Source of the DNA: a bacterium
GTDB lineage: Bacteria > UBA8248
Reading direction: 5' to 3'
DNA length: 64,000 nucleotides
Assembly: GCA_965213685.1 (NCBI GenBank)
Contig: CBDBZY010000012.1
Location: 64,001 to 128,000, forward strand
In this document: positions 1 to 64,000 of the stretch, one piece after another
How positions within the stretch are numbered: position 1 is the first letter of the stretch
Layout of the letters: every line of letters starts with the position of its first letter
Made by a program: the position numbers and the translations under genes
Notes under the pieces: generated by a model
What the model saw: only the letters and a program-made list of their open reading frames with translations
Databases searched by the model: none
What the model was told of the DNA's origin: nothing

Positions 1-230
1 CGCCGATCGCAGATCGGGGGGATTTCGAGAAAGGGAGAAGAAAAATATACGCGGGCCCCGGAGGCGGATTCGTGGACGCGCTCGTCTACCACCGCTATTC
101 CCTGCCCCCCGCGCGGGAATTCCCGGGCCCCGCCATCATCGAGGAGCGCGAATCCACTATCGTGATACCCGGGGACGCCCGCTTCGAGAAAGACGAGGCG
201 GGCCACATCGTCATCCAGGTGAATCATTGA
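1..230 (+). CDS. hyuA: Hydantoinase A/oxoprolinase family protein, C-terminal part (truncated by window start)
   Basis: Manual translation ...VYHRYSLPPAREFPGPAIIEERESTIVIPGDARFEKDEAGHIVIQVNH*. The GPAIIEE..ST motif is typical of the HyuA C-terminus. The stop overlaps the TTG start of hyuB. Confidence 0.85.
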   Translation, partial: PIADRGDFEKGRRKIYAGPGGGFVDALVYHRYSLPPAREFPGPAIIEERESTIVIPGDARFEKDEAGHIVIQVNH

Positions 231-1787
231 GCCCGGCGTCGTTCGACCCCATCACGCTGGAAGTGCTTTGGCGAAGGCTCATCGGCGTAGTGGATGAGGC
301 GGCGGCCTCTCTGGTGCGCACCTCCTTCTCCACGCTGGTGCGCGAATCGAACGATTTTTCCTGCGTGCTCACCGATGATCAGGGCCACTCCCTCGTGCAG
401 TCCTCCGCCAGCATCGCCTCGTTCATCGGCACCCTGCCGATAACGGTTCGCCATTTTCTCCGGGCGTTTCCGCCCGAGACGCTCGCACCCGGCGACATCC
501 TGGTGACCAACGACATCTGGTACGGAACGGGTCACCTTCCCGATGTGAACATCGTCCAGCCGGTGTTTTACCGGGGGAAATGCGTCGGGTTTTCCGCCAG
601 CACGGCCCACCTGCCGGACATCGGCGGAAAAATTCGCTCCCCGGACCCCAGGGAAGTGTATGAAGAGGGGCTCCAGATTCCCATGATGAAGATGTACAGG
701 CGGGGCGAGCCCGACCGGACGCTCATCGATCTCATACGCTATAACGTGCGCGTGCCGCATCTGGTAATGGGCGACATCAACGCCCCAGATCACGGCGAAT
801 CGTCTGGCGGAAAAGCGCTTGACCGCTCTGCTGGAGGAATACGGCCTGGCGGATTTGCGCGCGCTGACAAGAGAGATTCAGGGCCGATCCGAAAAAGCGA
901 TGCGAGACGCCCTGCGTCGTCTGCCGGACGGGGAGTTCCGCTCCGAAGTCGAAACGGACGGCCTAGCGGCGCCCATTCGGGTGAAAGCGAGAATAGAGAA
1001 AACCGGGGATTCCCTGGTGATCGACTACGCCGGCTCATCGCCGCAAGTCGACCGCGCCGTGAACGTGGCCTACAACTACACGTATGCGTATTCGGTATAT
1101 CCCATCAAATGCGTCCTCTGCCCGGAGGTTCCCAACAATGAGGGGGTGCTTCCGGCCCGTTGAAGTGCGGACGGAGGAGGGGAGCATTCTGGATCCGCTT
1201 CGTCCCGCCGCGGGAGGGGGGCGGATGCTGGTGGGCCACTATCTGCCCGCGGCCGTTTTCGAGGCCCTCGCTCCCGTCATCCCGGAGCGGGTGCCCGCGG
1301 CGAGCGGCTCTCCGCTGTGGTGCGTGAACTACACGGGGCTGGACAAGCGGGGCGTCAGAACGGCGGGGCTCTTCTTTCAGAACGGGGGCACGGGCGCTAC
1401 CGCGCGCGGAGACGGCCGCGCCTGCCTGAGCTATCCCAGCAACGTCTCCCATACGCCGATCGAGGTGATCGAGCGCATCTCCCCGTTCACCCTGCTGGAG
1501 AAGACGATACTCCGGGATTCGGGCGGGGGCCGGCAAGTTTCGGGGCGGTTGCGGGCAGAGGATCGTCCTGCGGAACGATTCGCCGGCCCGCATCACGGTT
1601 TCGTTTATGGCCGAGCGCACGAAGTCGCCCGCACCGGGTCTGTTTGGCGGCGCTCCGGGTGCGCGGGGGCAGGTGCGCATCAACGACGCCGAGATCGACC
1701 CCCAAGGTCACCACCGAGATGGCACCGGGCGACCTCCTCACGCTCATCACGCCGGGCGGCGGAGGATACGGCGAGGCGGGGCGGTGA
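227..1787 (+). CDS. hyuB: Hydantoinase B/oxoprolinase family protein, split by four +1 homopolymer frameshifts (sequencing error or pseudogene)
   Basis: N-terminal DPITLEVLW..RTSFS..VRESNDFS, GHLPD and HLPDIGG motifs; C-terminal TPGGGGYG. Removing one base at each of C783-786, G1142-1146, G1525-1529 and C1699-1703 gives one continuous frame. Confidence 0.85.
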
Positions 1788-2236
1788 TGTCTTCGCTTGC
1801 CGAGGGGGAATGGCGCTTCATCCGGAATGCGCGCGTGGCGCGGCTGGCGACGGCCGACGGGAGGGGCGCGCCCCATCTCGTGCCCGTGGTGTTCGCCGTG
1901 GTGGACGGGAGAATATACGTTCCGGTGGACGGCAAGCCGAAGAGGAGGGTCGCGCGCCTGAAACGTCTCGAAAACATCCGGGAGAATGAAAATGTCTCGT
2001 TTCTGGTGGATCGCTATGCGGAGGATTGGGCGAACCTCGGGTTCGTGATGCTCTCGGGAAGCGCGGCTGTCATCCATGCCGAAACCGGGGACGCCTACGA
2101 AAGGGCGGCGGAGGCCCTGCGGGAGAAATACCCGCAATACCAGGGCGTCGCGCTCCATGAATGGATGATAGAAATCCGGCCGCTTCGCGCCGCCTCCTGG
2201 GGTGCGGTGCAGGCGGGGGAGCCTTCATCCACATGA
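1787..2236 (+). CDS. PPOX-class (pyridoxamine 5'-phosphate oxidase-like) probable F420-dependent oxidoreductase, Rv0121-like
   Basis: MSSLAEGEWRFIRNARVARLATADGRGAPHLVPVVFA..VDGKPK..LKRLENIREN..VDRYAEDW. ATG overlaps the hyuB stop (TGATG). Confidence 0.8.
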   Translation: MSSLAEGEWRFIRNARVARLATADGRGAPHLVPVVFAVVDGRIYVPVDGKPKRRVARLKRLENIRENENVSFLVDRYAEDWANLGFVMLSGSAAVIHAETGDAYERAAEALREKYPQYQGVALHEWMIEIRPLRAASWGAVQAGEPSST

Positions 2237-3501
2237 ATCTGCGCCGTCAAGGCGCCCGCGCCGGACGTTTCCGCCCCGAACCTTATCGCGTGCGCGGGGT
2301 CAGGCGTGGACTCTTGCCCGCCTTGCCCGCAGAGAGGACGCCTTGCTTCCCGAGTGCGAACAGACCGCTTCGCCAGGTCGGCTTCGGGGAAGGATATTTT
2401 CCCCTCCCAGGCCAGTTCGGCCAGCAGCCTTCCCGTGAGAGGGCCAAACTTGAATCCGTGGCCCGAGAAGCCGGCCCCTATCGCGATGCGCGGATTCTCG
2501 GGGTGGAGGTCGATGATGAAGTCCTCGTTCGGCGCGTTCGTGTAAAGGCAGTGCTCGGCCCCTGCGAGCGTCCATCCGGAGGAGGTGAAGAACCTCGCCA
2601 TGAAACGCTTCACGTCCTCTATCTTGTCCTGCGCGATGGAGTCCGGCGGGTCGTCGGGGTCGTCATCCACCCCGATCCGGAGGTGGCGGGCCACCTTGAT
2701 GCCCGCGCGTCCCCCAAATTCCGGCATCCCGTAGAAGAGGTGATTCTCGTCTTCTTCCATATACACCCAGACGGGAAAGCGGCCGGGTCGGTAGGCGTCC
2801 CGATCGCCATCGGGCGTGGTGAAGTATCCCACCGTCTGGCGGGCGACCGTGAGGGCGGGTCTGAGAAACGGGAGCAAATCCCGCGCCCAGGCCCCCGCCG
2901 TGACGATCAGGCGCTCGGCGCGCAGAACCCCCCGGCTCGTTTGGATGGTCACGGGGTCGGTCGCGGGGTCAATTTCGCGGACGGAGGTGTTTTCATGGAT
3001 ATGCGCCCCTCTCTTGCGGGCCAGGGCGGCGAGCGATCGGATGGTTTCTTCCGCCGAGATGACGCCGGCCGTCTTGTCAAGCAGGACGTTCTCCGCACCC
3101 GCAAGCGTGAACTGGGGATACAGCCTGCGCGCCTCTGCCGCCGAGACGAGGTCGACGTCCACGCCCTCTTTTTGCACGGCGCGCATGTAGCGCGCGAAAC
3201 GCTCGCAGGGAGGCCCCGCGAAAAGCCCGACGCCCGGGCGGACGAGCCGCCTGCCGGCGTCTTTCTCGAGCCTCGGCCATTCCTCCCGGCGCACCCATTG
3301 CATCAGGCGCACGTATTCCGGCGCGATGTAGGCGCTTCGCGTGACGCGCGCCGCGCCGTGCGAGCTGCCCCGGTTGTGCCCGATGGCGAATCGCTCCACC
3401 AGCCCCACGCGCCTGGGGCCGAGGCGCTGGAGGTGGTAGAGCGCCGAGAGTCCGTTGATTCCTCCGCCGATGACCAGAACGTCGAGGGTGTCGTCGCTCA
3501 C
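2095..3501 (-). CDS. solA: Monomeric sarcosine oxidase / N-methyl-L-tryptophan oxidase family FAD oxidoreductase (true end possibly 2283)
   Basis: VIGGGING FAD motif, GSSHGAARVTRSAY, CLYTNAPNEDFIID with the covalent-flavin Cys, GFSGHGFKF. Confidence 0.8.
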   Translation of the reverse strand: MSDDTLDVLVIGGGINGLSALYHLQRLGPRRVGLVERFAIGHNRGSSHGAARVTRSAYIAPEYVRLMQWVRREEWPRLEKDAGRRLVRPGVGLFAGPPCERFARYMRAVQKEGVDVDLVSAAEARRLYPQFTLAGAENVLLDKTAGVISAEETIRSLAALARKRGAHIHENTSVREIDPATDPVTIQTSRGVLRAERLIVTAGAWARDLLPFLRPALTVARQTVGYFTTPDGDRDAYRPGRFPVWVYMEEDENHLFYGMPEFGGRAGIKVARHLRIGVDDDPDDPPDSIAQDKIEDVKRFMARFFTSSGWTLAGAEHCLYTNAPNEDFIIDLHPENPRIAIGAGFSGHGFKFGPLTGRLLAELAWEGKISFPEADLAKRSVRTREARRPLCGQGGQESTPDPAHAIRFGAETSGAGALTAQIHVDEGSPACTAPQEAARSGRISIIHSWSATPWYCGYFSRRASAALS

Positions 3502-3792
3502 GGGGTCCTCTTCGCCTCATGGAAGGGCTGCCGCGCCGCCGGTTTCCCCCCTGCGCGGCGTTCCTCTCGCGTGAATGGGGCCATTTCACCCCATCGACGC
3601 GCAAATATCAACGGCGGATTGGCGCGCGGCCGGGCTTTGGAGCGGCCCGGGGAGAGGGGATCGGACGGGTCGCCCCCGGGGAGCCTTGCGGAGAAGTCCC
3701 GCCCCCCCGGGCGCTCGAGGCCGCGCCCTCGCCGTGGTAGGGTGGCGTTTCGGGAACCCGCTGGAGGCGAGAAATGACATGGACACGATGGA

Positions 3793-5229
3793 ATGGAGGC
3801 GAACATGGGCGTTGATGAATTGAATTTTCTCTCGCTGCATCATCTCTCCCGCCTCCTGCGGGAGCGGAAAATCTCGCCCCTGGAGGTGGTGGACGCGCAC
3901 CTGCGGCAGATCGAGGCGCTCAACCCCCGGATCAACGCCTTCATCACCGTGTGCGCGGAGAGGGCGCGGGAAGACGCAGGAAGGGCGGAGGATGAAATTC
4001 AGGGCGGAAACTACCGGGGGCCGCTGCACGGCATACCCGTAGGGGTCAAGGATATCGTCGATACCGCCGGCGTCCTGACGACGCAGGGTTCGCGTTTTTT
4101 CTCGGAAAACGTTCCGGACGAGGACGCGGAGTGCGTGCGGAGGCTCAGGGAGGCGGGCGCCGTCATCATCGGCAAGTGCAACACCCACGAGTTCGCGGCC
4201 GGCTCCACCACCGTGAACCCCCATTACGGCCCATGCCGCAACCCCTGGGACACCGACAGGGTGTCGGGCGGCTCGAGCGGCGGCTCGGGGGCCGCCGTCG
4301 CCGCGTTCATGTGCCCCGCCGCCGTGGGAACCGACACGGGCGGCTCCATCCGGGGGCCGGCGGGAGCCTGTGGCGTGGCGGGACTGAAGCCCACCTACGG
4401 GCGGGTGAGCCTTCGCGGCGTGTTCCCGAACGCTCCCGGCCTCGACCATGCCGGCCCGATCGCCAGAACGGCGCGCGATTGCGGTCTCGCCCTCCAGGGC
4501 ATGGCGGGTCATGACCCGGCGGACGGGGGCTCGGCGGATCGGGAGGTGCCGGATTTCTGCGCCGCGATAGGCGAGGGCGTCGAAGGGATGCGCTTCGGGA
4601 TTTGTCGGGATTTGCACCTCTGCGAGAATGACGAATCGGTTCAAAACGGCTTCGAATATGTGCTCGAAACCATGGAGCGTCTGGGCGGGGTCGTCGTGGA
4701 GGTGCGCTATCCGCTGGCCGGCAGAATGCTCGAGGTTCGCAACGTCATCGCCGATATGGAGCTGGCGATGGTCCACCGCGAGCGCCTCGCCCTGCATCCG
4801 GAGAAGTTTGGAGCGGACGTGCGGAGCCGCATCGAGCGGGCGAGCCGCACGACGCAGGAGGATTACGAGCGTGCCTGTGCGGAGCGTCTGCCGCTCACCC
4901 GGGCGATGGAGGAGGCGTTTGATGAGGCCGACATCCTCCTCGCCCCGGGCTACCCTTGCCCCGCCGCGCCGATTGCGACGACGATGGGGCGCGTGAATGG
5001 CAAGGAACGCCCGTTTTCCGGTCTCGGCAGACCCCAGACCGGCCCGTACAATCTGTTTGGCTTCCCCGCCCTCTCCGCGCCGTCGGGCTTCAGCGCCGAG
5101 GGCCTGCCGGTGTCAGTCCAGTTCGTGGGGCCGCCCTGGGAGGAGGCGCGCGTGCTGCGGGCGGCCCATGCGTTCGAGGAGGCCGCGCCGGACATCCGGC
5201 GAAAAAAGCCGCCGATGTTCTCCGGCTGA
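3793..5229 (+). CDS. Amidase signature family protein (GatA-like)
   Basis: GPLHGIPVGVKD, GGSSGGSGAAVAA and GTDTGGSIRGPA carry an intact Lys-cisSer-Ser triad. No gatB or gatC nearby. Confidence 0.9.
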   Translation: MEANMGVDELNFLSLHHLSRLLRERKISPLEVVDAHLRQIEALNPRINAFITVCAERAREDAGRAEDEIQGGNYRGPLHGIPVGVKDIVDTAGVLTTQGSRFFSENVPDEDAECVRRLREAGAVIIGKCNTHEFAAGSTTVNPHYGPCRNPWDTDRVSGGSSGGSGAAVAAFMCPAAVGTDTGGSIRGPAGACGVAGLKPTYGRVSLRGVFPNAPGLDHAGPIARTARDCGLALQGMAGHDPADGGSADREVPDFCAAIGEGVEGMRFGICRDLHLCENDESVQNGFEYVLETMERLGGVVVEVRYPLAGRMLEVRNVIADMELAMVHRERLALHPEKFGADVRSRIERASRTTQEDYERACAERLPLTRAMEEAFDEADILLAPGYPCPAAPIATTMGRVNGKERPFSGLGRPQTGPYNLFGFPALSAPSGFSAEGLPVSVQFVGPPWEEARVLRAAHAFEEAAPDIRRKKPPMFSG

Positions 5230-5308
5230 CGCCGGGCTTTGGGGATCGGAGGAGGCTCCGGGAAATCGTCTAACGAAAACAGGAGGTGCGGGATGGAGAC
5301 GCGGTCGA

Positions 5309-5314
5309 TATAAT
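5309..5314 (+). promoter_or_regulatory. Putative -10 box for the sulfurtransferase
   Basis: TATAAT 45 nt upstream of ATG 5360; GGAGGG RBS present; no clear -35. Confidence 0.4.
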
Positions 5315-5359
5315 GAGAGCACGCCCGCGGTTTTCTTGCCTGCTGGAGGGGACGGGAAT

Positions 5360-6205
5360 ATGACGAGAGACGACGGCTCCCCGCTTGTTTCGGCCGCGTG
5401 GCTTTTGGAGCGTCTGCAGGAGCCTGGCTTGCGGGTCATCGAGGTTTCCTCATCGAGCGATGACGCCTCCTACCGCGAGGGGCATGTTCCGGGAGCGCAC
5501 CGGTGGTTCTGGAAGGACGCCCTCTGGCACGAGACGGACCGCGCGTTCGCCGCGCCCGGGGAGATGGCGAAGCGGCTGGGGCGCGTCGGCGTCGGCCCGG
5601 ATGCGACCGTCGTCCTGTATGGCGACCCCGTGCAGTTCGGCACCTATGCGTTCTGGGCGCTCAGGATGGCGGGGTTCCGGAATTTGCGGCTCCTCGATGG
5701 CGCGAAAAAAAAGTGGATGGCCGACGGGATGCCCATCTCGCGGGAGACGCCGGAGCCCCGGGCGGTTCCCCACGCCGCTGCGGGCGCGGGGGAGACCCTG
5801 AGCGTGGGCAGGGATGAGGTGCGCGCGAAGCTGGGCCAGCCGGGCCGGGTACTGCTCGACGTGCGCTCGCCGGAGGAATTCCGGGGGGAGCGGGTGATGC
5901 CCCCTCCGGGTTTCGACCACGGCGCGGAGCGGGCGGGGCGCATACCGGGGGCGGTTCATCTGTTTTTCCGCGAGCTGCTGCATGCGGACGACACCTACAG
6001 ACGCCCTGAGGAGCTTCGGAGCATTCTGCGCGGAGCGGGAGCCCTTCCCGATGAAATCGAACTCGTCCTCTACTGACGCCTGAGCCACCGGGCCAGTCTG
6101 GTCTGGTTCGCCATGAAGTATTTGCTGGGCTACGAAAACGTGAAAATTTATGACGGCTCATGGACGGAGTGGGGGAGCATCGTCGGTTTTCCGATTGAAA
6201 GGTGA
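5360..6205 (+). CDS. Tandem-rhodanese sulfurtransferase (SseA/TST-like), probable selenoprotein with Sec at TGA 6074-6076
   Basis: YREGHVPGA, LLDVRSPEEFRG, GRIPGAVH, then VLY-TGA-RLSHRAS. The frame continues to the rhodanese signature YDGSWTEWG and the real stop at 6203-6205. Confidence 0.85.
6082..6109 (+). promoter_or_regulatory. Putative bacterial SECIS hairpin
   Basis: CCGGGCCA-GUC-UGGUCUGG stem-loop (6088-6106), with an alternative lower stem GAGCCA/UGGUUC. The G-containing loop starts 19 nt after UGA. Confidence 0.65.
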
Positions 6206-6258
6206 TGCGCGCCGCCGCGCGGGACGAATGCGGAAGCGCCTCACGGCGGAGAGTAAGA

Positions 6259-6291
6259 AAAACACCGCGGCCACGGGGGCCGCGGTGTTTT
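6259..6291. terminator. Bidirectional rho-independent terminator
   Basis: Perfect inverted repeat AAAACACCGCGGCC-acggg-GGCCGCGGTGTTTT between the convergent sulfurtransferase and ferredoxin genes. Confidence 0.8.
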
Positions 6292-6309
6292 CGGGTTCAG
6301 AAAACGGCG

Positions 6310-6621
6310 CTAGCGCAGCACGTTGCCGGGTTTTCTCGGCGGGTCGTTCGCCGGGCGCGGCTCCACCGGCTCGTTGTTCTTGAAGTCCGGTGCGAGCTCC
6401 TCGTTGATGGCCGCCCATACGGGATCGTCATCTTCGCTTTCCAGGATGGCGTCAATCGGGCACTCCGGCTGGCAAACGCCACAGTCGATGCACTCCTCGG
6501 GATCGATGATGAGAAAGGGCTCCCCCTTGTAATCGCCCGGGTGCATACAATCCACGGGACAGACGCTCACGCACGTCGCATAGCGCTCGCCCAAGCATTT
6601 CTCCCCGATGACAAATGTCAT
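6310..6621 (-). CDS. fdxA: Ferredoxin (7Fe, FdxA-type)
   Basis: MTFVIGEKCLGERYATCVSVCPVDC..IDPEECIDCGVCQPECPIDAI. Start at MTFVI behind a GGAGGG RBS. Confidence 0.85.
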   Translation of the reverse strand: MTFVIGEKCLGERYATCVSVCPVDCMHPGDYKGEPFLIIDPEECIDCGVCQPECPIDAILESEDDDPVWAAINEELAPDFKNNEPVEPRPANDPPRKPGNVLR

Positions 6622-6744
6622 GGATGATTCCCTCCTTCTGAAAATGAAGATTGTCGCCATTTGAATGCGCGAGAGGGCGGCCCCTGGCGATTCACGAATA
6701 TCCGACGCCGCGCCGGCTTCACCCGACGGTTGCAAACTCCACCC

Positions 6745-6774
6745 ATGCTATCAGCTGGCGTTGAGGGAAAGCAA
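6745..6774 (-). promoter_or_regulatory. Putative sigma70 promoter of the ferredoxin gene
   Basis: TTGCTT-18nt-TAGCAT on the minus strand. Confidence 0.35.
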
Positions 6775-6830
6775 GCATTCCGGCGCGTAAATTTCAGATT
6801 CTCCGGATGCGCGGCGGAGGCCTGTGCGGG

Positions 6831-7736
6831 CTAGGCCGTTGGTTTCGGGGAGGCGTCAAAAATTTTCCCGAGCGCCTCCAGCATGGCCTCGACGGACTCA
6901 GGCGGCACCCCTCCGAGCGCGCCCCGGAAATCAAAGCCCTGGAGCCAGCGGAATTTCTCGAGCGAGGCGGAGCTGATGTGCGAGTCCACGCCCAGCGATT
7001 CGAGGGTCGAGACCACCCCTTCCATCTCCTGTGCCCGCCTCCCGGCGGCGATGAGGCTCGTGCCCGCCAGGCTCAGCGCCAGCTCCCGGAGCGGAAGTCC
7101 CTCCACGGTGCCGGCGATGGAGTCGAGGAGTTCCTCCACCATCCCGCAGCGCCTCGCCGCCTCGATGGTCTCGAGGAGGGTCATCATCAGGCCTTTGGTG
7201 AATATGCTGCGCACGACTTTCAGGGCGGAGGCGTCGCCCACGCGCTCGCTGAGCGCCCGGAGCCGCATTCCGTGCCTCGCCATGGCCGCGCTCAAGGGCG
7301 CGGCACCGGGGCCGGAGATCAACGTGACGACCCGGTGGCCATACACCTCCGCCGGGTCGCATATCGCCCCGTCCATCGGCTGACCCCCGTGGGCCTCGAT
7401 GATGCGCCCCATCTCCCGCTTCACCCCGGGCGTGGTGGTGTTCAAATCCACGTACACGGTATTCTCCAGAAAGGGGGAGGCGTTGCGGGCCGCTTCGAGC
7501 GCGATTTCCGGCGTCAGGAGCGAGAGGACAATATCCGCGCCCTCGAGCGCTTCTTTCATGGATTCCGTCATGCGAATCGCGGGATGGGCGGAGGCTCGCA
7601 GGTGCTCCGGTCGCCAGGGCGGCCTCTTCCACACGCGAATTTGCGCGGCGCCATCCTCCGCCAGCCCCCGGGCGATGGGCCTGCCCGCCATGCCGAATCC
7701 CAGGACGCACACGGTGGGAGAATCGGGAAGGTTCAA
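6831..7736 (-). CDS. NAD(P)-dependent oxidoreductase, 3-hydroxyisobutyrate/6-phosphogluconate dehydrogenase-like (DUF1932-type C-terminus)
   Basis: Rossmann LGFGMAG; YVDLNTTTPGVK; GDASALKVVRSIFTKG; RRAQEMEGV. Confidence 0.75.
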   Translation of the reverse strand: MNLPDSPTVCVLGFGMAGRPIARGLAEDGAAQIRVWKRPPWRPEHLRASAHPAIRMTESMKEALEGADIVLSLLTPEIALEAARNASPFLENTVYVDLNTTTPGVKREMGRIIEAHGGQPMDGAICDPAEVYGHRVVTLISGPGAAPLSAAMARHGMRLRALSERVGDASALKVVRSIFTKGLMMTLLETIEAARRCGMVEELLDSIAGTVEGLPLRELALSLAGTSLIAAGRRAQEMEGVVSTLESLGVDSHISSASLEKFRWLQGFDFRGALGGVPPESVEAMLEALGKIFDASPKPTA

Positions 7737-7808
7737 GGAGGTATCTCCATTCCGGCTCGCATGGATGGATGACGCCAGGCCATGTTCGGTGTCGGTTCGC
7801 CATTATAA

Positions 7809-8220
7809 AATGAAGCGCGCCGGCGAGACCAGCCCATCGCGCCGCCGCCTCCCCCCCCGGTTTCCGGCGGCGCGGGGCGTCACCGGCCCCCGGGACGTCT
7901 TTGAGGGGCGTTTCGGCTTTTTTCATCTGTATGACGGCGGAAGGAGCGGACGGGCGGCGCCGGGCGAGGCGCGTCAATCGGACGGGGCGCACGAATACTC
8001 CCACGACGTGCTGGCGAGGGAGCTGGGCCTGCGCTTCGAGGTGGAGAACTTGAGCTTCAAGCCATACCCGTGCTGTCGCGCCAGCCACGGGGTGCTGGGC
8101 GGTCTTTTGGAGATCATGCGCGCGGAGAAGGTCGGAGGTGCGGACGTGGAGAGGGCGCACCCCCGAGCTGGAGGAGAAACTTCAAAAATGCGCGCGCTTC
8201 TCACGCAAAAGCATGGGTGA
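7809..8220 (+). pseudogene. MmgE/PrpD family internal fragment
   Basis: AARGVTGPRDVFEGRFGFFHLY..LGLRFEVENLSFKPYPCCRASH matches the MmgE/PrpD mid-region. The N- and C-terminal parts are missing. Confidence 0.65.
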
Positions 8221-8311
8221 GAAGAAAACGCGCACACTCGTTCAGGAGATATATGCCCTGGATGCGCGGGAAGACGTGGGCGGGCTCATCTCCCGTCTGC
8301 CCTAGAAGCCC

Positions 8312-8773
8312 CTAGTTCGCCACCCGCAGCCTGTAATCGGGCGTCGGGTTCAGGGGGCATGAGTAATAATAGTCGCCCTCTTTCAGGGTGACGGAATAGT
8401 CCAGCGTCTTCCCCTGGACGAGGCCGCCTCCCGACACCTTCGGCAGCGTGAGGCGTCCAACGCCCGCCCCGCGCAGATAAAACCCGAGCTCATACGGCAC
8501 GTTCTGGTTCGTTACGCGGAAAACGTACGAACCGGGCTTGAGCGTGAGGGCCTTGCTGTCGGCGAGACGCTTCGCCCCGCCCCGGGAGTTGATGCTTCGG
8601 CAGTCGGCCGCTTTCTTGGGTTGAAATCCATGGTCCTTACCCTCCGGCTCGGTGAACTGGCATCCCGTTTGGGTGAGGACGATGACGGTCGGCTCGGCGC
8701 TTGCGTATGCGAGAGGGAGCGTGAATGCCACCACGAGGAAAATCATAAAAAACGCTTTGCAGATGTTTTGCAT
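8312..8773 (-). CDS. Secreted cupredoxin-like domain protein
   Basis: Signal peptide (..LPLAYASA); LTLKPGSYVFRVTN and LKEGDYYYSCPLNPTPDY resemble cupredoxin beta-strands. Confidence 0.6.
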   Translation of the reverse strand: MQNICKAFFMIFLVVAFTLPLAYASAEPTVIVLTQTGCQFTEPEGKDHGFQPKKAADCRSINSRGGAKRLADSKALTLKPGSYVFRVTNQNVPYELGFYLRGAGVGRLTLPKVSGGGLVQGKTLDYSVTLKEGDYYYSCPLNPTPDYRLRVAN

Positions 8774-8935
8774 GGCGGTGCTCCTTCTCTCGGGGGGGCG
8801 TTTTCCGGATCCGAAATCCCCTCCGGCGCTTTCAAAAAAGGCCGGAGGGGATAGGATGCGGGGGTCTCAGCCGGCGGTCGCTGGATGGTTCATGGACTCC
8901 ATGAGAGACGCCCGGCTAGGTGATAGAAAGCTATC

Positions 8936-9100
8936 CTACTTTTTCTTGGGAGCGCAAGGATTCTGGGGAGCGCAAGGGTTCTCGGCGGCTGCGCCGGAAT
9001 CCTTGGCTGCACCGCCGGCGTCCTTGGCCGCCTCCGCAAGGGAGTAGCCGCTGACAGCGAAACTCAGAGCGATGGCGAGAACGAGGAGTTGCTTTTTCAT
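8936..9100 (-). CDS. 54-aa secreted peptide with NPCAP repeats (not in ORF track)
   Basis: MKKQLLVLAIALSFAVSGYSLAEAAKDAGGAAKDSGAAAENPCAPQNPCAPKKK*. AGGAG RBS and an extended -10 lie upstream. Confidence 0.8.
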   Translation of the reverse strand: MKKQLLVLAIALSFAVSGYSLAEAAKDAGGAAKDSGAAAENPCAPQNPCAPKKK

Positions 9101-9142
9101 GGTCTTTCTCCCTGGTTAGGGTGAATAAAATGGAGTAGAAAA

Positions 9143-9200
9143 ATTATAGCAAAAAGACGCGGGAGATGAATAAAAAAATGGTAAAGAAATCGTAAAGAAA
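9143..9200 (-). promoter_or_regulatory. Promoter with extended -10 and OmpR-type direct repeat
   Basis: TGCTATAAT (9143-9151, minus strand). GTAAAGAAA repeated at 9181 and 9192 (11-bp period) in an AT-rich spacer. Confidence 0.65.
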
Positions 9201-9217
9201 ATTGCTTTTTCTCGGAG

Positions 9218-10282
9218 CTAGACGGGCAGTGCGAACCAGATGTGGATGCGCCCCGCATCGTAGGCGGCGCCCACTTCTCCGCCGTGCGCCTCGATGAGGC
9301 CCTTCACTATCGCCAGGCCGATGCCCGCGCCTCCGCTTTCTCGGGAACGGGATTTCTCCATGCGGTAGAATCGCTCGAAAATGAGGTTGACGTCCTCGCT
9401 GGACACCTCCTCGCAGGTGTTGGAAAAAAGCATCCTGGCCTGATGCGCGTCCCCCTCCGCCCGGATGCGAAAATCCCCGTGGGCGGGCGTGTATTGCCAT
9501 GCGTTCTGGATGAGGTTCCCGAGCGCCTGGAGAATCTTGTCCCTGTCCGCCAGCACCTCGGGGAGGTCATCGTCCAAATCCGCGCTCACCCGTATGTCCC
9601 TGGCCTCGAAATCATGCCGGTGGAGAGACAAAACCCGCCGCACCAGATGCGGCAGGCGAATCTTCTCCCGCTGGAGATAGGCCTTGGCGGCCTCGGCCCG
9701 GGTGAGTTGCTGAAAATCCTGCGCCAGGCGCACGAGCCGCAGAATTTCCTCCTCCAGCACGCGGAACGTCTCTTCCGTGGGCGGGATGACGCCGTCGGCC
9801 AGGCCTTCGAGGTAGCCGCGAATCGTGGTGAGCGGGGTTCTCAGCTCATGGGCGATGTCCACCAGCATGGTTTTCCGGAGGGTTTCCATTCTTTCCAGGC
9901 TGTCGGCCATCTGGTTGAACGTCAAGCCGAACTCGCCGACTTCGTCTTTCGACGCAATGTCCGCGCGCGCGGTGAAATCGCCTTGCGATACTTTTCTGGA
10001 GACATCCGCCATCGCCGAGAGCGGGCGCAGCACCCTTCTCGTCAGGAAGAAACTCAAGATCACCGCCACCGCCAGGGCGAGCAGGCTCGCCTTGATGATG
10101 TAGCGGTGCACGGCGTCCAGGAACATCTGGTGCGTGTCCGTGGGCGAGATGTGGTATTTGTGCATGAGGGTGGAGAAGTAATCGGCCGCCAGGAAATCGA
10201 TCGCCAGCCAGACGACCAGAATGACCAGCCCGATAACGGGCACGTTGATGGCCAGCAGCTTCCAGAGCAGGCGGCTTCTCAC
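9218..10282 (-). CDS. HAMP-domain sensor histidine kinase (BaeS-like)
   Basis: Two TM segments, HAMP, H-box DIAHELRTPLT, N-box NLIQNA, FERFYR, GAGIGLAIVK. Confidence 0.9.
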   Translation of the reverse strand: MRSRLLWKLLAINVPVIGLVILVVWLAIDFLAADYFSTLMHKYHISPTDTHQMFLDAVHRYIIKASLLALAVAVILSFFLTRRVLRPLSAMADVSRKVSQGDFTARADIASKDEVGEFGLTFNQMADSLERMETLRKTMLVDIAHELRTPLTTIRGYLEGLADGVIPPTEETFRVLEEEILRLVRLAQDFQQLTRAEAAKAYLQREKIRLPHLVRRVLSLHRHDFEARDIRVSADLDDDLPEVLADRDKILQALGNLIQNAWQYTPAHGDFRIRAEGDAHQARMLFSNTCEEVSSEDVNLIFERFYRMEKSRSRESGGAGIGLAIVKGLIEAHGGEVGAAYDAGRIHIWFALPV

Positions 10283-10283
10283 C

Positions 10284-10997
10284 TTATCGAACCGGGTGAT
10301 TTTCCGCTTCGGCGAAACGATACCCCACGCCGCGCACCGTGAGGATGAGGCGGGGGTTGGCGGGGTCGCGCTCGATTTTTTGCCTGAGTTTTCCGATGTG
10401 CACATCCACCACGCGGTGGACCACGGCGTTGGCCGTCCGGTAGAGCCTGGCGAGCAGCTCGTTGCGTGAGAAGACGCGCCCGGGCGCGCTCATCAGCGTT
10501 TGCAGAAGCAGGTATTCCGAGGGGGTGAGCGATATGGTCTCGCCGTCCCGGGTGAGCTTGCGCTTTCCGGGCTCCAGGAGCAGGTTGCCGAAGGCGAGGT
10601 CTGTCTCCTTGTCCAGGGGAGCGCGCTTCGCGCGTCGGAGTATGGCCTTGACGCGCTCGATGAGTTCTCTCGGACTGAAGGGCTTGATGACGTAATCGTC
10701 AGCACCCAGCGAGAAGCCCAGAAGCCTGTCCGCCTCCTCCTCCCTGGCCGTGAGGATGAGGATGGGCACGTCGGATTCGCCCCGAAGCTTCCGGCACACC
10801 TCCCGGCCGTCCATGGTCGGGAGCATGAGGTCGAGAACGACGAAAATCGGCCCATGGCGGCGGCTCAGCTCGACGGCCCGCTCCCCGTCATGGGCGATGA
10901 TGGCCTCGAAGCCCTCCCGGTTCAGATACTCCTCGATGAGCGACGCGATGTTTTTCTCGTCCTCCACGATGAGAACGGGGCCTTTCCCTCCCGTCAT
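10284..10997 (-). CDS. OmpR-family response regulator
   Basis: VLIVEDE, VLDLMLP, GADDYVIKPFSPREL, winged helix VDVHIGKLRQK..TVRGVGYRF. Confidence 0.92.
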   Translation of the reverse strand: MTGGKGPVLIVEDEKNIASLIEEYLNREGFEAIIAHDGERAVELSRRHGPIFVVLDLMLPTMDGREVCRKLRGESDVPILILTAREEEADRLLGFSLGADDYVIKPFSPRELIERVKAILRRAKRAPLDKETDLAFGNLLLEPGKRKLTRDGETISLTPSEYLLLQTLMSAPGRVFSRNELLARLYRTANAVVHRVVDVHIGKLRQKIERDPANPRLILTVRGVGYRFAEAENHPVR

Positions 10998-11154
10998 CTC
11001 GCGTCCCCGCACCGGAGCCGGATCCTTAGCGCCGCCCGTGAGGCGGAATCGGGGTTCGCCGGAGATTCTCTTTTCCCTCGGGGGGCGGATGGGGCGCGGA
11101 GCGGGGCCCCTCCCCCGGACGCTCGCCGCGCCCTTGCCCGAACGTCCGCATCGC

Positions 11155-12045
11155 TCATCCCTCCAGGCCCATCAGGCGGGCGGGGTTTCGTTGCACCATC
11201 CAGCGAATCTCGTCTTCCCCGAACCCCAGCCGAAGCATCGTGGCGATGAACATGCGGAGCATCTCCGTCGGCGGGGGGTTGAGGTCGAGTTGCGCGTCCG
11301 TGCTCATCACGCATCGCTCCGGGCCGAGTGCGCGCGCGGTTTCCGCGACTTTTCGCGGGTCGAGGTCGCGCCACATCGGGAAGGCGGATATCCACGTGAA
11401 CTCGACGATGTAGCCCAGGTCCGCCACCTCCCGCAGCTGCGCCTCGCTCGCGTGGACGATGAAGATGATCGGGTGGGTGTAGATGAATTTCTCCACCCCG
11501 ATCTCCCTGGCCCGCCGCGCGAGGGCGACGCCCTCGTCCGCCGAGAGGTGGCCGGTGGCCACGGCTACGTCGGCGTCCCGGGCGATCTCCAGGATCGCCT
11601 CGGCCTCGGGCGATATTCCGCCGTCCCCGTCCAGGACGGTGAGGCCCTGCGCGGGCGGGGGCTGGCGATAGGCTTCGGCGATGCGCTTGCTGTAGGCGCC
11701 AACCCGGATGTCGTTCGCCGCAGAGTAGGTGGGCATCCAGATGACCTTGGCCCCCAGGCGCACCGCGCTTTCCGCCGCGAAGGGCGAAAGCCCGCCCACG
11801 TTGGCGTTCAGGGTGATGGAGCCGAAGGCGGTGACGCCCGGATACACCTCGTTCAGGACTCTGGCCTGGGCGAAGGTGGGCCACAGATGGCTCTTCATCA
11901 CGAAGCCCCGCATCCCGACGTCGCGCGCGAGCTCGGCCCATTCATGATCCAGCACGCGCCCGGGCTCCTCCACGAATACCTGGGGGAATATGTGGGCGTG
12001 GACGTCGATGGCGCCCTCGAGAAGGTCATCCGCCTGGGTGCGCAT
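11155..12045 (-). CDS. Amidohydrolase-fold metallohydrolase (DUF6282-like)
   Basis: GAIDVHAH, MKSHLWPT, IWMPT, ATGHLS, YTHP, STDA, NPARLMG. Confidence 0.7.
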   Translation of the reverse strand: MRTQADDLLEGAIDVHAHIFPQVFVEEPGRVLDHEWAELARDVGMRGFVMKSHLWPTFAQARVLNEVYPGVTAFGSITLNANVGGLSPFAAESAVRLGAKVIWMPTYSAANDIRVGAYSKRIAEAYRQPPPAQGLTVLDGDGGISPEAEAILEIARDADVAVATGHLSADEGVALARRAREIGVEKFIYTHPIIFIVHASEAQLREVADLGYIVEFTWISAFPMWRDLDPRKVAETARALGPERCVMSTDAQLDLNPPPTEMLRMFIATMLRLGFGEDEIRWMVQRNPARLMGLEG

Positions 12046-12214
12046 GGGGGCAAGCCCTCCGCATGGTGGATAGAGAATGGTGGGGAATCATCCCGAAAAC
12101 GCATCATGCGGGATGAGAGGGCGCCGGGCAAGCCGGTTTTCTCCAAACCTTCCGGGTGATATTCTTTCCTCCCCGTGACGCGAGAGGCGATTTCACGCGA
12201 GGAGGACATCCCCC

Positions 12215-13345
12215 ATGCCCCAAAGCCAGAGCATCGGAACGCCGGTGCGCGAAATCGAAACGCCCGCCTTGATGATCGATCTCGACGTCATGGAGGAGAA
12301 CCTCGCCTTGATGGCCACGCGCTTGCAGGGGAGCGGCGCCAGGCTCCGCGCCCACGCCAAGACGCACAAGAGTCCTTGGATAGCGAGAAAGCAGATGGAA
12401 CTCGGCGCGGTGGGCGTGTGTTGCCAGAAGGTGAGCGAGGCGGAGGTGATGATAGCGGGCGGGGTGGAGAACGTGCTCGTGAGCAGCGAGGTGACCGCCG
12501 CATCCAAGCTCAGGCGCCTGGCCGCGCTCACGCGCCACGCCGAGTTGATGGTGGTGGTGGACCATCCCCGGGGGGTGGAGATGCTCTCCGAGGCGATGGC
12601 GGCGGCGGGAGCGACAATCGACGTGCTTGTCGATGTGGACGTGGGCCAGGGGCGGTGCGGCGTGGCGCCGGGCGCGGCGGCGGTGGAACTGGCCAGGCTC
12701 GTGGACAGGACGCGGGGGCTTGCCTTGCGGGGGATTCAGGCCTACCAGGGCGCGGCCCAGCACGTGGATGGATTCATCGAGCGGCGCGAGGCGTATGGCG
12801 AGGCGATAGCGCTCATGCGGGAGACCATCACCGCGTTCGACGCCGCGGGCCTTCCGGCGGAGGTCAGGAGCGGCGGCGGCACGGGCTCCTGGCGCTGGGA
12901 TGCGGAATCAGGCGCGCTGAACGAGCTGCAGGCGGGCAGCTATCTTTTCATGGATTCCCACTATTGCGGCATCGGGGGGGAGGGTTCGGAAACCTATGAC
13001 GATTTCCGGCCCAGCCTCTTCGTGCTGACGACCGTGGTGAGCGCGCCCGCGCCGGGTCGCGTGATCATGGACGCCGGCCACAAGGCGCTTGCCTCCGACA
13101 GCGGGCTGGCCCCTTGTCTCGAACTCGAGGGCACCACGCACGCGAGAGCCTCCGACGAGCATGGCGTCCTGGAGCTCTCCGCCTCCTCCAGGCGCCCGGA
13201 AATTGGCGAGACGCTCCTGTTCCAGCCCAGCCACTGCGACCCGACGATCAACCTCTATGACGTCTACCACGGGATTCGCGGAGGCATGGAGGAGGGCGTT
13301 CTCGAGGCGGTGGTTCCCGTGGCGGCGCGCGGCTGCGTCTGGTAA
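12215..13345 (+). CDS. DSD1-family PLP enzyme (D-threonine aldolase / D-serine dehydratase / 3-hydroxy-D-aspartate aldolase-like)
   Basis: ETPALMID, RAHAKTHKS (PLP Lys), SGGGTG, ELQAGSYLFMD, SDEHG, PSHCDPTINLYD. Confidence 0.85.
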   Translation: MPQSQSIGTPVREIETPALMIDLDVMEENLALMATRLQGSGARLRAHAKTHKSPWIARKQMELGAVGVCCQKVSEAEVMIAGGVENVLVSSEVTAASKLRRLAALTRHAELMVVVDHPRGVEMLSEAMAAAGATIDVLVDVDVGQGRCGVAPGAAAVELARLVDRTRGLALRGIQAYQGAAQHVDGFIERREAYGEAIALMRETITAFDAAGLPAEVRSGGGTGSWRWDAESGALNELQAGSYLFMDSHYCGIGGEGSETYDDFRPSLFVLTTVVSAPAPGRVIMDAGHKALASDSGLAPCLELEGTTHARASDEHGVLELSASSRRPEIGETLLFQPSHCDPTINLYDVYHGIRGGMEEGVLEAVVPVAARGCVW

Positions 13346-13376
13346 GGGAGGCCGCGCCTCCCGCCCATGCGCGCCC

Positions 13377-13901
13377 TTATGCGGGTTTCCCGAACGTGGC
13401 GACCCGATCCACGCGGCACTCGAACAGGACGCGCTTCTCGTCGATCACGGGGTCCCGGAGCGCATAGGGCGGGTCCTGGCCCGTGTATTTCGTCCAGATG
13501 CGGTCGAGTTGCGCGCCAGCCTTCTCGCCCCCCGGCCCGTCCTCCCGTATCTCGTTGACCACCGTGCACTTGATGCTCATCCAGTGGTAGGGGTTCTCGG
13601 GGTTCACGAGCAGGATCGTCAGCTGCGGATTTTTCCGTATCCACCCGCATTTCGCCCGGTGTGCCGCCGTGTTCACCAGAATCGTGTCGCCCTCGTAGTC
13701 GAACCACATGGGCGTCATGTTCACCCGCCCGTCCGGGCCGATGAGTCCCAGCGTAACCGTGATCGGCATGTCCAGCAGCTGTTTGTAGATGGGGTCCAGG
13801 TCCGCCAGGCCGCCGGCCCTCCTCCTCTCGCCCACGGCGAACTGGCCTTCCTGCAGTCCCTCGGACACGTCCCGGAAATGGGCAACGGTGAATCCCGCCA
13901 T
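13377..13901 (-). CDS. PPOX-class pyridoxamine 5'-phosphate oxidase-like protein (probable F420/FMN binding)
   Basis: PDGRVNMTPMWFDYEGDTILVNTAAHRAK..IRKNPQLTILLVNPENPYHW. Confidence 0.75.
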   Translation of the reverse strand: MAGFTVAHFRDVSEGLQEGQFAVGERRRAGGLADLDPIYKQLLDMPITVTLGLIGPDGRVNMTPMWFDYEGDTILVNTAAHRAKCGWIRKNPQLTILLVNPENPYHWMSIKCTVVNEIREDGPGGEKAGAQLDRIWTKYTGQDPPYALRDPVIDEKRVLFECRVDRVATFGKPA

Positions 13902-14005
13902 CGCGCGCTTCCTCCTGAAAAAAGAAAAGGGTTGCGTCAGACGCTAGCAAAGGGGGCGCGGCGTGGCAAGGGAGGCCGCACATCCGTCTATCCCGCCACG
14001 CCTCT

Positions 14006-14824
14006 CTATCTTCTCTTCCTGGGTTTCGCGTTGATGAAGGCTTCCCGAACGTAGCGGACGACCGACCAGATTTTCCTGTCGTCCAGCAGGTGGCCATACG
14101 CCTGCATATCGTCGTATTTTTTCACCTCGGTGGCGTCGATGCGACCGAGCCGGATGAGCCAGAACAGGAACGCATCGTCAAAGCGCGCCATCTGCTCCTT
14201 GCGCAGATAGTTCATCGGCGGCGGCTGAATGTGGCTGACGAATGGCTGGCCCGGGTCCTGGTCCTCGACCGGCCGGGGCCCGTTTCCCGCCCCCTTCTTG
14301 CCGTGGCAGGGGGAGCAGGCGTCCAGAAAGATTTCTCTCGTCTCCTCCGCATCCTGCGCCTGCTCTCCGCTCGTGAAGCCGCGCGCCCACTGGATGAGCC
14401 GCCGAATCTGCCCATCCTCCAGCGCCTCGCCGAACGAGGGCATGGCCGTGGGAACGCCGTTTTGTACCTTGTGGCCCTTCATCGTGTTTTTCAGGACGTT
14501 CATCTTGCCGAATTTCACGATGGCGAAGATGTAGTCATCCGTCATGCGCTTCATGTAGGGGCTGGTGAATATCTGCGGCCTCGGTCTCGTGGTTCGCCAT
14601 TTCGGGCCTTTTCCGTCGCCTTTGACCCCGTGGCAGGAGAAGCAGATTTCTTCGTATATTTCCTTGCCCAGCCAGTAGTCCCCGCCGTGAAGTTTCGCCG
14701 TCTCCGGCTGGGGGGGCACTCTCCGTGCCGCGGAGGCGGCGGGTGCGGCGAGGCTCCACGCGAGCACCAGGACGATCCAGAAGCGTCTTCTCGTTGCGCT
14801 CCGCACGATTCCGTTCTCTCTCAT
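14006..14824 (-). CDS. Diheme c-type cytochrome
   Basis: Signal peptide; CFSCH and CSPCH heme motifs, each followed by G..G.G.GP; candidate Met ligands AMPSF and DMQAY. Confidence 0.85.
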   Translation of the reverse strand: MRENGIVRSATRRRFWIVLVLAWSLAAPAASAARRVPPQPETAKLHGGDYWLGKEIYEEICFSCHGVKGDGKGPKWRTTRPRPQIFTSPYMKRMTDDYIFAIVKFGKMNVLKNTMKGHKVQNGVPTAMPSFGEALEDGQIRRLIQWARGFTSGEQAQDAEETREIFLDACSPCHGKKGAGNGPRPVEDQDPGQPFVSHIQPPPMNYLRKEQMARFDDAFLFWLIRLGRIDATEVKKYDDMQAYGHLLDDRKIWSVVRYVREAFINAKPRKRR

Positions 14825-14920
14825 CGGTCTGGACTTCCGGCGTCGCCCGCCTGGGGTTTTTTCGGGTTTTTCGCGCGCGCGGGCGTTTCTCGCCCCGGGG
14901 AGTCTATCAGCATCCGGCCG

Positions 14921-15343
14921 CTAGGGGAGCAGGCGCATCCCCAGAAAAGAGACGAACAGGGAGACGAAGATGGCGAGAAATCCGCAATACGAGTGAATTT
15001 GCCGCAGGTCGTCGTTTCGCAGGTCTTTTTTCAGCCGCCGGCCCAGATAGGCCGTCCCCCACAAAAGGCCCAGGGCCAGGGTGGCGAAATAGCTGTGGGC
15101 CGTCTCGTAGACGGGCGATTCGAGGGCGAAGCGCATGCCGCCTAGGCCGAGGGCGTAGCCGGCGGAAAAAAAAGCGGTGAGCCATCGTCCGCTCCGCATG
15201 TGCAGCCGGGCGATTCGCGCCGTCTCGGACCCCGCGCGCCCCCTTCGGCTCCGCCGGACCCGCAATCCGTTCGCCAGAACGAAGAGACCGAGGGAGAGCG
15301 TGGCGATTTGAAGCGCCGGATGAATGTACGCCCCGAAATTCAT
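14921..15343 (-). CDS. Four-TM membrane protein (DUF4079-like, His-bearing helices)
   Basis: YIHP, RLHMRSG, TAHSYF and QIHSYCG sit in or next to hydrophobic segments. Confidence 0.55.
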   Translation of the reverse strand: MNFGAYIHPALQIATLSLGLFVLANGLRVRRSRRGRAGSETARIARLHMRSGRWLTAFFSAGYALGLGGMRFALESPVYETAHSYFATLALGLLWGTAYLGRRLKKDLRNDDLRQIHSYCGFLAIFVSLFVSFLGMRLLP

Positions 15344-15404
15344 GCGCCGCCGTTTCGGAAAATGTGGACGGGATGCGCGCCCCTCCCCGCCATGGGTATG
15401 TACC

Positions 15405-15434
15405 TTGTCGGGGGGCGGGACGCAAATCTATAAT
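15405..15434 (+). promoter_or_regulatory. Putative sigma70 promoter for the cyclase-acyl-CoA synthetase operon
   Basis: TTGTCG-18nt-TATAAT. Confidence 0.45.
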
Positions 15435-15476
15435 GGGGAGACGCGAGCCGGGCCGTCCGTTTTTCCTGGAGGGACG

Positions 15477-16271
15477 ATGAACATAGAGGATGTGCGCGCC
15501 ATCGCGCGCGGCAGCAGGGTGTTCGACCTGGGCGTTGAGCTTTTCCCGGGGATGCCCCATGTCCCGCTCCATGGCCCGTTCGGCTATTCCATGATCCGAG
15601 AACACGGCGATTTCATGTACGCGGGCGGGGCCTGCTCCGCCGTGGACACGTTTTTCTGCACCGGCCACACGGGCACGCACATCGACGCACTCGGCCATAT
15701 CGCCCAGGACATGAAGCTCCACGGCGGCGTGGACGCAGCCGCCTCCCAGAGCAAGACGGGGGGGCTGAAGACCCACGGCGTCGAGAGCGTGGCGCCCGTG
15801 GTGCGGCGCGGCGTGATGCTCGACATGGCGGCGCACCTCCGCAAGGACGTGCTCGAGGCGGGGCGTCCCGTCACGAGGGAGGAGCTCGAGGCGGCCGCCG
15901 CCGCCCAGGGGGTCCGGATTGAGGCGGGCGACGTCGTCCTGGTGCGCACCGCGCATATGCGCCACTGGCCGGGCCGGAATTATTATTTTCAAAAGGGGGG
16001 CGTGCCCGGAATCGACCTGGGCGCGGCGAGGTGGCTCTCCGAGCAGGGCGTCTTCATGGTCGGAGGCGACACCTTCGCGGTCGAGGTTCTGCCCGCCCCC
16101 TCCCTGCCGGTGCACTGCCACATGCTCGTGGAGAGGGGAATCCACCTGCTCGAGGTGGCGGTGCTGGAGGAGTTGAGCGCGTCGCGGACGTATGAGTTTC
16201 TCTTTCTCTGCCTGCCGCTCAAGATACGCGGCGGCACCGGCTCGCCCGTTCGCCCCGTGGCCATCCTGTAG
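15477..16271 (+). CDS. Cyclase family (kynurenine formamidase-like) metallohydrolase
   Basis: HTGTHIDALGH, GDVVLVRT, PVHCHMLVERGIHLLE, PLKIRGGTGSPVRPVA. Confidence 0.88.
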   Translation: MNIEDVRAIARGSRVFDLGVELFPGMPHVPLHGPFGYSMIREHGDFMYAGGACSAVDTFFCTGHTGTHIDALGHIAQDMKLHGGVDAAASQSKTGGLKTHGVESVAPVVRRGVMLDMAAHLRKDVLEAGRPVTREELEAAAAAQGVRIEAGDVVLVRTAHMRHWPGRNYYFQKGGVPGIDLGAARWLSEQGVFMVGGDTFAVEVLPAPSLPVHCHMLVERGIHLLEVAVLEELSASRTYEFLFLCLPLKIRGGTGSPVRPVAIL

Positions 16272-16302
16272 GAACGTCCCCTTCCCGTTTTGGTGAGGCG
16301 TC

Positions 16303-17553
16303 ATGCCCCGCGTGCTGGAGGACAAGGCGAAAGCGCTTCTGGGCGATGCGGGCGTTCCCGTTCCCCGCGGCCGCTCTGCGCGTACGCCCGCCGAGGCGGA
16401 GAAGGCGGCGCGCGCGGTGGGCCGTCCCGTCATGGTGAAGGCGCTGATCCCCGCGGGAAAGCGCGGCAAGGCGGGGGCGATCCTCCCGGCGGACACGCCC
16501 GATGACGCACGGGGGGCGGCCCGGAAACTGCTGGGCGGCGTGGTGCATCATTTCCCCGTCCGGCGCGTTTTGGTGGAGGAGAGGATAGGGATCGCCCAGG
16601 AGTGGTATCTCTCGATCTCCTTCGACAGCGCGTCGCGCGGGCCGATCGTCATGTTCAGCGCGGAGGGCGGCGTGGAGGTTGAGACGATTCTGGAGCAAAG
16701 CCCCGGCGCGCTGAAGCGGCTGGAGGTCGATGTGCTGGAGGGGCTGAGCGAGGAGGCGTGCATCTCTTTTCTGCGCGCCTGCGGGGTGCACGGGGAGGCG
16801 CTGTTCCGGGCGGCGCCCATCGTCCAGGCCTGCTACGCGCTTTTTTGCCGCACCGAAGCGCGGCTCCTGGAGGTCAACCCGCTCGTCATGAGCGATGGGG
16901 AGAAGGTTCTCGCCGCCGCGTGCGTCCTCGATCTGGACGCGGACGCCCTGTTTCGGCACCCCAACCTCGGAGCGCTGCTCGACGATGGGGGTTCCGGGGA
17001 CGGCTGGCGTCCGCCCACCCCGCTGGAGGCGCGGATCGCCGGCATCGACGCCCGGGTGCCGCCGCTGGGCACGACGCGCTTCCGGGAAATCGACGGCGGG
17101 GAGATCGCCCTGCTCTGGAGCGGGGGCGGGGGCGGCCTGTATCTCCTCGATACGATGGCGCGCCTGGGCGGGAAGCCGGCGACGGCCTTTGACATTACGC
17201 CGGGCCCTCTGGAGGAGAAGTATTTCCGGATCGCCAAAGAGATTCTGCGGATGCCGCACCTCAGGGGGGCGCTCGCGGGGAGCAACATCACGAGTTTCTC
17301 GCGCGTGCAGCTCAAGGTGCGCGCCATCGTCCGGGCGGTGGAGGAGACGGGGGTCGACCTCGCCCGATTCCCCTTCGTCGTCCGCTTCGCGGGCGCGGGC
17401 GGGGAGGAGGCCAGGCGGATCGCCCGGACGTGCCCGGGCCTGCAGTATCTGGGCGCGGAGGCGACGCTCGAGGAGGCGGCCGAGCGCATCGTCGCCCAGG
17501 TCGAGGCGGTGAAGCGCGGAGAGTCCTGGGCGGACGCGGGAGGTGCGCGTTGA
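16303..17553 (+). CDS. ATP-grasp acyl-CoA synthetase beta subunit (SucC/citryl-CoA synthetase-like, divergent)
   Basis: KAKALL..GVPVPRG, VMVKA..GKRGKAG, VLVEE, EGGVEVE, LLEVNPL, DADALFRHP. Confidence 0.8.
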   Translation: MPRVLEDKAKALLGDAGVPVPRGRSARTPAEAEKAARAVGRPVMVKALIPAGKRGKAGAILPADTPDDARGAARKLLGGVVHHFPVRRVLVEERIGIAQEWYLSISFDSASRGPIVMFSAEGGVEVETILEQSPGALKRLEVDVLEGLSEEACISFLRACGVHGEALFRAAPIVQACYALFCRTEARLLEVNPLVMSDGEKVLAAACVLDLDADALFRHPNLGALLDDGGSGDGWRPPTPLEARIAGIDARVPPLGTTRFREIDGGEIALLWSGGGGGLYLLDTMARLGGKPATAFDITPGPLEEKYFRIAKEILRMPHLRGALAGSNITSFSRVQLKVRAIVRAVEETGVDLARFPFVVRFAGAGGEEARRIARTCPGLQYLGAEATLEEAAERIVAQVEAVKRGESWADAGGAR

Positions 17554-18452
17554 GCATCCTGATCGACGAGAGCAGCCGCGTCGTCGTGGCCGGCATCACC
17601 GGCTGGCAGGCGCGCGCCCACACCGGTTTCATGCGGAAATACGGCACCCGGGTGGTGGCCGGCGTGGTGCCGGGGCGCGCCGGCGAGGATTGCGACGGCG
17701 TGCCTGTCTACGGCTCGTTCGCCTCCGCGATGGGCGCGCATCCCGCGGACGCCGCCGTCTTGTTCGTGCCCGCCGTCGCGGCGGCGGATTCGGCCATCGA
17801 GGCGGTCAGGGCGGGCGTTCCCCTGGTGCTCGTGTGCGCCGAGGGCCTGCCCCGACACGACGTGGCGCGGATGATCGCCCACGCCCGGCGCGCGGGTGCC
17901 CGTCTGGTGGGTCCCAACAGCCAGGGCGTCATCAGTCCCGGGCGCGCGAAGATGGGAGGCACCGGCGGCGATTTGCCCATCACGAATCTCCTGTTTCAAA
18001 GGGGGCCGGTGGGCGTGTTGAGCAGAAGCGGGGGGATGGGCAGCGAGACCTGCTGGCTTCTGAGCCGCGAGGGAATCGGCCAGAGCACCTATGTGAGCGT
18101 GGGCGGGGACGCGATGGTGGGCGCCCCGTTTTCGGAACTCCTCCCCTTGTTTGCGGAGGATCCCGAGACGGAGTGCGTCGTTTTGTTCGGCGAGCCGGGC
18201 TCGTCCGCCGAGGAGGAGGCGGCGCGCCTGATAGGAGAGGGCGGGTTCACGAAGCCGGCGGTCGCCTTCATCGCGGGGATGATTCACGAGTCCGCCCCGC
18301 GCGGGGTGAGCTTCGGCCACGCGGCGGCCATCATCGAGCGGGGCGAGGGTTCGCCGGCGCGAAAAAAGGCGCTGCTCGCAGAGGCGGGCGTCGCCGTGGT
18401 CGACGACATGCGCGAGATTCCGGCCGCCGTGCGGGACGCCATGGCCTGCTAG
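17550..18452 (+). CDS. Acyl-CoA synthetase alpha subunit (SucD-like)
   Basis: SILIDESSRVVVAGITG, LVGPNSQG, SRSGG, GEPG, SFGHAAA (phospho-His). TTG overlaps the upstream stop. Confidence 0.85.
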   Translation: MSILIDESSRVVVAGITGWQARAHTGFMRKYGTRVVAGVVPGRAGEDCDGVPVYGSFASAMGAHPADAAVLFVPAVAAADSAIEAVRAGVPLVLVCAEGLPRHDVARMIAHARRAGARLVGPNSQGVISPGRAKMGGTGGDLPITNLLFQRGPVGVLSRSGGMGSETCWLLSREGIGQSTYVSVGGDAMVGAPFSELLPLFAEDPETECVVLFGEPGSSAEEEAARLIGEGGFTKPAVAFIAGMIHESAPRGVSFGHAAAIIERGEGSPARKKALLAEAGVAVVDDMREIPAAVRDAMAC

Positions 18453-18548
18453 ATTTTCTCCCCCCCAGCTGATAATCCTGTCCGGAATTTCCGCGCAACC
18501 GGACGGTTCGGTGTTGTATCCATCTCTCGGGACAAGGAGATATTGCGA

Positions 18549-20228
18549 ATGCCCAAGATGACTGGCGCCCAGGTCATGGCCGAGATGCTCAAGGGCTATG
18601 GCGTGACCCACACCTTTCTGGTTCCCGCCGTTCTCCGGCGCTCGATGGCCGAGATGGAGGAGCGCACGAACATCGCCCGCATCCAGACGCACGGCGAGAA
18701 ATCCGCCGCCTACATGGCGGACGGCTACGCGCGCGCGGGCAAGAAGCCGGGCGTCTGCATGGCGCAGGTCATCGGCGCGCTGAACCTGGCGGCGGGCTTG
18801 CGGGACGCCTATCTGGCGAAATCGCCCGTCCTCGCCTTCACGGGCGGCCGCGTGCCCCGGACGAAGTTCCGGAAGGTCTATCAGGAGGTGGACGACGTTC
18901 CCGCCTTCGAGCCGGTGACGAAGTTCAACGCCACGGTGGACGACGTCTCGCGCTTCCCGGACATGCTGCGCCAGGCCTTCCGCGCGGCGACCTCGGGCTG
19001 TCCGGGGCCCGTGCACCTGCAATTTGCCGGAAACGAGGGACAGCTCGACGTCGAGGAAGCCGAGATGGAGGTGATCATCGAGGAGGATTTCAAGGAGCTG
19101 CCCCCCTATCGGCCAGAGCCCGAGATGGCGCGCGTCCAGGCGGCGGTCGGGCTGCTGGAGAAGGCGCGGCGCCCCGTCATCGTCGCGGGCGGCGGCGTCC
19201 GCTCGTCAGGCGCCTCCAGGGAGCTCGTCGCCCTCGCGGAGAAGATGGGCATACCGGTGGCCACGTCGCTCAACGGCAAGGACAACATTCCGGGGAATCA
19301 TCCGCTCTCCGTGGGCGTGGCGGGCACCTACTCGAGAAAAAGCGCAAACCGGGTCGTGAACGCAGCGGACCTGGTTTTTTTCGTCGGCACCGAGACGGGG
19401 GGCATGACGACGCACTTTTGGGCCGTGCCGCCCATCGGCACGCCCGCCATCCAGCTGGACATCGAGCCCGAGGCGCTGGCGCGGAACTATCCCTTGCAGG
19501 CGGCGATTCTGGGCGACGCCAAGGTGAGCCTGCAAAAGATGGCGGACGCCGCGAGCGGGGAGTCCGCCGCGTCGCGGGCCGGCTGGGTGGAGAGGGCGCA
19601 AGGATTCGTCCGGGGATGGCGCGAGGAGTTTCGCGAATATCTCGCGTCCGACGCCGCGCCCATGCGCCCCGAGCGCATCTGCGAGGAGCTGACGGACTCC
19701 CTGCCGTCTGACTGCATCGTGCTGGCCGATACGGGCCACTCGGGCATGTGGATGGGCGGCATGTATGATCTCTCGCATCCGGATCAGAGCTACATGCGAA
19801 GTGCCGGGCACCTGGGCTGGGCCTTCTCGGCGGGCCTCGGTGCCAAATGCGCTGTGCCCGACAGGCCGGTTCTCGCGTTCAACGGCGATTCGGGCTTCTG
19901 GTATCACCTCTCCGAGATCGAGACCGCCGTGCGCTGGAAGATCAACGCGGTGACCCTGGTGAACAACAACGCCTCGGGGAATCAGTCCAAGCGCGGCTTC
20001 GATCGCGCCTATGGGGGGGAGCAGACCAGGCAGGCGTATGAGCTGTGGACCCTCAACGAGGTGAATTTCGCCGAAATCGCCGAAACGATGGGCGCACTCG
20101 GCATTCGGGTGGAAAAGCCCGGGGAGCTGAAGGGCGCGCTCGACCGGGCGTTCAGCGCGAACAGGCCCGTCGTGATCGACTGCGTGAGCGACATCGAGGC
20201 CATGGCGCCCCTGGCGGTGACGGAGTGA
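18549..20228 (+). CDS. Thiamine-pyrophosphate-binding protein (acetolactate synthase large-subunit-like)
   Basis: HGEKSAAYMADGYAR, PGPVHL, TPP motif variant GDSG..NNN. Confidence 0.85.
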   Translation: MPKMTGAQVMAEMLKGYGVTHTFLVPAVLRRSMAEMEERTNIARIQTHGEKSAAYMADGYARAGKKPGVCMAQVIGALNLAAGLRDAYLAKSPVLAFTGGRVPRTKFRKVYQEVDDVPAFEPVTKFNATVDDVSRFPDMLRQAFRAATSGCPGPVHLQFAGNEGQLDVEEAEMEVIIEEDFKELPPYRPEPEMARVQAAVGLLEKARRPVIVAGGGVRSSGASRELVALAEKMGIPVATSLNGKDNIPGNHPLSVGVAGTYSRKSANRVVNAADLVFFVGTETGGMTTHFWAVPPIGTPAIQLDIEPEALARNYPLQAAILGDAKVSLQKMADAASGESAASRAGWVERAQGFVRGWREEFREYLASDAAPMRPERICEELTDSLPSDCIVLADTGHSGMWMGGMYDLSHPDQSYMRSAGHLGWAFSAGLGAKCAVPDRPVLAFNGDSGFWYHLSEIETAVRWKINAVTLVNNNASGNQSKRGFDRAYGGEQTRQAYELWTLNEVNFAEIAETMGALGIRVEKPGELKGALDRAFSANRPVVIDCVSDIEAMAPLAVTE

Positions 20229-20375
20229 GGCGGGCGCTTCGCACCGGAGTCGACGGCGCGGCGCAGGCCGACGGATTGCCGGGGAAGCTGCGGACCTGGC
20301 CGCTTCTTGCGCAGGAGAAGGTCTGAGACGCCCGATGAATGCGCTGCGTGCGGATGCGCCCTTTCTGCGTGTTTC

Positions 20376-21230
20376 TTATGCAGGGGCGCCTGCGGAGGCC
20401 ATCGTCTTTTTCAGAAACTCCCGCGTCACGCGGATGAACTCGCCGGGAGCGTCCATATAGACGTGGTGGTGCGCGCCCCGAATCACGGCGACCTCGACGC
20501 GGGGCGCCTCCCGCCGCACCCAATCGAGAGAGTCCGCTCCCAGCCGGTCGGACAATTCGCCCGCCACCAGCAGGGCGGGCACGTTCACCTTCCGCCAGCC
20601 GGGGCGCTGGTCGGTCTCGGGACGGGCCGCGTGAAAGCGCCTGTCCGCCTTCACCGTCCACGCCCCGTCGCCGTCCGGCCGCACGGCATGGCGCGCGATG
20701 TGGGCGAGGGTCTGCGGGTCCACCCTGTCCGATGAGGGCAGGAGCCGGAATTTCTCCACGAAAAGCGATTGCGACGCCCAGGGCCTGGCGGGCCTTTTGC
20801 CGAACGCGCGCACCTCGGCGAGGATTCGGTCCGTCGTCCTCAGCGGAGAGTCCACGATGATGAGTCCCGCGACCTCGGGAGGCTCCAGGTCGAAGAGGTT
20901 GAGGGCGATGACGCCTCCCATCGAGTGGGCCATCACATAGGGTTTTCTCCCGCTCGCCTCCCTGGCCCATCGCACCCAACCGGCGACGTCGCGCAGCAGG
21001 TCCTCGAAGCGGTATGCGTCCAGCCATTCGTTGTCTCCGTGGCCTCGGTGATCCGGCGCCACCGGCCGGAGCATGTCCTTGTAGTGCGGGGCAATGTGGT
21101 CCCACCAGCGCGCGTGGGCGGCTGCGCCATGCAGCATCAGGAGGACGGGCGTTGCCCCCGCACCCCCGTGGTCCAGGGCGTGAAGCCGCACCCCGCCCCT
21201 TTCGATGAATACGCTCCTCGGTTCACCCAT
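20376..21230 (-). CDS. Alpha/beta hydrolase
   Basis: LHGAAAHARWW, DHRGHGD, AHSMGG nucleophile elbow, GAHHHV. Confidence 0.85.
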   Translation of the reverse strand: MGEPRSVFIERGGVRLHALDHGGAGATPVLLMLHGAAAHARWWDHIAPHYKDMLRPVAPDHRGHGDNEWLDAYRFEDLLRDVAGWVRWAREASGRKPYVMAHSMGGVIALNLFDLEPPEVAGLIIVDSPLRTTDRILAEVRAFGKRPARPWASQSLFVEKFRLLPSSDRVDPQTLAHIARHAVRPDGDGAWTVKADRRFHAARPETDQRPGWRKVNVPALLVAGELSDRLGADSLDWVRREAPRVEVAVIRGAHHHVYMDAPGEFIRVTREFLKKTMASAGAPA

Positions 21231-21372
21231 TTGCTCTCGCTCCGCGCGACGATTCAGAATTTCGGGGGGAGAATCCATGATCGGGGCGGGAATGGCAAGC
21301 CTGCCGAGCCTTCCCAAGGGAGGGGCGTTCCCCCATGGCCGGAGCCGCCCCCGGTGCGCCAGCCCGGCCGCC

Positions 21373-22455
21373 TCAGCGCGTCAGGAGGCGGACCGCCTCG
21401 GCGCCCAGGCCAACGACGACCTCCTCGCCGACGGCGAAAGCGCGGCGGCCCGGGTGGTGGGTGTCGTCGACCAGCAGCATGGCGTCGCCGACCTCTACGG
21501 CGTAGCGGAGGAGGTGGCCGAGGAACTCACGGTGTCGCACCCGACCGGCGAAGGCGATGCCCTCCGCCGTCTCGGCCGGTGCGGCGATGGTCACGTCCTG
21601 CGGTCGGAACATGGCGGTTTGGGCACCGCCCGGTGCGTGAGCACCGCCCGCCAGCGGCAAGACCATGCCGTTGGCCGCCACGAAGCGCGCTCCGTCGGCG
21701 GCTGCCTCGACCCGTCCGTCGATGAGATTTGCGGTGCCCAGGAAGTCGGCGACGAAGCGATTGACCGGCTTGTCATAGAGTTCGATGGGCAGCCCCACCT
21801 GCTGGAGGACGCCGGCGTCGAGCACCGCCATCCGATCCGAGATGGTGTTGGCCTCGTCCTGGTCGTGGGTGACGAAGATGGTGGTCAACCGGAGTTTCCG
21901 CTGCAGATCCAGAATCTCGCGGCGCATTTGCACGCGCAGGCTCGCGTCTAGGTTGGAGAGCGGCTCGTCGAGTAAAAGCACCCGGGGCTCGACGACGATG
22001 GTGCGCGCCAGCGCGACCCGTTGCTGCTGCCCGCCGGAGAGTTGCGACGGACGTCGGTCCCCCAGCTCCAGAAGCCCGACCATATCCAGTGCGGCGTCGA
22101 CCCGCTTCGGAATCTCGGCTGCCGGCATCTTGCGCTCCTCGAGGCCGAAAGCGACGTTCCTGCGCACCGTCATGTGCGGCCACAGCGCATAGGATTGAAA
22201 GACCATGCCGACGTTGCGCCGCCACGGCGGCAGGCGGGTCACGTCGTCGCCGGCGATCAAAATACGCCCGCGGGGAGCCGGGCCGAAGCCGGCGATGGCG
22301 CGCAACAAGGTCGATTTGCCGGACCCGGACGGCCCCAGGAAGGTGAACAACTCGCCTGGCTCGATGCGCAGGTCGACGTCCCGGAGCACATCGGTCGTAT
22401 CGTAGGCGAGGCTCAACCGCTCGATGACGACGCTGGCGGCGGTTTCCGACGTCAT
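21373..22455 (-). CDS. ABC transporter ATP-binding subunit (FbpC/PotA-like, TOBE domain)
   Basis: GPSGSGKS, LSGGQQQR, LLDEPLSNLD, VTHDQ. Confidence 0.92.
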   Translation of the reverse strand: MTSETAASVVIERLSLAYDTTDVLRDVDLRIEPGELFTFLGPSGSGKSTLLRAIAGFGPAPRGRILIAGDDVTRLPPWRRNVGMVFQSYALWPHMTVRRNVAFGLEERKMPAAEIPKRVDAALDMVGLLELGDRRPSQLSGGQQQRVALARTIVVEPRVLLLDEPLSNLDASLRVQMRREILDLQRKLRLTTIFVTHDQDEANTISDRMAVLDAGVLQQVGLPIELYDKPVNRFVADFLGTANLIDGRVEAAADGARFVAANGMVLPLAGGAHAPGGAQTAMFRPQDVTIAAPAETAEGIAFAGRVRHREFLGHLLRYAVEVGDAMLLVDDTHHPGRRAFAVGEEVVVGLGAEAVRLLTR

Positions 22456-22457
22456 GG

Positions 22458-24173
22458 TCAAACTCCCGCGACGGCAGCCATATCGGGCGTTCGCTGGATG
22501 TCTTTGCGTTGGATGATGCGATGCGAGGCGTAGGTGGCGACTCCGACGATGACCACGGCGATGACGCCGAGAGCCGCGCCGGGACCACGGCCCGCCGCCG
22601 ATTGCATGAACTCGTAGATGCCGAAGGCGAGCGGAGCGTCGGATTCCTGCGACACCAGCATGATGGTCGTCGACAACTCGACCGCCGCGGTGGCGAAGCT
22701 GGTGACGAAGCCGGCGACGATGCCGCCGGACATCAGCGGCACGACGATGCGATAAATGGTGCGGCCCTTGGTCGCCCCCAGGTTCTCGGCCGCCTCTTCG
22801 AGCATCACGCTGATCTGTTGCAGGGTCGCGACGCAGGCGCGCAGGGCGTAGGGCAGCCGCCGGATGGAGAGGGCGACGACGATGATCACCCACCAGGACG
22901 CCAGGGGCTTGTCGATGATCGGCACGTTAAACTCATAGAAGGTGCGCAGGTAGCCGATGCCCAGAACCACGCCGGGAACCGCCACCGCCCCCATGGCGGC
23001 GTAGTCGAGCCATTGGCGGCCGACGAGCCGGGTGCGCCAGACGACGTAGGCGATCGCCGTGCCGAAGACGACGTCAACGGCGGCGGCGAGGCCCGCGTAG
23101 ATGAGCGTGTTGGTGATGAACTCGGAGGAAGTCGAGAGCACCCGCAGATAGTGCGCGAGGGTGTAGGCGTCGGGCAACACGCTGAACGACCAGACCGTGC
23201 CGAAGGACAGGATGAGGAGGCCAAAGTGCGGCGACAGCACCACCAGCAGGATGAAGATGACGACGCCGTTGCAGGCGACCTTCTCCCAGGGCCGCAGGTC
23301 GCGTTTCATCAGCCCTCCCCCGCCCTTCTGCACAGTGGCGTAATCCTTGCCCCGCAGCACCAGAAACGAGGTCCACAGCGACAGGAGAGAGAATACGACC
23401 AGGATTACCGAGATCACGTAGCCCATCGGGTCCGAGATGCCGATGGAGGAGATGCGCAGGTAGGCCTGCGGTGCCAGCATGTTGTTGATGTTAAGCAACA
23501 GGGGCGTGCCGATGTCGTCGAACACTTTCAGGAATACCAGGGATGCGCCGGCGACGTAGCCGGGCATGGCCAGCGGAAACACGATGCGGCGGAACAGGCG
23601 CGTGCCGCTGGCGCCCAGGTTCTGGGCCGACTCCTCCATCGCCCGGTCGATGTTGTGGAGCGAGGCCGAGAGATTGATGAGGATGAACGGGAAGTAGTGG
23701 ATGCTTTCGACCAGGATGACGCCGTTGAGCCCTTCCATGAACGGGATGGTGAAGCCGAACCACTCGTCCAACAGCAGGTTGAGCGATCCGTTCTCGCCGA
23801 GTAGCAGGAGCATCGCCACGGCGCCGACGAAGGGCGGCATGATCAGCGGGAGAACGCCGAGGGTCTGAATCAGGAGGGTGCCGCCGAAGTGGAAGCGGGT
23901 CGTGAAATAGGCGAGCGGTATGGCGAAGCACGACGCCACCACCACCGACATGCAGGCGACATAGAGCGAATTGATGAAGGATTCCTGAAACAGGCTGGTG
24001 CGGAAGAAGTCGAAAAAGTTGATCAGCGTCAGCGCGCCCGTGTTGGGATCCTGGAACGCGACGTAGATCACCTTGATGACCGGCACGACCAGGAAAGCGA
24101 ACAAAAAGAGGCCGACGAGCATAGCCACCGCCGCCGGCCCCCACTGGCCGCGCGCCATCGCGTCCAGAGACAT
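22458..24173 (-). CDS. ABC transporter fused double permease (FbpB-like)
   Basis: Two EAA motifs (MEESAQNLGA, LEEAAENLGA) and many TM segments. Confidence 0.9.
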   Translation of the reverse strand: MSLDAMARGQWGPAAVAMLVGLFLFAFLVVPVIKVIYVAFQDPNTGALTLINFFDFFRTSLFQESFINSLYVACMSVVVASCFAIPLAYFTTRFHFGGTLLIQTLGVLPLIMPPFVGAVAMLLLLGENGSLNLLLDEWFGFTIPFMEGLNGVILVESIHYFPFILINLSASLHNIDRAMEESAQNLGASGTRLFRRIVFPLAMPGYVAGASLVFLKVFDDIGTPLLLNINNMLAPQAYLRISSIGISDPMGYVISVILVVFSLLSLWTSFLVLRGKDYATVQKGGGGLMKRDLRPWEKVACNGVVIFILLVVLSPHFGLLILSFGTVWSFSVLPDAYTLAHYLRVLSTSSEFITNTLIYAGLAAAVDVVFGTAIAYVVWRTRLVGRQWLDYAAMGAVAVPGVVLGIGYLRTFYEFNVPIIDKPLASWWVIIVVALSIRRLPYALRACVATLQQISVMLEEAAENLGATKGRTIYRIVVPLMSGGIVAGFVTSFATAAVELSTTIMLVSQESDAPLAFGIYEFMQSAAGRGPGAALGVIAVVIVGVATYASHRIIQRKDIQRTPDMAAVAGV

Positions 24174-24212
24174 TCTTCCCCTCTTTCTCTCTCCCCGCGC
24201 CCGCAACGCGGG

Positions 24213-25565
24213 TTAGAGCATGGACGCCGCCCTCTCGGCCAGCGCCTTGGCCTTGGCGTAGTTGGCCTTGACCTGGGTGTCCCAGCCCTGCTCGACCTCG
24301 GCCTGGCGGCCGGTCACCTTGGTGGTCGCCTTCTTGCGCTTCTTCCTGAATATCCGGTTGAAGTCTTTCTGGCTCGCCCGGGCGGCGTCAATGGGCACTT
24401 TGGCGACCAGCGCCTTGGCCTGGGCGAGCAGTTTCCGCGCCTCGGCGTGGGGCTTCTTGCCGTCCATCTTCGCCTCGGCGTCCTGGATCGCCTTGGTCGC
24501 CGCGCGCAGATCCCTGAGGCGGTAAGTGACCATCACGTCGAACAGGGAGTTGATCACGTTGTAACGGCTCTTCGAGAGTTGGAGGTCAAACTTGACCGCG
24601 GCGCCGATGGATTTGTCCTTGAACGGGTTGGGAAAGTCGGCGGGCGCTTTGGCGTAGCTCGCCGGATTGACGGGCAGGCGCCGGATCTTCGGGTCGAGCA
24701 GTACCTCCTGGCCTTCGGGCGACAGGAGGAATTCGATGAAGGCCGCTGCCGCCTTCGGATGCGGCGCGTTGCTCACGATGGCGATGTTCGCCGGCACCAG
24801 GGTCGTCACCGGCGGGTAGATGAACTTGACCGGGAACCCCGAAGCCTCCGACGACAGGCCGAAAAAATCAATCACGATGCCCAGGCCGAACTGTCCCGAG
24901 TTGACGCCGTCGGGCACGCCGAAGCTGCGCTCGGTGACGGTCTTGAAGTTGCCCGCGATGGCTTTCCACATCGCCCAGCCCTCGGCCCATCCTTTTCCCT
25001 GCAACAGGGTCTCAACGGTCAGATGGGTGGTGCCGGAGCGCGACGGCGCGCTCATGCCGACGTGGCCGTGATAGACGGGTTTGGCCAGGTCGGCCCAGGT
25101 CGTGGGCACCGGCAACTTCTTGGCCTTGAGGTAGCGGGTGTTCCACATGATGCCGTAGCCGGACGCCGCGAACCCCTTGTAGTAACCCTCCGGGTCGTTG
25201 ATCGGGAAAGCGCCCACCTTCTGGGGGATGCCGGCGACCTTGACCTCGTATTTCTGCAGAAGGCCGTCGCCCTTCAGCACCTCGAAAGCGTCGGGGGCGG
25301 AAGCCCAGAACATGTCCGACTTGTTGTTGCCAGCCGTCTCCTGCAGATACTTGATGCCGGCCGTGGTCTTCTTCTTCAGCATCTCGACCTTGACGCCGGG
25401 ATGCTTCTTCTCGAAAGCCGCCTTGACCGTGGTCGTGGTATCCGGCGGGTAGGACGTGACGATGACGAGTTTGTTCTCCAGTGCGCTCGCACCGAACGGC
25501 ACCGCCAGGAAGGACAAGGCAAGGCCGACGGCAACGGTGCGGAAAGTCGTTCTCATAATAGCCAT
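24213..25565 (-). CDS. ABC substrate-binding protein (Fe3+/PgtC-like family)
   Basis: Signal peptide ..GASA; LVIVTSYP, DMFWASAPDAF, SAPSRSGTTH, ERSFGVPDGV. Confidence 0.8.
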   Translation of the reverse strand: MAIMRTTFRTVAVGLALSFLAVPFGASALENKLVIVTSYPPDTTTTVKAAFEKKHPGVKVEMLKKKTTAGIKYLQETAGNNKSDMFWASAPDAFEVLKGDGLLQKYEVKVAGIPQKVGAFPINDPEGYYKGFAASGYGIMWNTRYLKAKKLPVPTTWADLAKPVYHGHVGMSAPSRSGTTHLTVETLLQGKGWAEGWAMWKAIAGNFKTVTERSFGVPDGVNSGQFGLGIVIDFFGLSSEASGFPVKFIYPPVTTLVPANIAIVSNAPHPKAAAAFIEFLLSPEGQEVLLDPKIRRLPVNPASYAKAPADFPNPFKDKSIGAAVKFDLQLSKSRYNVINSLFDVMVTYRLRDLRAATKAIQDAEAKMDGKKPHAEARKLLAQAKALVAKVPIDAARASQKDFNRIFRKKRKKATTKVTGRQAEVEQGWDTQVKANYAKAKALAERAASML

Positions 25566-25659
25566 TGTCTCTGTTCTCCTCCTCGTTTTCTTGTCTGGCG
25601 GGTTCGTCGTCATGACGTGCCGGTTGCGCCCGGCGGGTCGAACGTTCCAGTCAACCGTC

Positions 25660-25688
25660 AATATGATGAAGAACGTCCAGGCTGTCAA
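25660..25688 (-). promoter_or_regulatory. Sigma70 promoter of the ABC operon
   Basis: TTGACA-17nt-CATATT on the minus strand. Confidence 0.6.
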
Positions 25689-25785
25689 ATGCGCGGCGTC
25701 CCCGGAAAGTCGGGCGAGCGGTCGAGGCGTAGGCGCGCGACCGGGGAGGGATGCGCGATGGGCGGGCGGGCGCCTTCAGCGCCCG

Positions 25786-26145
25786 TCAGCCGTCCCCGTC
25801 CTCGGGTGCGGCCCCGCGCTTCTCGAGATATTCCCCGTACTCGTCGTGCGTGGTCTCGGGACAAAGGTCGGGGCCGCGCTTGTAGGCGGCCCGGGAGATG
25901 AGGTGCGCGGCGACGGGGGCGGTCAGGAACAGGAAGCAGACGGCGAGTACGGCCTGCGTCGTGACGGTGGGGCTCTGAAAGACGAGGCTGGTGCCGAGGA
26001 GGATGCCGCCCATGCCGAAGGTGGTGGCCTTGGTGGCGGCGTGCATCCGGCAGTAGACGTCCGGCAGGCGCAGAAGCCCGATGCTCGCGACCAGCATGAA
26101 GAACGCGCCGATCAGCAGCAGGGCGGCGGCGAGGGCGTCACTCAA
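25786..26145 (-). CDS. mrpG: Mrp Na+/H+ antiporter subunit G
   Basis: GLLRLPDVYCRMHAATK, FLTAPVAAH. Confidence 0.92.
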   Translation of the reverse strand: MSDALAAALLLIGAFFMLVASIGLLRLPDVYCRMHAATKATTFGMGGILLGTSLVFQSPTVTTQAVLAVCFLFLTAPVAAHLISRAAYKRGPDLCPETTHDEYGEYLEKRGAAPEDGDG

Positions 26146-26407
26146 TGATTCTCCCCCTCTCGAGAAACTTCGCGTAGACCGTGGCGCCCACGAAGCTCAG
26201 GATCGCCAGGGCGAGCACGGCGATGATGAAGAGCTTGTTGCCCGTCTGGATCGCGTAGAGGGCGATGACGCCCAGCACGTTCGTGGCGATGGCGTCGGCC
26301 GCCACGACACGGTCGGACGTCGTGGGTCCCTTGACGAGGCGGGCGAACGCCAGGATGAGGGAGAGGCCCAACATGATCAGGCTGGCCTGGACGGCCCACG
26401 AAATCAT
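26138..26407 (-). CDS. mrpF: Mrp antiporter subunit F
   Basis: RLVKGPTTSDRVVAAD, AKFLERG. Confidence 0.92.
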   Translation of the reverse strand: MISWAVQASLIMLGLSLILAFARLVKGPTTSDRVVAADAIATNVLGVIALYAIQTGNKLFIIAVLALAILSFVGATVYAKFLERGRIIE

Positions 26408-26877
26408 TCCACGGCCCCCACGATGGGCTGCTCCAGTCCCTTGCGGATGCTGGCGATCACCTCGTCGGGGTGGTCGATGTCCAGCGTATGGACGAAAATC
26501 GTCTCATGATCCTCCGACACGTCCACGCTCAGCGTCCCGGGCGTGAGGGTGATGGAGTTGGCCAGCATCGTCACCCCCAGGGGCGTCTTGCAGGCCGTCT
26601 TGTAGGGGATGATGCCCGGGCGAATCGCTATCCTGGGCGCCAGCACGATTTTCAGCACCTGGAGATTGGCGACGAGCAGCTCCCAGGTAAAGCTTCTCAG
26701 ATACCGGAAATAGCTGCCGATGCGGAAAAACGTTCTGTCCTGGTAGTAGGATTTCTTCAGGAAACGGATGATGAGGATGGCCATGACGAGGCCGACGAAG
26801 AAATGCCCGGGCGTGGCGCTGCCGTGCAGGAGTATCCATATGGCGGCGATGGTGAATGCGAGCGTGGCGAGCGGCAT
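26404..26877 (-). CDS. mrpE: Mrp antiporter subunit E
   Basis: ELLVANLQV, LANSITLTPGTLSVD, FVHTLD. Confidence 0.92.
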   Translation of the reverse strand: MPLATLAFTIAAIWILLHGSATPGHFFVGLVMAILIIRFLKKSYYQDRTFFRIGSYFRYLRSFTWELLVANLQVLKIVLAPRIAIRPGIIPYKTACKTPLGVTMLANSITLTPGTLSVDVSEDHETIFVHTLDIDHPDEVIASIRKGLEQPIVGAVE

Positions 26878-26892
26878 ACTGCGGGCCTCCCC

Positions 26893-28369
26893 TTATCCGG
26901 TTCTCTGCATGGCGGCGATGTATAGCTCAGGCCTCGTGATCTGGGCGGCCACGAGCTGCGCCCACTCAAAGAGCCAGAAGGCGCCCAGGCCGAAGAGAAT
27001 CGCGAAAGCGGAGAGGAAGGCGACGGCCCCGTAGAGGCCCGCGCCCGCCGCGCCGACCTCGCCGCCGCCCGTTCCCCAGGCGTAGCGCTGATACGTCGTG
27101 AAGTTATAGTAGAGCGATATGACGCCGAATCCCAGGGCGACGCCCGTCGCGAGGGTCGCGCCCTGGGCGAATCCCGCCTGGAGCACGAAGAGCTTGGCGA
27201 AGAAGCCCGTGAATGGCGGAAAGCCCGCGAGGGACAGGAATCCCACCAGCATCAGGAGGCTGGCGAAGGGCGCCTTGCCCATCATCCCGCCCATCCGCTC
27301 GAGGTCCACCGTGCCGGTCAGCTTCTGGTTGAGGCCGGCTCCGAGCAGCATCGCGCTTTTGAGATATGCGTGGCCCACGATGTAGAAGACCGCCGCCGCG
27401 AGTCCCGCCTGCGAGAGGAGGGCGACGCCGAAGATGATGTAGCCGAGCTGGTTGATGGTGCTGTAGGCGAGAATGCGCTTCAGGCTGGTCTGGGGCAGGG
27501 TGCCGAGGGCGCCCATGGCGATGGTGCACAGCCCCATGAGGATGAGGCCTGGCTGGAGCTGCAGGAACGCGGCCGGGAAGATGAGCGTGGCGCAGCGGAT
27601 GATGGCGTAGATGCCCACCTTGACGAGGACGCCCGCGAGGATGGCGCTGATGGGGGTGGGCGATATCGAATGCGCCGAGGGGAGCCACAGGTGCATGGGG
27701 AAGATCGCCGCCTTGACGCTGAACACGAAGACGAAGACGAGGGCGGTCACCACGAGGAGGGGCGAGGGGCCGAGGAGCCGGATTTTCACGGCGAGGTCCG
27801 CCATGTTCACCGTGCCGGTCTGGGCGTAGAGAAAGGCGACGCCGAGCAGGAAAAAGGCGGACGCGATGAGGTTCAGGCAGGTGTATTTGAACGCCGTCTC
27901 GAGCTGGTCGAGGTTGTGGTAGAAGCCGAGCAGCGCGTAGGTGGCCATGAGCATGACCTCGAAGAAGACGAACAGGTTGAACAGGTCGCCCGTGATGAAG
28001 CAGCCTTGTATCCCCATCAGCAGGAAATGCAGCAGCGGATGGAACGCCTCTTTGCGCTGCTCCTCCGAGAGGTAGCTTCTGGCGAAGACGGCGCACGCGC
28101 CCACGATGGACGCCGAGAGGCACAGGAGCGTGGCGGTGAGCCTGTCGGCGGCCAGGACGATGGCGTAGGGGAAGGGCCAAAGTCCCATCCTGTGCGTGAA
28201 TATCGCGCCCCTCCGCCGTCGCGCTCAAAAGCGCGGCGGCCAGTACCAGGTTCACCAGCAGCGAGAGGATGCTCACCGATTCCTGGAGGCCGCGGCTTCT
28301 GCGCACCATGAAGAGCGCCGTGCCCGTGGCCAGCGGCCAGATGACGAACAGGGGGAAGATGGCGCTCAT
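26893..28369 (-). CDS. mrpD: Mrp antiporter subunit D, with one +1 frameshift at 28208-28211
   Basis: MSAIFPLFVIWPL.. joins ..GAIFTHRMGLWPFPYAIVLAADRL after removing one G. TGDLFNLFVFFEVM, VKAAIFPMHLWLP and VKVGIYA are present. Confidence 0.88.
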
Positions 28370-28716
28370 CCTCTCAGCCTCCGGATCTCGTCGATGTCGT
28401 CCGTCCGGAACTTGCGGTAGGCGAAAAACGCCAGGACGAGCAAGAACGCCGTCACCGCGAAGCTGATCACGATGGCGGTCAGCACCATGGCCTGGGGCAG
28501 GGGGTCCACGTAGGCGAGGGGATCGATCGGGCCTCCCTCCTTGGGAACGATGGGCGCCCTGCCGTCTCCCACCCAGCCGGAGGCGACTATCATGAGGTTC
28601 GTGGCGTGGCTGAGCACCGCCATGCCGAGCACCACCTGGATGATTTTGCGCTGCATGATGAGATAGGAGGCGACCGTGACCAGCACCCCTATCGTCATCG
28701 CCATGATCCAGAGCAC
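28366..28716 (-). CDS. mrpC: Mrp antiporter subunit C
   Basis: LSHATNL, DPLPQAMVLTAIVISFA. Confidence 0.92.
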   Translation of the reverse strand: MLWIMAMTIGVLVTVASYLIMQRKIIQVVLGMAVLSHATNLMIVASGWVGDGRAPIVPKEGGPIDPLAYVDPLPQAMVLTAIVISFAVTAFLLVLAFFAYRKFRTDDIDEIRRLRG

Positions 28717-28730
28717 TTTGGTTTCTTCCC

Positions 28731-29156
28731 CTATCGGTTTGTCGGACGCTGTCCGCACAGGTTCGTGAATATCGACATCGCCACGCCGACCACCACCCCG
28801 TACACCCCGACGTCGAACAGAAAAGCGGTGAACAGCTCGACGTCGCCGACGAACGGCAGCGCGAAGTGGTACACCGCGCTTTTCAGATACGCCCCCTTGA
28901 TGTAGCCCCATGCGCCCGTGATGGTGGAGAGAGCCAGCCCGAGGAGGAAGATGTTCTCATAGGGCCAGTTGAACCGCCGCCAGCCCTCCTCGGCGTCCAC
29001 CGCCACCCATTGGAGCACGATGCCCACCGACGTCATCAGTCCCGCGATGAAGCCGCCCCCCGGCTGGTTGTGGCCGTAGATGAGCAGAAAAAAGGAGAAC
29101 AGCAGCGTGAGGTGCAGGACGACGGGGGCGGTCGTTTGCAGAATCAGTGATCCCAT
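28731..29156 (-). CDS. mrpB: Mrp antiporter subunit B
   Basis: GHNQPGGGFIAGL, FDVGVY. Confidence 0.92.
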   Translation of the reverse strand: MGSLILQTTAPVVLHLTLLFSFFLLIYGHNQPGGGFIAGLMTSVGIVLQWVAVDAEEGWRRFNWPYENIFLLGLALSTITGAWGYIKGAYLKSAVYHFALPFVGDVELFTAFLFDVGVYGVVVGVAMSIFTNLCGQRPTNR

Positions 29157-31489
29157 TTGGCGTCTCCCGCCAGCCGAACGATGGCGTAGATGGCGATTCC
29201 CGCGATGACCAGCACGGTGATCTCGCCCAGGGTGTCGTATCCGCGGTAATCGACGATGATCGCGTTGACCACGTTCTTGAAGCCGGCCACCGGCTTGCTC
29301 GTGCGCATGAAGTAGTCCGCGATGGTCCGGAACTGGTGCGTGTTCATGACGGCGGCCATGCCGAGTGCCGCGCATGCGCCCAGGGCGACCGCGATTCCCC
29401 AGTCCCGCATTTTTCGGGCGGGAGAGAGGCGGGCGGGCTGCAGCTCGGGCAGGTAGTGGAAAACGAGCAGGAACAGCACCACGGAGGCCGATTCGATCAT
29501 GATTTGGGTCAGCGCCAGATCCGGAGCCTTCAGGAGCAGATACAGCCCGGAGATGGAGTAGCCCATGGTGCCCAGGGCGAGAATCGCCGGGATTCTCCGC
29601 CGGAAGAGCGCGGTGGCGAGCGCCGCGCCCATCGTCATCAGCGAGATGACGACGAGGAGGAGCGACGCGCCCGCGAACGTTCCGGGGAAGACGTCCTCCC
29701 CCCATTTCATCGACGAGACGGCATACAGGATGACGGCGGTGGGCACCACCAGCATCCAGCGCATGTATCTTCGGAGGTTTCCGTCCTGGATGAGGAGGAG
29801 CACCTCCCAGGTGCCGTGGCGCAGCCAGTCGATGAAGCCGTTATACGCCTTCTCGGGGGTGGGCGCGTTCCCCCATGCGCGGGCGATCGCGTCGAGGGCG
29901 GCCCGCACGCGGGCGAAGCGGAGGTAGAGCCCCACCCCCAGCGCCATGGTGACGATCGACATGATCAGGGGCGCGTTCACCCCGTGCCAAAGCCCCAGGT
30001 GGAGTTCGAGGCGCTCGCCGCCGCCCAGCGTGGCCGCAGCGGCGGGCGCTACGACGGCGTTTTCGATGACGCCCGGCGCCAGGCCGAACAGGAGCGCCAG
30101 GAGCACCAGGATGGCGGGCGCCGCGAGCATCCCCCAGGGCGGGTCGTGGGGATGCCTGGGCGCTTCTCCCTCGGCCGCCTTCCAGTAGGGCTCCCCCAGA
30201 AACCGCAGGTGGTAGAGTGCCGTGAACACGCCCGCGAAAAGGGTGAGCCAGGGCCAGAACCAGCCCCAGCTCCCGGGGCCTCCGGGGCGGAGACTCGCCT
30301 CGTAGAGCATTTCCTTGGTGATGAAGCCGCCCAGGGGCGGGACGCCGATCAGGCTGAGGGCGGCGAGGAGCGCGAGGATGTGGGTCCGGGGCATCAGCCT
30401 TCGCAGGTTTCCCAGGAGCCTGACGTCCCGCGTGCCCGCCTCGTGATCGATGATGCCGACCGTCATGAACATCGCCGCCTTGGCGGCCGCGTGGTTATAG
30501 AGGTGAAGGGTGGCGCCGACGATGGCCCCCCTGCCGCCATAGCCCAGGAAGGTGACGATGAGTCCCAGCTGGCTGATCGTCCCATACGCCAGGATGGCCT
30601 TGAGGTCGTGGGCGCGCAGGGAGAGCAGGCCGCCGGCGATCATCGTCGTCATGCCGAGGCCGGTGACGACGTAGCCCCAGGCCGGGTGGGCGCCCAGAAT
30701 CGGATAAAAGCGCGAGAGCAGGTAGATGCCCGCCTTCACCATGGTGGCCGAATGGAGAAAGGCGCTGATGGGCGTGGGCGCCTCCATGGCGTTCGGCAGC
30801 CAGATGTGGAAGGGCCACTGCGCGCTCTTGGTGGCCGCGCCGAGGATGATCAGCACGAAAACGCCCAGGGATACGTGCCGGGCGGGCTCCGGTGCCAGCA
30901 CCAGTTGGGAGAGGCGCCATTCGCCCGTCGCGTCGCCGAGGAGCAGGAAGCCTCCCAGCATGGCGAGGCCTCCGCTTCCGGTGATGAGAATCGCCTTGGT
31001 GGCGCCGTAGTTGGACGCCTTTTTCTCTGACCAGAAGCCGATCAGGAAAAACGAGGTGATGCTCGTCAGCTCCCAGAAGATGAAGAGCGAGATGAGATGG
31101 TTCGAGAAGACCACGCCCAGCATCGAGCCCATGAAGGCGATCAGAAAAGCGTAATAGCGCCCGAGTGCCTCGCCCGCGTGGAGGTACCAGTGCGAATACA
31201 GGACGATGAGCGCGCCCACGCCGGCGACCAGAAAGCCCCACATCAGGCTCAGGCCGTCCACCATGAAGGATATTTCCACGTTGGCCGCCGGCACCCAGGG
31301 GATGACGCGCGTGATGGTCCTCTGCCCCGCCGCCGCCCATTCCCGGTAAAGCCCGCAGAGTGCCCACGCGCTCACGAGGGGCGCCGCCATGGCGAACCAG
31401 GCGGCGCCCTTGCGGAACCGGTTCGCGAGGAGGGGAACGACGAGGGCGGCGAGGAACGGGAAGAAAACGATGATGAGGGTATTGTCCAA
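29144..31489 (-). CDS. mrpA: Mrp antiporter subunit A
   Basis: FWELTSITSFFLIG, TKSAQWPFHIWLPNAMEAPTPISAFLHSATMVKAG, NVVNAIIVDYRGYDTLGE. Confidence 0.95.
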   Translation of the reverse strand: MDNTLIIVFFPFLAALVVPLLANRFRKGAAWFAMAAPLVSAWALCGLYREWAAAGQRTITRVIPWVPAANVEISFMVDGLSLMWGFLVAGVGALIVLYSHWYLHAGEALGRYYAFLIAFMGSMLGVVFSNHLISLFIFWELTSITSFFLIGFWSEKKASNYGATKAILITGSGGLAMLGGFLLLGDATGEWRLSQLVLAPEPARHVSLGVFVLIILGAATKSAQWPFHIWLPNAMEAPTPISAFLHSATMVKAGIYLLSRFYPILGAHPAWGYVVTGLGMTTMIAGGLLSLRAHDLKAILAYGTISQLGLIVTFLGYGGRGAIVGATLHLYNHAAAKAAMFMTVGIIDHEAGTRDVRLLGNLRRLMPRTHILALLAALSLIGVPPLGGFITKEMLYEASLRPGGPGSWGWFWPWLTLFAGVFTALYHLRFLGEPYWKAAEGEAPRHPHDPPWGMLAAPAILVLLALLFGLAPGVIENAVVAPAAAATLGGGERLELHLGLWHGVNAPLIMSIVTMALGVGLYLRFARVRAALDAIARAWGNAPTPEKAYNGFIDWLRHGTWEVLLLIQDGNLRRYMRWMLVVPTAVILYAVSSMKWGEDVFPGTFAGASLLLVVISLMTMGAALATALFRRRIPAILALGTMGYSISGLYLLLKAPDLALTQIMIESASVVLFLLVFHYLPELQPARLSPARKMRDWGIAVALGACAALGMAAVMNTHQFRTIADYFMRTSKPVAGFKNVVNAIIVDYRGYDTLGEITVLVIAGIAIYAIVRLAGDAKWDH

Positions 31490-31540
31490 GGCGCGACCCT
31501 TCGAGGGTGGTTCTCGCATATGAAAAGCAGGTCTTGAAAA

Positions 31541-31569
31541 ATAATGGCATAATTGATGAAATCGGACAA
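31541..31569 (-). promoter_or_regulatory. Putative sigma70 promoter of the mrp operon
   Basis: TTGTCC-17nt-CATTAT in an AT-rich intergenic tract. Confidence 0.45.
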
Positions 31570-31742
31570 GAAAAGAACAGCCTCGCTTCCTGGACGCGCC
31601 GTCTGCGGCGAGGGATGGCGCGCGCGTGCGGCCGTCTCCGGCGGGATGGCGTTGCGGACCGAGGAGCCGGAACGGGGGGGAGGAGAGGCGCGTCCCGCAT
31701 GTTCCGGTTCTTTCCGTTGTGCCATAGGGGGGTGCTCAGTCC

Positions 31743-32513
31743 TTGGGGGAGACGACCTACCGCCTCTACGCCCTGTGCCAGGGGACGCGCGCGTGCGACG
31801 CCTCCTGGCTGCTGTATCTGAGCGAGTCGGGGCGCGTGCGGGAGCTGCCCTATTTCTTCTGGCTGCTGGTGCCCGAGGCCGGAGGTGCGCCCATCGCCGT
31901 GGACACCGGCTTCAGCGAGGCGGCCCAGAAGGCGCGCAATCCCGTCTATGCGGGCTACCGCCAGCAGCGGGAGCTTCTGGGACATTTCGGCGTCAAGCCG
32001 TCCGACGTCCAGACCCTCATCGTGAGCCACCTGCACTGGGATCACTTCTCCTCGGCGCGGCTGTTCTCCTCCGCGCGGTTTTATCTGCAGAGGGCGGAGC
32101 TGGATTTCTGGCGGAGCGACGCGGCGGGGTATCATTTCCTCAACCATTTTCTGGGCGACCTCCCCGAGGCGGAGAGGCTGGAGGAGGCGGGCCGCCTCGT
32201 GCTGGTGGAGGGCGAGGCGGAGATCGCCGACGGCGTGCGCGTCCACCGGGTGGGGGGGCACACGCCGGGCCTGCAGATCGTCCGCTTCCGCGCGCAGGAG
32301 GGCTGGGCGGTGCTGGCCGTGGACGCGGCCTACGTCTACCGGAGCCTGGAGTCCATGATTCCGCCCGGCATCCACGTGCACGTGGACGACGCGCTGCGCG
32401 CCCTCGACGCCATCAAGGACCTGGCCGATTCCCCGCGCCTCATTTTCGCGGGCCACGACGCGCGCGACCTGAAAATCCGGGAGGCGTTCCCCGGCGTGCG
32501 GCGGCTGGCGTGA
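31743..32513 (+). CDS. Metallo-beta-lactamase-fold hydrolase, N-acyl homoserine lactonase family
   Basis: VDTG, SHLHWDH, GGHTPGLQ, AVDA, AGHD. Confidence 0.85.
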   Translation: MGETTYRLYALCQGTRACDASWLLYLSESGRVRELPYFFWLLVPEAGGAPIAVDTGFSEAAQKARNPVYAGYRQQRELLGHFGVKPSDVQTLIVSHLHWDHFSSARLFSSARFYLQRAELDFWRSDAAGYHFLNHFLGDLPEAERLEEAGRLVLVEGEAEIADGVRVHRVGGHTPGLQIVRFRAQEGWAVLAVDAAYVYRSLESMIPPGIHVHVDDALRALDAIKDLADSPRLIFAGHDARDLKIREAFPGVRRLA

Positions 32514-32585
32514 GGGGTGCATCCCGCTCATGACTGGCGCCTCGACCCCCATCCATCAACAACTTTTATAATTGATAAGGAAAAC

Positions 32586-35500
32586 ATGATGCCGCCGAAT
32601 GGAGATTGGGCTGGGCCGGGCGGAGAGTTGGGCGACTACATTGCCGAGGAGTCGCAGAAGACTCTTAACGCCTATCGTGAACAACCCAACTCGGTGGATG
32701 AGCACGCCAATCACGAGGCGGACACGGCGCGCGGCGGTTATGCGCGCCGCCAGCTGTTCGAACTGGTCCAGAACAGCGCCGACGCTTTGATCGGGGTACA
32801 AGGCGGCGGACGCATCACGATTCGCCTGACAGAGACTTATCTGTATTGCGCCGATGATGGGAAGCGGATCGACCGGGATGGCGTAAAGGCGCTCATGTTT
32901 TCGCACTTGTCCCCAAAGAGAGGGACCAGCGAGATCGGAAGGTTCGGCCTCGGCTTCAAGTCTGTTCTCGGAGTTACCGACGCGCCGGAATTTTTCAGCC
33001 GCTCCGGCTCGTTCCGCTTTGATCGCGACCGCTCACGCGACCGCATACGGGAAGTCGCCCCGAATGCCGAACGCTATCCGGCGTTGCGCCTGCCTGACCC
33101 TATCCACCCCCGCGAGAACCGGGATGAGGACAACATTCTCCGCGAACTTATGGGCTGGGCGACGAACATCGTGCGGTTGCCGCTGAAGCACAATGCCCGG
33201 GACAACCTTGAACAGCAGATGCGCGACTTCCCGCCGGAGTTTCTTCTGTTCGTCGAGCACGTCGGCAAACTCACGCTTCGTGATGAAACCCCTGAAACCA
33301 GCCGCACATTTGAGCTGCAAAAGGTTGAGGAACCTAACGTATATCTTCTTGGGGAAGACAAGCAGGATAGCGGATGGAAACTGTTCAAGCGCACGCATTC
33401 CCTGTCAAGTGATGCCCGGGATGACAAGAGAGCGCTCGACGATGGCGACGAGGTGCCAATATGGTGGGCTGCGCCTCTTGATCGATTGAATGTTCCCGGC
33501 TATTTCTGGGCGTTTTTCCCGACGCAAAGCGCAAGCCTCGTCGCCGGCATCCTGAACGCGCCGTGGAAAACAAACGAAGATCGGCAAAATCTTCTGCCGG
33601 GGAAATACAACGAGGAGCTGATCGACGCCGCGGTGGAGATGGTCGCCGACGCGCTGCCCGATCTCGCAACGGACGAGGACCCCGCCAGACATCTGGACGC
33701 GCTGCCGCGCAGGGGGGAACCCGGAGATACCGAGCACATCAACAGGATCCGTGAGGGCTTGTATTCGACGCTTGGCAGTCGCGCCATCGTCCCTGACCAG
33801 GACGGGGAGCTGCGCCGCGTCGGAGAAATCTCCTATCCCCCGGGAGAATTGACGGAGCACCGACTGGTCATGGAGCCGCTCAAACGATGGGCGGAGTATC
33901 CGGGCCGGCCACGGAATTGGCTTCATCACGAGGCACTCCCGCGCAACCGGATTTCCAGGATCGACCGGTTGTTTTCCTCCGCTTTTCCGTATCATCCAGG
34001 GAAGGCTCCCAGGAAGGCGCTCAGTGATTGGCTGGCGGTGCTTGTTGCGGAAGGTGAGGAGTCGAACGACGCCGTCCGAGCCTCCATGGCCGCTATCCAG
34101 ACAGCCGCGCTCATACCGCCTGACATTCGACGAACGCAGAACAGCCTCGGCAGTATCGTCCGGACGGCAAGCGATGCATGGCGGGAACCGGACCCGGAGC
34201 GTCTGTTCCTGCCTGAGGAGTCGGGGAATGGCTGGCGCGTCCCGGATTCCGGGGAGTCATGCGTCCACCCGAAGCTGGCGGCAGACGGAGAGACCCTCTC
34301 GGCGTTAAAAGAACTGGGGATCAAGCCGCCGTCGCCGGAAAGCATATTCAGACTTGCCGCGAAAGAGGTGCTGGATAGCACGTCGCCGCCAAGCGATGAT
34401 CTTTTGAGGAAATTCTGGTTACAGGCCCGGAAGGTCGGGGACGCAGCCCGCGACATCATCGTTGAAAGCCTCAAGGACCGGAGATCGGAGCTGGAGTCGA
34501 GACTTCGCATCCGGACGCGGTCTGGCGACTGGCGACTTTCTTGTGAGGTGTTGCTGCCTGGCAGCATCGTTCCCGGCGACGGGAGTCGGGATGACTGCGT
34601 CACCGTGGATATGGATTTCCACGCGCCGGATTCCGGGCTACTGCGCGCTCTTGGGGTGGTGGATGCGCCACAGCCTGATCGTTGTCTGGCGTCGGAGCCT
34701 CGCTTCCCGGATTTCCTGGACAGATGCCGCAGGCGCTTCCAGGATAGCATAGAAAAAAATCCGCGGCTGGATCTACTGAATTTTGCATCAAGCAAGGGGA
34801 GCGGCCCGCTAGAGGTATTCCGCACTCTCTCTGACGAAGCCAAGGTTCGTTACACGCATGCCTTGTTGTTTCTTGACGCCACTTTTGAGGAGTGGGAGAT
34901 GAAGCACGACAACCCGGGCTATCCGAAACGGTCATACAAGTCGCCGGCCGTTAGCATGCTGCGCGAACACGGGCGAGTTCGAACCTGCGAAAGCATCGTT
35001 CCGTTCAAGGATGGGCTTGGCGCGCAGCCGAAAAACCAGGCGGCACTGCACGCCCTGCTGGCACACTCGGAGGCGGACAGGATCAAGAAAGTGTTCGATC
35101 TTTCGGAACCGAGCCCGGAATTTATCGGGGAGGAGGACGCGATTCCTCTGACCGATGTATGGCCAGGTTTGAAGGAGCGTCTTCCGGCGGAGCGGCAAGC
35201 ATGCGAACTCATACGCTGCGAACGAATCCTGGTTGCTGGAAAGACGAAGGAGGCCCTTTTTCACGCTCCGAACGTTTATCTCACCCACACGGCGGATGAT
35301 GACGAAAGTCATGAGCTGCGGCTCGTCTGCGAGAGTCTGGAGCTTCGGCTGAGTGCGGCACAGCTGGAGGGTATACGGCAATACAGGACGCGACAGGAAA
35401 TCGAGAAGCGGCGCGCGACTGTCAGGGAATGCTCGACGGACGCCGAGCGACTTCTGGCTGCAGTGGGCGAATCCGCCCTCCGCCGAGACTTGCCCGATTC

Positions 35501-36992
35501 GTTGCTCGCCATACGTGAGTCGGACGACGGTGTTGTGGCGGACATTCAGCTCGCCAAAGACGCCATCGCCATCTACCATTCGGACGCTCTCAGACGGTTT
35601 CGGGGGGCGTTGGGCGCCTTGGACCCGCCGCAGCAATGGGCTGGTCGCCGGCCCGCCGTCGAATTTGTTCGTTCGCTCGGATTTTCAGCCGAATGGGCAG
35701 GAAAGGGGGGGAACCGCCGAGACCCGTTTCTCGAAATCGAAGGCCCTTACTCGCTGCCAGGACTCCATGACTACCAGAAAAAAATCGTCGCCAACGTGCG
35801 GAGGATGTTCCGCAACGGGGGCGTGGACGGCACCGGAAGGCGCGGGATGATCAGTCTGCCGACCGGATCGGGCAAGACGCGCGTCGCCGTGCAGGCGATT
35901 GTCGATGCAATGCGTGAAGATGGCTTTGAGGGCGGAATTCTCTGGGTCGCGGACCGCGACGAGTTGTGCGAACAGGCTGTTGAGGCGTGGCGGCAGGCTT
36001 GGTCGAGCATTGGCGCGGCCGGGGCGCAGTTGCGCATCTCCAGGATGTGGGGCAGTCAGTCCAGACCTGAGCCAACGAGCGACCTCCATGTCGTCGTCGC
36101 GACGATTCAGACGCTGGACGCCAGGTTTAAGAGGCAGACCGGCGAATACGAGTTTCTCTCAGACTTCAAACTCGTCGTTTTCGATGAGGCGCATCGCTCG
36201 ATTGCTCGGACCTTTACTTCCGTGATGCGGGAAATCGGACTGACCCAACGGAATAAAGCGGACGATCCGTTTCTGCTTGGTCTCACCGCTACGCCCTATC
36301 GTGGATACGATGAGGCGGAAACCAGGCGGCTGAGAAATCGTTACGGTCGCAAGCGGTTTGATTTCGGAGCATTTGAGAGGGACGACCCGGAGCATGTCAT
36401 CGGCGAGCTGCAAGAGATGTGCGTGCTCGCGCGGGCAGAGCACGAAACCATCGAAGGTGGCGAGTTCCGGCTGAACGATAGCGAACGGCAGGAAGCGGAA
36501 TCCGCCCCCTGGCTTCCGGAGAGCGTGGAGAAACGCATCGCGGCGGACGCCGATCGCACCAAGCGCATCATTGAAGCGTATGAAAAACACGTCGATGGGG
36601 ATTGGCCCACCCTCGTATTCGCGACGTCGGTCGCGCACGCCAAGACGGTAGCGGCGCTCCTGAATGAGAGAGGGATTACATCGAGAGCCGTTAGCGCAGA
36701 AACAGAGATATCGACGCGCCGAAGGATAGTCGAGGAATTCCGGCGCGGCGAGGTCAAGGCGCTCGTGAACTACGGCGTATTTCGAGAGGGCTTCGACGCG
36801 CCCAGGACGCGCGCCATCATTGTGGCCCGGCCGGTCTATAGTCCGAATCTCTATTTTCAGATGATCGGCAGGGGCCTGCGAGGCGTCCTCAACGGCGGCA
36901 ACGACCGATGCCTCATCCTCAACGTTCGCGACAACATCCAGAACTTCGAGGGCGCGCTCGCATTCTCGGACCTGGACTGGCTTTGGGCTTGA
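32586..36992 (+). CDS. Sacsin-like GHKL (HSP90-type) ATPase fused to a C-terminal SF2 DEAH helicase
   Basis: ELVQNSADA, ADDG, IGRFGLGFKSV; LPTGSGKT, VFDEAHRS, LTATP, EGFDAP, QMIGRGLRG. Has its own TATAAT (32567-32572) and AAGGA RBS. Confidence 0.85.
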   Translation: MMPPNGDWAGPGGELGDYIAEESQKTLNAYREQPNSVDEHANHEADTARGGYARRQLFELVQNSADALIGVQGGGRITIRLTETYLYCADDGKRIDRDGVKALMFSHLSPKRGTSEIGRFGLGFKSVLGVTDAPEFFSRSGSFRFDRDRSRDRIREVAPNAERYPALRLPDPIHPRENRDEDNILRELMGWATNIVRLPLKHNARDNLEQQMRDFPPEFLLFVEHVGKLTLRDETPETSRTFELQKVEEPNVYLLGEDKQDSGWKLFKRTHSLSSDARDDKRALDDGDEVPIWWAAPLDRLNVPGYFWAFFPTQSASLVAGILNAPWKTNEDRQNLLPGKYNEELIDAAVEMVADALPDLATDEDPARHLDALPRRGEPGDTEHINRIREGLYSTLGSRAIVPDQDGELRRVGEISYPPGELTEHRLVMEPLKRWAEYPGRPRNWLHHEALPRNRISRIDRLFSSAFPYHPGKAPRKALSDWLAVLVAEGEESNDAVRASMAAIQTAALIPPDIRRTQNSLGSIVRTASDAWREPDPERLFLPEESGNGWRVPDSGESCVHPKLAADGETLSALKELGIKPPSPESIFRLAAKEVLDSTSPPSDDLLRKFWLQARKVGDAARDIIVESLKDRRSELESRLRIRTRSGDWRLSCEVLLPGSIVPGDGSRDDCVTVDMDFHAPDSGLLRALGVVDAPQPDRCLASEPRFPDFLDRCRRRFQDSIEKNPRLDLLNFASSKGSGPLEVFRTLSDEAKVRYTHALLFLDATFEEWEMKHDNPGYPKRSYKSPAVSMLREHGRVRTCESIVPFKDGLGAQPKNQAALHALLAHSEADRIKKVFDLSEPSPEFIGEEDAIPLTDVWPGLKERLPAERQACELIRCERILVAGKTKEALFHAPNVYLTHTADDDESHELRLVCESLELRLSAAQLEGIRQYRTRQEIEKRRATVRECSTDAERLLAAVGESALRRDLPDSLLAIRESDDGVVADIQLAKDAIAIYHSDALRRFRGALGALDPPQQWAGRRPAVEFVRSLGFSAEWAGKGGNRRDPFLEIEGPYSLPGLHDYQKKIVANVRRMFRNGGVDGTGRRGMISLPTGSGKTRVAVQAIVDAMREDGFEGGILWVADRDELCEQAVEAWRQAWSSIGAAGAQLRISRMWGSQSRPEPTSDLHVVVATIQTLDARFKRQTGEYEFLSDFKLVVFDEAHRSIARTFTSVMREIGLTQRNKADDPFLLGLTATPYRGYDEAETRRLRNRYGRKRFDFGAFERDDPEHVIGELQEMCVLARAEHETIEGGEFRLNDSERQEAESAPWLPESVEKRIAADADRTKRIIEAYEKHVDGDWPTLVFATSVAHAKTVAALLNERGITSRAVSAETEISTRRRIVEEFRRGEVKALVNYGVFREGFDAPRTRAIIVARPVYSPNLYFQMIGRGLRGVLNGGNDRCLILNVRDNIQNFEGALAFSDLDWLWA

Positions 36993-37105
36993 GTCCCCCC
37001 CCCTCCCTTCATCTGTCGTGGCCGTCTCATCCCCCCGCGTGGAAGCGTCAGCGGGTTTGCGGTATGGTGTCCCCCATCGAATCGCCCCGCGCATAGGAAC
37101 CTGAC

Positions 37106-38119
37106 ATGAAAGTCGGCCTTTTCATCACCAACCAGCAGCATCTCGCAACCGATATGGTCAGCGCCCTGGACGAGCAATACGCGATGGTGCGCCTCGCGCG
37201 CGACAGGGGCTGGGATTCGGTGTTCACCGGCCAGCACTACCTGAACGAGGGGAACAACAAGCAGCTGCAAATCGTCCCCTTCCTCGCGCGCCTCCAGGCG
37301 GAGGCCGGGGAGATGACCCTGGGCCTGGGCGTTCTGCTGATCAACCTCCACAACCCCGTGTATGTCGCGGAGACGGTCGCGTCGCTCGACGTGATCTGCC
37401 GCGGGAACTTCGTGTTCGGCATCGGCCTGGGATACCGCCAGGCGGAGTTCGACGCCTTTCGGGTGCCGAGGGGACACCGCGTCCGCAGGTTCGAGGAATG
37501 CCTGGAGCTGGTGAAGCGGTTGTGGACGGCGGAGGAGGTCGCCTGGGAGGGCGACGTCTGCAAGCTCGAGGGGGTGCGCATGAACATCCGCCCCGTCCAG
37601 AAGCCCTGCCCGCCGATCTGGGTCGCGGCGAACAACGACCGCGCCATCGAGCGCGCGGCACGCATCGGGGACGCCTGGTTCATCAATCCCCATTCCACCA
37701 CCGCGACGATCCAGCGCCAGATGAGCCTGTATCGGGCGGAGTTGGACAGATGCGGGAAGCCGTTCCCGAACGCGCTGCCCTGCATCAAGGAGGTTTTTTG
37801 CGCCCGCGACAGAAAAACCGCCCTGGAGATGGCGGGCCCCTATCTGCTCGGCAAATACAGGGACTACGCCAAATGGGGGCAGGACGACGCGATGCCGGAG
37901 GATGAATCGTTCGACCAGGAATTCGCCGACCTCCTGAAGGATCGCTTCGTCATCGGCTCGCCCGGGGAGTGCTACGAGCAGCTTCGTCCCTACTGGGAGG
38001 AAGTCGGGGTGAATCACCTGGTCATCCGGACGCACTGGGCGGGAATGCCGCTCTCGACCGCCCTCCACAGCATGCGGATGATCTCCGAGGAGCTCCTGCC
38101 CGCCCTGAGGAGGGTTTAG
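37106..38119 (+). CDS. LLM-class (luciferase-like) flavin-dependent oxidoreductase
   Basis: GWDSVFTGQHY, NPVYVAETVASLD, GLGYRQAEF, RPVQKPCPPIWV. Confidence 0.88.
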   Translation: MKVGLFITNQQHLATDMVSALDEQYAMVRLARDRGWDSVFTGQHYLNEGNNKQLQIVPFLARLQAEAGEMTLGLGVLLINLHNPVYVAETVASLDVICRGNFVFGIGLGYRQAEFDAFRVPRGHRVRRFEECLELVKRLWTAEEVAWEGDVCKLEGVRMNIRPVQKPCPPIWVAANNDRAIERAARIGDAWFINPHSTTATIQRQMSLYRAELDRCGKPFPNALPCIKEVFCARDRKTALEMAGPYLLGKYRDYAKWGQDDAMPEDESFDQEFADLLKDRFVIGSPGECYEQLRPYWEEVGVNHLVIRTHWAGMPLSTALHSMRMISEELLPALRRV

Positions 38120-38317
38120 GGTTTGACGACGACGCATCCCCACGGACGCCGGGTTCCTCCAAGGGGGGAAAACCCCGCTCTCCCCGGGCCGGTCGGCGGC
38201 CCCTGTGCCGGAAAATTTCGGGAGAGCATGAAAATCCTTCGTGCATAACCCAGTTCGGCATGGTATATTGGAAGAAACGACAATCCAGCGTATGCGCCGC
38301 AAAAACGGGGGGCCGAC

Positions 38318-38842
38318 ATGCCTGAGAAAAGAATGATCTCTTTTGTCCTGAACGGGGAGTCCGTCGAGGCCCTGGTGCCCGTCAACCGCTATCTGGTGGA
38401 TTTCATCCGGGAGGACCTCGGGATGATGGGCACCAAGCGCTCCTGCGACCAGGGCGTGTGCGGCTCCTGTGCCGTCATCATGGACGACGCCCTCATCAGC
38501 GCGTGCCTCACCCTCGCCGTTCGCGCCGATGGCGCGCGGGTCGAGACGATAGAGGGCGTGGGCAGCATGGAGGGGGGCCTCCACCCCCTGCAGGCCGCCT
38601 TCGCCTCGCACGGCGCCACCCAGTGCGGCTACTGCACGCCGGGGATGATCGTCTCCGCCAAAAAGCTGCTCGAGGAGAATCCCGACCCCTCCGAGGCGGA
38701 AATCCAGCACTGGCTCACCGGGAATCTTTGCCGCTGCACGGGCTATCGCAAGATCATCGAGGCGATTCGCGCCGTGGCCGAGGGCAGAACCGAACCCGAT
38801 CCCCCCATCACGGTGCCCACGGTAAAGGCCTACGACGACTAG
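38318..38842 (+). CDS. (2Fe-2S)-binding subunit of the xanthine oxidase/CO dehydrogenase family (CoxS-like)
   Basis: GTKRSCDQGVCGSCAV..SAC, QCGYCTPG, GNLCRCTGY. Confidence 0.92.
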   Translation: MPEKRMISFVLNGESVEALVPVNRYLVDFIREDLGMMGTKRSCDQGVCGSCAVIMDDALISACLTLAVRADGARVETIEGVGSMEGGLHPLQAAFASHGATQCGYCTPGMIVSAKKLLEENPDPSEAEIQHWLTGNLCRCTGYRKIIEAIRAVAEGRTEPDPPITVPTVKAYDD

Positions 38843-38937
38843 CCCCTCTCCTTCCCACACAGCCCGCGCGGCGGGGAAGCGCGGGAAGCGGGAGCAGCAA
38901 GCGCGCCCCCCGTCGGGACGGGCAAACGGAGGCCGCC

Positions 38938-39390
38938 ATGAAGCGCATGATCGAGCACGTCGCCCTGCGCGTCACGAATCTGGAGCGTTCGATAGCCTTC
39001 TACCGCGACGTGATGGGACTCGCGCCGGTGGGCCGGCGGGCGATTCACGACGGCGCGATAGAGCAGGTCGTGTTCCGCGTGGGGGAGGACGTCCTCGTCC
39101 TCTTCCATTCCGATGCGTTCGTGCCCGAGGACGTCGAGGTCAGGGGCGGGGTGGATCACGTCGCCTTCTGCTTCGACGACGCCGGCTACCACGCCGTCAT
39201 CGAGCGCCTGCGCGCGGCCGGCCGGGAGCCGCACCGCGGCGAGGAGAAGAACCTGGGCGCCTTCGGCGTGGGCTACGCCACCTATTTCCACGACCCCGAC
39301 AACATCGAGATCGAGATCAAGCGCTACGACGATCCCCCCGAGCAGCCGGGCCCCGAGTGGTATGAGAGCGGCCGGGAGATGAGCGCCTGA
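38938..39390 (+). CDS. VOC/glyoxalase family protein
   Basis: IEHVALRVTNLERSIAFYRDVMG, VDHVAF, YFHDPDNIEIE. Confidence 0.85.
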   Translation: MKRMIEHVALRVTNLERSIAFYRDVMGLAPVGRRAIHDGAIEQVVFRVGEDVLVLFHSDAFVPEDVEVRGGVDHVAFCFDDAGYHAVIERLRAAGREPHRGEEKNLGAFGVGYATYFHDPDNIEIEIKRYDDPPEQPGPEWYESGREMSA

Positions 39391-39424
39391 TCCCCCGTTT
39401 TTTCGTGTATTCCTCCCTCCGTAC

Positions 39425-39877
39425 TCATCCCTCCCGCTTCTTGATGGAGAGGAACTTGAGCACCACGCCGTCGGGGTCTTTGCAGAAAAATATCCTGGAG
39501 CCCTGAATGGGGCCGCTCGGCACCGTGGCGGGGGAGGGCGAGCACATGGACGCACCGGCCGCCTGGAGCCTCTCGTAGAGGGCGTCGGCGTCATCCGCCA
39601 CGAAGCCGATTTGCAGGCAGCCGGGGTTGTTCGGGTCGGTGTCCACCGGCGCGCCGGGCGCGCCCGTGTACTCCATCAGCTCGAGGTGCAGCCCGTGGCC
39701 GCCCATGTGCACGACGCGGAGGCGGGCGCCCGGCACGCCCGTCACCTGCGCGGAGAATTCCGGCGTCCGCTCGGAGTCCGACTCCACCTCGAAGCCCAGG
39801 TTCTCGGCATACCACCGGGCGGAGGCGCCCGCGTCCCGCACCGTCAGGGACACGTTGTGAAAACGCTCGATGCGCAT
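39425..39877 (-). CDS. VOC/glyoxalase family protein
   Basis: HNVSLTVRD..WYAENLG, LELMEY, FFCKDPDGVVL. Confidence 0.8.
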   Translation of the reverse strand: MRIERFHNVSLTVRDAGASARWYAENLGFEVESDSERTPEFSAQVTGVPGARLRVVHMGGHGLHLELMEYTGAPGAPVDTDPNNPGCLQIGFVADDADALYERLQAAGASMCSPSPATVPSGPIQGSRIFFCKDPDGVVLKFLSIKKREG

Positions 39878-39916
39878 ACGATCGCTCCTTCTGTCAGCCT
39901 GTGAAGGCGACGATTT

Positions 39917-40312
39917 TCAGGACGACGCCCTGGGCCGGAGCTCCAGAGACGCCGAGTTCATGCAGTAGCGCTGCCCGGTGGGCGGCGGGCCGTCGGGAAA
40001 CACGTGGCCCAGGTGCGCGTCGCAGGCCGCGCACACCACCTCCACGCGGCGCATCCACAAGGAGTTGTCCTCCACCTCGCGCACGCTGTCCGCTCCCAGG
40101 GGTTGGAAGAAGCTCGGCCACCCTGTCCCCGATTCGAACTTGGTCGCGGCGTCGAACAGCTCCCTCCCGCAGCAGACGCACGCATAGACGCCATCCTCGT
40201 GGCAATCCCAGTATTTTCCGCTGAAGGCGCGCTCCGTTCCCGCCCGCCGCGTGACGCGGTACTGCTCCCTCGTGAGTTGTTTCCGCCATTCTGCATCCGT
40301 TTTCTTCACCAT
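39917..40312 (-). CDS. msrB: Peptide-methionine (R)-S-oxide reductase
   Basis: [43 protein letters not shown] (Cys form). Confidence 0.95.
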
Positions 40313-40535
40313 CTCCGCTCTCTCCTCCTCTGCCTGCCGCCCAGGGGATGATGGCGCGCGTGGAATGCGCGTCTTTCTCCGCTCCGGATGCGCGCGCTTC
40401 TCCTCAAACAGCATCATCAAAAAAATCGCAAAAGACAAGGACGGGCGGATGGAAGGCGGCGCCCCGCCCGCTCTGCTCCCCCCGGGCGGGCGGCGTTCGT
40501 GAGCACCCCTTGTGGCGGCGCCCGCAGCCTCCTCT

Positions 40536-41711
40536 TCACAGGTGGGGGAGGGCCTTCAGGATGTTGACCTGGTTCGTGTTTCCCATGTGAAAGAGCTGAA
40601 TCGCGTCGCGGTAGACCTTCTCCACCGGCGCGTCCTTCATCACGCCCATGCCTCCCCAAATCTCCACCGCCTTGGCGGCGAGGTGGTTCAGCGTCTCGGT
40701 GGCGAGCACCTTCGTCGCGCGCGCGAGCCGGGGGTCGCCCCTGCCGTGGTCGATCCTCCAGGCGACGCGCCAGAGCAGCGTTCGCGCGGCTTCGAGCCGG
40801 GTGTACATATCGAGCAGGAGGGCGCCGATGAGGTCGTGCCCGATGATGGGTCTGCCGCCCTGCACGCGCACGCGGGCGTGGCCCAGCGCCAGGTCATAGG
40901 CGCGCTGGGCGATCCCCAGGGCTGTCGCCGTGGCCTCCACGGTGCCGACGCTGGTCACGCTCCTCCGGCTGGCCTGGAACGCGTCTTCCGCGCCCAGGCG
41001 GTTTTCGGCCGGCAGCCGGACGTCGCGGAATATCAGATCGTGCTGGGGATAGCACCGGAGGCCCACCTTCTCGTGCAGCCTGCCGACCTCAAAGCCCTCC
41101 TGCGGCGGGAAGAGCAGGAATCCCGTCGTCCCCCGCGTCCAGGGAACCGTCCTGTCGGTTCGGGCGAACACGGTGACGCACTTCGCCTGCGCGCCCATGG
41201 CGATGAACTGCTTCGCCCCGTTCAGAACGTAGGAATCGCCCTCGCGCACGGCGCCCAGGGCCGGGCCGGCGGCGGGGTCCGCGTCGAAGGGGAGGGCGTT
41301 GTCGCTGCCGGCGCCCGGCTCCGTGATGGCGATGCCGATGCAGTAGAGCGGGTCTGCGAGATAGTCGGGAATCACCCGCCGGAGCTGCGCCTCCGTCGCC
41401 ACGGCGAGGAGACCCGCTATCGCCTTCCAGTTGTGGCTGAACACCTTGGAGACGGCGGGCGCGCCCGCGGAGAGCTCCGCCACCACGAGGCACTGGGTGA
41501 GGACGTCGGCCCCATCGCCGCCGTGCGCCTCCGGCACCCCGAGGGAGTGGAGGCCCAGGGCGAAGCCGCGCTTCACCAGTGCATAGGGAAACTTGTCCTC
41601 CCCGTCAGGGCGGGCCTCCAGCTCCGCGACGGCGGGGAGCATTTCCTCCTGCGCGAACCTTCGCGCCAGAAGCTGCAAGCCCCTCTGCGACTCGCTCAGC
41701 TCAAAATCCAT
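40536..41711 (-). CDS. Acyl-CoA dehydrogenase family flavoprotein (atypical catalytic site)
   Basis: [46 protein letters not shown]. Confidence 0.85.
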
Positions 41712-41784
41712 GCGTCAGCCCGGCCTTTCCCGCTAAAATCGACGACGGCGCCGCCGGGGAGCGCGCCCGTTTCGCTCCCGGGCC

Positions 41785-43053
41785 TCATGGGGCGCTCCTC
41801 CGGGCGCAGAGCGTCAGCGCGGCGGCGAGATAGACCTGCGCCGCGGTCGCCACGTCCTCGACCCATACGTGCTCGCCCACGGCGTGCATCATCCCTTTCT
41901 TCCCGGCCTCCGGGTGCATCCGCCCGCCGGGGCCATAGCAGACGCACGGAATGCCGTAGCGATTGAAGTGCGTGGAATCGGACGCGGGCCTCCGGATGAT
42001 GGGGGTCGAAGTCTCGCCCGTGATCTCCTCGTGCGCACTCAGTGCCGCCCGCACGAGGGGGGCGCCCTCCTCGAGGCGCGTGGGCGGGTCGTTCACGCAG
42101 AATGAGAGCGCGGGCGGATTCGCGCCATCCGCCGCCTCCCGGAGGACGCCGCGCAACCCGCGCTTGATGTCCTCCGTGCTTTGCCCCGGCACGGTGCGGA
42201 TGTCCAGATACAGGCTGGCCTCGACGGGGTTTCGGGAAAGACGCCAGGGCCAGCCGCCCCGTATGGCGGCTATCGTCACGTTCGGACGCTCTCCCATGCA
42301 ACAATGGTTGGATTCGTAATCCTCTATCCACCGCTCGACGGCGGTCTGTATCCTGTGGATGGCGCGCACGGCGTTGGCGACCCCCGGGCGGTTCGAGAGT
42401 GCGCTGTGGCTCATCGTGCCGGTTGCGGTGATCTTCGCCCACACGACGCCCATGTTCGCGTTCGAGACCCGCAGCCCCGTCGGTTCGGCCAGGATGGCGC
42501 CGTCCGCCGTCACGCCGTGGAGAATGAGGTGGCGGGTGCCCGTGCCGTAGCCGGCGAAGGACGCGCCCGAGAACTCATCGACCGGCGCTTTTTCTATCTC
42601 GCCCACCACGCCCGCCATCGAGACGTCCCCGCGCAGGGCGACGCCCTCGCGGCAGATGGCCTCGACGGCCGCCAGCGCGGCCGCCAGCCCGCTTTTCATG
42701 TTGTTGGCGCCGAGGCCCCACACCCAGCCGTCCCGGTGAACCGCCCTGGGCTGAAAGCCCTCGCCCGAGAGATACTCCTCGTCTCCACCGTAGGAGGTGT
42801 CCATGTGGCCGGTGAGCAGGAGGTTCCAGCCATCCCCTGAGCCTTCCCGCACGCCGACGGCGTTCGGCCTGCCGGTGCCGACCTCCTGGAGCTGCGTCCG
42901 CATGCCCGCCCGCGCCATGCGCTCCTCCAGGTAGCGGGCCATCTCCGCCTCCCCGCCCGTGGGACTCGGGATGTTCACCATCTCCGCCAGCGTCGCGCGC
43001 AGGGCGTCCGTGGTGATGTGGCGGGCGCAACGATCAAAATCGGGGTGCGGCAT
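41785..43053 (-). CDS. M20/ArgE-DapE family metallopeptidase/deacylase
   Basis: IPSPTGGE, GHMDT, GLGANNMKSG, GEIE, AEPT, HAVGEHV. Confidence 0.8.
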   Translation of the reverse strand: MPHPDFDRCARHITTDALRATLAEMVNIPSPTGGEAEMARYLEERMARAGMRTQLQEVGTGRPNAVGVREGSGDGWNLLLTGHMDTSYGGDEEYLSGEGFQPRAVHRDGWVWGLGANNMKSGLAAALAAVEAICREGVALRGDVSMAGVVGEIEKAPVDEFSGASFAGYGTGTRHLILHGVTADGAILAEPTGLRVSNANMGVVWAKITATGTMSHSALSNRPGVANAVRAIHRIQTAVERWIEDYESNHCCMGERPNVTIAAIRGGWPWRLSRNPVEASLYLDIRTVPGQSTEDIKRGLRGVLREAADGANPPALSFCVNDPPTRLEEGAPLVRAALSAHEEITGETSTPIIRRPASDSTHFNRYGIPCVCYGPGGRMHPEAGKKGMMHAVGEHVWVEDVATAAQVYLAAALTLCARRSAP

Positions 43054-43098
43054 CCAACCCTCTCCCGTGCTTCGCGCGTCGGTTGTTTCTATCGTATC

Positions 43099-44523
43099 AT
43101 GTTGGCGTCGTTTTCCGGTATCTCCGCCTTCCTCGAGGTTCGCATTCTGAGGCGCTCGAAGAGCACGCCCGGGTATGACTACACCCGAGGGTCGGTCGGC
43201 TGGGCGATCACGCGCCTATCGGTTCCCATATGCGGCGAGCGCATCCTGCGCAACCTCGATGGCCTGCTGGAAATATACTGGCTCGGCGTCATGGGCCCCC
43301 GGTTTCTGGCGGCCGCCTCCCTCGGATTCATCGTCTTGCTGTTCATTCGCTCGATCTCCTTCGGGCTGCGAATCGCCGGCCAGGCGCTCGTGGCCCAGCG
43401 CGTCGGCGCGGACGATGGGGCGGGGGCGGCGATCATGGCGGGCCAGGCCATCTTTCTCGTCGGCGCATTCTCCCTCGCCGCCGCGTTCCTGGGGTTCTTT
43501 CTCGCCCCGTTCCTGATGGGACTGATGACGCGGGAGACGCAGATCGCCGCCCTGGGCGTCGCCTACATCCGCGCGGGGTTCGCGGTTCTGCCCGCCGTGG
43601 AGGGGATGTTCGTCATCGGCCAGATTCTGAGGGGGACGGGCGAGCCCGGCATCACCATCGCGGGCGTCATCGCGTCCACCGCCCTGACGCTCGTTTTTGT
43701 CCCGCTCCTCATGTTCGGCCTGGGGCCGATTCCCGCCCTGGGCATCGTGGGCGCCTTCCTGGGGGTCGGCGTGGGGAGGCTGGGCGGCCTGTTGACGATG
43801 CTCGGCTGCATCGCCAGGGGAAAATCACGGCTCGCGCTGTGCCGGGGGGATTTGCGCCCGCGCCGTGCGCACCTCTCCCGCGTCGTGCGCCTCGCCTGGC
43901 CCGCCATGGCGCAAAATCTGCTGGAGCGCGGCGCCCATGTGCTCATGGTGCGGATGCTCTCGCCATTTGGCGCGGGCGCGCTGGCGGCCTGGAGCGTCGG
44001 CAACCGCGTGACGATGATCGCCCGGATGCCTGGCTTCGGGCTGCAAAGCGCGGTGCGCACGCTGGTGGGGCAGAACCTGGGGGCGGGCAAGCCCGAGCGC
44101 GTGGCGCGCACGGTGTGGCTCGCCGCCGGCGCCCTCCTCGTCGTGATGACGATGGCGAGCCTCGCCCTGTTCGTCTGGGCGGGGGAGGTCGTCTCGTTTT
44201 TCGGGATGGAGGGTGACGCCACGGGCGTCATGGCGCTCAGAATCCTGTGCGCAGGCCTGCTGATGGAGTCCGTTCGCCGGGTGATGGCGGGCGCGTTCCA
44301 GGGCGCCTCCCGCTCGAAACCGCCCATGACGGTGGAGGGGGTCGTTCGCTGGGGCGTCCAGATTCCGGCCGCCTATCTCCTCTCCTTCGTGTTCGCCACG
44401 GGCGCCGGCGGCGTCTGGTGGGCGCTGAGCGGGAGCCAGATTCTCAGCGGCGCGGTGCTGTCCGCATGGTTTTTCCTGTGGATGAGGAGCGGGGGCGTCT
44501 GCGCGTCCCGCACCGGGGCTTGA
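43099..44523 (+). CDS. MATE family efflux transporter (start uncertain)
   Basis: DYTRGSVG..LSVP, VAQRVGA, LRGTGE, PALGIVGA, VGQNLGAGK. Confidence 0.85.
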   Translation: MLASFSGISAFLEVRILRRSKSTPGYDYTRGSVGWAITRLSVPICGERILRNLDGLLEIYWLGVMGPRFLAAASLGFIVLLFIRSISFGLRIAGQALVAQRVGADDGAGAAIMAGQAIFLVGAFSLAAAFLGFFLAPFLMGLMTRETQIAALGVAYIRAGFAVLPAVEGMFVIGQILRGTGEPGITIAGVIASTALTLVFVPLLMFGLGPIPALGIVGAFLGVGVGRLGGLLTMLGCIARGKSRLALCRGDLRPRRAHLSRVVRLAWPAMAQNLLERGAHVLMVRMLSPFGAGALAAWSVGNRVTMIARMPGFGLQSAVRTLVGQNLGAGKPERVARTVWLAAGALLVVMTMASLALFVWAGEVVSFFGMEGDATGVMALRILCAGLLMESVRRVMAGAFQGASRSKPPMTVEGVVRWGVQIPAAYLLSFVFATGAGGVWWALSGSQILSGAVLSAWFFLWMRSGGVCASRTGA

Positions 44524-44652
44524 AATGAGCGGGAGAACCTCCTTAGGATGTCTGGTCGTTTTCTCGGGAGCCCGGACAGGGGAGCGGTCGATGGCGATTT
44601 CGGTGGCGGGGTGCTCTTGCGGCGCATCGGGCGGGCCGGGGAGGTCCGCGCC

Positions 44653-45048
44653 GTGAGCCGGGCGCTGGTGGCGGGGTTTGTCCTGGTGGCGGGCTTCTCC
44701 CTCCTCGTGATGCTGACGAGGCGGCCAGCCCCTCCGGAGCGGGCGCGGCCGCCCGCCTCCGAGGACATGGCGCAGGTGAGCCAGGGCAAGGCGCTGTTCG
44801 CGCGCCACTGCATGCGTTGTCACGGGCCGGAAGCCCGGGGCTCGCGGATCGGCCCGCCGCTCGTCCACCGGATTTACGAGCCTTCCCATCACTCCGACGC
44901 CGCCTTCCACCTCGCGGTGGCGCGCGGGGTGAAGAGCCACCACTGGGAGTTCGGGGACATGGCGCCCGTCCCGGGCGTCAGGCCGGCCGAGGTGCGGCTG
45001 ATCGTGAAATACGTGCGCCGGCTGCAGAGGGCGGCCGGAATTTTCTAG
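44653..45048 (+). CDS. Monoheme c-type cytochrome
   Basis: N-terminal TM segment, CMRCH, GPPLVHRIYEPSHHSD, HHWEFGDM. Confidence 0.85.
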   Translation: MSRALVAGFVLVAGFSLLVMLTRRPAPPERARPPASEDMAQVSQGKALFARHCMRCHGPEARGSRIGPPLVHRIYEPSHHSDAAFHLAVARGVKSHHWEFGDMAPVPGVRPAEVRLIVKYVRRLQRAAGIF

Positions 45049-45077
45049 GGGCCGTGGAGGCAGGAGGGCGAGACCGG

Positions 45078-46412
45078 ATGGACGAGGCGGAAGCGCTGCG
45101 CGAGCTGAGGACGAAGCGCCTGAGGCGCATGGTCGCCCTGTGCGGGCGGGCGCACCCGTTCTACAAGCGCCGCTTCGCCGAGGCGAACCTGATTCCCGAG
45201 GCGATACGCGACCTCGACGACCTCGAAAGGCTCCCGCTCACGCGAAAAGAGGATTTCATGGCGGCGCCGGAGGATTTCAGCCTCGACCCCGCCTGGCTGC
45301 CCGAGCTCCCCTTCGAGGAGCGGACGATGTGGAACGTGGCCTACACCACGGGCACCACGAGCGGGCGTCCGTCCCCGTTCTTCAACACCACGCACGATCA
45401 GTATCACATCATGCTCCAGGCGCGGGCCTGCAACGAGGCGGAGGGCCTGCGGGCGGGAGACCTCATAGCGAACCTCTACCCGCTCTCGCCCATGCCGCTG
45501 GGCGGGTTTCTCTGCTGCGTGCGCTCCGCCGAGGTGATGGGGCTTCCGGTGGTGAGCGCGCTGACGGGCAGTCCCCACCCCGAATATCCCGTGCGCCGGT
45601 CGCTGGATCAGGCCATCGACGTGGCTTCGGAGGCCACGGTCCTCTGGGGGGTGCCGAGCTTCGTCCGCCGGTTTTTGAGGAGGGCGCGCGAGCGCGGCGT
45701 CAGGCTCTCCCGCGCGCGCATGGTGCTCACCACGGGCGAGGCCGTGAGCGACGCCCTGTGCGAGGAGTATATGGAGCATCTTCGGCACTTCGGGGCGAAG
45801 GACCCGCAGGTGCGGGTGCGCTATGCGGCGACGGAGATGCAGGGCGGCCTCGTTCAGTGCGCGAACGGGGCGATGCCGCACAACGTGGTGCCCGAGCTGT
45901 ACCTGCTCGAGGTGGTGAACCCCGAGACGGGCCTGCGCGTGGGGGAGGGGGAGGAGGGGGCGATTGCGCTCACGCACCTGCACCGCCGGGGGACGGTGCT
46001 GCTCCGCTACCTCATCGGGGACGTCATCGCCTTGCGGTGGGAGCGTTGTCCGGATTGCGGGCGGCTGGGCGAGCGCGTAGCGCGCCTCCCGAGGAGAACG
46101 GGCGACTTGCTCAAGGTGCGGGGGATGCTGATGAACCCGGAGATCGCGTTCGACCTTCTGGCGAGAGATCGGGCGATTCGGGAGTTTCAGATCCGGATCC
46201 GGAAATCAGCGCCCGGCGACGCCGATTCCATGGACGAGATGGTCATTCGCCTGGAAGCCGATGATGCGGAGCGGGGGAGGATCGCCGCCTCCCTGCCGGC
46301 CCGGGTGAGAGAGGCGGTGATGATCCGCCCCGTCCTCGAGTTCGTGGCCCCGGGCGTGATCCACGACCCGATGGAGGACGTGAAGGCGCGCCGCCTGGTG
46401 GATGAGCGCTGA
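45078..46412 (+). CDS. Phenylacetate-CoA ligase-like (PaaK family) AMP-binding enzyme
   Basis: LERLPLTRKED, TTGTTSGRP, YAATE, LLRYLIGD, RTGDLLKVRG. Confidence 0.8.
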   Translation: MDEAEALRELRTKRLRRMVALCGRAHPFYKRRFAEANLIPEAIRDLDDLERLPLTRKEDFMAAPEDFSLDPAWLPELPFEERTMWNVAYTTGTTSGRPSPFFNTTHDQYHIMLQARACNEAEGLRAGDLIANLYPLSPMPLGGFLCCVRSAEVMGLPVVSALTGSPHPEYPVRRSLDQAIDVASEATVLWGVPSFVRRFLRRARERGVRLSRARMVLTTGEAVSDALCEEYMEHLRHFGAKDPQVRVRYAATEMQGGLVQCANGAMPHNVVPELYLLEVVNPETGLRVGEGEEGAIALTHLHRRGTVLLRYLIGDVIALRWERCPDCGRLGERVARLPRRTGDLLKVRGMLMNPEIAFDLLARDRAIREFQIRIRKSAPGDADSMDEMVIRLEADDAERGRIAASLPARVREAVMIRPVLEFVAPGVIHDPMEDVKARRLVDER

Positions 46413-46440
46413 GCCGTCCGCCGCACTCGGCGCTCGCCGG

Positions 46441-47148
46441 CTAGACGCCGAGATACCGCATGCGCGTTTCCTGGTCCTCGAGGAGGTCCGCAGAAGCCCC
46501 CTCCCACTGGATGACGCCTTTCTCTATCAGATAGGCGCGCCTGGTGATGCTGAGCGCCATGCGGAAGTTCTGCTCCACGAGGAGGATGGCGATGCCTTTC
46601 TTCTGAATCTCCACCAGGACGTTTTCGATGGTTTCCACATAGGCGGGCATCAGACCCTCGGTGGGCTCGTCCACCATGATGAGCCTGGGTTCGGTGCCGA
46701 GGCCCCGCGCCATGGTGAGCATCTGCTGCTCGCCGCCGCTCAGCTGGTTCCCCTTGTTGTTGATGCGCTCCTTGAGGCGCGGGAAGAGGGAGAAAATCCA
46801 GTCGAGGTGGTCGTCGAGATTCCTGGCGCCGTCAATGGGGATGCGGCTGATCTTGAGGTTCTCAAAGACGGTGAGGTTGGTGAACACCTGGCGGTCCTCG
46901 GGAATCCATGAAATCCCCGCGAGCGAGACGGTGTGCGCCTCCGCCTCGGTGATGTCGTTTCCCTCCATCGTGATCCGGCCGCTTCGAGGCGTCAACAACC
47001 CCATGATCGTCTTCATGGTGGTGGATTTGCCCGCCCCGTTCCTCCCGAGAAAGGCCACCGCCTCGCCTTCGCCCACCCGCAGGCTGAGGTCGTGGAGCAC
47101 GTGGCTCAGGCCGTAGAACGTGTTGATGGAATCTACCTCTAGCATCAT
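46441..47148 (-). CDS. livF: Branched-chain amino acid-type ABC ATPase
   Basis: GRNGAGKS, LSGGEQQML, DEPTEGL. Confidence 0.9.
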   Translation of the reverse strand: MMLEVDSINTFYGLSHVLHDLSLRVGEGEAVAFLGRNGAGKSTTMKTIMGLLTPRSGRITMEGNDITEAEAHTVSLAGISWIPEDRQVFTNLTVFENLKISRIPIDGARNLDDHLDWIFSLFPRLKERINNKGNQLSGGEQQMLTMARGLGTEPRLIMVDEPTEGLMPAYVETIENVLVEIQKKGIAILLVEQNFRMALSITRRAYLIEKGVIQWEGASADLLEDQETRMRYLGV

Positions 47149-47879
47149 TCCCTCAGATATACGCGCTGCACCTCGGCGTTCGCGCGCACTTCCTCGACGG
47201 TGCCCTCGGCCAGGAAGCCGCCGTTGTGCAGCACGGTGATTTTGTCCGAAATGCCCAGCACCACATCCATGTCGTGCTCCACGAGCACGACGGTCAGCGG
47301 GTCAACCAGGCTCTTGATGAACGCGCCCGTTTGAATCGTCTCCTCGGGGCTCATGCCCGCGGTGGGCTCGTCGAGCAGGAGCAGCTGGGGGTCGGTGGCG
47401 AGCGCGATCCCGATCTCCAGGTAGCGCTGCTCGCCGTGCGCGAGCGTGCCGGCCAGCTCGCCGCGCTTGCCCGTCATGTTGATGCGCTCGAGTATCTCGT
47501 CCGCTTTCTCGATCAGCCCCTTGTGGCTCCCGATGGCCGACCACAGGTTGAAGGTCGTCTTGCGCGACTGCGCGGCGATGCGGATGTTCTCCAGCACGCT
47601 CAGCTTGGGAAATATGTTGGTGATCTGGTAGGTGCGGGCGATGCCCAGGTGGGAGCGTTCATGCGCGGGCACCTCCGAGACATCCCTCCCATCGAAGATC
47701 ACCTGTCCCGACGTAGGCGCCAGGTCGCCCGCGATCATGTTGAAAAAAGTCGTTTTGCCGGCGCCGTTCGGTCCGATGATGGAGCGCAACTCGGCGGCTT
47801 CGACCGAATAGTCCACGCCGTCGACGGCGACGAGGGCGCCGAAGTGCTTGCTCAGGTTTTTCGTTTCCAGGATGGGCAT
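47145..47879 (-). CDS. livG: Branched-chain amino acid-type ABC ATPase
   Basis: GPNGAGKTT, LAHGEQR, LLDEPTAG, VEHDM. Confidence 0.9.
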   Translation of the reverse strand: MPILETKNLSKHFGALVAVDGVDYSVEAAELRSIIGPNGAGKTTFFNMIAGDLAPTSGQVIFDGRDVSEVPAHERSHLGIARTYQITNIFPKLSVLENIRIAAQSRKTTFNLWSAIGSHKGLIEKADEILERINMTGKRGELAGTLAHGEQRYLEIGIALATDPQLLLLDEPTAGMSPEETIQTGAFIKSLVDPLTVVLVEHDMDVVLGISDKITVLHNGGFLAEGTVEEVRANAEVQRVYLRE

Positions 47880-47891
47880 GGGACGTTTCCG

Positions 47892-49094
47892 CTATTCTGA
47901 GTCGGCGGCCGCATCGGCCGCGCCGGTTTTCGCGAGGTATTTCTTCTCGCGATACTCGAGCGTCATGTTCCGGATGGTGCCCAGAATGCCCGAGGGCACG
48001 AAGAGCACTATCAGCACGAAGATGCCGCCCACCCACGCTTCCCAATACTGGAAGATGGCCAGATATTTTACGAACTCCACGCTCATCAGCTGTCTCAGGT
48101 ACCAGTAGATGAACGAGCCCACCGCGGGGCCCAGGAAGGTGCCGGCGCCTCCGAACAGGGTGATGATGACGATTTGCCCCGAGGTGATGAAGTGGATGTT
48201 CTCGATGGGCACGGTCTCGCCGTAGATGATGGCCAGTGCGCCCGCGACTCCCGAGATGGCCCCGCTCATGGTGAATGCGATGAGCCGGACCTTCGCCACG
48301 TCGTAGCCGCAGATGCGCGCGCGGTTTTCGTTCTCCCGGATTGCGCGCAGCACGTGGCCGAACGGCGAGCGCAGCACCTGCCAGATGAGGGCGATGAACA
48401 GGACGCTGACGATGTAGACGAAATAGTAGGTGATGTTGGCGTCCATGATGCCCACGCGCAAGTCGATGGAGCCGAGCCGCATGTTCTCCAGGCCGCCCAG
48501 CCCGTCCGTCCCGCCCGTGAGGTCGTCGAACGTCTGGGCGGAATAGTAGAAGATCATGCTGATCGAGAGGGTGACCATGGCGAAATACACGCCGCGCTTG
48601 GAGCTGCAAATCGTGCCGATGAGCCAGGCGACGAGGGTGGAGACGACGATGCAGGTGAGCAGGGATATCTCCAGGGGCAGCACCCGGAAGGCGCTGACCA
48701 TCCAGTCGGGGGCGTAGGTGTCGGGCTTGATCCAGGCGTGCATGATGCCCACGGTGTAGCCGCCCACGCCGAAGAACGCGCAATGGCCCAGGCTGAGCAT
48801 CCCGGTGTTGCCGAGCAGGATGTTGAAGGCGATGCCGAACAGCGTGTAGATGAGGATCTGGATCATCAGGGGCGTGCTCGGCACGAAGCCGCGAATCTCC
48901 GCGAGAATCTCGGCCGACGCCTCCCAGTCGTTGTCCTCGAGCCAGATGATGGAGTCGTTGAGCGCGTCGAAGAGCGGGGGGTAGAGCAGGAGCAGGGCGG
49001 CGAGTATCAGCATCCCGTAGTTGTCGAAGATTTCGCTGATCCAGGCCCAGAACTCCCGGGGCGTGAACCTGTTCTTCGGGGCTGCGGTGTCCAC
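47892..49094 (-). CDS. livM: Branched-chain amino acid-type ABC permease
   Basis: GMLSLGHCAFFG, TGGTDG, SPFGHVLRAIRENE, GGAGTFLGP. Confidence 0.88.
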   Translation of the reverse strand: MDTAAPKNRFTPREFWAWISEIFDNYGMLILAALLLLYPPLFDALNDSIIWLEDNDWEASAEILAEIRGFVPSTPLMIQILIYTLFGIAFNILLGNTGMLSLGHCAFFGVGGYTVGIMHAWIKPDTYAPDWMVSAFRVLPLEISLLTCIVVSTLVAWLIGTICSSKRGVYFAMVTLSISMIFYYSAQTFDDLTGGTDGLGGLENMRLGSIDLRVGIMDANITYYFVYIVSVLFIALIWQVLRSPFGHVLRAIRENENRARICGYDVAKVRLIAFTMSGAISGVAGALAIIYGETVPIENIHFITSGQIVIITLFGGAGTFLGPAVGSFIYWYLRQLMSVEFVKYLAIFQYWEAWVGGIFVLIVLFVPSGILGTIRNMTLEYREKKYLAKTGAADAAADSE

Positions 49095-49126
49095 GTTAGG
49101 AATTTCTCCCGAGACGAATCGGATGC

Positions 49127-50110
49127 TTAGTCAAAGGCGCCTTCCTGGCCGAACAACCCTCTTGGTCTCAGGAGAAGGATTACCGCCATCACGAGGAAAA
49201 GCAGGATGTCGGACGCTTTTTCCCAGAAATCCGGGCCAATCACCGTGCCCGTCCAGTTTTGCACCACATACTGCGTCCTGCCCACCAGGGGGGTGAGCGC
49301 CCAGAGCTGCCCCAGAATCAGCCCGCCGATCACGGGGCCGATGAAGCTGCCCATGCCGCCGACGACGACGACGATGAAGGTCTGCACCAGAATCAGCTCG
49401 CCCATCGTGGCGTCCACCGCGAACAGGGGGGCTATCATGACGCCGGAGAATCCCGCCAGGGCGATGCCGAGGCCGAACGTGAGCCGCCATATCCGCGACA
49501 CGTTGATGCCCAGCACCTTCACCATCGTGTTGTTGTTGGTTCCGGCGCGAATCATCATGCCGAGGTTGGTCTTGTAGATGAGCAGCCAGAGCAGGGCGAC
49601 GAGGAGGGCTGCGGTGATGACGGTGAAGCTCCTGTAGGCCGAGATGTCGAGCGTGCCCGTCTTGAGGAGGGAGAGCTGGAACATGGGCGGGATGTTGAAG
49701 GGCTTGCCCGGCCTCCCCCAGATGAAGCGGACGAAGTCGGGCAGGAAAATCGACATGCCGAACATGATCAGGACGCCCGAGAAGCGCTCGTTCTCCGTGT
49801 TGTAGATGTTGCTGATGACGTATTTCTCGAACACCATCCCGATGCCGAACATGACCACCGGCACAAGGGCGAGCGCGATGATGAAGCCCAGGTTCGGGCC
49901 CAGCAGCGGCGCGAACATGAGGTTCGAGATGGTGAACCCCACATACGCTCCCAGCATGTAGAAGGCGCCGTGGCCGAAGTTGATGATGCCCATCAGCCCG
50001 AAGATGATGGAGAGGCCGAGGGCCAGGAGCACCCAGAAGGAGCCCTGCACCAGACCGAGGAACAGGTGCTGCACGAACTCCGAGAATTCGATACCGCCGC
50101 CGCCTGGCAA
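49127..50110 (-). CDS. livH: Branched-chain amino acid-type ABC permease
   Basis: ALGLSIIFG..INFGHG, VVVGGMGS, RPRGLFG. TTG start after AAGGAG. Confidence 0.88.
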   Translation of the reverse strand: MPGGGGIEFSEFVQHLFLGLVQGSFWVLLALGLSIIFGLMGIINFGHGAFYMLGAYVGFTISNLMFAPLLGPNLGFIIALALVPVVMFGIGMVFEKYVISNIYNTENERFSGVLIMFGMSIFLPDFVRFIWGRPGKPFNIPPMFQLSLLKTGTLDISAYRSFTVITAALLVALLWLLIYKTNLGMMIRAGTNNNTMVKVLGINVSRIWRLTFGLGIALAGFSGVMIAPLFAVDATMGELILVQTFIVVVVGGMGSFIGPVIGGLILGQLWALTPLVGRTQYVVQNWTGTVIGPDFWEKASDILLFLVMAVILLLRPRGLFGQEGAFD

Positions 50111-50204
50111 AACGCGCTCCTTCAAACATGAGGGGGGGAAGCGTACGAACCTGATTAAGACGAAAACGGCGGGTTTGTCAAACGCGCCGGGGCGAGCGGG
50201 GCCA

Positions 50205-50242
50205 GGGCGATCGGGAGTCCGCGCCGGATTTTCCGATCGCCC
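50205..50242. other. Intergenic hairpin after the binding-protein gene (mRNA stabiliser/attenuator)
   Basis: Imperfect inverted repeat GGGCGATCGGGAGTCC-gcgcc-GGATTTTCCGATCGCCC. Confidence 0.55.
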
Positions 50243-50265
50243 CGGCCGTCACACTTCAGGAAGCG

Positions 50266-51552
50266 CTACGCCGACCTCTCGCTGGCGGCCTCCTTGAGGC
50301 CTTTCGCCTCGCAGGAGACGGTGTTGCCCTCGCCGGTGGAGGATCCGATGACCTCGATGTGATCGAACTTGTTCTTCATCTCGGCCTTGGACTTGCCGCG
50401 CATGACGAACACCTCCGAGATGCAGACGTGGTCGCAGGGGCGAATCTGGCACTCTCCCTTGCTGTACTGGAACTTCTTGCCTTCCAGGACGCGGGCCAGC
50501 TTGAAGTGGTCGCGGCGCTTGTAGAGCTTCGTCTCCTTCGCCGTGTCGAGAATCAGGCGCGTGAGGTCGTGGGCGAGCATTCCGTAGCTCGAGCACGGAC
50601 GCTTGCGGCGCGCCAGAAACTTCTTGTTGAGCACGTCGGAGGCCGGGTATTTGCTGGCGAGGGAGGGATGCCACATCATCGCCGCGTTGAATCCGTCATA
50701 GGAGCCGGGGCCGACCGCCTCCGGTATGGTGATCTCGGTCGCGCCGATGACGATCTTCACCTTCTTGTCGAGACCGGCCTCGCGCGCCTGCTTGACGAAG
50801 GCGACCTGCCGCTGTCCCCAGTTCAGCACGTAGAGGACGTCGGGCTTTTCCTTGAGGATTTTCGGGAACGCCGCGGAGAAGTCCATCGAGGTCGGGAAGG
50901 GCACCCAGGAGATGGAGCGGTTCTCGTCCCAGGAGAGGTTGAAGTCCTTCGCCAGCTTCTTGAACGCGGGCACGAACATCTTGGGCCAGATGTAGTCATC
51001 GAAGAGGCAGTGAATCTTCTTGCCGATATTGTTTTTGGCGATGTAGGTGATCGAACTCGCCGCGAGCTGGTATGGCGTGGTGTTCGCCGTGAAGAACAGC
51101 GGCGACATCTTCTTCGCGTTCCCCGGCGTGGCGAGAATGTGCTGGGGATAGTTCGCGTAGATGATCTTGCGCTTGCGGGAGAACTCGTTGAGCCGGATTT
51201 CCTCGGGGCCCACCATGGAGCCGGCGATGAAATCGACCCGGTGGTTGTCGATGAGGTCGAGGGCGTGCGTGGTGGTCTGGTCCCACTTGAACTGGTCGTC
51301 GCGGAACAGCAGCTTGACCTCGCGCCCGTCCACGCCGCCCTCCTTGTTGACGTCCTCGATGGCGATGCGGACGCCCTCCACCTGGTCGAAGGCCTCGGTG
51401 GAGTAGGGGCCCGTCGTCGGGTGGATGGAGCCCCACTTGATCGGACGCGCGCCGAGACCCTCCTTCAGGAAGGGGGGTGCGGTCTGCGCGGCGACGATGC
51501 CGCCGATGAGTCCGGCGCCTTTCAGGAATTTTCTTCGGTCCAAACGGCTCAT
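50266..51552 (-). CDS. LivK-type substrate-binding protein with Tat signal
   Basis: MSRLDRRKFLKGAG twin-arginine motif; AIEDVNKEGGVDGR; periplasmic binding fold. Confidence 0.85.
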   Translation of the reverse strand: MSRLDRRKFLKGAGLIGGIVAAQTAPPFLKEGLGARPIKWGSIHPTTGPYSTEAFDQVEGVRIAIEDVNKEGGVDGREVKLLFRDDQFKWDQTTTHALDLIDNHRVDFIAGSMVGPEEIRLNEFSRKRKIIYANYPQHILATPGNAKKMSPLFFTANTTPYQLAASSITYIAKNNIGKKIHCLFDDYIWPKMFVPAFKKLAKDFNLSWDENRSISWVPFPTSMDFSAAFPKILKEKPDVLYVLNWGQRQVAFVKQAREAGLDKKVKIVIGATEITIPEAVGPGSYDGFNAAMMWHPSLASKYPASDVLNKKFLARRKRPCSSYGMLAHDLTRLILDTAKETKLYKRRDHFKLARVLEGKKFQYSKGECQIRPCDHVCISEVFVMRGKSKAEMKNKFDHIEVIGSSTGEGNTVSCEAKGLKEAASERSA

Positions 51553-51730
51553 GCGATGTTCCTCCCTGGTGGTGGCTGAATGGCATGAATACGGCCTTCG
51601 GGCTTCGCTGTTCAGGCTGAATGATGACGCAAAAAAGTTTCCTCTGGCTCTGCTCCAAAAGGGCGCGCGCAGGAAAGCGGGCGCCCGCCTCGCCGATTCC
51701 CGCCCGATTCTAAAAAGATGATCCCGAAAG

Positions 51731-51759
51731 AGCATAAAATTTCGCCAGCCCGATGTCAA
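51731..51759 (-). promoter_or_regulatory. Sigma70 promoter of the first liv-type operon
   Basis: TTGACA-17nt-TATGCT on the minus strand. Confidence 0.65.
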
Positions 51760-51950
51760 GGAGCGAAAACGAGGGAGCCGGAAGAGGATATTCCCCCGGA
51801 CCGGACGGCGCGCCGCGCGCGAGGGGGAGGGGCAGAGCCGGCGGCGGCCTTATCTTTTTGACACCGGAGAAGGGGTGTGTCTTGTATGACGTCGGCGTCA
51901 TGCGGCGGATGCGTTTCCCCGAAACCCCTGTCTCGTAGAGGAGTCATGCG

Positions 51951-52382
51951 ATGTTCCGGAAGATTCATCATGTGGGACTGATTACCGACGACATGGAGCG
52001 CACGGCGAAGATGTTTCAGGAGAAGCTGGGCTGTGCGCCGAACCGGGTGCAGGTGGCCGACACCGGCTGGGCACACGCCACGTTCCTGCGCCTGGGCGAC
52101 GTGGAAATCGAGATCATGCAGCCCTACGATCCGGACAACCACTATACGAAGATGCTCGAGCGCAACGGCGGGCCGTGCCTCTCGCACATCGCGCTCTCCA
52201 CGCCCGACACGGGCGCCGCCGGCCGCCGCTTCGTGGACGGCGGCGTCAAGTTCCTCGAGGGGTTCGGCCCGGGCACCTATACGCCCCGGGGGTATGAAAT
52301 CCTTTTCCTCGACCCCGAGGAGACCGAGGGCATCGTCATACAGATCGCCTCGGACGTCCCCGCCAGGGATATGGGATACTGA
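51951..52382 (+). CDS. VOC family, methylmalonyl-CoA epimerase-like
   Basis: KIHHVG, EIEIMQP, LSHIAL, FLDPEETEGIVIQ. Confidence 0.75.
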   Translation: MFRKIHHVGLITDDMERTAKMFQEKLGCAPNRVQVADTGWAHATFLRLGDVEIEIMQPYDPDNHYTKMLERNGGPCLSHIALSTPDTGAAGRRFVDGGVKFLEGFGPGTYTPRGYEILFLDPEETEGIVIQIASDVPARDMGY

Positions 52383-52445
52383 CGGGGGGTTTCCGGGAGC
52401 GGGAGGCGCGCGCGTCGGGAGGCGGGAGGGGAGGGAGGGAGCCCC

Positions 52446-53177
52446 TCACACGCCGAGGTAGTATTTCTTCACCAGTTCGTGGCCGACGAGTGCCTCGGTG
52501 TTCTCGCCCTCGAAGGCGATCTCGCCGTGGACGATGATGTAGCCCCTGTCGGCTATCTTGACCGCCTGGTTGAAGTTCTGCTCGGCCATGAGGACGGTGA
52601 GCTGGTATCGCTCCTTGAGCTCGCGGATCTTGGCGATCACCCGGCTCACGAGGATGGGCGCGAGGCCCACCGAGGGCTCGTCCACGAGGAGCACCCGGGG
52701 GGCGGACATGAGGGCGCGGGCCACGGCCAGCATCTGCTGCTCGCCCCCGCTCATGCTGCCGGCGAGCTGGGACTTGCGCTCCTCGAGTATCGGGAACGCC
52801 TCGAAGGCGAAGGCGAGGTTGCGGTCGATCTGGCGGCGGGCGACCTCACGGTAGGCCCCCAGGAGGAGGTTCTCCTCCACCGTGAGGCGGGGGAAGAGGC
52901 GCCGGCCTTCGGGCACGAGCGCGACGCCCAGGTTGACGACCTCCTCCGGGCGTCGGCCCGCCAGGTCGATGCGCTCGCCGTCGGCCTCGAGGTATATCTC
53001 GCCCGCATCGGGCCGGACCATGCCCATGATGCACTTGATCAGGGTGCTCTTGCCGTTGCCGTTGGTGCCGAGAAGCACGACGGTCTCGCCGTCGTTCACC
53101 TCGATGGAGACCCCGTGGAGCACGCGGACGGCGCCGTAGCCGGCCGAGACGTTGTCGACGACGATCCTATGCGCCAA
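52446..53177 (-). CDS. livF: Branched-chain amino acid-type ABC ATPase
   Basis: GTNGNGKS, PEGRRLF, MSGGEQQM, DEPSVGL. Confidence 0.9.
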   Translation of the reverse strand: MAHRIVVDNVSAGYGAVRVLHGVSIEVNDGETVVLLGTNGNGKSTLIKCIMGMVRPDAGEIYLEADGERIDLAGRRPEEVVNLGVALVPEGRRLFPRLTVEENLLLGAYREVARRQIDRNLAFAFEAFPILEERKSQLAGSMSGGEQQMLAVARALMSAPRVLLVDEPSVGLAPILVSRVIAKIRELKERYQLTVLMAEQNFNQAVKIADRGYIIVHGEIAFEGENTEALVGHELVKKYYLGV

Positions 53178-53895
53178 GGTAGGCCCTTTCCACGTCCTTG
53201 TTGTTGATGATCTCCTCGGGCACCCCTTCGGCGATCTTCTCGCCCGCGTCGAGGACGACGATGCGCTCGGAGAAGCTCATGACCGCCCGCATGATGTGCT
53301 CGATCATGATGATGGTGAGGCCCTCCCCGTTCAGGCGGACGAGGATGTCGAGAATGTCGTCCACCTCGGAGTTGGAGAGGCCGGCCATGGCCTCGTCCGA
53401 GATGAGCAGCCGCGGCTTGGCCGCCATGGCGCGGGCGAGTTCGAGCTTGCGCAGCTCGATCTGGGTCAGCCCCCCGGTTCGCACGTCGGCCTTGTCCGCC
53501 AGGCCCATCACCTGGAGGATGTCCATCGCCTCGCCGCGCAGGTTCTCCCCGTGCGCGTGCTGGTGGGCGGCGTATTCCAGCGGGATGCACAGGTTCTCGA
53601 TGATGCTCATGCTGACGAACGGCTTGGGGATCTGGAAGCTGCGGGAGATGCCCAGGCGGGTGCGCTTGTAGGCGGGGGTGGCGGTGATGTCCTGACCGCT
53701 GAACACGATGGCGCCCTCGTCGTTGGCGAGTGCCCCCGAGATGCAGTTGATCAGCGTGGTCTTGCCCGAGCCGTTCGGGCCGATGAGGCCGAAGCGCTCG
53801 TGCTCGTTGACGTGGAGGTCCACGCTGGAGAGCGCGCTGAAGCCGCCGAAGCGCTTGGTGACGCCCCGCACCTCCAGAAGTTTCTGGCCGGTCAT
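53167..53895 (-). CDS. livG: Branched-chain amino acid-type ABC ATPase
   Basis: GPNGSGKTT, SDEAMAGL, IEHIM, VERAYLG. Confidence 0.9.
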   Translation of the reverse strand: MTGQKLLEVRGVTKRFGGFSALSSVDLHVNEHERFGLIGPNGSGKTTLINCISGALANDEGAIVFSGQDITATPAYKRTRLGISRSFQIPKPFVSMSIIENLCIPLEYAAHQHAHGENLRGEAMDILQVMGLADKADVRTGGLTQIELRKLELARAMAAKPRLLISDEAMAGLSNSEVDDILDILVRLNGEGLTIIMIEHIMRAVMSFSERIVVLDAGEKIAEGVPEEIINNKDVERAYLGA

Positions 53896-54860
53896 GACGT
53901 CGCCCTCCCCGCGATTCTCTCGCGTATTTTGCCGAACAGTCCCACGAGGCCGTCCGGGGCGAACACCACGAAGGCCACGAGCAGGCTGCCCACGATGAGC
54001 AGGTTCATCTCCGCCGACAGGGTGACGGTGGCGATTTGCTGGGCCGTGCCGACGAGGACGGCGCCGATCAGCGGGCCGAGCCAGGTGGTGGTGCCGCCGA
54101 TCATGGGCATGGCCAGGCTGTTCACGGCGTAGTCCAGGTGGAAGGCCGAGGTGGGCTCGATGTAGACCACGAAATAGGAAAACGGCGCGCCCGCGATTCC
54201 CATGAGGGCGCCGCTCACCGTGGTGGCGAACAGCTTGATCCGGAGGATGGGCACCCCCATGCACTCGGCCGCATCCTCGTTGTCGCGGATGGCGGCCATC
54301 CCCCGCCCGACCCAGGAGTTCTCGATGAGCCAGGCGACCGACACGGCGACCACGGCGATAGCCGCCATGACGAAGAAGAGGAACTCGTCGTAGTTCGAGA
54401 ACAGCGGCACGCTCCTCGGCTTGAGGATGGCCGTGCCCGCGCCCCCGCCCACGTAGTCCCAGTTGGAGACGATCATCTGGAGCACGACGGCGAGCGCGAG
54501 GGTGGCGATGGAGAAGAATACGCCCTTGAGCCGCAGGGTGAGGTAGCCGATTCCCAGCCCCAGGAGGCCCGAGACGAGGCCGCCGGCGGCGAGCAGGGCG
54601 TAGAGGGGCGGCTTCCACGTCTTGATGAGCGCGACGGCGGTGTAGGCGCCCATGGCGAAAAACGCCGCCGTGCCGAAGTTCACGTAGCCGGTGTAGCCGC
54701 CCAGGATGTTCCAGGCGGTGGCGAGGACGACGTACTGCAAGACGACGTAGGCCGCCTTGTAGTAGAAGCGGTTCTCCATCTGGATGGTGAGGAGGAACGC
54801 CCCGAGAATGAGCGCCGCGGCCACGATGAGGAAAAGCCCCTTCCCGTTTCCGTTGTTCAA
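53892..54860 (-). CDS. livM: Branched-chain amino acid-type ABC permease
   Basis: WNILGGYTGYVNFG, AIRDNEDAA, PDGLVG. Confidence 0.88.
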   Translation of the reverse strand: MNNGNGKGLFLIVAAALILGAFLLTIQMENRFYYKAAYVVLQYVVLATAWNILGGYTGYVNFGTAAFFAMGAYTAVALIKTWKPPLYALLAAGGLVSGLLGLGIGYLTLRLKGVFFSIATLALAVVLQMIVSNWDYVGGGAGTAILKPRSVPLFSNYDEFLFFVMAAIAVVAVSVAWLIENSWVGRGMAAIRDNEDAAECMGVPILRIKLFATTVSGALMGIAGAPFSYFVVYIEPTSAFHLDYAVNSLAMPMIGGTTTWLGPLIGAVLVGTAQQIATVTLSAEMNLLIVGSLLVAFVVFAPDGLVGLFGKIRERIAGRATS

Positions 54861-54862
54861 GG

Positions 54863-55735
54863 CTATCTCCCGAACAGCCCGGACGGCCGGACCGCCAGGC
54901 AGATGAGCAGGATGCCGAACGACACGGCGAGTGCCCACGAGGGGCCGAAGAACGAGGAGGTGAAGCTCTCCGCTATCCCCAGGATGAGTGCGCCCACGAG
55001 GGTGCCCGTCATGCTCCCCAGACCGCCCAGGACGGTCACCGCGAACACCCGGCCGATGTACTCCCGTCCGATGGTCGGCTCCACCGGGCCGATGATGATG
55101 AGCAGCGAGCCGGCGATGACGGCGGTGGCGATGCCGATGCCGAAGGCGACCGTCTTGATCCGGATGGGGTCCACCCCCATGAGCTGGACGGCGAGGCTGT
55201 CCTGTGCCACGCCCATGATCGCGCGTCCGAAGAACGTTCTGGAGAGAAACAGATAGAGGACGGCGGTGAGTGTCCCGCCCAGGAGGAAGGGTACGAAAAG
55301 CCGGTAGGCGATCCCCACCGGACCGATGGACGTGGACTTGCCGATGTAGAACGCCTGGACGAGGCGGTAGTCCACCCCGAAGGTGATGATGAGGATGACC
55401 TCGATCAGGAAAAAGAGTCCAAAGAAGAACACCAGCCCGCGCAGGGACTCGGCCCCCGTCTTCTCGAAGCTGTTGTAGTAGATACGGTAGACCGCGACGC
55501 CCAGGAAGTAGGCGGGCGCCGCGAAGGCGAGGCCGGCGAGTACCGGGTCGACCCCGAAGTGCTCGTTGACGTAGAAGGTCAGGTAGGAGCCGAAGAGGAT
55601 GAACGCCGGGTGTGCGATGTTCACGACGTCGAGCAGGCCGAAGGAAAGGGAGAGGCCTGCGCTTATCGCGGCGTAGAAGCCGCCGAGCAGGATGCCCGCG
55701 ACGAGGGCGTTCAGGAAAAAATCAAAACTGAGCAT
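54863..55735 (-). CDS. livH: Branched-chain amino acid-type ABC permease
   Basis: GLSLSFG..VNIAH, LGGLGS, RPSGLFG. Confidence 0.88.
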   Translation of the reverse strand: MLSFDFFLNALVAGILLGGFYAAISAGLSLSFGLLDVVNIAHPAFILFGSYLTFYVNEHFGVDPVLAGLAFAAPAYFLGVAVYRIYYNSFEKTGAESLRGLVFFFGLFFLIEVILIITFGVDYRLVQAFYIGKSTSIGPVGIAYRLFVPFLLGGTLTAVLYLFLSRTFFGRAIMGVAQDSLAVQLMGVDPIRIKTVAFGIGIATAVIAGSLLIIIGPVEPTIGREYIGRVFAVTVLGGLGSMTGTLVGALILGIAESFTSSFFGPSWALAVSFGILLICLAVRPSGLFGR

Positions 55736-55761
55736 GGATGCTCCCGTGGAAATCGGGCGCG

Positions 55762-55800
55762 GGCCGGAGGGGGGGAGGGATGCCCCCCCTCCCCCCGGCC
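55762..55800. other. G/C-rich intergenic hairpin after the binding-protein gene
   Basis: GGCCGG + G-runs / C-runs + CCGGCC inverted repeat between the SBP and permease genes. Confidence 0.5.
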
Positions 55801-55821
55801 GCCAGAATCAGGCCCGGTCCG

Positions 55822-57084
55822 CTACTTGGCTTTCGCGTAAGGGTAGATCAGGTTGCCGGACTTGAACTCCTCCGGATACAGCACCACCATCTTGCCCGGC
55901 TTGGTGAACTCGCTCATCTCGTTGCTCTGGATGTTCTGGAGCTGCACCTGGAACGTCCGGGAGGCGGCCCACTCGCCATTCTTGCCGAACTTCACCTTGC
56001 CGACCACGGTGGAGTGGGTGTTCTTGCGAATGTAGTCGCCAATCTTCTTCTGGTCGAAGCCCTTGGTGGCCTCGATGGCCTGCTCGAGCACCTGCACGTA
56101 GGCGTAGGCGAACGGCGGCAGGTAGTAGCCCAGCGGGTCGAGCTTCTGGGCGGGTGCCTTTTTCTGGTATTTCGCCAGGAAGGCCTCGATTCCCGGGAAC
56201 TTCAGGGTTTTCTCGGGCGCCCAGAACCAGTAGTTCGTGATGCCGTTGAGCAGTTTGCCGAGGTTCATCTGAATCGCGGTGTACTGGAGGCCGACCATGC
56301 CGCCGCCGAAGAGCTTGGGCTGGAGGCCTATCTCGTGGGCGGCCTTGACGATTCCCACCGATCCGCCCGGGTAGGAGCCCACGTAGAACATGTCGGGGTT
56401 CGTGGCCTTGACGGCGCGGAGAATCGGCGTGAAGTCGGTCGTTCCCGGGAAGGGGTAGCGCTTGTCGTAGACGATCTTCAGGCCGTATTTCTTCGCGTTC
56501 CTCCGCGCGCCGGCCACGGCGTTGCGCGCGAACTCCGAATCCGCCGAGAGCAGCGCGATGGTCTTGGGCTGGGGCTTTTGCTTCGCGGCCAGCTCGAAGA
56601 AGCCGCGCGACCAGTCCACTATCGGGTCGGGGCCGGCCGGCATGATCTGGAAGTAGTTGTCGTATTGGAATTTCGCGTTCGCGTCGAGACCGAACAGGCC
56701 CATGAACGTCATGCCCCGCTCCATCACGATCGGCAGGGCGGGGACGATGAGGTTCGTCCCGTAGCCCGAGACGACGAAGTCCACCTTGTCCACGTCGAGC
56801 AGCTTGGCGTAGATGCCCGGAACGTTGGCCGGCTTGGTCTGGTCGTCGTAGTAGACCAGCTTGACCTGGCGCCCCAGCAGCCCGCCCCTGGCGTTCACGT
56901 CGTCGCGCCAGATCTGGATGGCCAGCAGCGCCGCCTTGCCGGCGGGGCCGAGCGGTCCGGTGAGCGCCATGCTGAAGCCGATCTTGACCTCTTTCTGGGC
57001 CGCCCGCGCCGCGGGGGCGAGGGCGACGGCGACTGCGGCGAACAGCAAGAACCCGAAGATGACGTGCCTGATTATCCTGCGCAT
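55822..57084 (-). CDS. LivK-type substrate-binding protein
   Basis: Signal peptide ..AARA; KIGFSMALTG, VNARGGLLGR, YYDDQ, SGYGT. Confidence 0.88.
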   Translation of the reverse strand: MRRIIRHVIFGFLLFAAVAVALAPAARAAQKEVKIGFSMALTGPLGPAGKAALLAIQIWRDDVNARGGLLGRQVKLVYYDDQTKPANVPGIYAKLLDVDKVDFVVSGYGTNLIVPALPIVMERGMTFMGLFGLDANAKFQYDNYFQIMPAGPDPIVDWSRGFFELAAKQKPQPKTIALLSADSEFARNAVAGARRNAKKYGLKIVYDKRYPFPGTTDFTPILRAVKATNPDMFYVGSYPGGSVGIVKAAHEIGLQPKLFGGGMVGLQYTAIQMNLGKLLNGITNYWFWAPEKTLKFPGIEAFLAKYQKKAPAQKLDPLGYYLPPFAYAYVQVLEQAIEATKGFDQKKIGDYIRKNTHSTVVGKVKFGKNGEWAASRTFQVQLQNIQSNEMSEFTKPGKMVVLYPEEFKSGNLIYPYAKAK

Positions 57085-57345
57085 TTTTTTTCTCCCTCTC
57101 GGTTTCACCTGCCGGATTTCCGAGTTTCGAGATGCCACGTCCTGCCCGCGTGGCGACAACAAACCCGCATATTCATCTGACTCAAAGAGAAGCCAGCCTA
57201 CCAGAAAACGGCGCGTTTCACAAATAGGCACGTTTTACAAACACAAACAGCGCGGGCGGGAGCGACGGCGGATCGCGCGCGACCAAGTCCGCGTCCGATC
57301 CCGTCCGGGAATCCCTGCGCGCCGCTTCCCCCGGCTTCCCCCGCC

Positions 57346-58623
57346 TCACGCCCGCGCCTTCGCATCGGCGAGGCGCCAGACGGCGGAGGCGAGGACTTCC
57401 GCGCCCCGCACCATGTCCTCAAAGTGGGTGAACTCCTCCGGCGTGTGCGAGAGCCCCCCCACCGAGGGGATGAACACCATGCCCATCGGACATATCGCCG
57501 CCATGCGGCAGGCGTCGTGCACCCCGCCGCTGGACAGGGCGAGGGCCGCGTGTCCCGTCTCCTCCGAGGCGCGGCGGAGCGCTTCTTGAATCCGGGCGGA
57601 GGCGGGGCATACGTCCAGCGTCCGGACGTCGGCGAGGCGTCCGCGCACGCCCCGCTCCTCCTCGATGTCGGCGAGCGCTTCTCTCATGCGCCCGAGGGCG
57701 CGCGTCATCGCCGCCCCGCTCCTGCTCCTGAGGTCGAAGGAGAGCCTGGCGCCTCCGGGCACGATGGACACCCACCCGGGGATGGCGGCCATCTCGCCGA
57801 AGGTGATCGTCAGCCGCTGGGAGTCGGGCGCGCGCCTCGCCATGCGCTCCATCCGCACCATGAAGTCGGCCGCCGCCATGCCGGCGTCTTTGCGGTAGGG
57901 CATGGGCTGTCCGCCGGAGTGTGCCGCGACGCCCTCGAAGCGCACCTCGCCCCGCGTGTATCCCACCACCCTGTCCACGATGCCGATGGGCGTCTTGCGG
58001 GATTCGAGAACCGGGCCCTGCTCGATGTGCAGCTCCACGAACGCCTTGAGCGCACCCTCCGGAATGCGGCAGGAGCGCACGCGCGCTGGGTTTCCGCCCG
58101 CTTGCTCGATGGCCTCGTAGAGGGATTTCCCCGTGGGCGGATGAAGCGTTTTCCGCAAATCCCGCACGCCCAAGACGCCCGTGGCGGCGCTGCTGCCGAA
58201 GACCGTCATCCCGCAGGCGGATTCCTCCCCCACGAAGGCCGCCACCTCGACGGGGTGGTCGTGGGCGAGTCCCGCCTCGCCGATGCGCCGAACCGCCTCG
58301 AGGGCGGTGAGAACGCCCGCCGCGCCGTCGAATCGTCCGCCCGGACTCTGGGAGTCGAGGTGCGAGCCGACCATCACGGCGGGCAGCCCCCGCGAGCGGC
58401 CCTCCTTTCGGCCATAGAGGTTGCCCACGGCGTCGACGCGCGTTTTCAGTCCCGCCGCCTTCATCCACCCCTCGACGAGGTCGCGCACCTCGTTGTAGGC
58501 CGGCGTGAACGCCACGCGGTCGAGCCCCGTCCTTCCGTATTGGCCGATTCGCGCCTGGGCGCGGAACTCGCGCCGCATGCGGGCGCGCCTCACGCGCAGG
58601 GGCAACGCGCTCCGGGAGGGCAT
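57346..58623 (-). CDS. Zn-dependent N-carbamoyl-amino-acid / allantoate amidohydrolase family (M20)
   Basis: DAVGN, GSHLDS..GGRFDGAAGV, GEES, ELHIEQGPVLE, AAHSG, SGGVHDA, GLSHTPEE. Confidence 0.88.
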   Translation of the reverse strand: MPSRSALPLRVRRARMRREFRAQARIGQYGRTGLDRVAFTPAYNEVRDLVEGWMKAAGLKTRVDAVGNLYGRKEGRSRGLPAVMVGSHLDSQSPGGRFDGAAGVLTALEAVRRIGEAGLAHDHPVEVAAFVGEESACGMTVFGSSAATGVLGVRDLRKTLHPPTGKSLYEAIEQAGGNPARVRSCRIPEGALKAFVELHIEQGPVLESRKTPIGIVDRVVGYTRGEVRFEGVAAHSGGQPMPYRKDAGMAAADFMVRMERMARRAPDSQRLTITFGEMAAIPGWVSIVPGGARLSFDLRSRSGAAMTRALGRMREALADIEEERGVRGRLADVRTLDVCPASARIQEALRRASEETGHAALALSSGGVHDACRMAAICPMGMVFIPSVGGLSHTPEEFTHFEDMVRGAEVLASAVWRLADAKARA

Positions 58624-58625
58624 GG

Positions 58626-59378
58626 CTAGAAGAGGTCCTTCGGCACGGGCACTTCCGCGTAGTCCTCGGGCCGCAGGGGATTGTCCGGCGAAATCTCCAG
58701 CATGCCGAAATAGTGATAGGTTTGCCGCAAGTGCTGGAAGGCGTGCCCCAGGGCGAGGAGCATCAGCTCGTGCACGGTGATGGGGCCCATGTAGCTCGAC
58801 ACCTTGCGGGAGAGCGCGCCGCGGCCTTCGGCGAGAAAACCCGTGAGCCTGGCCTGTATCTCGTCGCCATAGGCGCAAATGTCCTCCGGGGTGCGGTAGT
58901 CGTTGGCCGTCGTTTCATACTGCCGCACCATCTGCTCGGTGTACTCTCCCGACTCGTGGGCCCGCATCACCAGCGCCGGGCGTTCGAAACTGTGCCAGGT
59001 GAGCTGGCGCAGCGTGCGGGGCCTGCCGGGGGAGACCCAGTCGAGCGTCTCCTGCGGAATCTGGCGAACCGCGCGGCGCAGGGCGTCAAACGCCATCTCG
59101 AAGTAGCGCCGCATCTGCTCTGCGGACAGCGGCCCAGCACCCCCCTCCGCAATGTCGAACGCGCGGCGCAGCGCGTCCACGTCATAGCCCACGACGACGT
59201 CCCCGCCCCGCACGGAGACGGGCAGGGATTTGAGGCCCAGCGCCTGGAGCTCCGCCCGGGCGCCGGCGTCGTTCGTGCAGTCCCTGTTGATGACCTCCAG
59301 GCCGTTCGACGAGAGAAACTCTCTCGTGAGGGCGCAGGTGTATCAGCCGTGCCGCGTATAGACTTTGACAGCTTCCAT
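58626..59378 (-). CDS. Glutaredoxin-like (UxxC) domain fused to DinB domain; probable selenoprotein, Sec at TGA 59345-59343
   Basis: MEAVKVYTRHG-TGA-YTCALTREFLSSNG..LGLKSLPVSVRGGDVVVGYD runs in frame into a DinB-like region (LTWH ... HAFQH). GGAG RBS before ATG 59378. Confidence 0.82.
59309..59327 (-). promoter_or_regulatory. Putative bacterial SECIS hairpin
   Basis: Perfect 8-bp stem ACGAGAGA-GUU-UCUCUCGU; the loop starts 23 nt after UGA. Confidence 0.7.
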
Positions 59379-59545
59379 GGCTTCTCTCCCCGGTGAAGGA
59401 CGGTGGTTGGGCGCATCATATCAAAGCGCCGGGTGCGGGGGAAACGGCGGGAGGCTATGGCAAACGGGGTGCGCGTGTTTTACTATCGCAGGCTGTCCGG
59501 CAATGGCGGCGCGCTCCGGCCCATTTCGCATAGCGAGGATTCTGG

Positions 59546-61072
59546 ATGCCCCGGTGGTTCGTGAAAGGCGACGTCGACGGCTTCTTCGGCCTGTGGATGG
59601 ACAACCTCATCAACCTTCTTCTGATCGTGAGCCTCCTCAAAGGGGTGCTGGGCTTTCCCGATTCGCTTATTTTCGGGCGCGTGCTGCCCGCCGCCGCCCT
59701 GAGCATCCTGGGCGGCAACCTCTTCTACGCCTGGCAGGCGCGGCGCCTGGCCGCGCGCGAGGGTCGCGACGACGTGACGGCCGTGCCATACGGCATCAAC
59801 ACGGTGACGCTTTTCGCCTTCATCTTCTTCGTCATGCTGCCCGTCAAGCTCCAGACCGGAAGCGCCGAGGCGGCCTGGCGGGCGGGTCTGGCGGCCTGCT
59901 TCGTGAGCGGGGCGATCGAGACCATCGGCTCGCTGGTGGGAGAGCGGATCCGCCGGCTCGCCCCCAGAGCCGCCCTGCTCTCGGCGCTGGGCGGCATCGC
60001 GCTCACCTTCCTCGCCATGGATTTCGCCTTCCGCATATGGGAGAGGCCGCTCCTCTCTATGGTGCCGCTGGCCATCATCCTGCTCCAGTATTTTGGCGGA
60101 TTCCGGCTGCCCCTCGGCCTGCCGGGCGGTCTCGTGGCGGTGGCGACGGGGGTGCTTCTCTCTCTCCTCATCGAGGGGGTTCCGGGCGACGTTCCCGCCC
60201 CCCTGGGCCTCGCACTCCCATCCCTGGCCACCGGCCCCTTGCTGGGCGCTCTTTTCGGCCCGCTCTCCCGGGATTTTCTCGCGATCTCCGTCCCCATGGG
60301 CCTCATGACGCTCGTGGGCAGCCTGATGGTCCTCGAGAGCGCGGCCGCGGCCGGGGACAGGTTCGAGGCGGGCAGCTCCCTGGCGGTGAACGGCGCGGGC
60401 TCCCTCCTCGCGGCCTGTCTGGGCAGCTGCTTTCCCACCACCCTGTATATCGGGCATCCGGGCTGGAAGGCCATGGGCGCGCGCGCCGGCTACAGCGCCC
60501 TCAACGGGGCGGTGGTGACGCTCCTTTGCTGCACCGGCTCGATTGCGTCGCTCTCGAAGATCATTCCGGGCGAGGCGCTGTTCGCCCTCATGCTGTGGAT
60601 AGGGCTGATGATGGTCACCCAGACGTTCCAGGCGGTTCCGGCGCGCCACGGCACGGCCGTGGCCATCGGGTTCATGCCCGCCATCGCCGCGTGGGGTCTT
60701 TTGATGGTGCAATCCTCCCTGCGGGCCGCGGGGACGAGCTTGTGGAAGGTGGGGGAGGAGGCCTTCGCCAGGGGGGGCTTTCACCTGAAGGGGATGATCG
60801 TCCTGGAGCGCGGCTTTATCTTCACGTCCATCCTCATCACGTCCATGGTGGCGAAGCTGGTGGACGGGGAGCCGAAGCAGGCGGCGGGCTGGGCGCTGGC
60901 CGCAGCGGCGCTGAGCTGGTTCGGGGTCATTCACGCCTGGCGCATCACGCCGGCGGGCGTCGTCAACTCCCTCGGCTGGGGGACGGCGCCCGGCATGGCG
61001 GCCGGTTATCTGCTCGTCGCGGGACTGTTCTTCGCGTTCTCGCTCACCTCGTTCGAGAAAAGGGCGCCTTAG
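59546..61072 (+). CDS. NCS2-family (nucleobase:cation symporter) permease
   Basis: WFVKGDVDGFFGL..DNL, TAVPYGIN, FPTTLYIGHPGWKAMGARAGYS; many TM segments. Confidence 0.8.
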   Translation: MPRWFVKGDVDGFFGLWMDNLINLLLIVSLLKGVLGFPDSLIFGRVLPAAALSILGGNLFYAWQARRLAAREGRDDVTAVPYGINTVTLFAFIFFVMLPVKLQTGSAEAAWRAGLAACFVSGAIETIGSLVGERIRRLAPRAALLSALGGIALTFLAMDFAFRIWERPLLSMVPLAIILLQYFGGFRLPLGLPGGLVAVATGVLLSLLIEGVPGDVPAPLGLALPSLATGPLLGALFGPLSRDFLAISVPMGLMTLVGSLMVLESAAAAGDRFEAGSSLAVNGAGSLLAACLGSCFPTTLYIGHPGWKAMGARAGYSALNGAVVTLLCCTGSIASLSKIIPGEALFALMLWIGLMMVTQTFQAVPARHGTAVAIGFMPAIAAWGLLMVQSSLRAAGTSLWKVGEEAFARGGFHLKGMIVLERGFIFTSILITSMVAKLVDGEPKQAAGWALAAAALSWFGVIHAWRITPAGVVNSLGWGTAPGMAAGYLLVAGLFFAFSLTSFEKRAP

Positions 61073-61354
61073 ATCCCCGCCGCGCCCATAACGCGCCCAT
61101 ACGCCCGTCATTAAAACGTCCGGCGGCGGGAGCGGGGGGAGACGCGCGAGGAGGAGGATGGGCGCACCGGTCGGGCGCGCGCGCCGGCCGGCTCTCGGGG
61201 GACGCCGCTTGCGCATTCCCCCGGCGTGTGTGTTTTGATGGTTGTCCGGGAAAGAAACCGGTTTCCGGAGGTTTGGGGAGGGGGAGGGGGCGCCCCATGG
61301 ACGAGGCGGCGCGTCTGCCGGGAGGCGGGCGTTTTCCGCCTTCTGGGAAAGGGC

Positions 61355-62884
61355 ATGGACATGCGGAATGACTCCACGTTTGATCTGGTGGCCATCGGCG
61401 GCGGCGTCGGGGGCCTGGTGGCCTCGGTGGGCGCCGCGCAGCTGGGCGCCAGGGTCGCGCTCGTCGAGAAGACGAAGCTGGGCGGGGATTGCCTCAACTA
61501 CGGGTGCGTGCCCTCGAAGGGGCTGATCCGCGCGGCGCGGCTGGCCGCGCAGGCGCGCTCGATGTCCGCCTTCGGGATTGACGCCGGGGAGGTGCGGGTC
61601 GATTTCCCGCGCGTCATGCGGCGGATGAAGGCCGCCCAGGCCCACATCGGCGCGCACGACGCGCCCGAGCGGTTCGAGGGCATGGGCATCGAGGTGATCT
61701 TCGGGGACGGGGCCTTCACCGGCCCGGACACGTTTCAGGCGGGGGGCAGGACCCTTCGCTCCCGGCGGTTTCTGCTGGCCACGGGAAGCTCGCCCTTCGT
61801 GCCGCCCATCGCCGGTCTCGAGGACGTGCCCTACCTCACGAACGAGACCGTTTTTGATCTGGAGCGGCTGCCCGGGCGCCTGGCGGTGCTGGGGGCGGGG
61901 CCCATCGGCCTGGAGTTGTCCCAGGCGTTTCAGCAGCTGGGCGCCGAGGTGGACGTGCTGCAAAGCGCGCCGAAGCTCCTGCCGAGGCTCGACGCCGAGA
62001 TGGCGGCGATTCTGGCCGAATCCCTGGGCGCGTCCGGCCTCAGGCTCCACTTCAACGTGAAGACGCAAAGGGTCGGGAGGCGCGGCGAGGAGATTCTCAT
62101 CGAGGCCGATACGCCGTCGGGCAGGAGGGAATGGGCGTGCGACCAGCTGCTCATCGCGACCGGCCGCTCGCCCAACGTGGGCGGCATGGACCTGGAGAAG
62201 GCGGGCGTGCGCTACACCCCGCGCGGCGTGGAGACGGACGCCTATCTCCAGACCGCGAATCCGCGCGTCTTCGCCGCCGGCGACGTCCGGGGGCAGTATC
62301 TGTTCACGCACATGGCGGAGTATGAAGCGGGCGTGGCGCTGCGCAACATGCTCTTTCGCGCCCCGTTCGGGGTGCCGCTGCCGTTTCTCCGGAAGAAGAC
62401 GAACTATGACGCCGTGCCCTGGACGATCTACACGACGCCCGAGGCGGCCCACGTCGGCCTCGGCGAGGCGGAGGCCAGGGCGGCTTTGGGGGAGAACCGC
62501 GCGCAGGTGTTCCGCTTTCCGATGAACCGGGTGGATCGCGCCGTCCTCGACGGCGAGACGGAGGGCTGCTGCAAGGTGGTGTGCGACGAGAGGGGCAGGC
62601 TCGTGGGGGCCGACCTGGTCGGGCCCGCAGCGGGGGAGATACTGCACGAGTTCGCGCTGGCCGTCCGCAAGAAGATGCACGTCAGGGAGGTGGTGGACAC
62701 GGTGCACGTGTACCCCACCCTGGCGCAGGTGAACAAGAGGGCGGCGGGCCGCTTCTACGCCGAGAAGCTCTTCACGCCCGCCTTCCGGAAGAAGATGCAG
62801 CGCCTGTTCGGTCTCCGGGGAAGCGTGGAGGTGGTGGACCCGGCCGACCTGGGCGGGCACGGCGCGGGGGAGCGGGGCCGCTAG
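61355..62884 (+). CDS. Pyridine nucleotide-disulfide oxidoreductase class I (mercuric reductase-like/Lpd family)
   Basis: IGGGVGG, GGDCLNYGCVPSK, GAGPIGLE, AAGDV, HVYPT. No C-terminal Cys-Cys. Confidence 0.85.
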   Translation: MDMRNDSTFDLVAIGGGVGGLVASVGAAQLGARVALVEKTKLGGDCLNYGCVPSKGLIRAARLAAQARSMSAFGIDAGEVRVDFPRVMRRMKAAQAHIGAHDAPERFEGMGIEVIFGDGAFTGPDTFQAGGRTLRSRRFLLATGSSPFVPPIAGLEDVPYLTNETVFDLERLPGRLAVLGAGPIGLELSQAFQQLGAEVDVLQSAPKLLPRLDAEMAAILAESLGASGLRLHFNVKTQRVGRRGEEILIEADTPSGRREWACDQLLIATGRSPNVGGMDLEKAGVRYTPRGVETDAYLQTANPRVFAAGDVRGQYLFTHMAEYEAGVALRNMLFRAPFGVPLPFLRKKTNYDAVPWTIYTTPEAAHVGLGEAEARAALGENRAQVFRFPMNRVDRAVLDGETEGCCKVVCDERGRLVGADLVGPAAGEILHEFALAVRKKMHVREVVDTVHVYPTLAQVNKRAAGRFYAEKLFTPAFRKKMQRLFGLRGSVEVVDPADLGGHGAGERGR

Positions 62885-63459
62885 ACGCCGAAATCCTTGA
62901 TCTTCGGTTCATCCAGCCCCAGGGCGTGGGCGATCTCGTGCAGGAGCAATTCGCCCATCTTCTCCCTGTAGCGGCGCGCGTCCCGCCGGCATTCGTGCTG
63001 GACGACCGCCGCGTATATCTCTATCGCGTTCAGGCGAGGTATCCATGCGGCCACGGGGTAGCTCCCCGCCGCGCGCACGATTTCGGGGGGCGGGAGCGCC
63101 AGCAGCCGGACGGGTATGCCCCGCTCCCGGATTTCCCGCGCCATCTCCGGATGGATGTCCTCTTCGACGACGTCCTCGAGGATGCGCTCCATCAGGAGAA
63201 TCTCCTCCTCCGACACCTCCGGGAAGAAAGACTCCATGAATTCGGCGAGCGCCTCCTCATCGGCGGGCACCTCGGGCTCCCTGGAGGGGAGGATGGCCTC
63301 TCTGTATTCGGACAGCCTAGCGCTTCCCGTGATGGCGAAGAACACGAGCGCGCCCAGGGCGATGACGCCCGCGAACGAGGCGAGGGCGACGAGCGGGGTG
63401 ACGTAGGGCTTCCACCACCAGTATTGCAGAAAGTCCCAATCGCCCAGGAGGTTCGCCAT
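62881..63459 (-). CDS. Membrane-anchored zincin-like metallopeptidase (HEXXH)
   Basis: N-terminal TM segment, acidic middle region, IEIY..LLHEIAHALGLDE. Confidence 0.6.
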   Translation of the reverse strand: MANLLGDWDFLQYWWWKPYVTPLVALASFAGVIALGALVFFAITGSARLSEYREAILPSREPEVPADEEALAEFMESFFPEVSEEEILLMERILEDVVEEDIHPEMAREIRERGIPVRLLALPPPEIVRAAGSYPVAAWIPRLNAIEIYAAVVQHECRRDARRYREKMGELLLHEIAHALGLDEPKIKDFGV

Positions 63460-63513
63460 CGGAAAAGCGCCCAACGAATGCGGCGGGTAAGGAGCCTCCC
63501 GGCGCGCGCGCGC

Positions 63514-64000
63514 TCAGCCCTCGAGGCTCATGAGGATGGGCTCCTCCAGCGCCTGGGCGACCCACCGCAGGAACCGGATGCCCTCCGCCCCGTCGATGGC
63601 GCGGTGATCGTAGGAGACCATGAGGGGGAGCATGAGGCGCGGCTGGAACTTCTCCTCCCTCCAGACCGGCTCGATCCGCGCCCGCGACACGCCCAGGATG
63701 GCGACCTCGGGCCAGTTCACGATCGGGGTGAAATAGGTGCCGCCGAAGCCGCCGAGGTTCGTGATGGTGATGGAGCCGCCCTGCATGTCGTCCGGCCCGA
63801 GCTTTCGGGCGCGGGCGCGCTCGGCGGCCGCGCGCAGCTCCGCCGAGAGCTCGATGATGTTCTTCTTGTCCGCGTCGCGGATAACCGGGACGAGCAGGCC
63901 GTTTTCGGTGTCCACGGCGACGCCCACGCTGACGTAGCTCTTGTAGACGATTTCCCCCACCGCCGCGTCGACGCTCGCGTTGAACTGCGGGAAGACCTTG
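63514..64000 (-). CDS. aceF: 2-oxoacid dehydrogenase E2 (dihydrolipoamide acetyltransferase), C-terminal part
   Basis: [53 protein letters not shown]. Truncated by window end. Confidence 0.88.

Follow-up and report, generated by a model that had tools for sequence, protein, structure and literature searches.

Rhodanese-type sulfurtransferases that carry selenocysteine (Sec) have been described on several occasions. A Sec 'rhodanese-related sulfurtransferase (COG2897)' was predicted from the Sargasso Sea in 2005 (PMC1088965), a 'Sulfurtransferase COG2897' was reported as a selenoprotein of the Olavius symbionts in 2007 (PMC1976440), and the GOS analysis of 2008 gave a Sec COG2897 sulfurtransferase plus a cd01449 form (PMC2398784). 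A 2026 review distinguishes five Sec rhodanese forms, of which form 4 is described as 'rhodanese-related sulfurtransferase, UxxG' (PMC13188914). An earlier note on the present DNA stated that Sec-containing rhodaneses had already been reported, and the descriptions in these four sources show it to be right. For MAGs of GTDB UBA8248 that go by Nitrospinota, Nitrospinaceae or Nitrospinae names, BSepDB in addition counts 48-54 selenoprotein genes and places these MAGs among the most selenoprotein-rich bacteria, a statement that concerns those MAGs only (PMC13326102).

The window analysed here is the whole 64,000-nucleotide stretch of a UBA8248 genome (assembly GCA_965213685.1, contig CBDBZY010000012.1, positions 64,001 to 128,000). 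The gene at 5360-6205 very probably encodes a tandem TST-like rhodanese, the catalytic residue 239 of which would be Sec, inserted by way of SelB and tRNA-Sec at UGA 6074-6076 (Table 1). The table-11 ORF closes at 6076, in the context ...ELVLY-TGA-RLSHRAS, and the read-through frame runs on for 42 sense codons, via YDGSWTEWG, to a second TGA; this ORF end, its context and the 42-codon continuation had been claimed in the earlier note and are all present. The start codon is the ATG at 5360, and an equivalent ATG opens all 21 orthologues (MT.. or MP..). The terminal stops of these 21 genes, the present one included, comprise 9 TGA, 6 TAA and 6 TAG. The terminator claimed after the second stop was recovered by folding, with an A-run before the stem, a 10-bp GC stem and a U-run after it; its fold reaches -27.8 kcal/mol (z -5.05), with 0 of 200 shuffles as good, and a consensus terminator scan missed it.

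Table 1. Positions of the Sec-rhodanese gene and of the signals in and around it, numbered within the window.
Feature	Position	Strand	Basis or remark
Shine-Dalgarno-like GGAGG	5345..5349	+	10 nt before ATG; read from sequence
Complete CDS of the predicted Sec-rhodanese	5360..6205	+	281 residues, U at 239, plus terminal TGA; translation with TGA = U
C-terminal catalytic rhodanese domain, residues 152-272	5813..6175	+	best Pfam stretch; contains the active-site loop
In-frame TGA, predicted Sec239 (codon 239)	6074..6076	+	replaces the catalytic Cys of the Y-C-R-L-S-H-R-A loop
42 codons 3' of the TGA (240-281), RLSHRAS...YDGSWTEWGSIVGFPIER	6077..6202	+	dropped by gene callers
Block of 30 nt without any substitution, codons 243-252	6086..6115	+	21 species
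Putative SECIS hairpin, 9-bp stem, GUC loop at 6096-6098	6087..6107	+	MFE and centroid structures
True stop, TGA without SECIS	6203..6205	+	sequence and translation
Bidirectional intrinsic terminator	6257..6292	.	separates the rhodanese gene from the convergent ferredoxin gene (6310-6735, -)

The read-through protein matches Pfam Rhodanese (PF00581) with an E-value of 7.8e-31 in two stretches, which points to tandem domains. In the N-terminal domain, alignment to PDB 1UAR places an Asp at the equivalent spot (VVLYGDPVQ), which we take to be the usual mark of an inactive first rhodanese domain. The best solved relative is 1UAR itself, the Thermus thermophilus rhodanese, with an E-value of 1.2e-63 over residues 8-280, followed by mycobacterial thiosulfate sulfurtransferases with E-values of 1e-54 to 1e-45. 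U239 aligns with the Cys of YCRIAERS in 1UAR, presumably the catalytic residue. The active-site loop has six residues (C-x5 type) and reads U-RLSHR-A, compared to C-RIAER-S in 1UAR and CRLSHRA in the Cys homologues. The Cys members of the subfamily share the motif YCRLSHRA(T/S) and are usually annotated as 'thiosulfate/3-mercaptopyruvate sulfurtransferase'. Against curated NCBIfam models, the protein scores 88.3 bits for NF008557 (SseA, 3-mercaptopyruvate sulfurtransferase equivalog; cut-off 250), 54.7 bits for NF040901 (ExtH selenite/tellurite-reduction rhodanese; cut-off 200) and 39.8 bits for NF041203 (rhodanese_LYCAU; cut-off 115). As all three scores lie below their cut-offs, we place it among tandem, TST-like rhodaneses outside the named subfamilies; the match to the TST type is judged from the cationic R/H/R loop and the best PDB matches.

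A whole-genome DNA search covered 40 relatives, 22 of which are other genomes of the same genus. The rhodanese gene is found in 21 of these 22, and every copy has a single in-frame TGA; the copy of G003 lies across two contigs, the other 20 are unbroken, and the only same-genus genome without a match (G017) is 79% complete. The TGA sits at the identical column in 21/21 full same-genus genes, a count that overstates independence, since these genomes are kin. Nine genomes outside the genus have a match, all with no stop and with TGC or TGT at the catalytic column. The pairing of Cys and TGA codons that the earlier note proposed to look for in close homologues is thus found, with TGA in the genus and TGC/TGT in the homologues outside it. 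The closest relatives in a large protein database share 73-90% identity with the protein, have a length of 237-239 residues and stop at ...LY; those at 60-68% identity have about 278 residues and the motif YCRLSHRA.

A further scan of genome_contigs, with one genome per species, yielded 80 loci, in 55 of which the C-terminal motif was located by motif search. The catalytic codon at these 55 loci is TGA in 15, TGC/TGT in 39 and a Tyr codon in one. All 15 TGA loci fall into one clade and, judged by their coordinates, come from genomes already in the same-genus set; those with labelled records are 'Nitrospinota bacterium' or 'uncultured Nitrospinaceae bacterium' MAGs. The Tyr locus (L071, from a Dehalococcoidia-labelled MAG) reads YYRLSHRA, with Tyr in place of the catalytic Cys, which points to an inactive variant or to an error.

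The hairpin with an A-GUC-U apex that the earlier note placed just 3' of the TGA was found, and we consider it a putative SECIS for SelB. It begins 10-11 nt after the UGA, has an energy of -14.8 kcal/mol, and its stem is made of the strands ACCGGGCCA and UGGUCUGGU; a weaker lower helix lies beneath it (6081-6113). The hairpin sequence is identical in all 21 species, within the substitution-free block of Table 1. This run of 10 nucleotide-invariant codons is the longest in the gene, the next being 4, and 0 of 20000 shuffles of the column flags reach 10. Among degenerate codons with an invariant amino acid, 8/8 in the block are also nucleotide-invariant, versus 19/126 elsewhere (Fisher 1e-6, for species that are kin). 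Compared to shuffled sequences the energy of the hairpin is not exceptional (z -0.21 and -0.51), with 55-78 of 200 shuffles folding as well; as such an energy is ordinary for GC-rich sequence, the case was put on conservation instead. Since positions 6086-6115 never vary, no compensatory change is seen, and we infer the structure rather than prove it.

The stem alone is not diagnostic, because Cys homologues pair likewise: they often form 7-8 of the nine stem pairs, and two of the three that were folded give a stable hairpin. Seven of the nine pairs appear to be dictated by the codons of the peptide H-R-A-(T/S)-L-(V/A)-W, which would account for the pairing in Cys homologues, and the remaining two would hang on wobble bases. 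The Sec genes are set apart by 9/9 pairing together with an AGU serine codon that places G first in the loop. A GUC loop is present in 36/36 TGA rows, which stand for 21 genomes plus 15 rows that are the same genomes fetched twice, and a G-first loop in 1/45 Cys rows. The latter row (L055, a Chloroflexi-labelled MAG) has a catalytic TGC, an AGC serine, a GCC loop and 8/9 pairs, an arrangement close to a SECIS without the UGA.

In Escherichia coli fdhF, the SECIS consists of an 11-nt spacer after the UGA, a stem, and a small G-U loop contacted by SelB. The present element resembles it, with a three-nucleotide GUC loop instead of GGUC and no predicted bulged U. In the selD gene of the same genome, an 11-nt spacer separates the UGA from a 6-bp stem capped by a GGA loop, the same layout as that of the rhodanese element. 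An Rfam search of positions 5900-6400 returned four sub-threshold chance matches (E 1.5-3.4), all of them on the terminator, and none to a SECIS.

The earlier note pointed to selA, selB, selC and selD as genes to be sought in the genome, and selA, selB, tRNA-Sec and selD were all found. selA scores 501.6 bits; the wing domain of selB scores 77.6 bits and lies on the contig of selA, 2.7 kb further on; a 97-nt tRNA-Sec with the anticodon tca is predicted; and selD is located on contig 31, with a UGA of its own in GGUGSK. SelD thus appears to be a selenoprotein itself (GG-U-GSKLG, with the UGA at 1961-1963 of L003, minus strand), and likewise in 21 of the 22 other same-genus genomes.

As deposited, selD (contig 31, about 900-2000 of L003, minus strand) is broken into at least five frameshifted pieces, and every indel relative to a relative's gene is an extra base in a run of G or C. 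In each of two public runs, X2 and X3, a 14,239-nt contig spans selD (depth 17 and 22, respectively; 0 other letters) and lacks 11 homopolymer bases at ten places in the gene; the low-depth contigs of run X1 break at the same ten places. With these 11 bases removed, selD has one frame and a single TGA, and the product is 84.5% identical to that of the relative over 322 residues. Because the X2 and X3 contigs restore one frame, we regard selD as intact and the assembly as containing homopolymer insertion errors; this rescue rests on Logan contigs of runs that are possibly the source samples.

In the window, a Hydantoinase_B/oxoprolinase gene is spread across two overlapping frames (2-1141 and 1084-1989, plus strand), one ORF covering profile positions 1-182 and the next 294-430, and is probably another assembly frameshift or a pseudogene. 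The genome amounts to 7.97 Mb in 71 contigs, the 22 same-genus genomes being 2.9-4.6 Mb, and ARAGORN predicts 252 tRNA genes in it. A simple doubling fails to explain this size, given that the genome has one copy each of the rhodanese gene and of selD. A GC3-based search of the window for further genes interrupted by TGA gave 21 candidates, all of which were discarded; the scan missed the rhodanese gene, which served as its positive control.

It is extremely unlikely that the TGA is a genuine stop, which would leave either a truncated rhodanese or a pseudogene minus its active-site loop, with the downstream frame as a relic. Gene callers do end the protein here (P0003 and the relatives of 237-239 aa), and TGA is the commonest ordinary stop of the genome, ending 1396 of 2455 open frames of at least 400 codons, from which it also follows that the genetic code is not reassigned. 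However, the 42 downstream codons are in frame in 21/21 species, and comparison of these 21 distinct genes (74-95% nucleotide identity) revealed that 33 of the 42 downstream columns are amino-acid invariant, with synonymous changes in 21 of the 33. Upstream, 113 of 236 columns are amino-acid invariant and 86 of the 113 have synonymous differences. Owing to this amino-acid invariance with synonymous variation, we read the 42 codons as translated; the pattern is evidently one of purifying selection and not that of a relic, which would not preserve the 30-nt invariant block either. A protein ending at residue 238 would, moreover, be without the catalytic loop and the domain end seen in 1UAR. The notion that TGC or TGT was turned into TGA by a mistake of sequencing or assembly is close to inconceivable: the assembly does hold errors, namely the 11 spurious selD bases and the split hydantoinase B gene, but the errors seen are homopolymer insertions, whereas the rhodanese TGA is a substitution-type difference. 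The identical TGA recurs in the assemblies of 20 other species, and all 97 sampled 31-mers of positions 5300-6300 are present in runs X1-X3, which may be the source samples and so not independent. Thus on the question whether reads show TGC or TGT, raised in the earlier note, the three public runs and the 20 other assemblies side with TGA. Among the runs listed for positions 5300-6300 none was of RNA, which has no bearing on expression; runs with a small share carried sponge or marine metagenome labels, which we do not take as a sign of habitat.

Very unlikely, too, is a UGA read by a near-cognate Trp or Cys tRNA or by a suppressor rather than as Sec, with a hairpin that merely slows termination. 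Stop-codon read-through stimulated by downstream structures does exist in bacteria, and Sec at residue 239 is here a prediction from sequence. Against it stand the catalytic Cys position, at which only Cys or Sec would preserve activity, the full Sec machinery of the genome, and a selD gene with the same layout of spacer, stem and G-first triloop.

The reading that we prefer is therefore Sec insertion at the rhodanese UGA, the putative recoding signals of which are well supported. We propose that UGA 6074-6076 would be decoded as Sec by the bacterial SelB/tRNA-Sec route, in which the 9-bp hairpin with its G-first triloop, 10-11 nt downstream and within the codons for H-R-A-S-L-V-W, would act as the SECIS and recruit SelB·GTP·Sec-tRNA(Sec) to the ribosome. 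The enzyme would then work as a Cys rhodanese does, by double displacement: an anionic donor (thiosulfate, for instance) would give up a sulfane sulfur to the selenolate, and the resulting enzyme Se-S intermediate would hand this sulfur on to a thiol or to cyanide. The chemistry, the sulfur donor and a possible role in selenium trafficking are suggested by analogy with the rhodanese family, and likewise we only infer SelB binding to the hairpin, selenium incorporation, the substrate and a kinetic gain from Sec.

The origin of the Sec form was followed in a midpoint-rooted tree, a quick maximum-likelihood one, built from 21 Sec and 33 Cys rows (54 in all) after X had been put at the Sec/Cys column as a mask. 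Left out were short or interrupted rows (L056, L074, L079, L080, L088), a partial one (L035), duplicates (L039-L052, L082), rows that gave no match to the active-site pattern (L071, L078), and seven CRIGERS-type loci (L084, L086, L087, L089-L092); L083 and L085 were kept as outgroup beside L037 and L038. The Sec genes group into a single clade (SH-aLRT 99) that branches from within Cys forms of Nitrospinota- and Chloroflexota-labelled MAGs. One change would thus explain the distribution, that is, a single Cys-to-Sec switch in one genus among the genomes searched. Within the genus, the gene order is amidase, rhodanese, convergent ferredoxin; in the 1.5-kb flanks of the same-genus loci L010-L029, an amidase gene is present at 19/20 and a ferredoxin gene at 13/20. 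This order gives no clue to function.

More speculatively, and with considerable doubt, the Sec form may have arisen once, recently and by a near-minimal path, the rhodanese loop having been pre-adapted to become a SECIS. If so, the path would have needed TGC to become TGA, two wobble pairs to be tuned, and an ACN or UCN codon to change to AGU, which puts G first in the loop. Were this true, the locus would serve as a natural model for the birth of a selenoprotein, and such pre-adaptation of the loop could account for the repeated appearance of Sec in rhodanese families. In a bolder variant, what the enzyme passes on towards SelD might be selenium (Se-Se or Se-S species) and not sulfur, in the lineages to which BSepDB assigns about 50 selenoprotein genes.

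Altogether, as read from sequence, this is a genuine selenoprotein gene, in support of the interpretation in the earlier note, and a further member of the Sec tandem rhodaneses catalogued since 2005. Since the predicted Sec codon is an in-frame TGA, gene callers truncate the enzyme, and in all species of the genus standard gene calling cuts it at residue 238; as these calls end at ...LY, the predicted proteomes lack the active site of a conserved sulfurtransferase. The gene offers a clean case of one Cys-to-Sec conversion shared across a genus, with a putative SECIS built into a strongly constrained coding stretch. It opens no new kind of system and would not surprise a specialist; its main value lies in annotation and in a tidy evolutionary example.

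Comparison with solved structures showed that 1UAR and the mycobacterial CysA/SseA proteins (PDB 3AAX, 3HWI and 3HZU) share the two-domain architecture of the present protein over residues 8-280 (E-values between 1e-63 and 1e-45). All of them retain the active-site loop and the YDGSWTEWG tail; however, the solved proteins have Cys in a CRI[AG]ERS loop, whereas the present protein has a predicted Sec in a URLSHRA loop. NF041203, the NCBI-curated 'rhodanese_LYCAU' model, also describes a rhodanese-domain selenoprotein family, but it is a single-domain model of 126 positions with a CxU motif, compared to the tandem protein described here, which at the score given above is not a member of it. Literature searches on Sec in thiosulfate sulfurtransferases and on selenoproteins of Nitrospinota or UBA8248 found no paper on this URLSHRA Sec form, which the tables of BSepDB may list. 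The published COG2897 and cd01449 Sec sulfurtransferases, as they are described, resemble the present protein in being tandem, SseA/TST-like predicted selenoproteins, in having widespread Cys homologues and in having a predicted SECIS just after the UGA. By the same descriptions, the present protein differs from them in belonging to a different subfamily and, in the genomes searched, to a single genus, whose related records carry Nitrospinota labels. Form 4 of the review is of the UxxG type, whereas the present protein reads U-R-L-S (URLSHRA), a comparison that holds at the level of description; the URLSHRA form possibly represents an origin of Sec independent of that of the published UxxG form.

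Follow-up and report, generated by a model that had tools for sequence, protein, structure and literature searches.

The gene at positions 58626–59378 (minus strand) of the window, by which is meant the whole 64 000-nucleotide stretch of DNA that was analysed, very probably encodes a genuine selenoprotein of 250 residues, in which a glutaredoxin (Grx)/NrdH-like domain is fused to a DinB domain and the in-frame UGA at codon 12 is decoded as selenocysteine (Sec) via a downstream hairpin (probability about 0.85). Under translation table 11 the locus appears as a shorter open reading frame (58626–59213, minus strand; 195 amino acids) starting at a GTG. The initial annotation had pointed out that a ribosome-binding site and an ATG lie upstream of that start, at 59378, and both starts were found where it had placed them; in the orthologues compared, a GGGAGA or GGAGG sequence occurs at the same spacing from the ATG (a by-eye, unscored reading). 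When TGA is read as Sec (U), translation from this ATG renders MEAVKVYTRHG-U-YTC-ALTREFL and, further on, SLPV, VVGYD, LTWH and GHAFQH, the active-site motif being G-U-YT-C (Sec12-Tyr-Thr-Cys15). The annotated elements of a Grx/NrdH-like domain, namely a TGA at the first (nucleophilic) position of UxxC, a cis-Pro motif (SLPV) and the VVGYD segment, are therefore all present. The proposal that a selenoprotein is hidden here is borne out by the retention of the TGA in 39 of 39 orthologous matches, by the Cys that aligns with it in homologues, and by a SECIS-like hairpin.

Table. Features of the selenoprotein locus and its surroundings (positions are those of the window)
Feature	Position	Strand	Details or basis
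Whole selenoprotein gene	58626..59378	minus	ATG 59378, TAG stop 58626-58628, 250 residues
Sec codon UGA, residue 12, first position of UxxC	59343-59345	minus	sole in-frame TGA
Shine-Dalgarno-like purine run GGGGAGAG	59385..59392	minus	6 nt 5′ of ATG 59378
SECIS-like hairpin, GUU loop 59317-59319, two outer pairs around a bulge	59307..59329	minus	fold and 37-sequence comparison
Glutaredoxin/NrdH-like thioredoxin-fold domain, residues 1-78, with U12, C15 and cis-Pro P53	59145..59378	minus	PF00462, Foldseek
DinB_2 four-helix bundle, residues 86-250	58629..59123	minus	PF12867, Foldseek
His triad H129, H212, H216	58992-58994, 58743-58745, 58731-58733	minus	conservation
Hydantoinase/carbamoylase-family M20 amidase, 425 aa, ends in TGA	57346..58623	minus	TIGR01879, Peptidase_M20
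Class I FAD disulfide oxidoreductase	61355-62881		~2 kb from the selenoprotein gene

The conservation of the UGA and of the codons on either side of it was analysed in related genomes. The gene was found in 40 of the 51 genomes of the phylum, in a total of 42 matches. Codon 12 is covered by 39 of these orthologous matches, each with exactly one TGA, the remaining three being cut at their N-terminal end; the 39 loci are 249–255 codons long with one internal TGA each, and the TGA is fixed across orthologues with identities as low as 48%. When codons 1–11 were compared with those of 22 congeners, 45 differences were found at third positions, four at first positions and none at second positions; relative to 11 orthologues of other genera the corresponding values were 65, nine and one. 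An excess of third-position differences like that of codons 1–11 was also observed over codons 13–55, that is, from the TGA to the GTG at 59213. A strain variant present in one sequencing run carries eight substitutions within the gene, all of them at third positions of the read-through frame and one lying 5′ of the annotated GTG start, while its TGA is untouched. TGC or TGT in place of the TGA, which would indicate a sequencing error, was looked for in the orthologous matches and in contigs from four sequencing runs; TGA was found in 39 of 39 matches and was unchanged in the contigs of all four runs, which come from one study that may be the assembly's own source and so are not independent. 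An error at this position is therefore ruled out by the 39 genomes together with these runs. An alternative genetic code in which TGA specifies Trp or Gly was rejected because the neighbouring M20 amidase gene and three of the orthologues end in TGA. A Trp at this position was discarded as well, since it aligns with Cys in homologues, and the sole public full-length gene call showing a W there is most simply explained as a translation made with TGA read as W.

The hairpin that follows the UGA had been described as perfect in the initial annotation. As regards the stem, this was correct: its arms, ACGAGAGA and UCUCUCGU, form an uninterrupted 8-bp helix in which positions 59320–59327 pair with 59309–59316, the 24-nt core having a folding energy of –10.3 kcal/mol. 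The hairpin lies 23 nt 3′ of the UGA. The bacterial SECIS (bSECIS) criteria given in PMC13188914 call for an apical loop of 3–9 nt, a stem of 4–16 bp, a G within the first two positions of the loop, a distance of 16–37 nt from the UGA and a minimum free energy of –7.5 kcal/mol or lower; with its GUU loop, 8 bp, 23 nt and –10.3 kcal/mol, the hairpin lies within every one of these ranges. The fold of the single sequence, in contrast, was unexceptional: over 71 nt, 25 of 200 shuffled sequences folded as well (z = –1.16), and the case for the hairpin consequently rests on the comparison with relatives. Over 37 distinct sequences, 95.6% of the cells were paired, versus no more than 73.3% in controls in which the position was slid. 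Compensatory changes were seen (G-C to A-U at one pair in four sequences, and C-G to U-A in one), together with eight G-U wobbles, so that double changes affect two stem pairs and five cells are altered on both sides; this covariation is modest, and the number of covarying pairs was equalled by 47 of 500 shuffles. In four AT-rich orthologues the energy of the 24-nt core was merely –4.0 to –5.2 kcal/mol. The conserved (K/R)-E-F-L codons that follow the CxxC are self-complementary and form a short stem in Cys-containing forms too; since these codons force part of the stem, its conservation is not purely an RNA signal. A further comparison was offered by a second clade, found in metagenomes, in which TGA is present in 16 of 77 loci and TGC or TGT in the other 61. 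At the hairpin site the TGA forms gave –8.35 kcal/mol versus –6.59 kcal/mol for the TGC/TGT forms, despite lower G+C (Mann–Whitney P = 0.03, relatedness not having been removed). The search for further TGA-bearing copies with hairpins, suggested at the outset, thus yielded both the 39 orthologous matches and members of this metagenome clade.

The N-terminal part of the protein matched the glutaredoxin profile PF00462 over residues 4–59 (31.6 bits, cut-off 22.9), and the PDB sequences matching residues 1–78 were those of glutaredoxins and NrdH. An AlphaFold2 model of the protein (mean pLDDT 94.1, pTM 0.86) predicted a strand at residues 4–8, a helix at residues 13–24 and additional strands and helices in this domain, for which Foldseek retrieved BC3987, cGrx1 and NrdH, with TM-scores (normalized to the target) of 0.63–0.89 for the NrdH and Grx chains. 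In an alignment of 50 sequences, the positions of C12, C15 and P53 were invariant, in agreement with the presence of an N-terminal Grx domain in the homologues. Every Grx and NrdH model of NCBIfam gave a score below its cut-off, the highest being that for GlrX_YruB (41.9 versus 88.55); NrdH gave 33.5 (cut-off 85.75) and mycoredoxin 16.9 (cut-off 89.5). The closest solved relatives of residues 1–78, NrdH-redoxin, BC3987 and cGrx1 (PDB 1h75, 4hs1, 3zij and 7c10), are stand-alone proteins containing Cys, unlike the Sec fusion described here. NrdH serves ribonucleotide reductase; no nrd genes were found among the annotated neighbours of the selenoprotein gene. Glutaredoxins have a CPYC-type motif, in place of which the present protein has G-U-YT-C. 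The features shared with Sec-containing glutaredoxins are the thioredoxin fold, a Sec at the first position of UxxC, the cis-Pro and a bacterial SECIS immediately 3′ of the UGA; those proteins, however, have a single domain of ∼80–90 residues, while the present one has 250 and a C-terminal DinB domain. A Sec-containing glutaredoxin (Grx, PF00462, UxxC) is entered as an experimentally verified selenoprotein in Table 1 of PMC13188914. The nearest NCBIfam selenoprotein models, Uxx-star and HUGP/GUXX-star (NF041212 and NF045501), also combine Sec with a Grx-like fold, but in them, judging by the names of the families, Sec lies three residues from the C-terminus, and there is no DinB domain, whereas here it is residue 12 of 250; with NF041212 the protein scored 35 bits against a cut-off of 66, and it is not a member.

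The C-terminal domain had been annotated as DinB-type with a His triad (LTWH and HAFQH), and both the Pfam match and the conservation of the residues agree with this. Residues 93–219 matched PF12867 with 34.8 bits (cut-off 24.8), and the model contains four long helices (residues 86–105, 123–143, 164–183 and 202–226). Foldseek related this domain to DR0053 (6iz2; E = 6.4 × 10–5, target TM-score 0.83), YfiT (1rxq), the mycothiol-dependent isomerase MDMPI (2nsf) and MST (8f5v), at identities of 14–17%; the MDMPI_N profile remained below its cut-off (13.4 versus 24.2). H216 and R218 were invariant in the 50-sequence alignment, and H129, H212, R119 and E207 were conserved in at least 90% of the sequences. 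Judging from this conservation, the His triad constitutes a putative metal-binding site. BstA/YfiT, MST, MDMPI, DR0053 and the present protein share the DinB fold, in which the first and last helices carry a His triad. A difference is that BstA, MST and MDMPI use a diffusible thiol, while here a UxxC domain is covalently attached. A thioredoxin fold at the N-terminus and, behind it, an all-helical domain providing the site for the second substrate are also found in glutathione S-transferases and in E. coli Grx2. The resemblance to these proteins is an architectural analogy only, since the helical part is here a putative metal-binding DinB bundle and not the C-terminal fold of a glutathione S-transferase; in fact, whole-length Foldseek alignments to glutathione S-transferases were poor (TM-score about 0.3, rmsd 13–17 Å).

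How the two domains might work together is a more tentative matter. One proposal, drawn by analogy and held at well below even odds, is that they form a single active site in which Sec12 would act as a built-in nucleophile for the DinB metal site. In the mycothiol S-transferase, as described in PMC10950700, the metal holds the thiol(ate) beside the site for the second substrate. The selenolate of Sec12 would take the role that the metal-activated thiolate of bacillithiol or mycothiol has in the stand-alone DinB transferases and isomerases, attacking a small molecule bound as substrate at the metal site; resolution of the adduct between selenium and substrate by Cys15 would then generate a selenenyl-sulfide. 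Overall, the substrate would be reduced or isomerized rather than conjugated, and either thioredoxin reductase or the FAD disulfide reductase encoded nearby would recycle the enzyme. A compound imported and degraded by the co-located transporter and the carbamoylase-type amidase would be the probable substrate.

A second possibility, which also falls clearly short of being probable, is a true selenoprotein that has no shared active site: the UxxC domain would be an ordinary disulfide reductase similar to NrdH or thioredoxin, keeping the DinB domain or the product of the latter in reduced form or supplying this domain with electrons, and the DinB domain for its part may use a free low-molecular-weight thiol. 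An invariant CxxC/UxxC accompanied by a cis-Pro is the signature of dithiol-disulfide exchange, and the solved structures nearest to the N-terminal domain are those of the redoxins NrdH, Grx and BC3987, all of which favours separate functions. The same can be said of the class I FAD disulfide oxidoreductase 2 kb away and of the canonical thioredoxin reductase gene, trxB, which is present in 18 of the 21 genomes of the taxonomic family. A shared active site is favoured, on the other hand, by the stability of the fusion and by the fact that CxxC and the His triad have been conserved jointly in a very large family, as well as by the confidence with which the protein is predicted to form a single body (pTM 0.86). 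The absence of thiol biosynthesis genes points the same way, although weakly, being based on three models and one incomplete genome (94% complete): gshA (TIGR01434) and bshC gave no match in it, and gshB scored 63 bits where 299 are required. Little weight is given to these missing genes since trxB was not detected in this genome either. The invariant resolving Cys fits a plain disulfide reductase and covalent catalysis equally well.

The surroundings of the gene were analysed for indications of function. The adjacent amidase scored 344.8 bits with TIGR01879 (cut-off 204), and its start is situated 2 nt after the TAG of the selenoprotein gene, an order that is maintained in several genera of the taxonomic family. 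The two genes probably belong to one operon; a scan of positions 57200–59700 for promoters and terminators found nothing. No conserved neighbours accompany the Cys-containing forms: the most frequent cluster of neighbouring genes occurs in only 15 of 80 loci. Annotation was performed on one member of median length from each of the ten largest clusters of these neighbours. The commonest cluster corresponded to a TctC-type receptor (one annotated member of 16), and the others included MmgE/PrpD (eight loci), PCMT, an NMT1-type binding protein, an SDR, a LysR regulator, a class II aldolase and an ABC ATPase, while two of the ten had no Pfam match. Read loosely, this context evokes only a vague theme of solute catabolism.

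Decoding of the UGA requires Sec machinery, and its absence from the genome had been named in the initial annotation as grounds for refutation. Most components were found intact: a tRNA-Sec with a TCA anticodon was found (78.6 bits), and selA (564.2 bits) and selB (369.8 bits) are both intact. The selD gene is present as well, on the minus strand of another contig (C31, about 101000–102100), and is of the Sec-containing type with its own Sec codon kept, but in this assembly it is frameshifted, showing around ten single-base indels relative to the intact gene of a congener and being split over three frames. This leads to a further alternative, namely that the family is a true selenoprotein family but that read-through has been lost in this particular genome, its selD being a pseudogene; a real loss would leave the cell with no selenophosphate, and no second selD scored above the cut-off in the genome (94% complete). 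This alternative is considered improbable. The indels lie mostly in runs of G or C, and the gene adjoining selD is split too (200 + 241 residues, versus at least 473 in a congener), which is why a local assembly error is the favoured explanation for them. In addition, selD is intact, with one TGA, in all 12 congeners sampled; selA, selB and tRNA-Sec are intact, and selD has kept its Sec codon; the lack of trxB suggests that the assembly has gaps; and the selenoprotein gene itself has no indel, retains its hairpin and differs from that of a co-occurring strain at third positions only.

Far from being a one-off, the Grx–DinB fusion represents a large family, many Sec members of which belong to lineages other than UBA8248. 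Searches returned 471 cluster representatives at E ≤ 1 × 10–3, and one motif was present in more than 599 metagenome stretches. Full-length homologues with CxxC, which had been anticipated, were indeed found: 40 of the 43 representatives of 240–320 residues have CxxC at the columns of U-x-x-C, and throughout the family CxxC is retained in combination with the cis-Pro and the His triad. Half of the best 150 cluster representatives (75) are incomplete gene calls, cut within the redox domain, and we infer that these are hidden Sec forms. At least two deep clades contain Sec forms; a quick tree requires four changes between Sec and Cys, although the well-supported branches force only one. Gene callers stop at the UGA and leave only a ‘DinB family protein’ of 190–224 residues; among 38 public homologues, 37 are calls of 147–233 residues, and those that carry a name are called ‘DinB family protein’. 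The starts of the truncated relatives fall at many different residues, and a start corresponding to the GTG at 59213 is not conserved. The idea that the TGA is an ordinary stop, the product being the 195-residue DinB protein that starts at this GTG and the upstream codons a leader or the remnant of a decayed Grx, agrees with the table-11 call, with the public annotation of relatives and with the non-significant fold of the single hairpin sequence, but is very improbable, given that such a start would fall inside the thioredoxin fold and past its active site, that codons 1–11 and 13–55 both evolve as coding sequence in the read-through frame, that a TGA fixed in 39 of 39 matches is not what a decaying remnant would show, that the Cys of the CxxC homologues aligns with it, and that the conserved purine-rich ribosome-binding site is at ATG 59378 and not at the unconserved GTG.

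Returning to the selenoprotein reading, a speculative extension of it, which we regard as possible rather than likely, is that this is a large and overlooked selenoprotein family, whose Sec members perhaps outnumber those with Cys, and in which Sec would be the built-in nucleophile of a DinB metalloenzyme and the self-complementary (K/R)-E-F-L codons would provide a ready-made proto-SECIS. If so, such a proto-SECIS might account for the scattered occurrence of UGA forms in the family tree, and the protein would be the first DinB enzyme to dispense with a free low-molecular-weight thiol, as well as the first selenoprotein of the DinB superfamily. For enzymology, the family represents a natural experiment on the role of selenium beside a metal-activated thiol site, and provides a handle on the function of an uncharacterized DinB subfamily.

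With respect to previous descriptions, selenoproteins with a thioredoxin fold and UxxC are already known, while their fusion to a DinB domain is in none of the catalogues covered. The suspicion that no existing family model accounts for a Sec-containing fusion of this type held for the collections searched, there being no NCBIfam model that covers it and no DinB entry among the 119 prokaryotic selenoprotein families of the 2026 table (Table 1 of PMC13188914). BSepDB is presented in PMC13326102 as a search for previously reported selenoprotein families only; members of the fusion may therefore sit under ‘Grx’ in that database. In titles and abstracts of the literature pairing DinB with glutaredoxin or NrdH, the fusion was not described; for DinB together with selenoprotein and selenocysteine, the match listed was a study of the mercury response of E. 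coli, as judged by its title and abstract. No support was found for a ‘DinB/YfiT-like’ selenoprotein family in the GOS paper of 2008, the terms ‘dinb’ and ‘yfit’ appearing zero times in its main text and the family being absent from its section on fusions; ‘DinB/YfiT-like’ is an old name of the superfamily. A curated model of the Grx–DinB family would allow many gene calls to be corrected at once, since the family is large and its Sec forms occur in more than one deep clade. The lineage to which the present genome belongs (labelled Nitrospinota at NCBI) has been reported to be among the most selenoprotein-rich of bacteria, which suggests that its selenoproteome is probably still under-counted.

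Under translation table 11 the selenoprotein locus holds a single ORF, which starts at GTG 59213 and specifies 195 aa. When TGA was read as selenocysteine (U), a frame of 250 residues was obtained on the minus strand, starting at ATG 59378 and interrupted by only one TGA, at codon 12. The translated N-terminus is MEAVKVYTRHG-U-YTC-ALTREFL, and the SLPV, VVGYD, LTWH and GHAFQH motifs all lie in this frame. The initial annotation had described a hidden selenoprotein here, a UxxC glutaredoxin fused to a DinB-type enzyme, with a perfect hairpin downstream of the UGA; its coordinates, the frame, the single TGA and all the motifs it named were correct, and folding recovered the hairpin. UGA-12 is very probably read as selenocysteine, a conclusion on which five kinds of evidence converge: the conserved codon, a coding signature, Cys-containing homologues, a SECIS-like element and the Sec machinery of the genome (tRNA-Sec, selA and selB). 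The selenoprotein assignment, together with the two-domain architecture, is well supported (probability ∼0.85).

Features of the selenoprotein locus and its surroundings, and the selD gene of the same genome (G000)
Feature	Position	Strand	Remarks
M20 amidase, 425 aa	57346-58623	-	TIGR01879, 344.8 bits (cut-off 204); hydantoinase/carbamoylase family
Glutaredoxin–DinB selenoprotein gene	58626-59378	-	
Stop codon TAG of the selenoprotein gene	58626-58628	-	direct read of the strand
Self-complementary K/R-E-F-L codons	59309-59327	-	AAGGAGUUCCUU type
In-frame TGA, codon 12	59343-59345	-	
Purine-rich run GGGGAGAG	6 nt 5′ of ATG 59378	-	direct read
508-aa multi-pass membrane protein	59546-61069	+	divergent from and upstream of the selenoprotein gene
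Class I FAD pyridine-nucleotide-disulfide oxidoreductase	61355-62881	+	redox motif GGDCLNYGCVPSK
selD (locus L039)	contig C31, about 101000-102100	-	model match in three frames

The search for orthologues covered 51 genomes of the phylum and rendered 42 matches, the gene being present in 40 of the genomes. Exactly one internal TGA was found in all 39 matches that reach codon 12 (the other three have a cut N-terminus that does not cover it), and it occupied the same codon in orthologues with protein identity as low as 48%. Over codons 1-11, the differences from 22 congeners fell 45 times at third, four times at first and never at second positions; the corresponding values for 11 orthologues from other genera were 65, 9 and 1. 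The third-position excess was also seen in codons 13-55, upstream of the annotated GTG, and is thus present on both sides of the TGA. A co-occurring strain (sequencing run X4) showed eight differences within the gene, all eight at third positions of the read-through frame. TGA otherwise works as a stop: the gene that follows the selenoprotein gene ends in TGA, and three of the selenoprotein orthologues themselves use it as terminator.

Searched without a profile, 1.84 billion representatives yielded 471 relatives (E ≤ 1e-3). Full-length homologues were present among them: in 40 of the 43 relatives of 240-320 aa, CxxC aligned with the U-x-x-C columns, mostly as WQPGC(S/T)SC. Of the 38 public relatives found by a word-index search, 37 were 147-233 aa long and either called 'DinB family protein' or left without a name; the sole 250-aa call had W at the UGA position. 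Among the 150 best representatives at 50% identity, 40 were full length with CxxC, 35 were fragments or other forms, and 75 started within the glutaredoxin domain just past the active site, many of them at M-(T)-K-E-F-L. Since a thioredoxin fold that lacked both its first strand and its active site would make no sense, we infer that hidden UGA forms account for most of the 75, the UGA itself being confirmed only in members for which DNA is available. The calls starting at M-(T)-K-E-F-L suggest unrecognised Sec forms in further lineages, including other phyla. Protein P0041, a 'DinB family protein' from Chloroflexota, is one of the 75, which include proteins from other phyla too.

When metagenomes were scanned with the Cys-form alignment, at least 599 stretches were obtained, at least 544 of them encoding relatives, and 80 loci were kept. 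The N-terminus is included in 77, and 16 of these have TGA at the first Cys (motif FW(Q/R/H)PG-U-(T/S)SC), and in seven of the 16 the stem at the SECIS place runs for 8 bp or more without a break; Sec forms therefore exist well beyond the UBA8248 lineage. A quick tree put the clade of the window, with 15 Sec rows, on a long branch, the other clade being a mixture of 16 Sec with 61 Cys rows; four or more changes of Sec/Cys label were needed, just one of them enforced by branches with good support. A divergent second copy of the gene occurs in two genomes from a single genus (G047, C20:672-1436, 49% identity; G049, C349, 46%), and the complete one of these copies also has the TGA and the hairpin.

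According to a 2026 review (PMC13188914), a bSECIS has a 3-9 nt loop with a G within its first two positions, a 4-16 bp stem, a UGA-to-loop distance of 16-37 nt and an MFE of at most -7.5 kcal/mol. The hairpin of the selenoprotein gene falls within all these limits: the loop is GUU, the stem has 8 bp, the distance is 23 nt and the MFE is -10.3 kcal/mol. For 37 distinct sequences of orthologues, pairing was found in 95.6% of the cells, whereas slid partners gave 73.3% at most; G-C was replaced by A-U at one pair in four sequences and C-G by U-A at another in one, while a further pair showed eight G-U wobbles. This covariation is modest because the stem is in part imposed by the conserved (K/R)-E-F-L codons: the number of covarying pairs was reached in 47 of 500 shuffles. 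The 71-nt fold of the single sequence from the window was unremarkable relative to shuffles (z = -1.16). In the window and in loci L088-L167, the metagenome loci, the codons for K/R-E-F-L that follow the CxxC are self-complementary, so that a short hairpin lies at a SECIS-suitable distance even in Cys forms; in Sec forms it is lengthened via flanking ACG/GCG and TCG codons. Such a built-in hairpin could predispose the family to gain or retain UGA. At this place, TGA forms of the independent metagenome clade (16 loci) folded more stably than its 61 TGC/TGT forms (-8.35 versus -6.59 kcal/mol; Mann-Whitney P = 0.03) despite their lower G+C (0.48 versus 0.57), a comparison that is indicative only, since the sequences are related.

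The genome that holds the window, G000, contains a tRNA-Sec (78.6 bits, anticodon TCA) and neighbouring, intact selA and selB genes. Its only selD is of the Sec type, with its own Sec codon (AGG-TGA-GSKLGP); compared with that of a congener, it has about ten single-base indels, most of which lie in runs of G or C. If these were real, the strain would be unable to make selenophosphate. An adjoining gene is split too (200 + 241 aa versus at least 473 aa in the congener), and selD was intact, with one TGA, in 12 of 12 sampled congeners; the broken selD is probably a local assembly error. No trxB was detected in G000, though 18 of 21 family genomes have one. The assembly spans 7.97 Mb in 71 contigs, all 22 same-genus genomes having 2.9-4.6 Mb; despite its completeness of 94% and contamination of 3.7%, the bin may be a composite, or its quality uneven.

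The predicted fusion was borne out by both Pfam domains, Glutaredoxin (PF00462; residues 4-59, 31.6 bits, cut-off 22.9) and DinB_2 (PF12867; residues 93-219, 34.8 bits, cut-off 24.8). Among solved sequences, Grx and NrdH redoxins come closest to the N-terminal part. With an AlphaFold2 model (50-sequence input; mean pLDDT 94.1, pTM 0.86), Foldseek likewise matched the N-terminal domain to BC3987, cGrx1 and NrdH, and the C-terminal domain to the DinB/YfiT proteins DR0053, YfiT, mycothiol-dependent maleylpyruvate isomerase and mycothiol S-transferase; no solved chain among the matches spanned both domains. The 50-sequence alignment shows no variation at C12, C15 or the cis-Pro P53, and the family alignment none at H216 or R218; in the latter, H129, H212, R119, E207, Q215 and Q219 occur in at least 90% of sequences. 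The histidines are spaced as in the DinB His triad, with one on the first long helix and an HxxxH motif on the last.

PMC10950700 describes the DinB His triad, and DinB-type transferases in which the metal holds the bacillithiol or mycothiol thiolate beside a second-substrate pocket. By analogy, Sec12 and the DinB metal site might share one active site, a reasoned guess that we put forward tentatively. The Sec12 selenolate would then substitute for the diffusible thiol and attack a substrate bound at the metal, and the invariant Cys15 would resolve the Se-substrate adduct, yielding a selenenyl-sulfide; the outcome would be reduction or isomerisation, with no conjugate. Regeneration of the enzyme would fall to thioredoxin reductase or to the FAD oxidoreductase encoded nearby, and selenium would be both the stronger nucleophile and the better leaving group. 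The main alternative, about as likely as the shared site, is that the NrdH-like N-terminal domain is merely a tethered electron donor. The UxxC motif with its cis-Pro and the His-triad site are fused and jointly conserved throughout this very large family.

By sequence, the protein can be likened to a UxxC glutaredoxin selenoprotein with a DinB enzyme joined to it. It scored under every curated cut-off of the NrdH, YruB, mycoredoxin and Uxx-star models, which leaves the Sec fusion uncovered, and no NCBIfam model reached its cut-off for the Cys forms. The inventory of 119 prokaryotic selenoprotein families in PMC13188914 includes 'Glutaredoxin (Grx), PF00462, UxxC'; it has no entry with a DinB domain ('DinB' and 'PF12867', 0 occurrences). 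A full-text literature search for a DinB selenoprotein with selenocysteine had nothing relevant among the matches listed. MAGs of the GTDB phylum UBA8248 (Nitrospinota at NCBI) are ranked among the ten most selenoprotein-rich bacteria in BSepDB (PMC13326102); one such MAG, with a count of 54 selenoprotein genes, contributed locus L034, in which the glutaredoxin–DinB gene lies. Since BSepDB was searched for known families only, members may appear in it simply as Grx. The family emerges as widespread, uncatalogued and systematically mis-annotated, and it couples selenium to a metalloenzyme fold with no earlier Sec link in the literature and databases searched, as far as their accessible text goes.

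The M20 amidase gene begins 2 nt past the stop of the selenoprotein gene and probably shares an operon with it; no terminator-like site was found between the two, and their order is common to several genera of the family, including an AT-rich genus at 52-55% identity. Models that the amidase approached without reaching their cut-offs were allantoate amidohydrolase and the N-carbamyl-L-glutamate amidohydrolase ErtE (369.6 versus 520), which is part of ergothioneine breakdown; the DinB/selenol enzyme might conceivably be linked to the catabolism of a ureido compound that contains sulfur. A Liv-type ABC transporter comes next. On the other side, the membrane protein matched no Pfam or NCBIfam family at E ≤ 1e-5 and holds the same position in most genera of the family. 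The adjoining FAD oxidoreductase, a neighbour of the membrane protein in congeners also, is a candidate reductase of the UxxC domain; its best models both scored under cut-off ('FAD-containing oxidoreductase', 493.9 versus 620; MerA, 366 versus 454). The theme shared by this context and that of the Cys forms would be, as far as gene content tells and no more specifically, the uptake and catabolism of small organic compounds. The neighbours of the Cys forms varied over the 80 loci, with a TctC-type receptor cluster in 15 and MmgE/PrpD in eight, besides SDR, LysR, class II aldolase and ABC parts.
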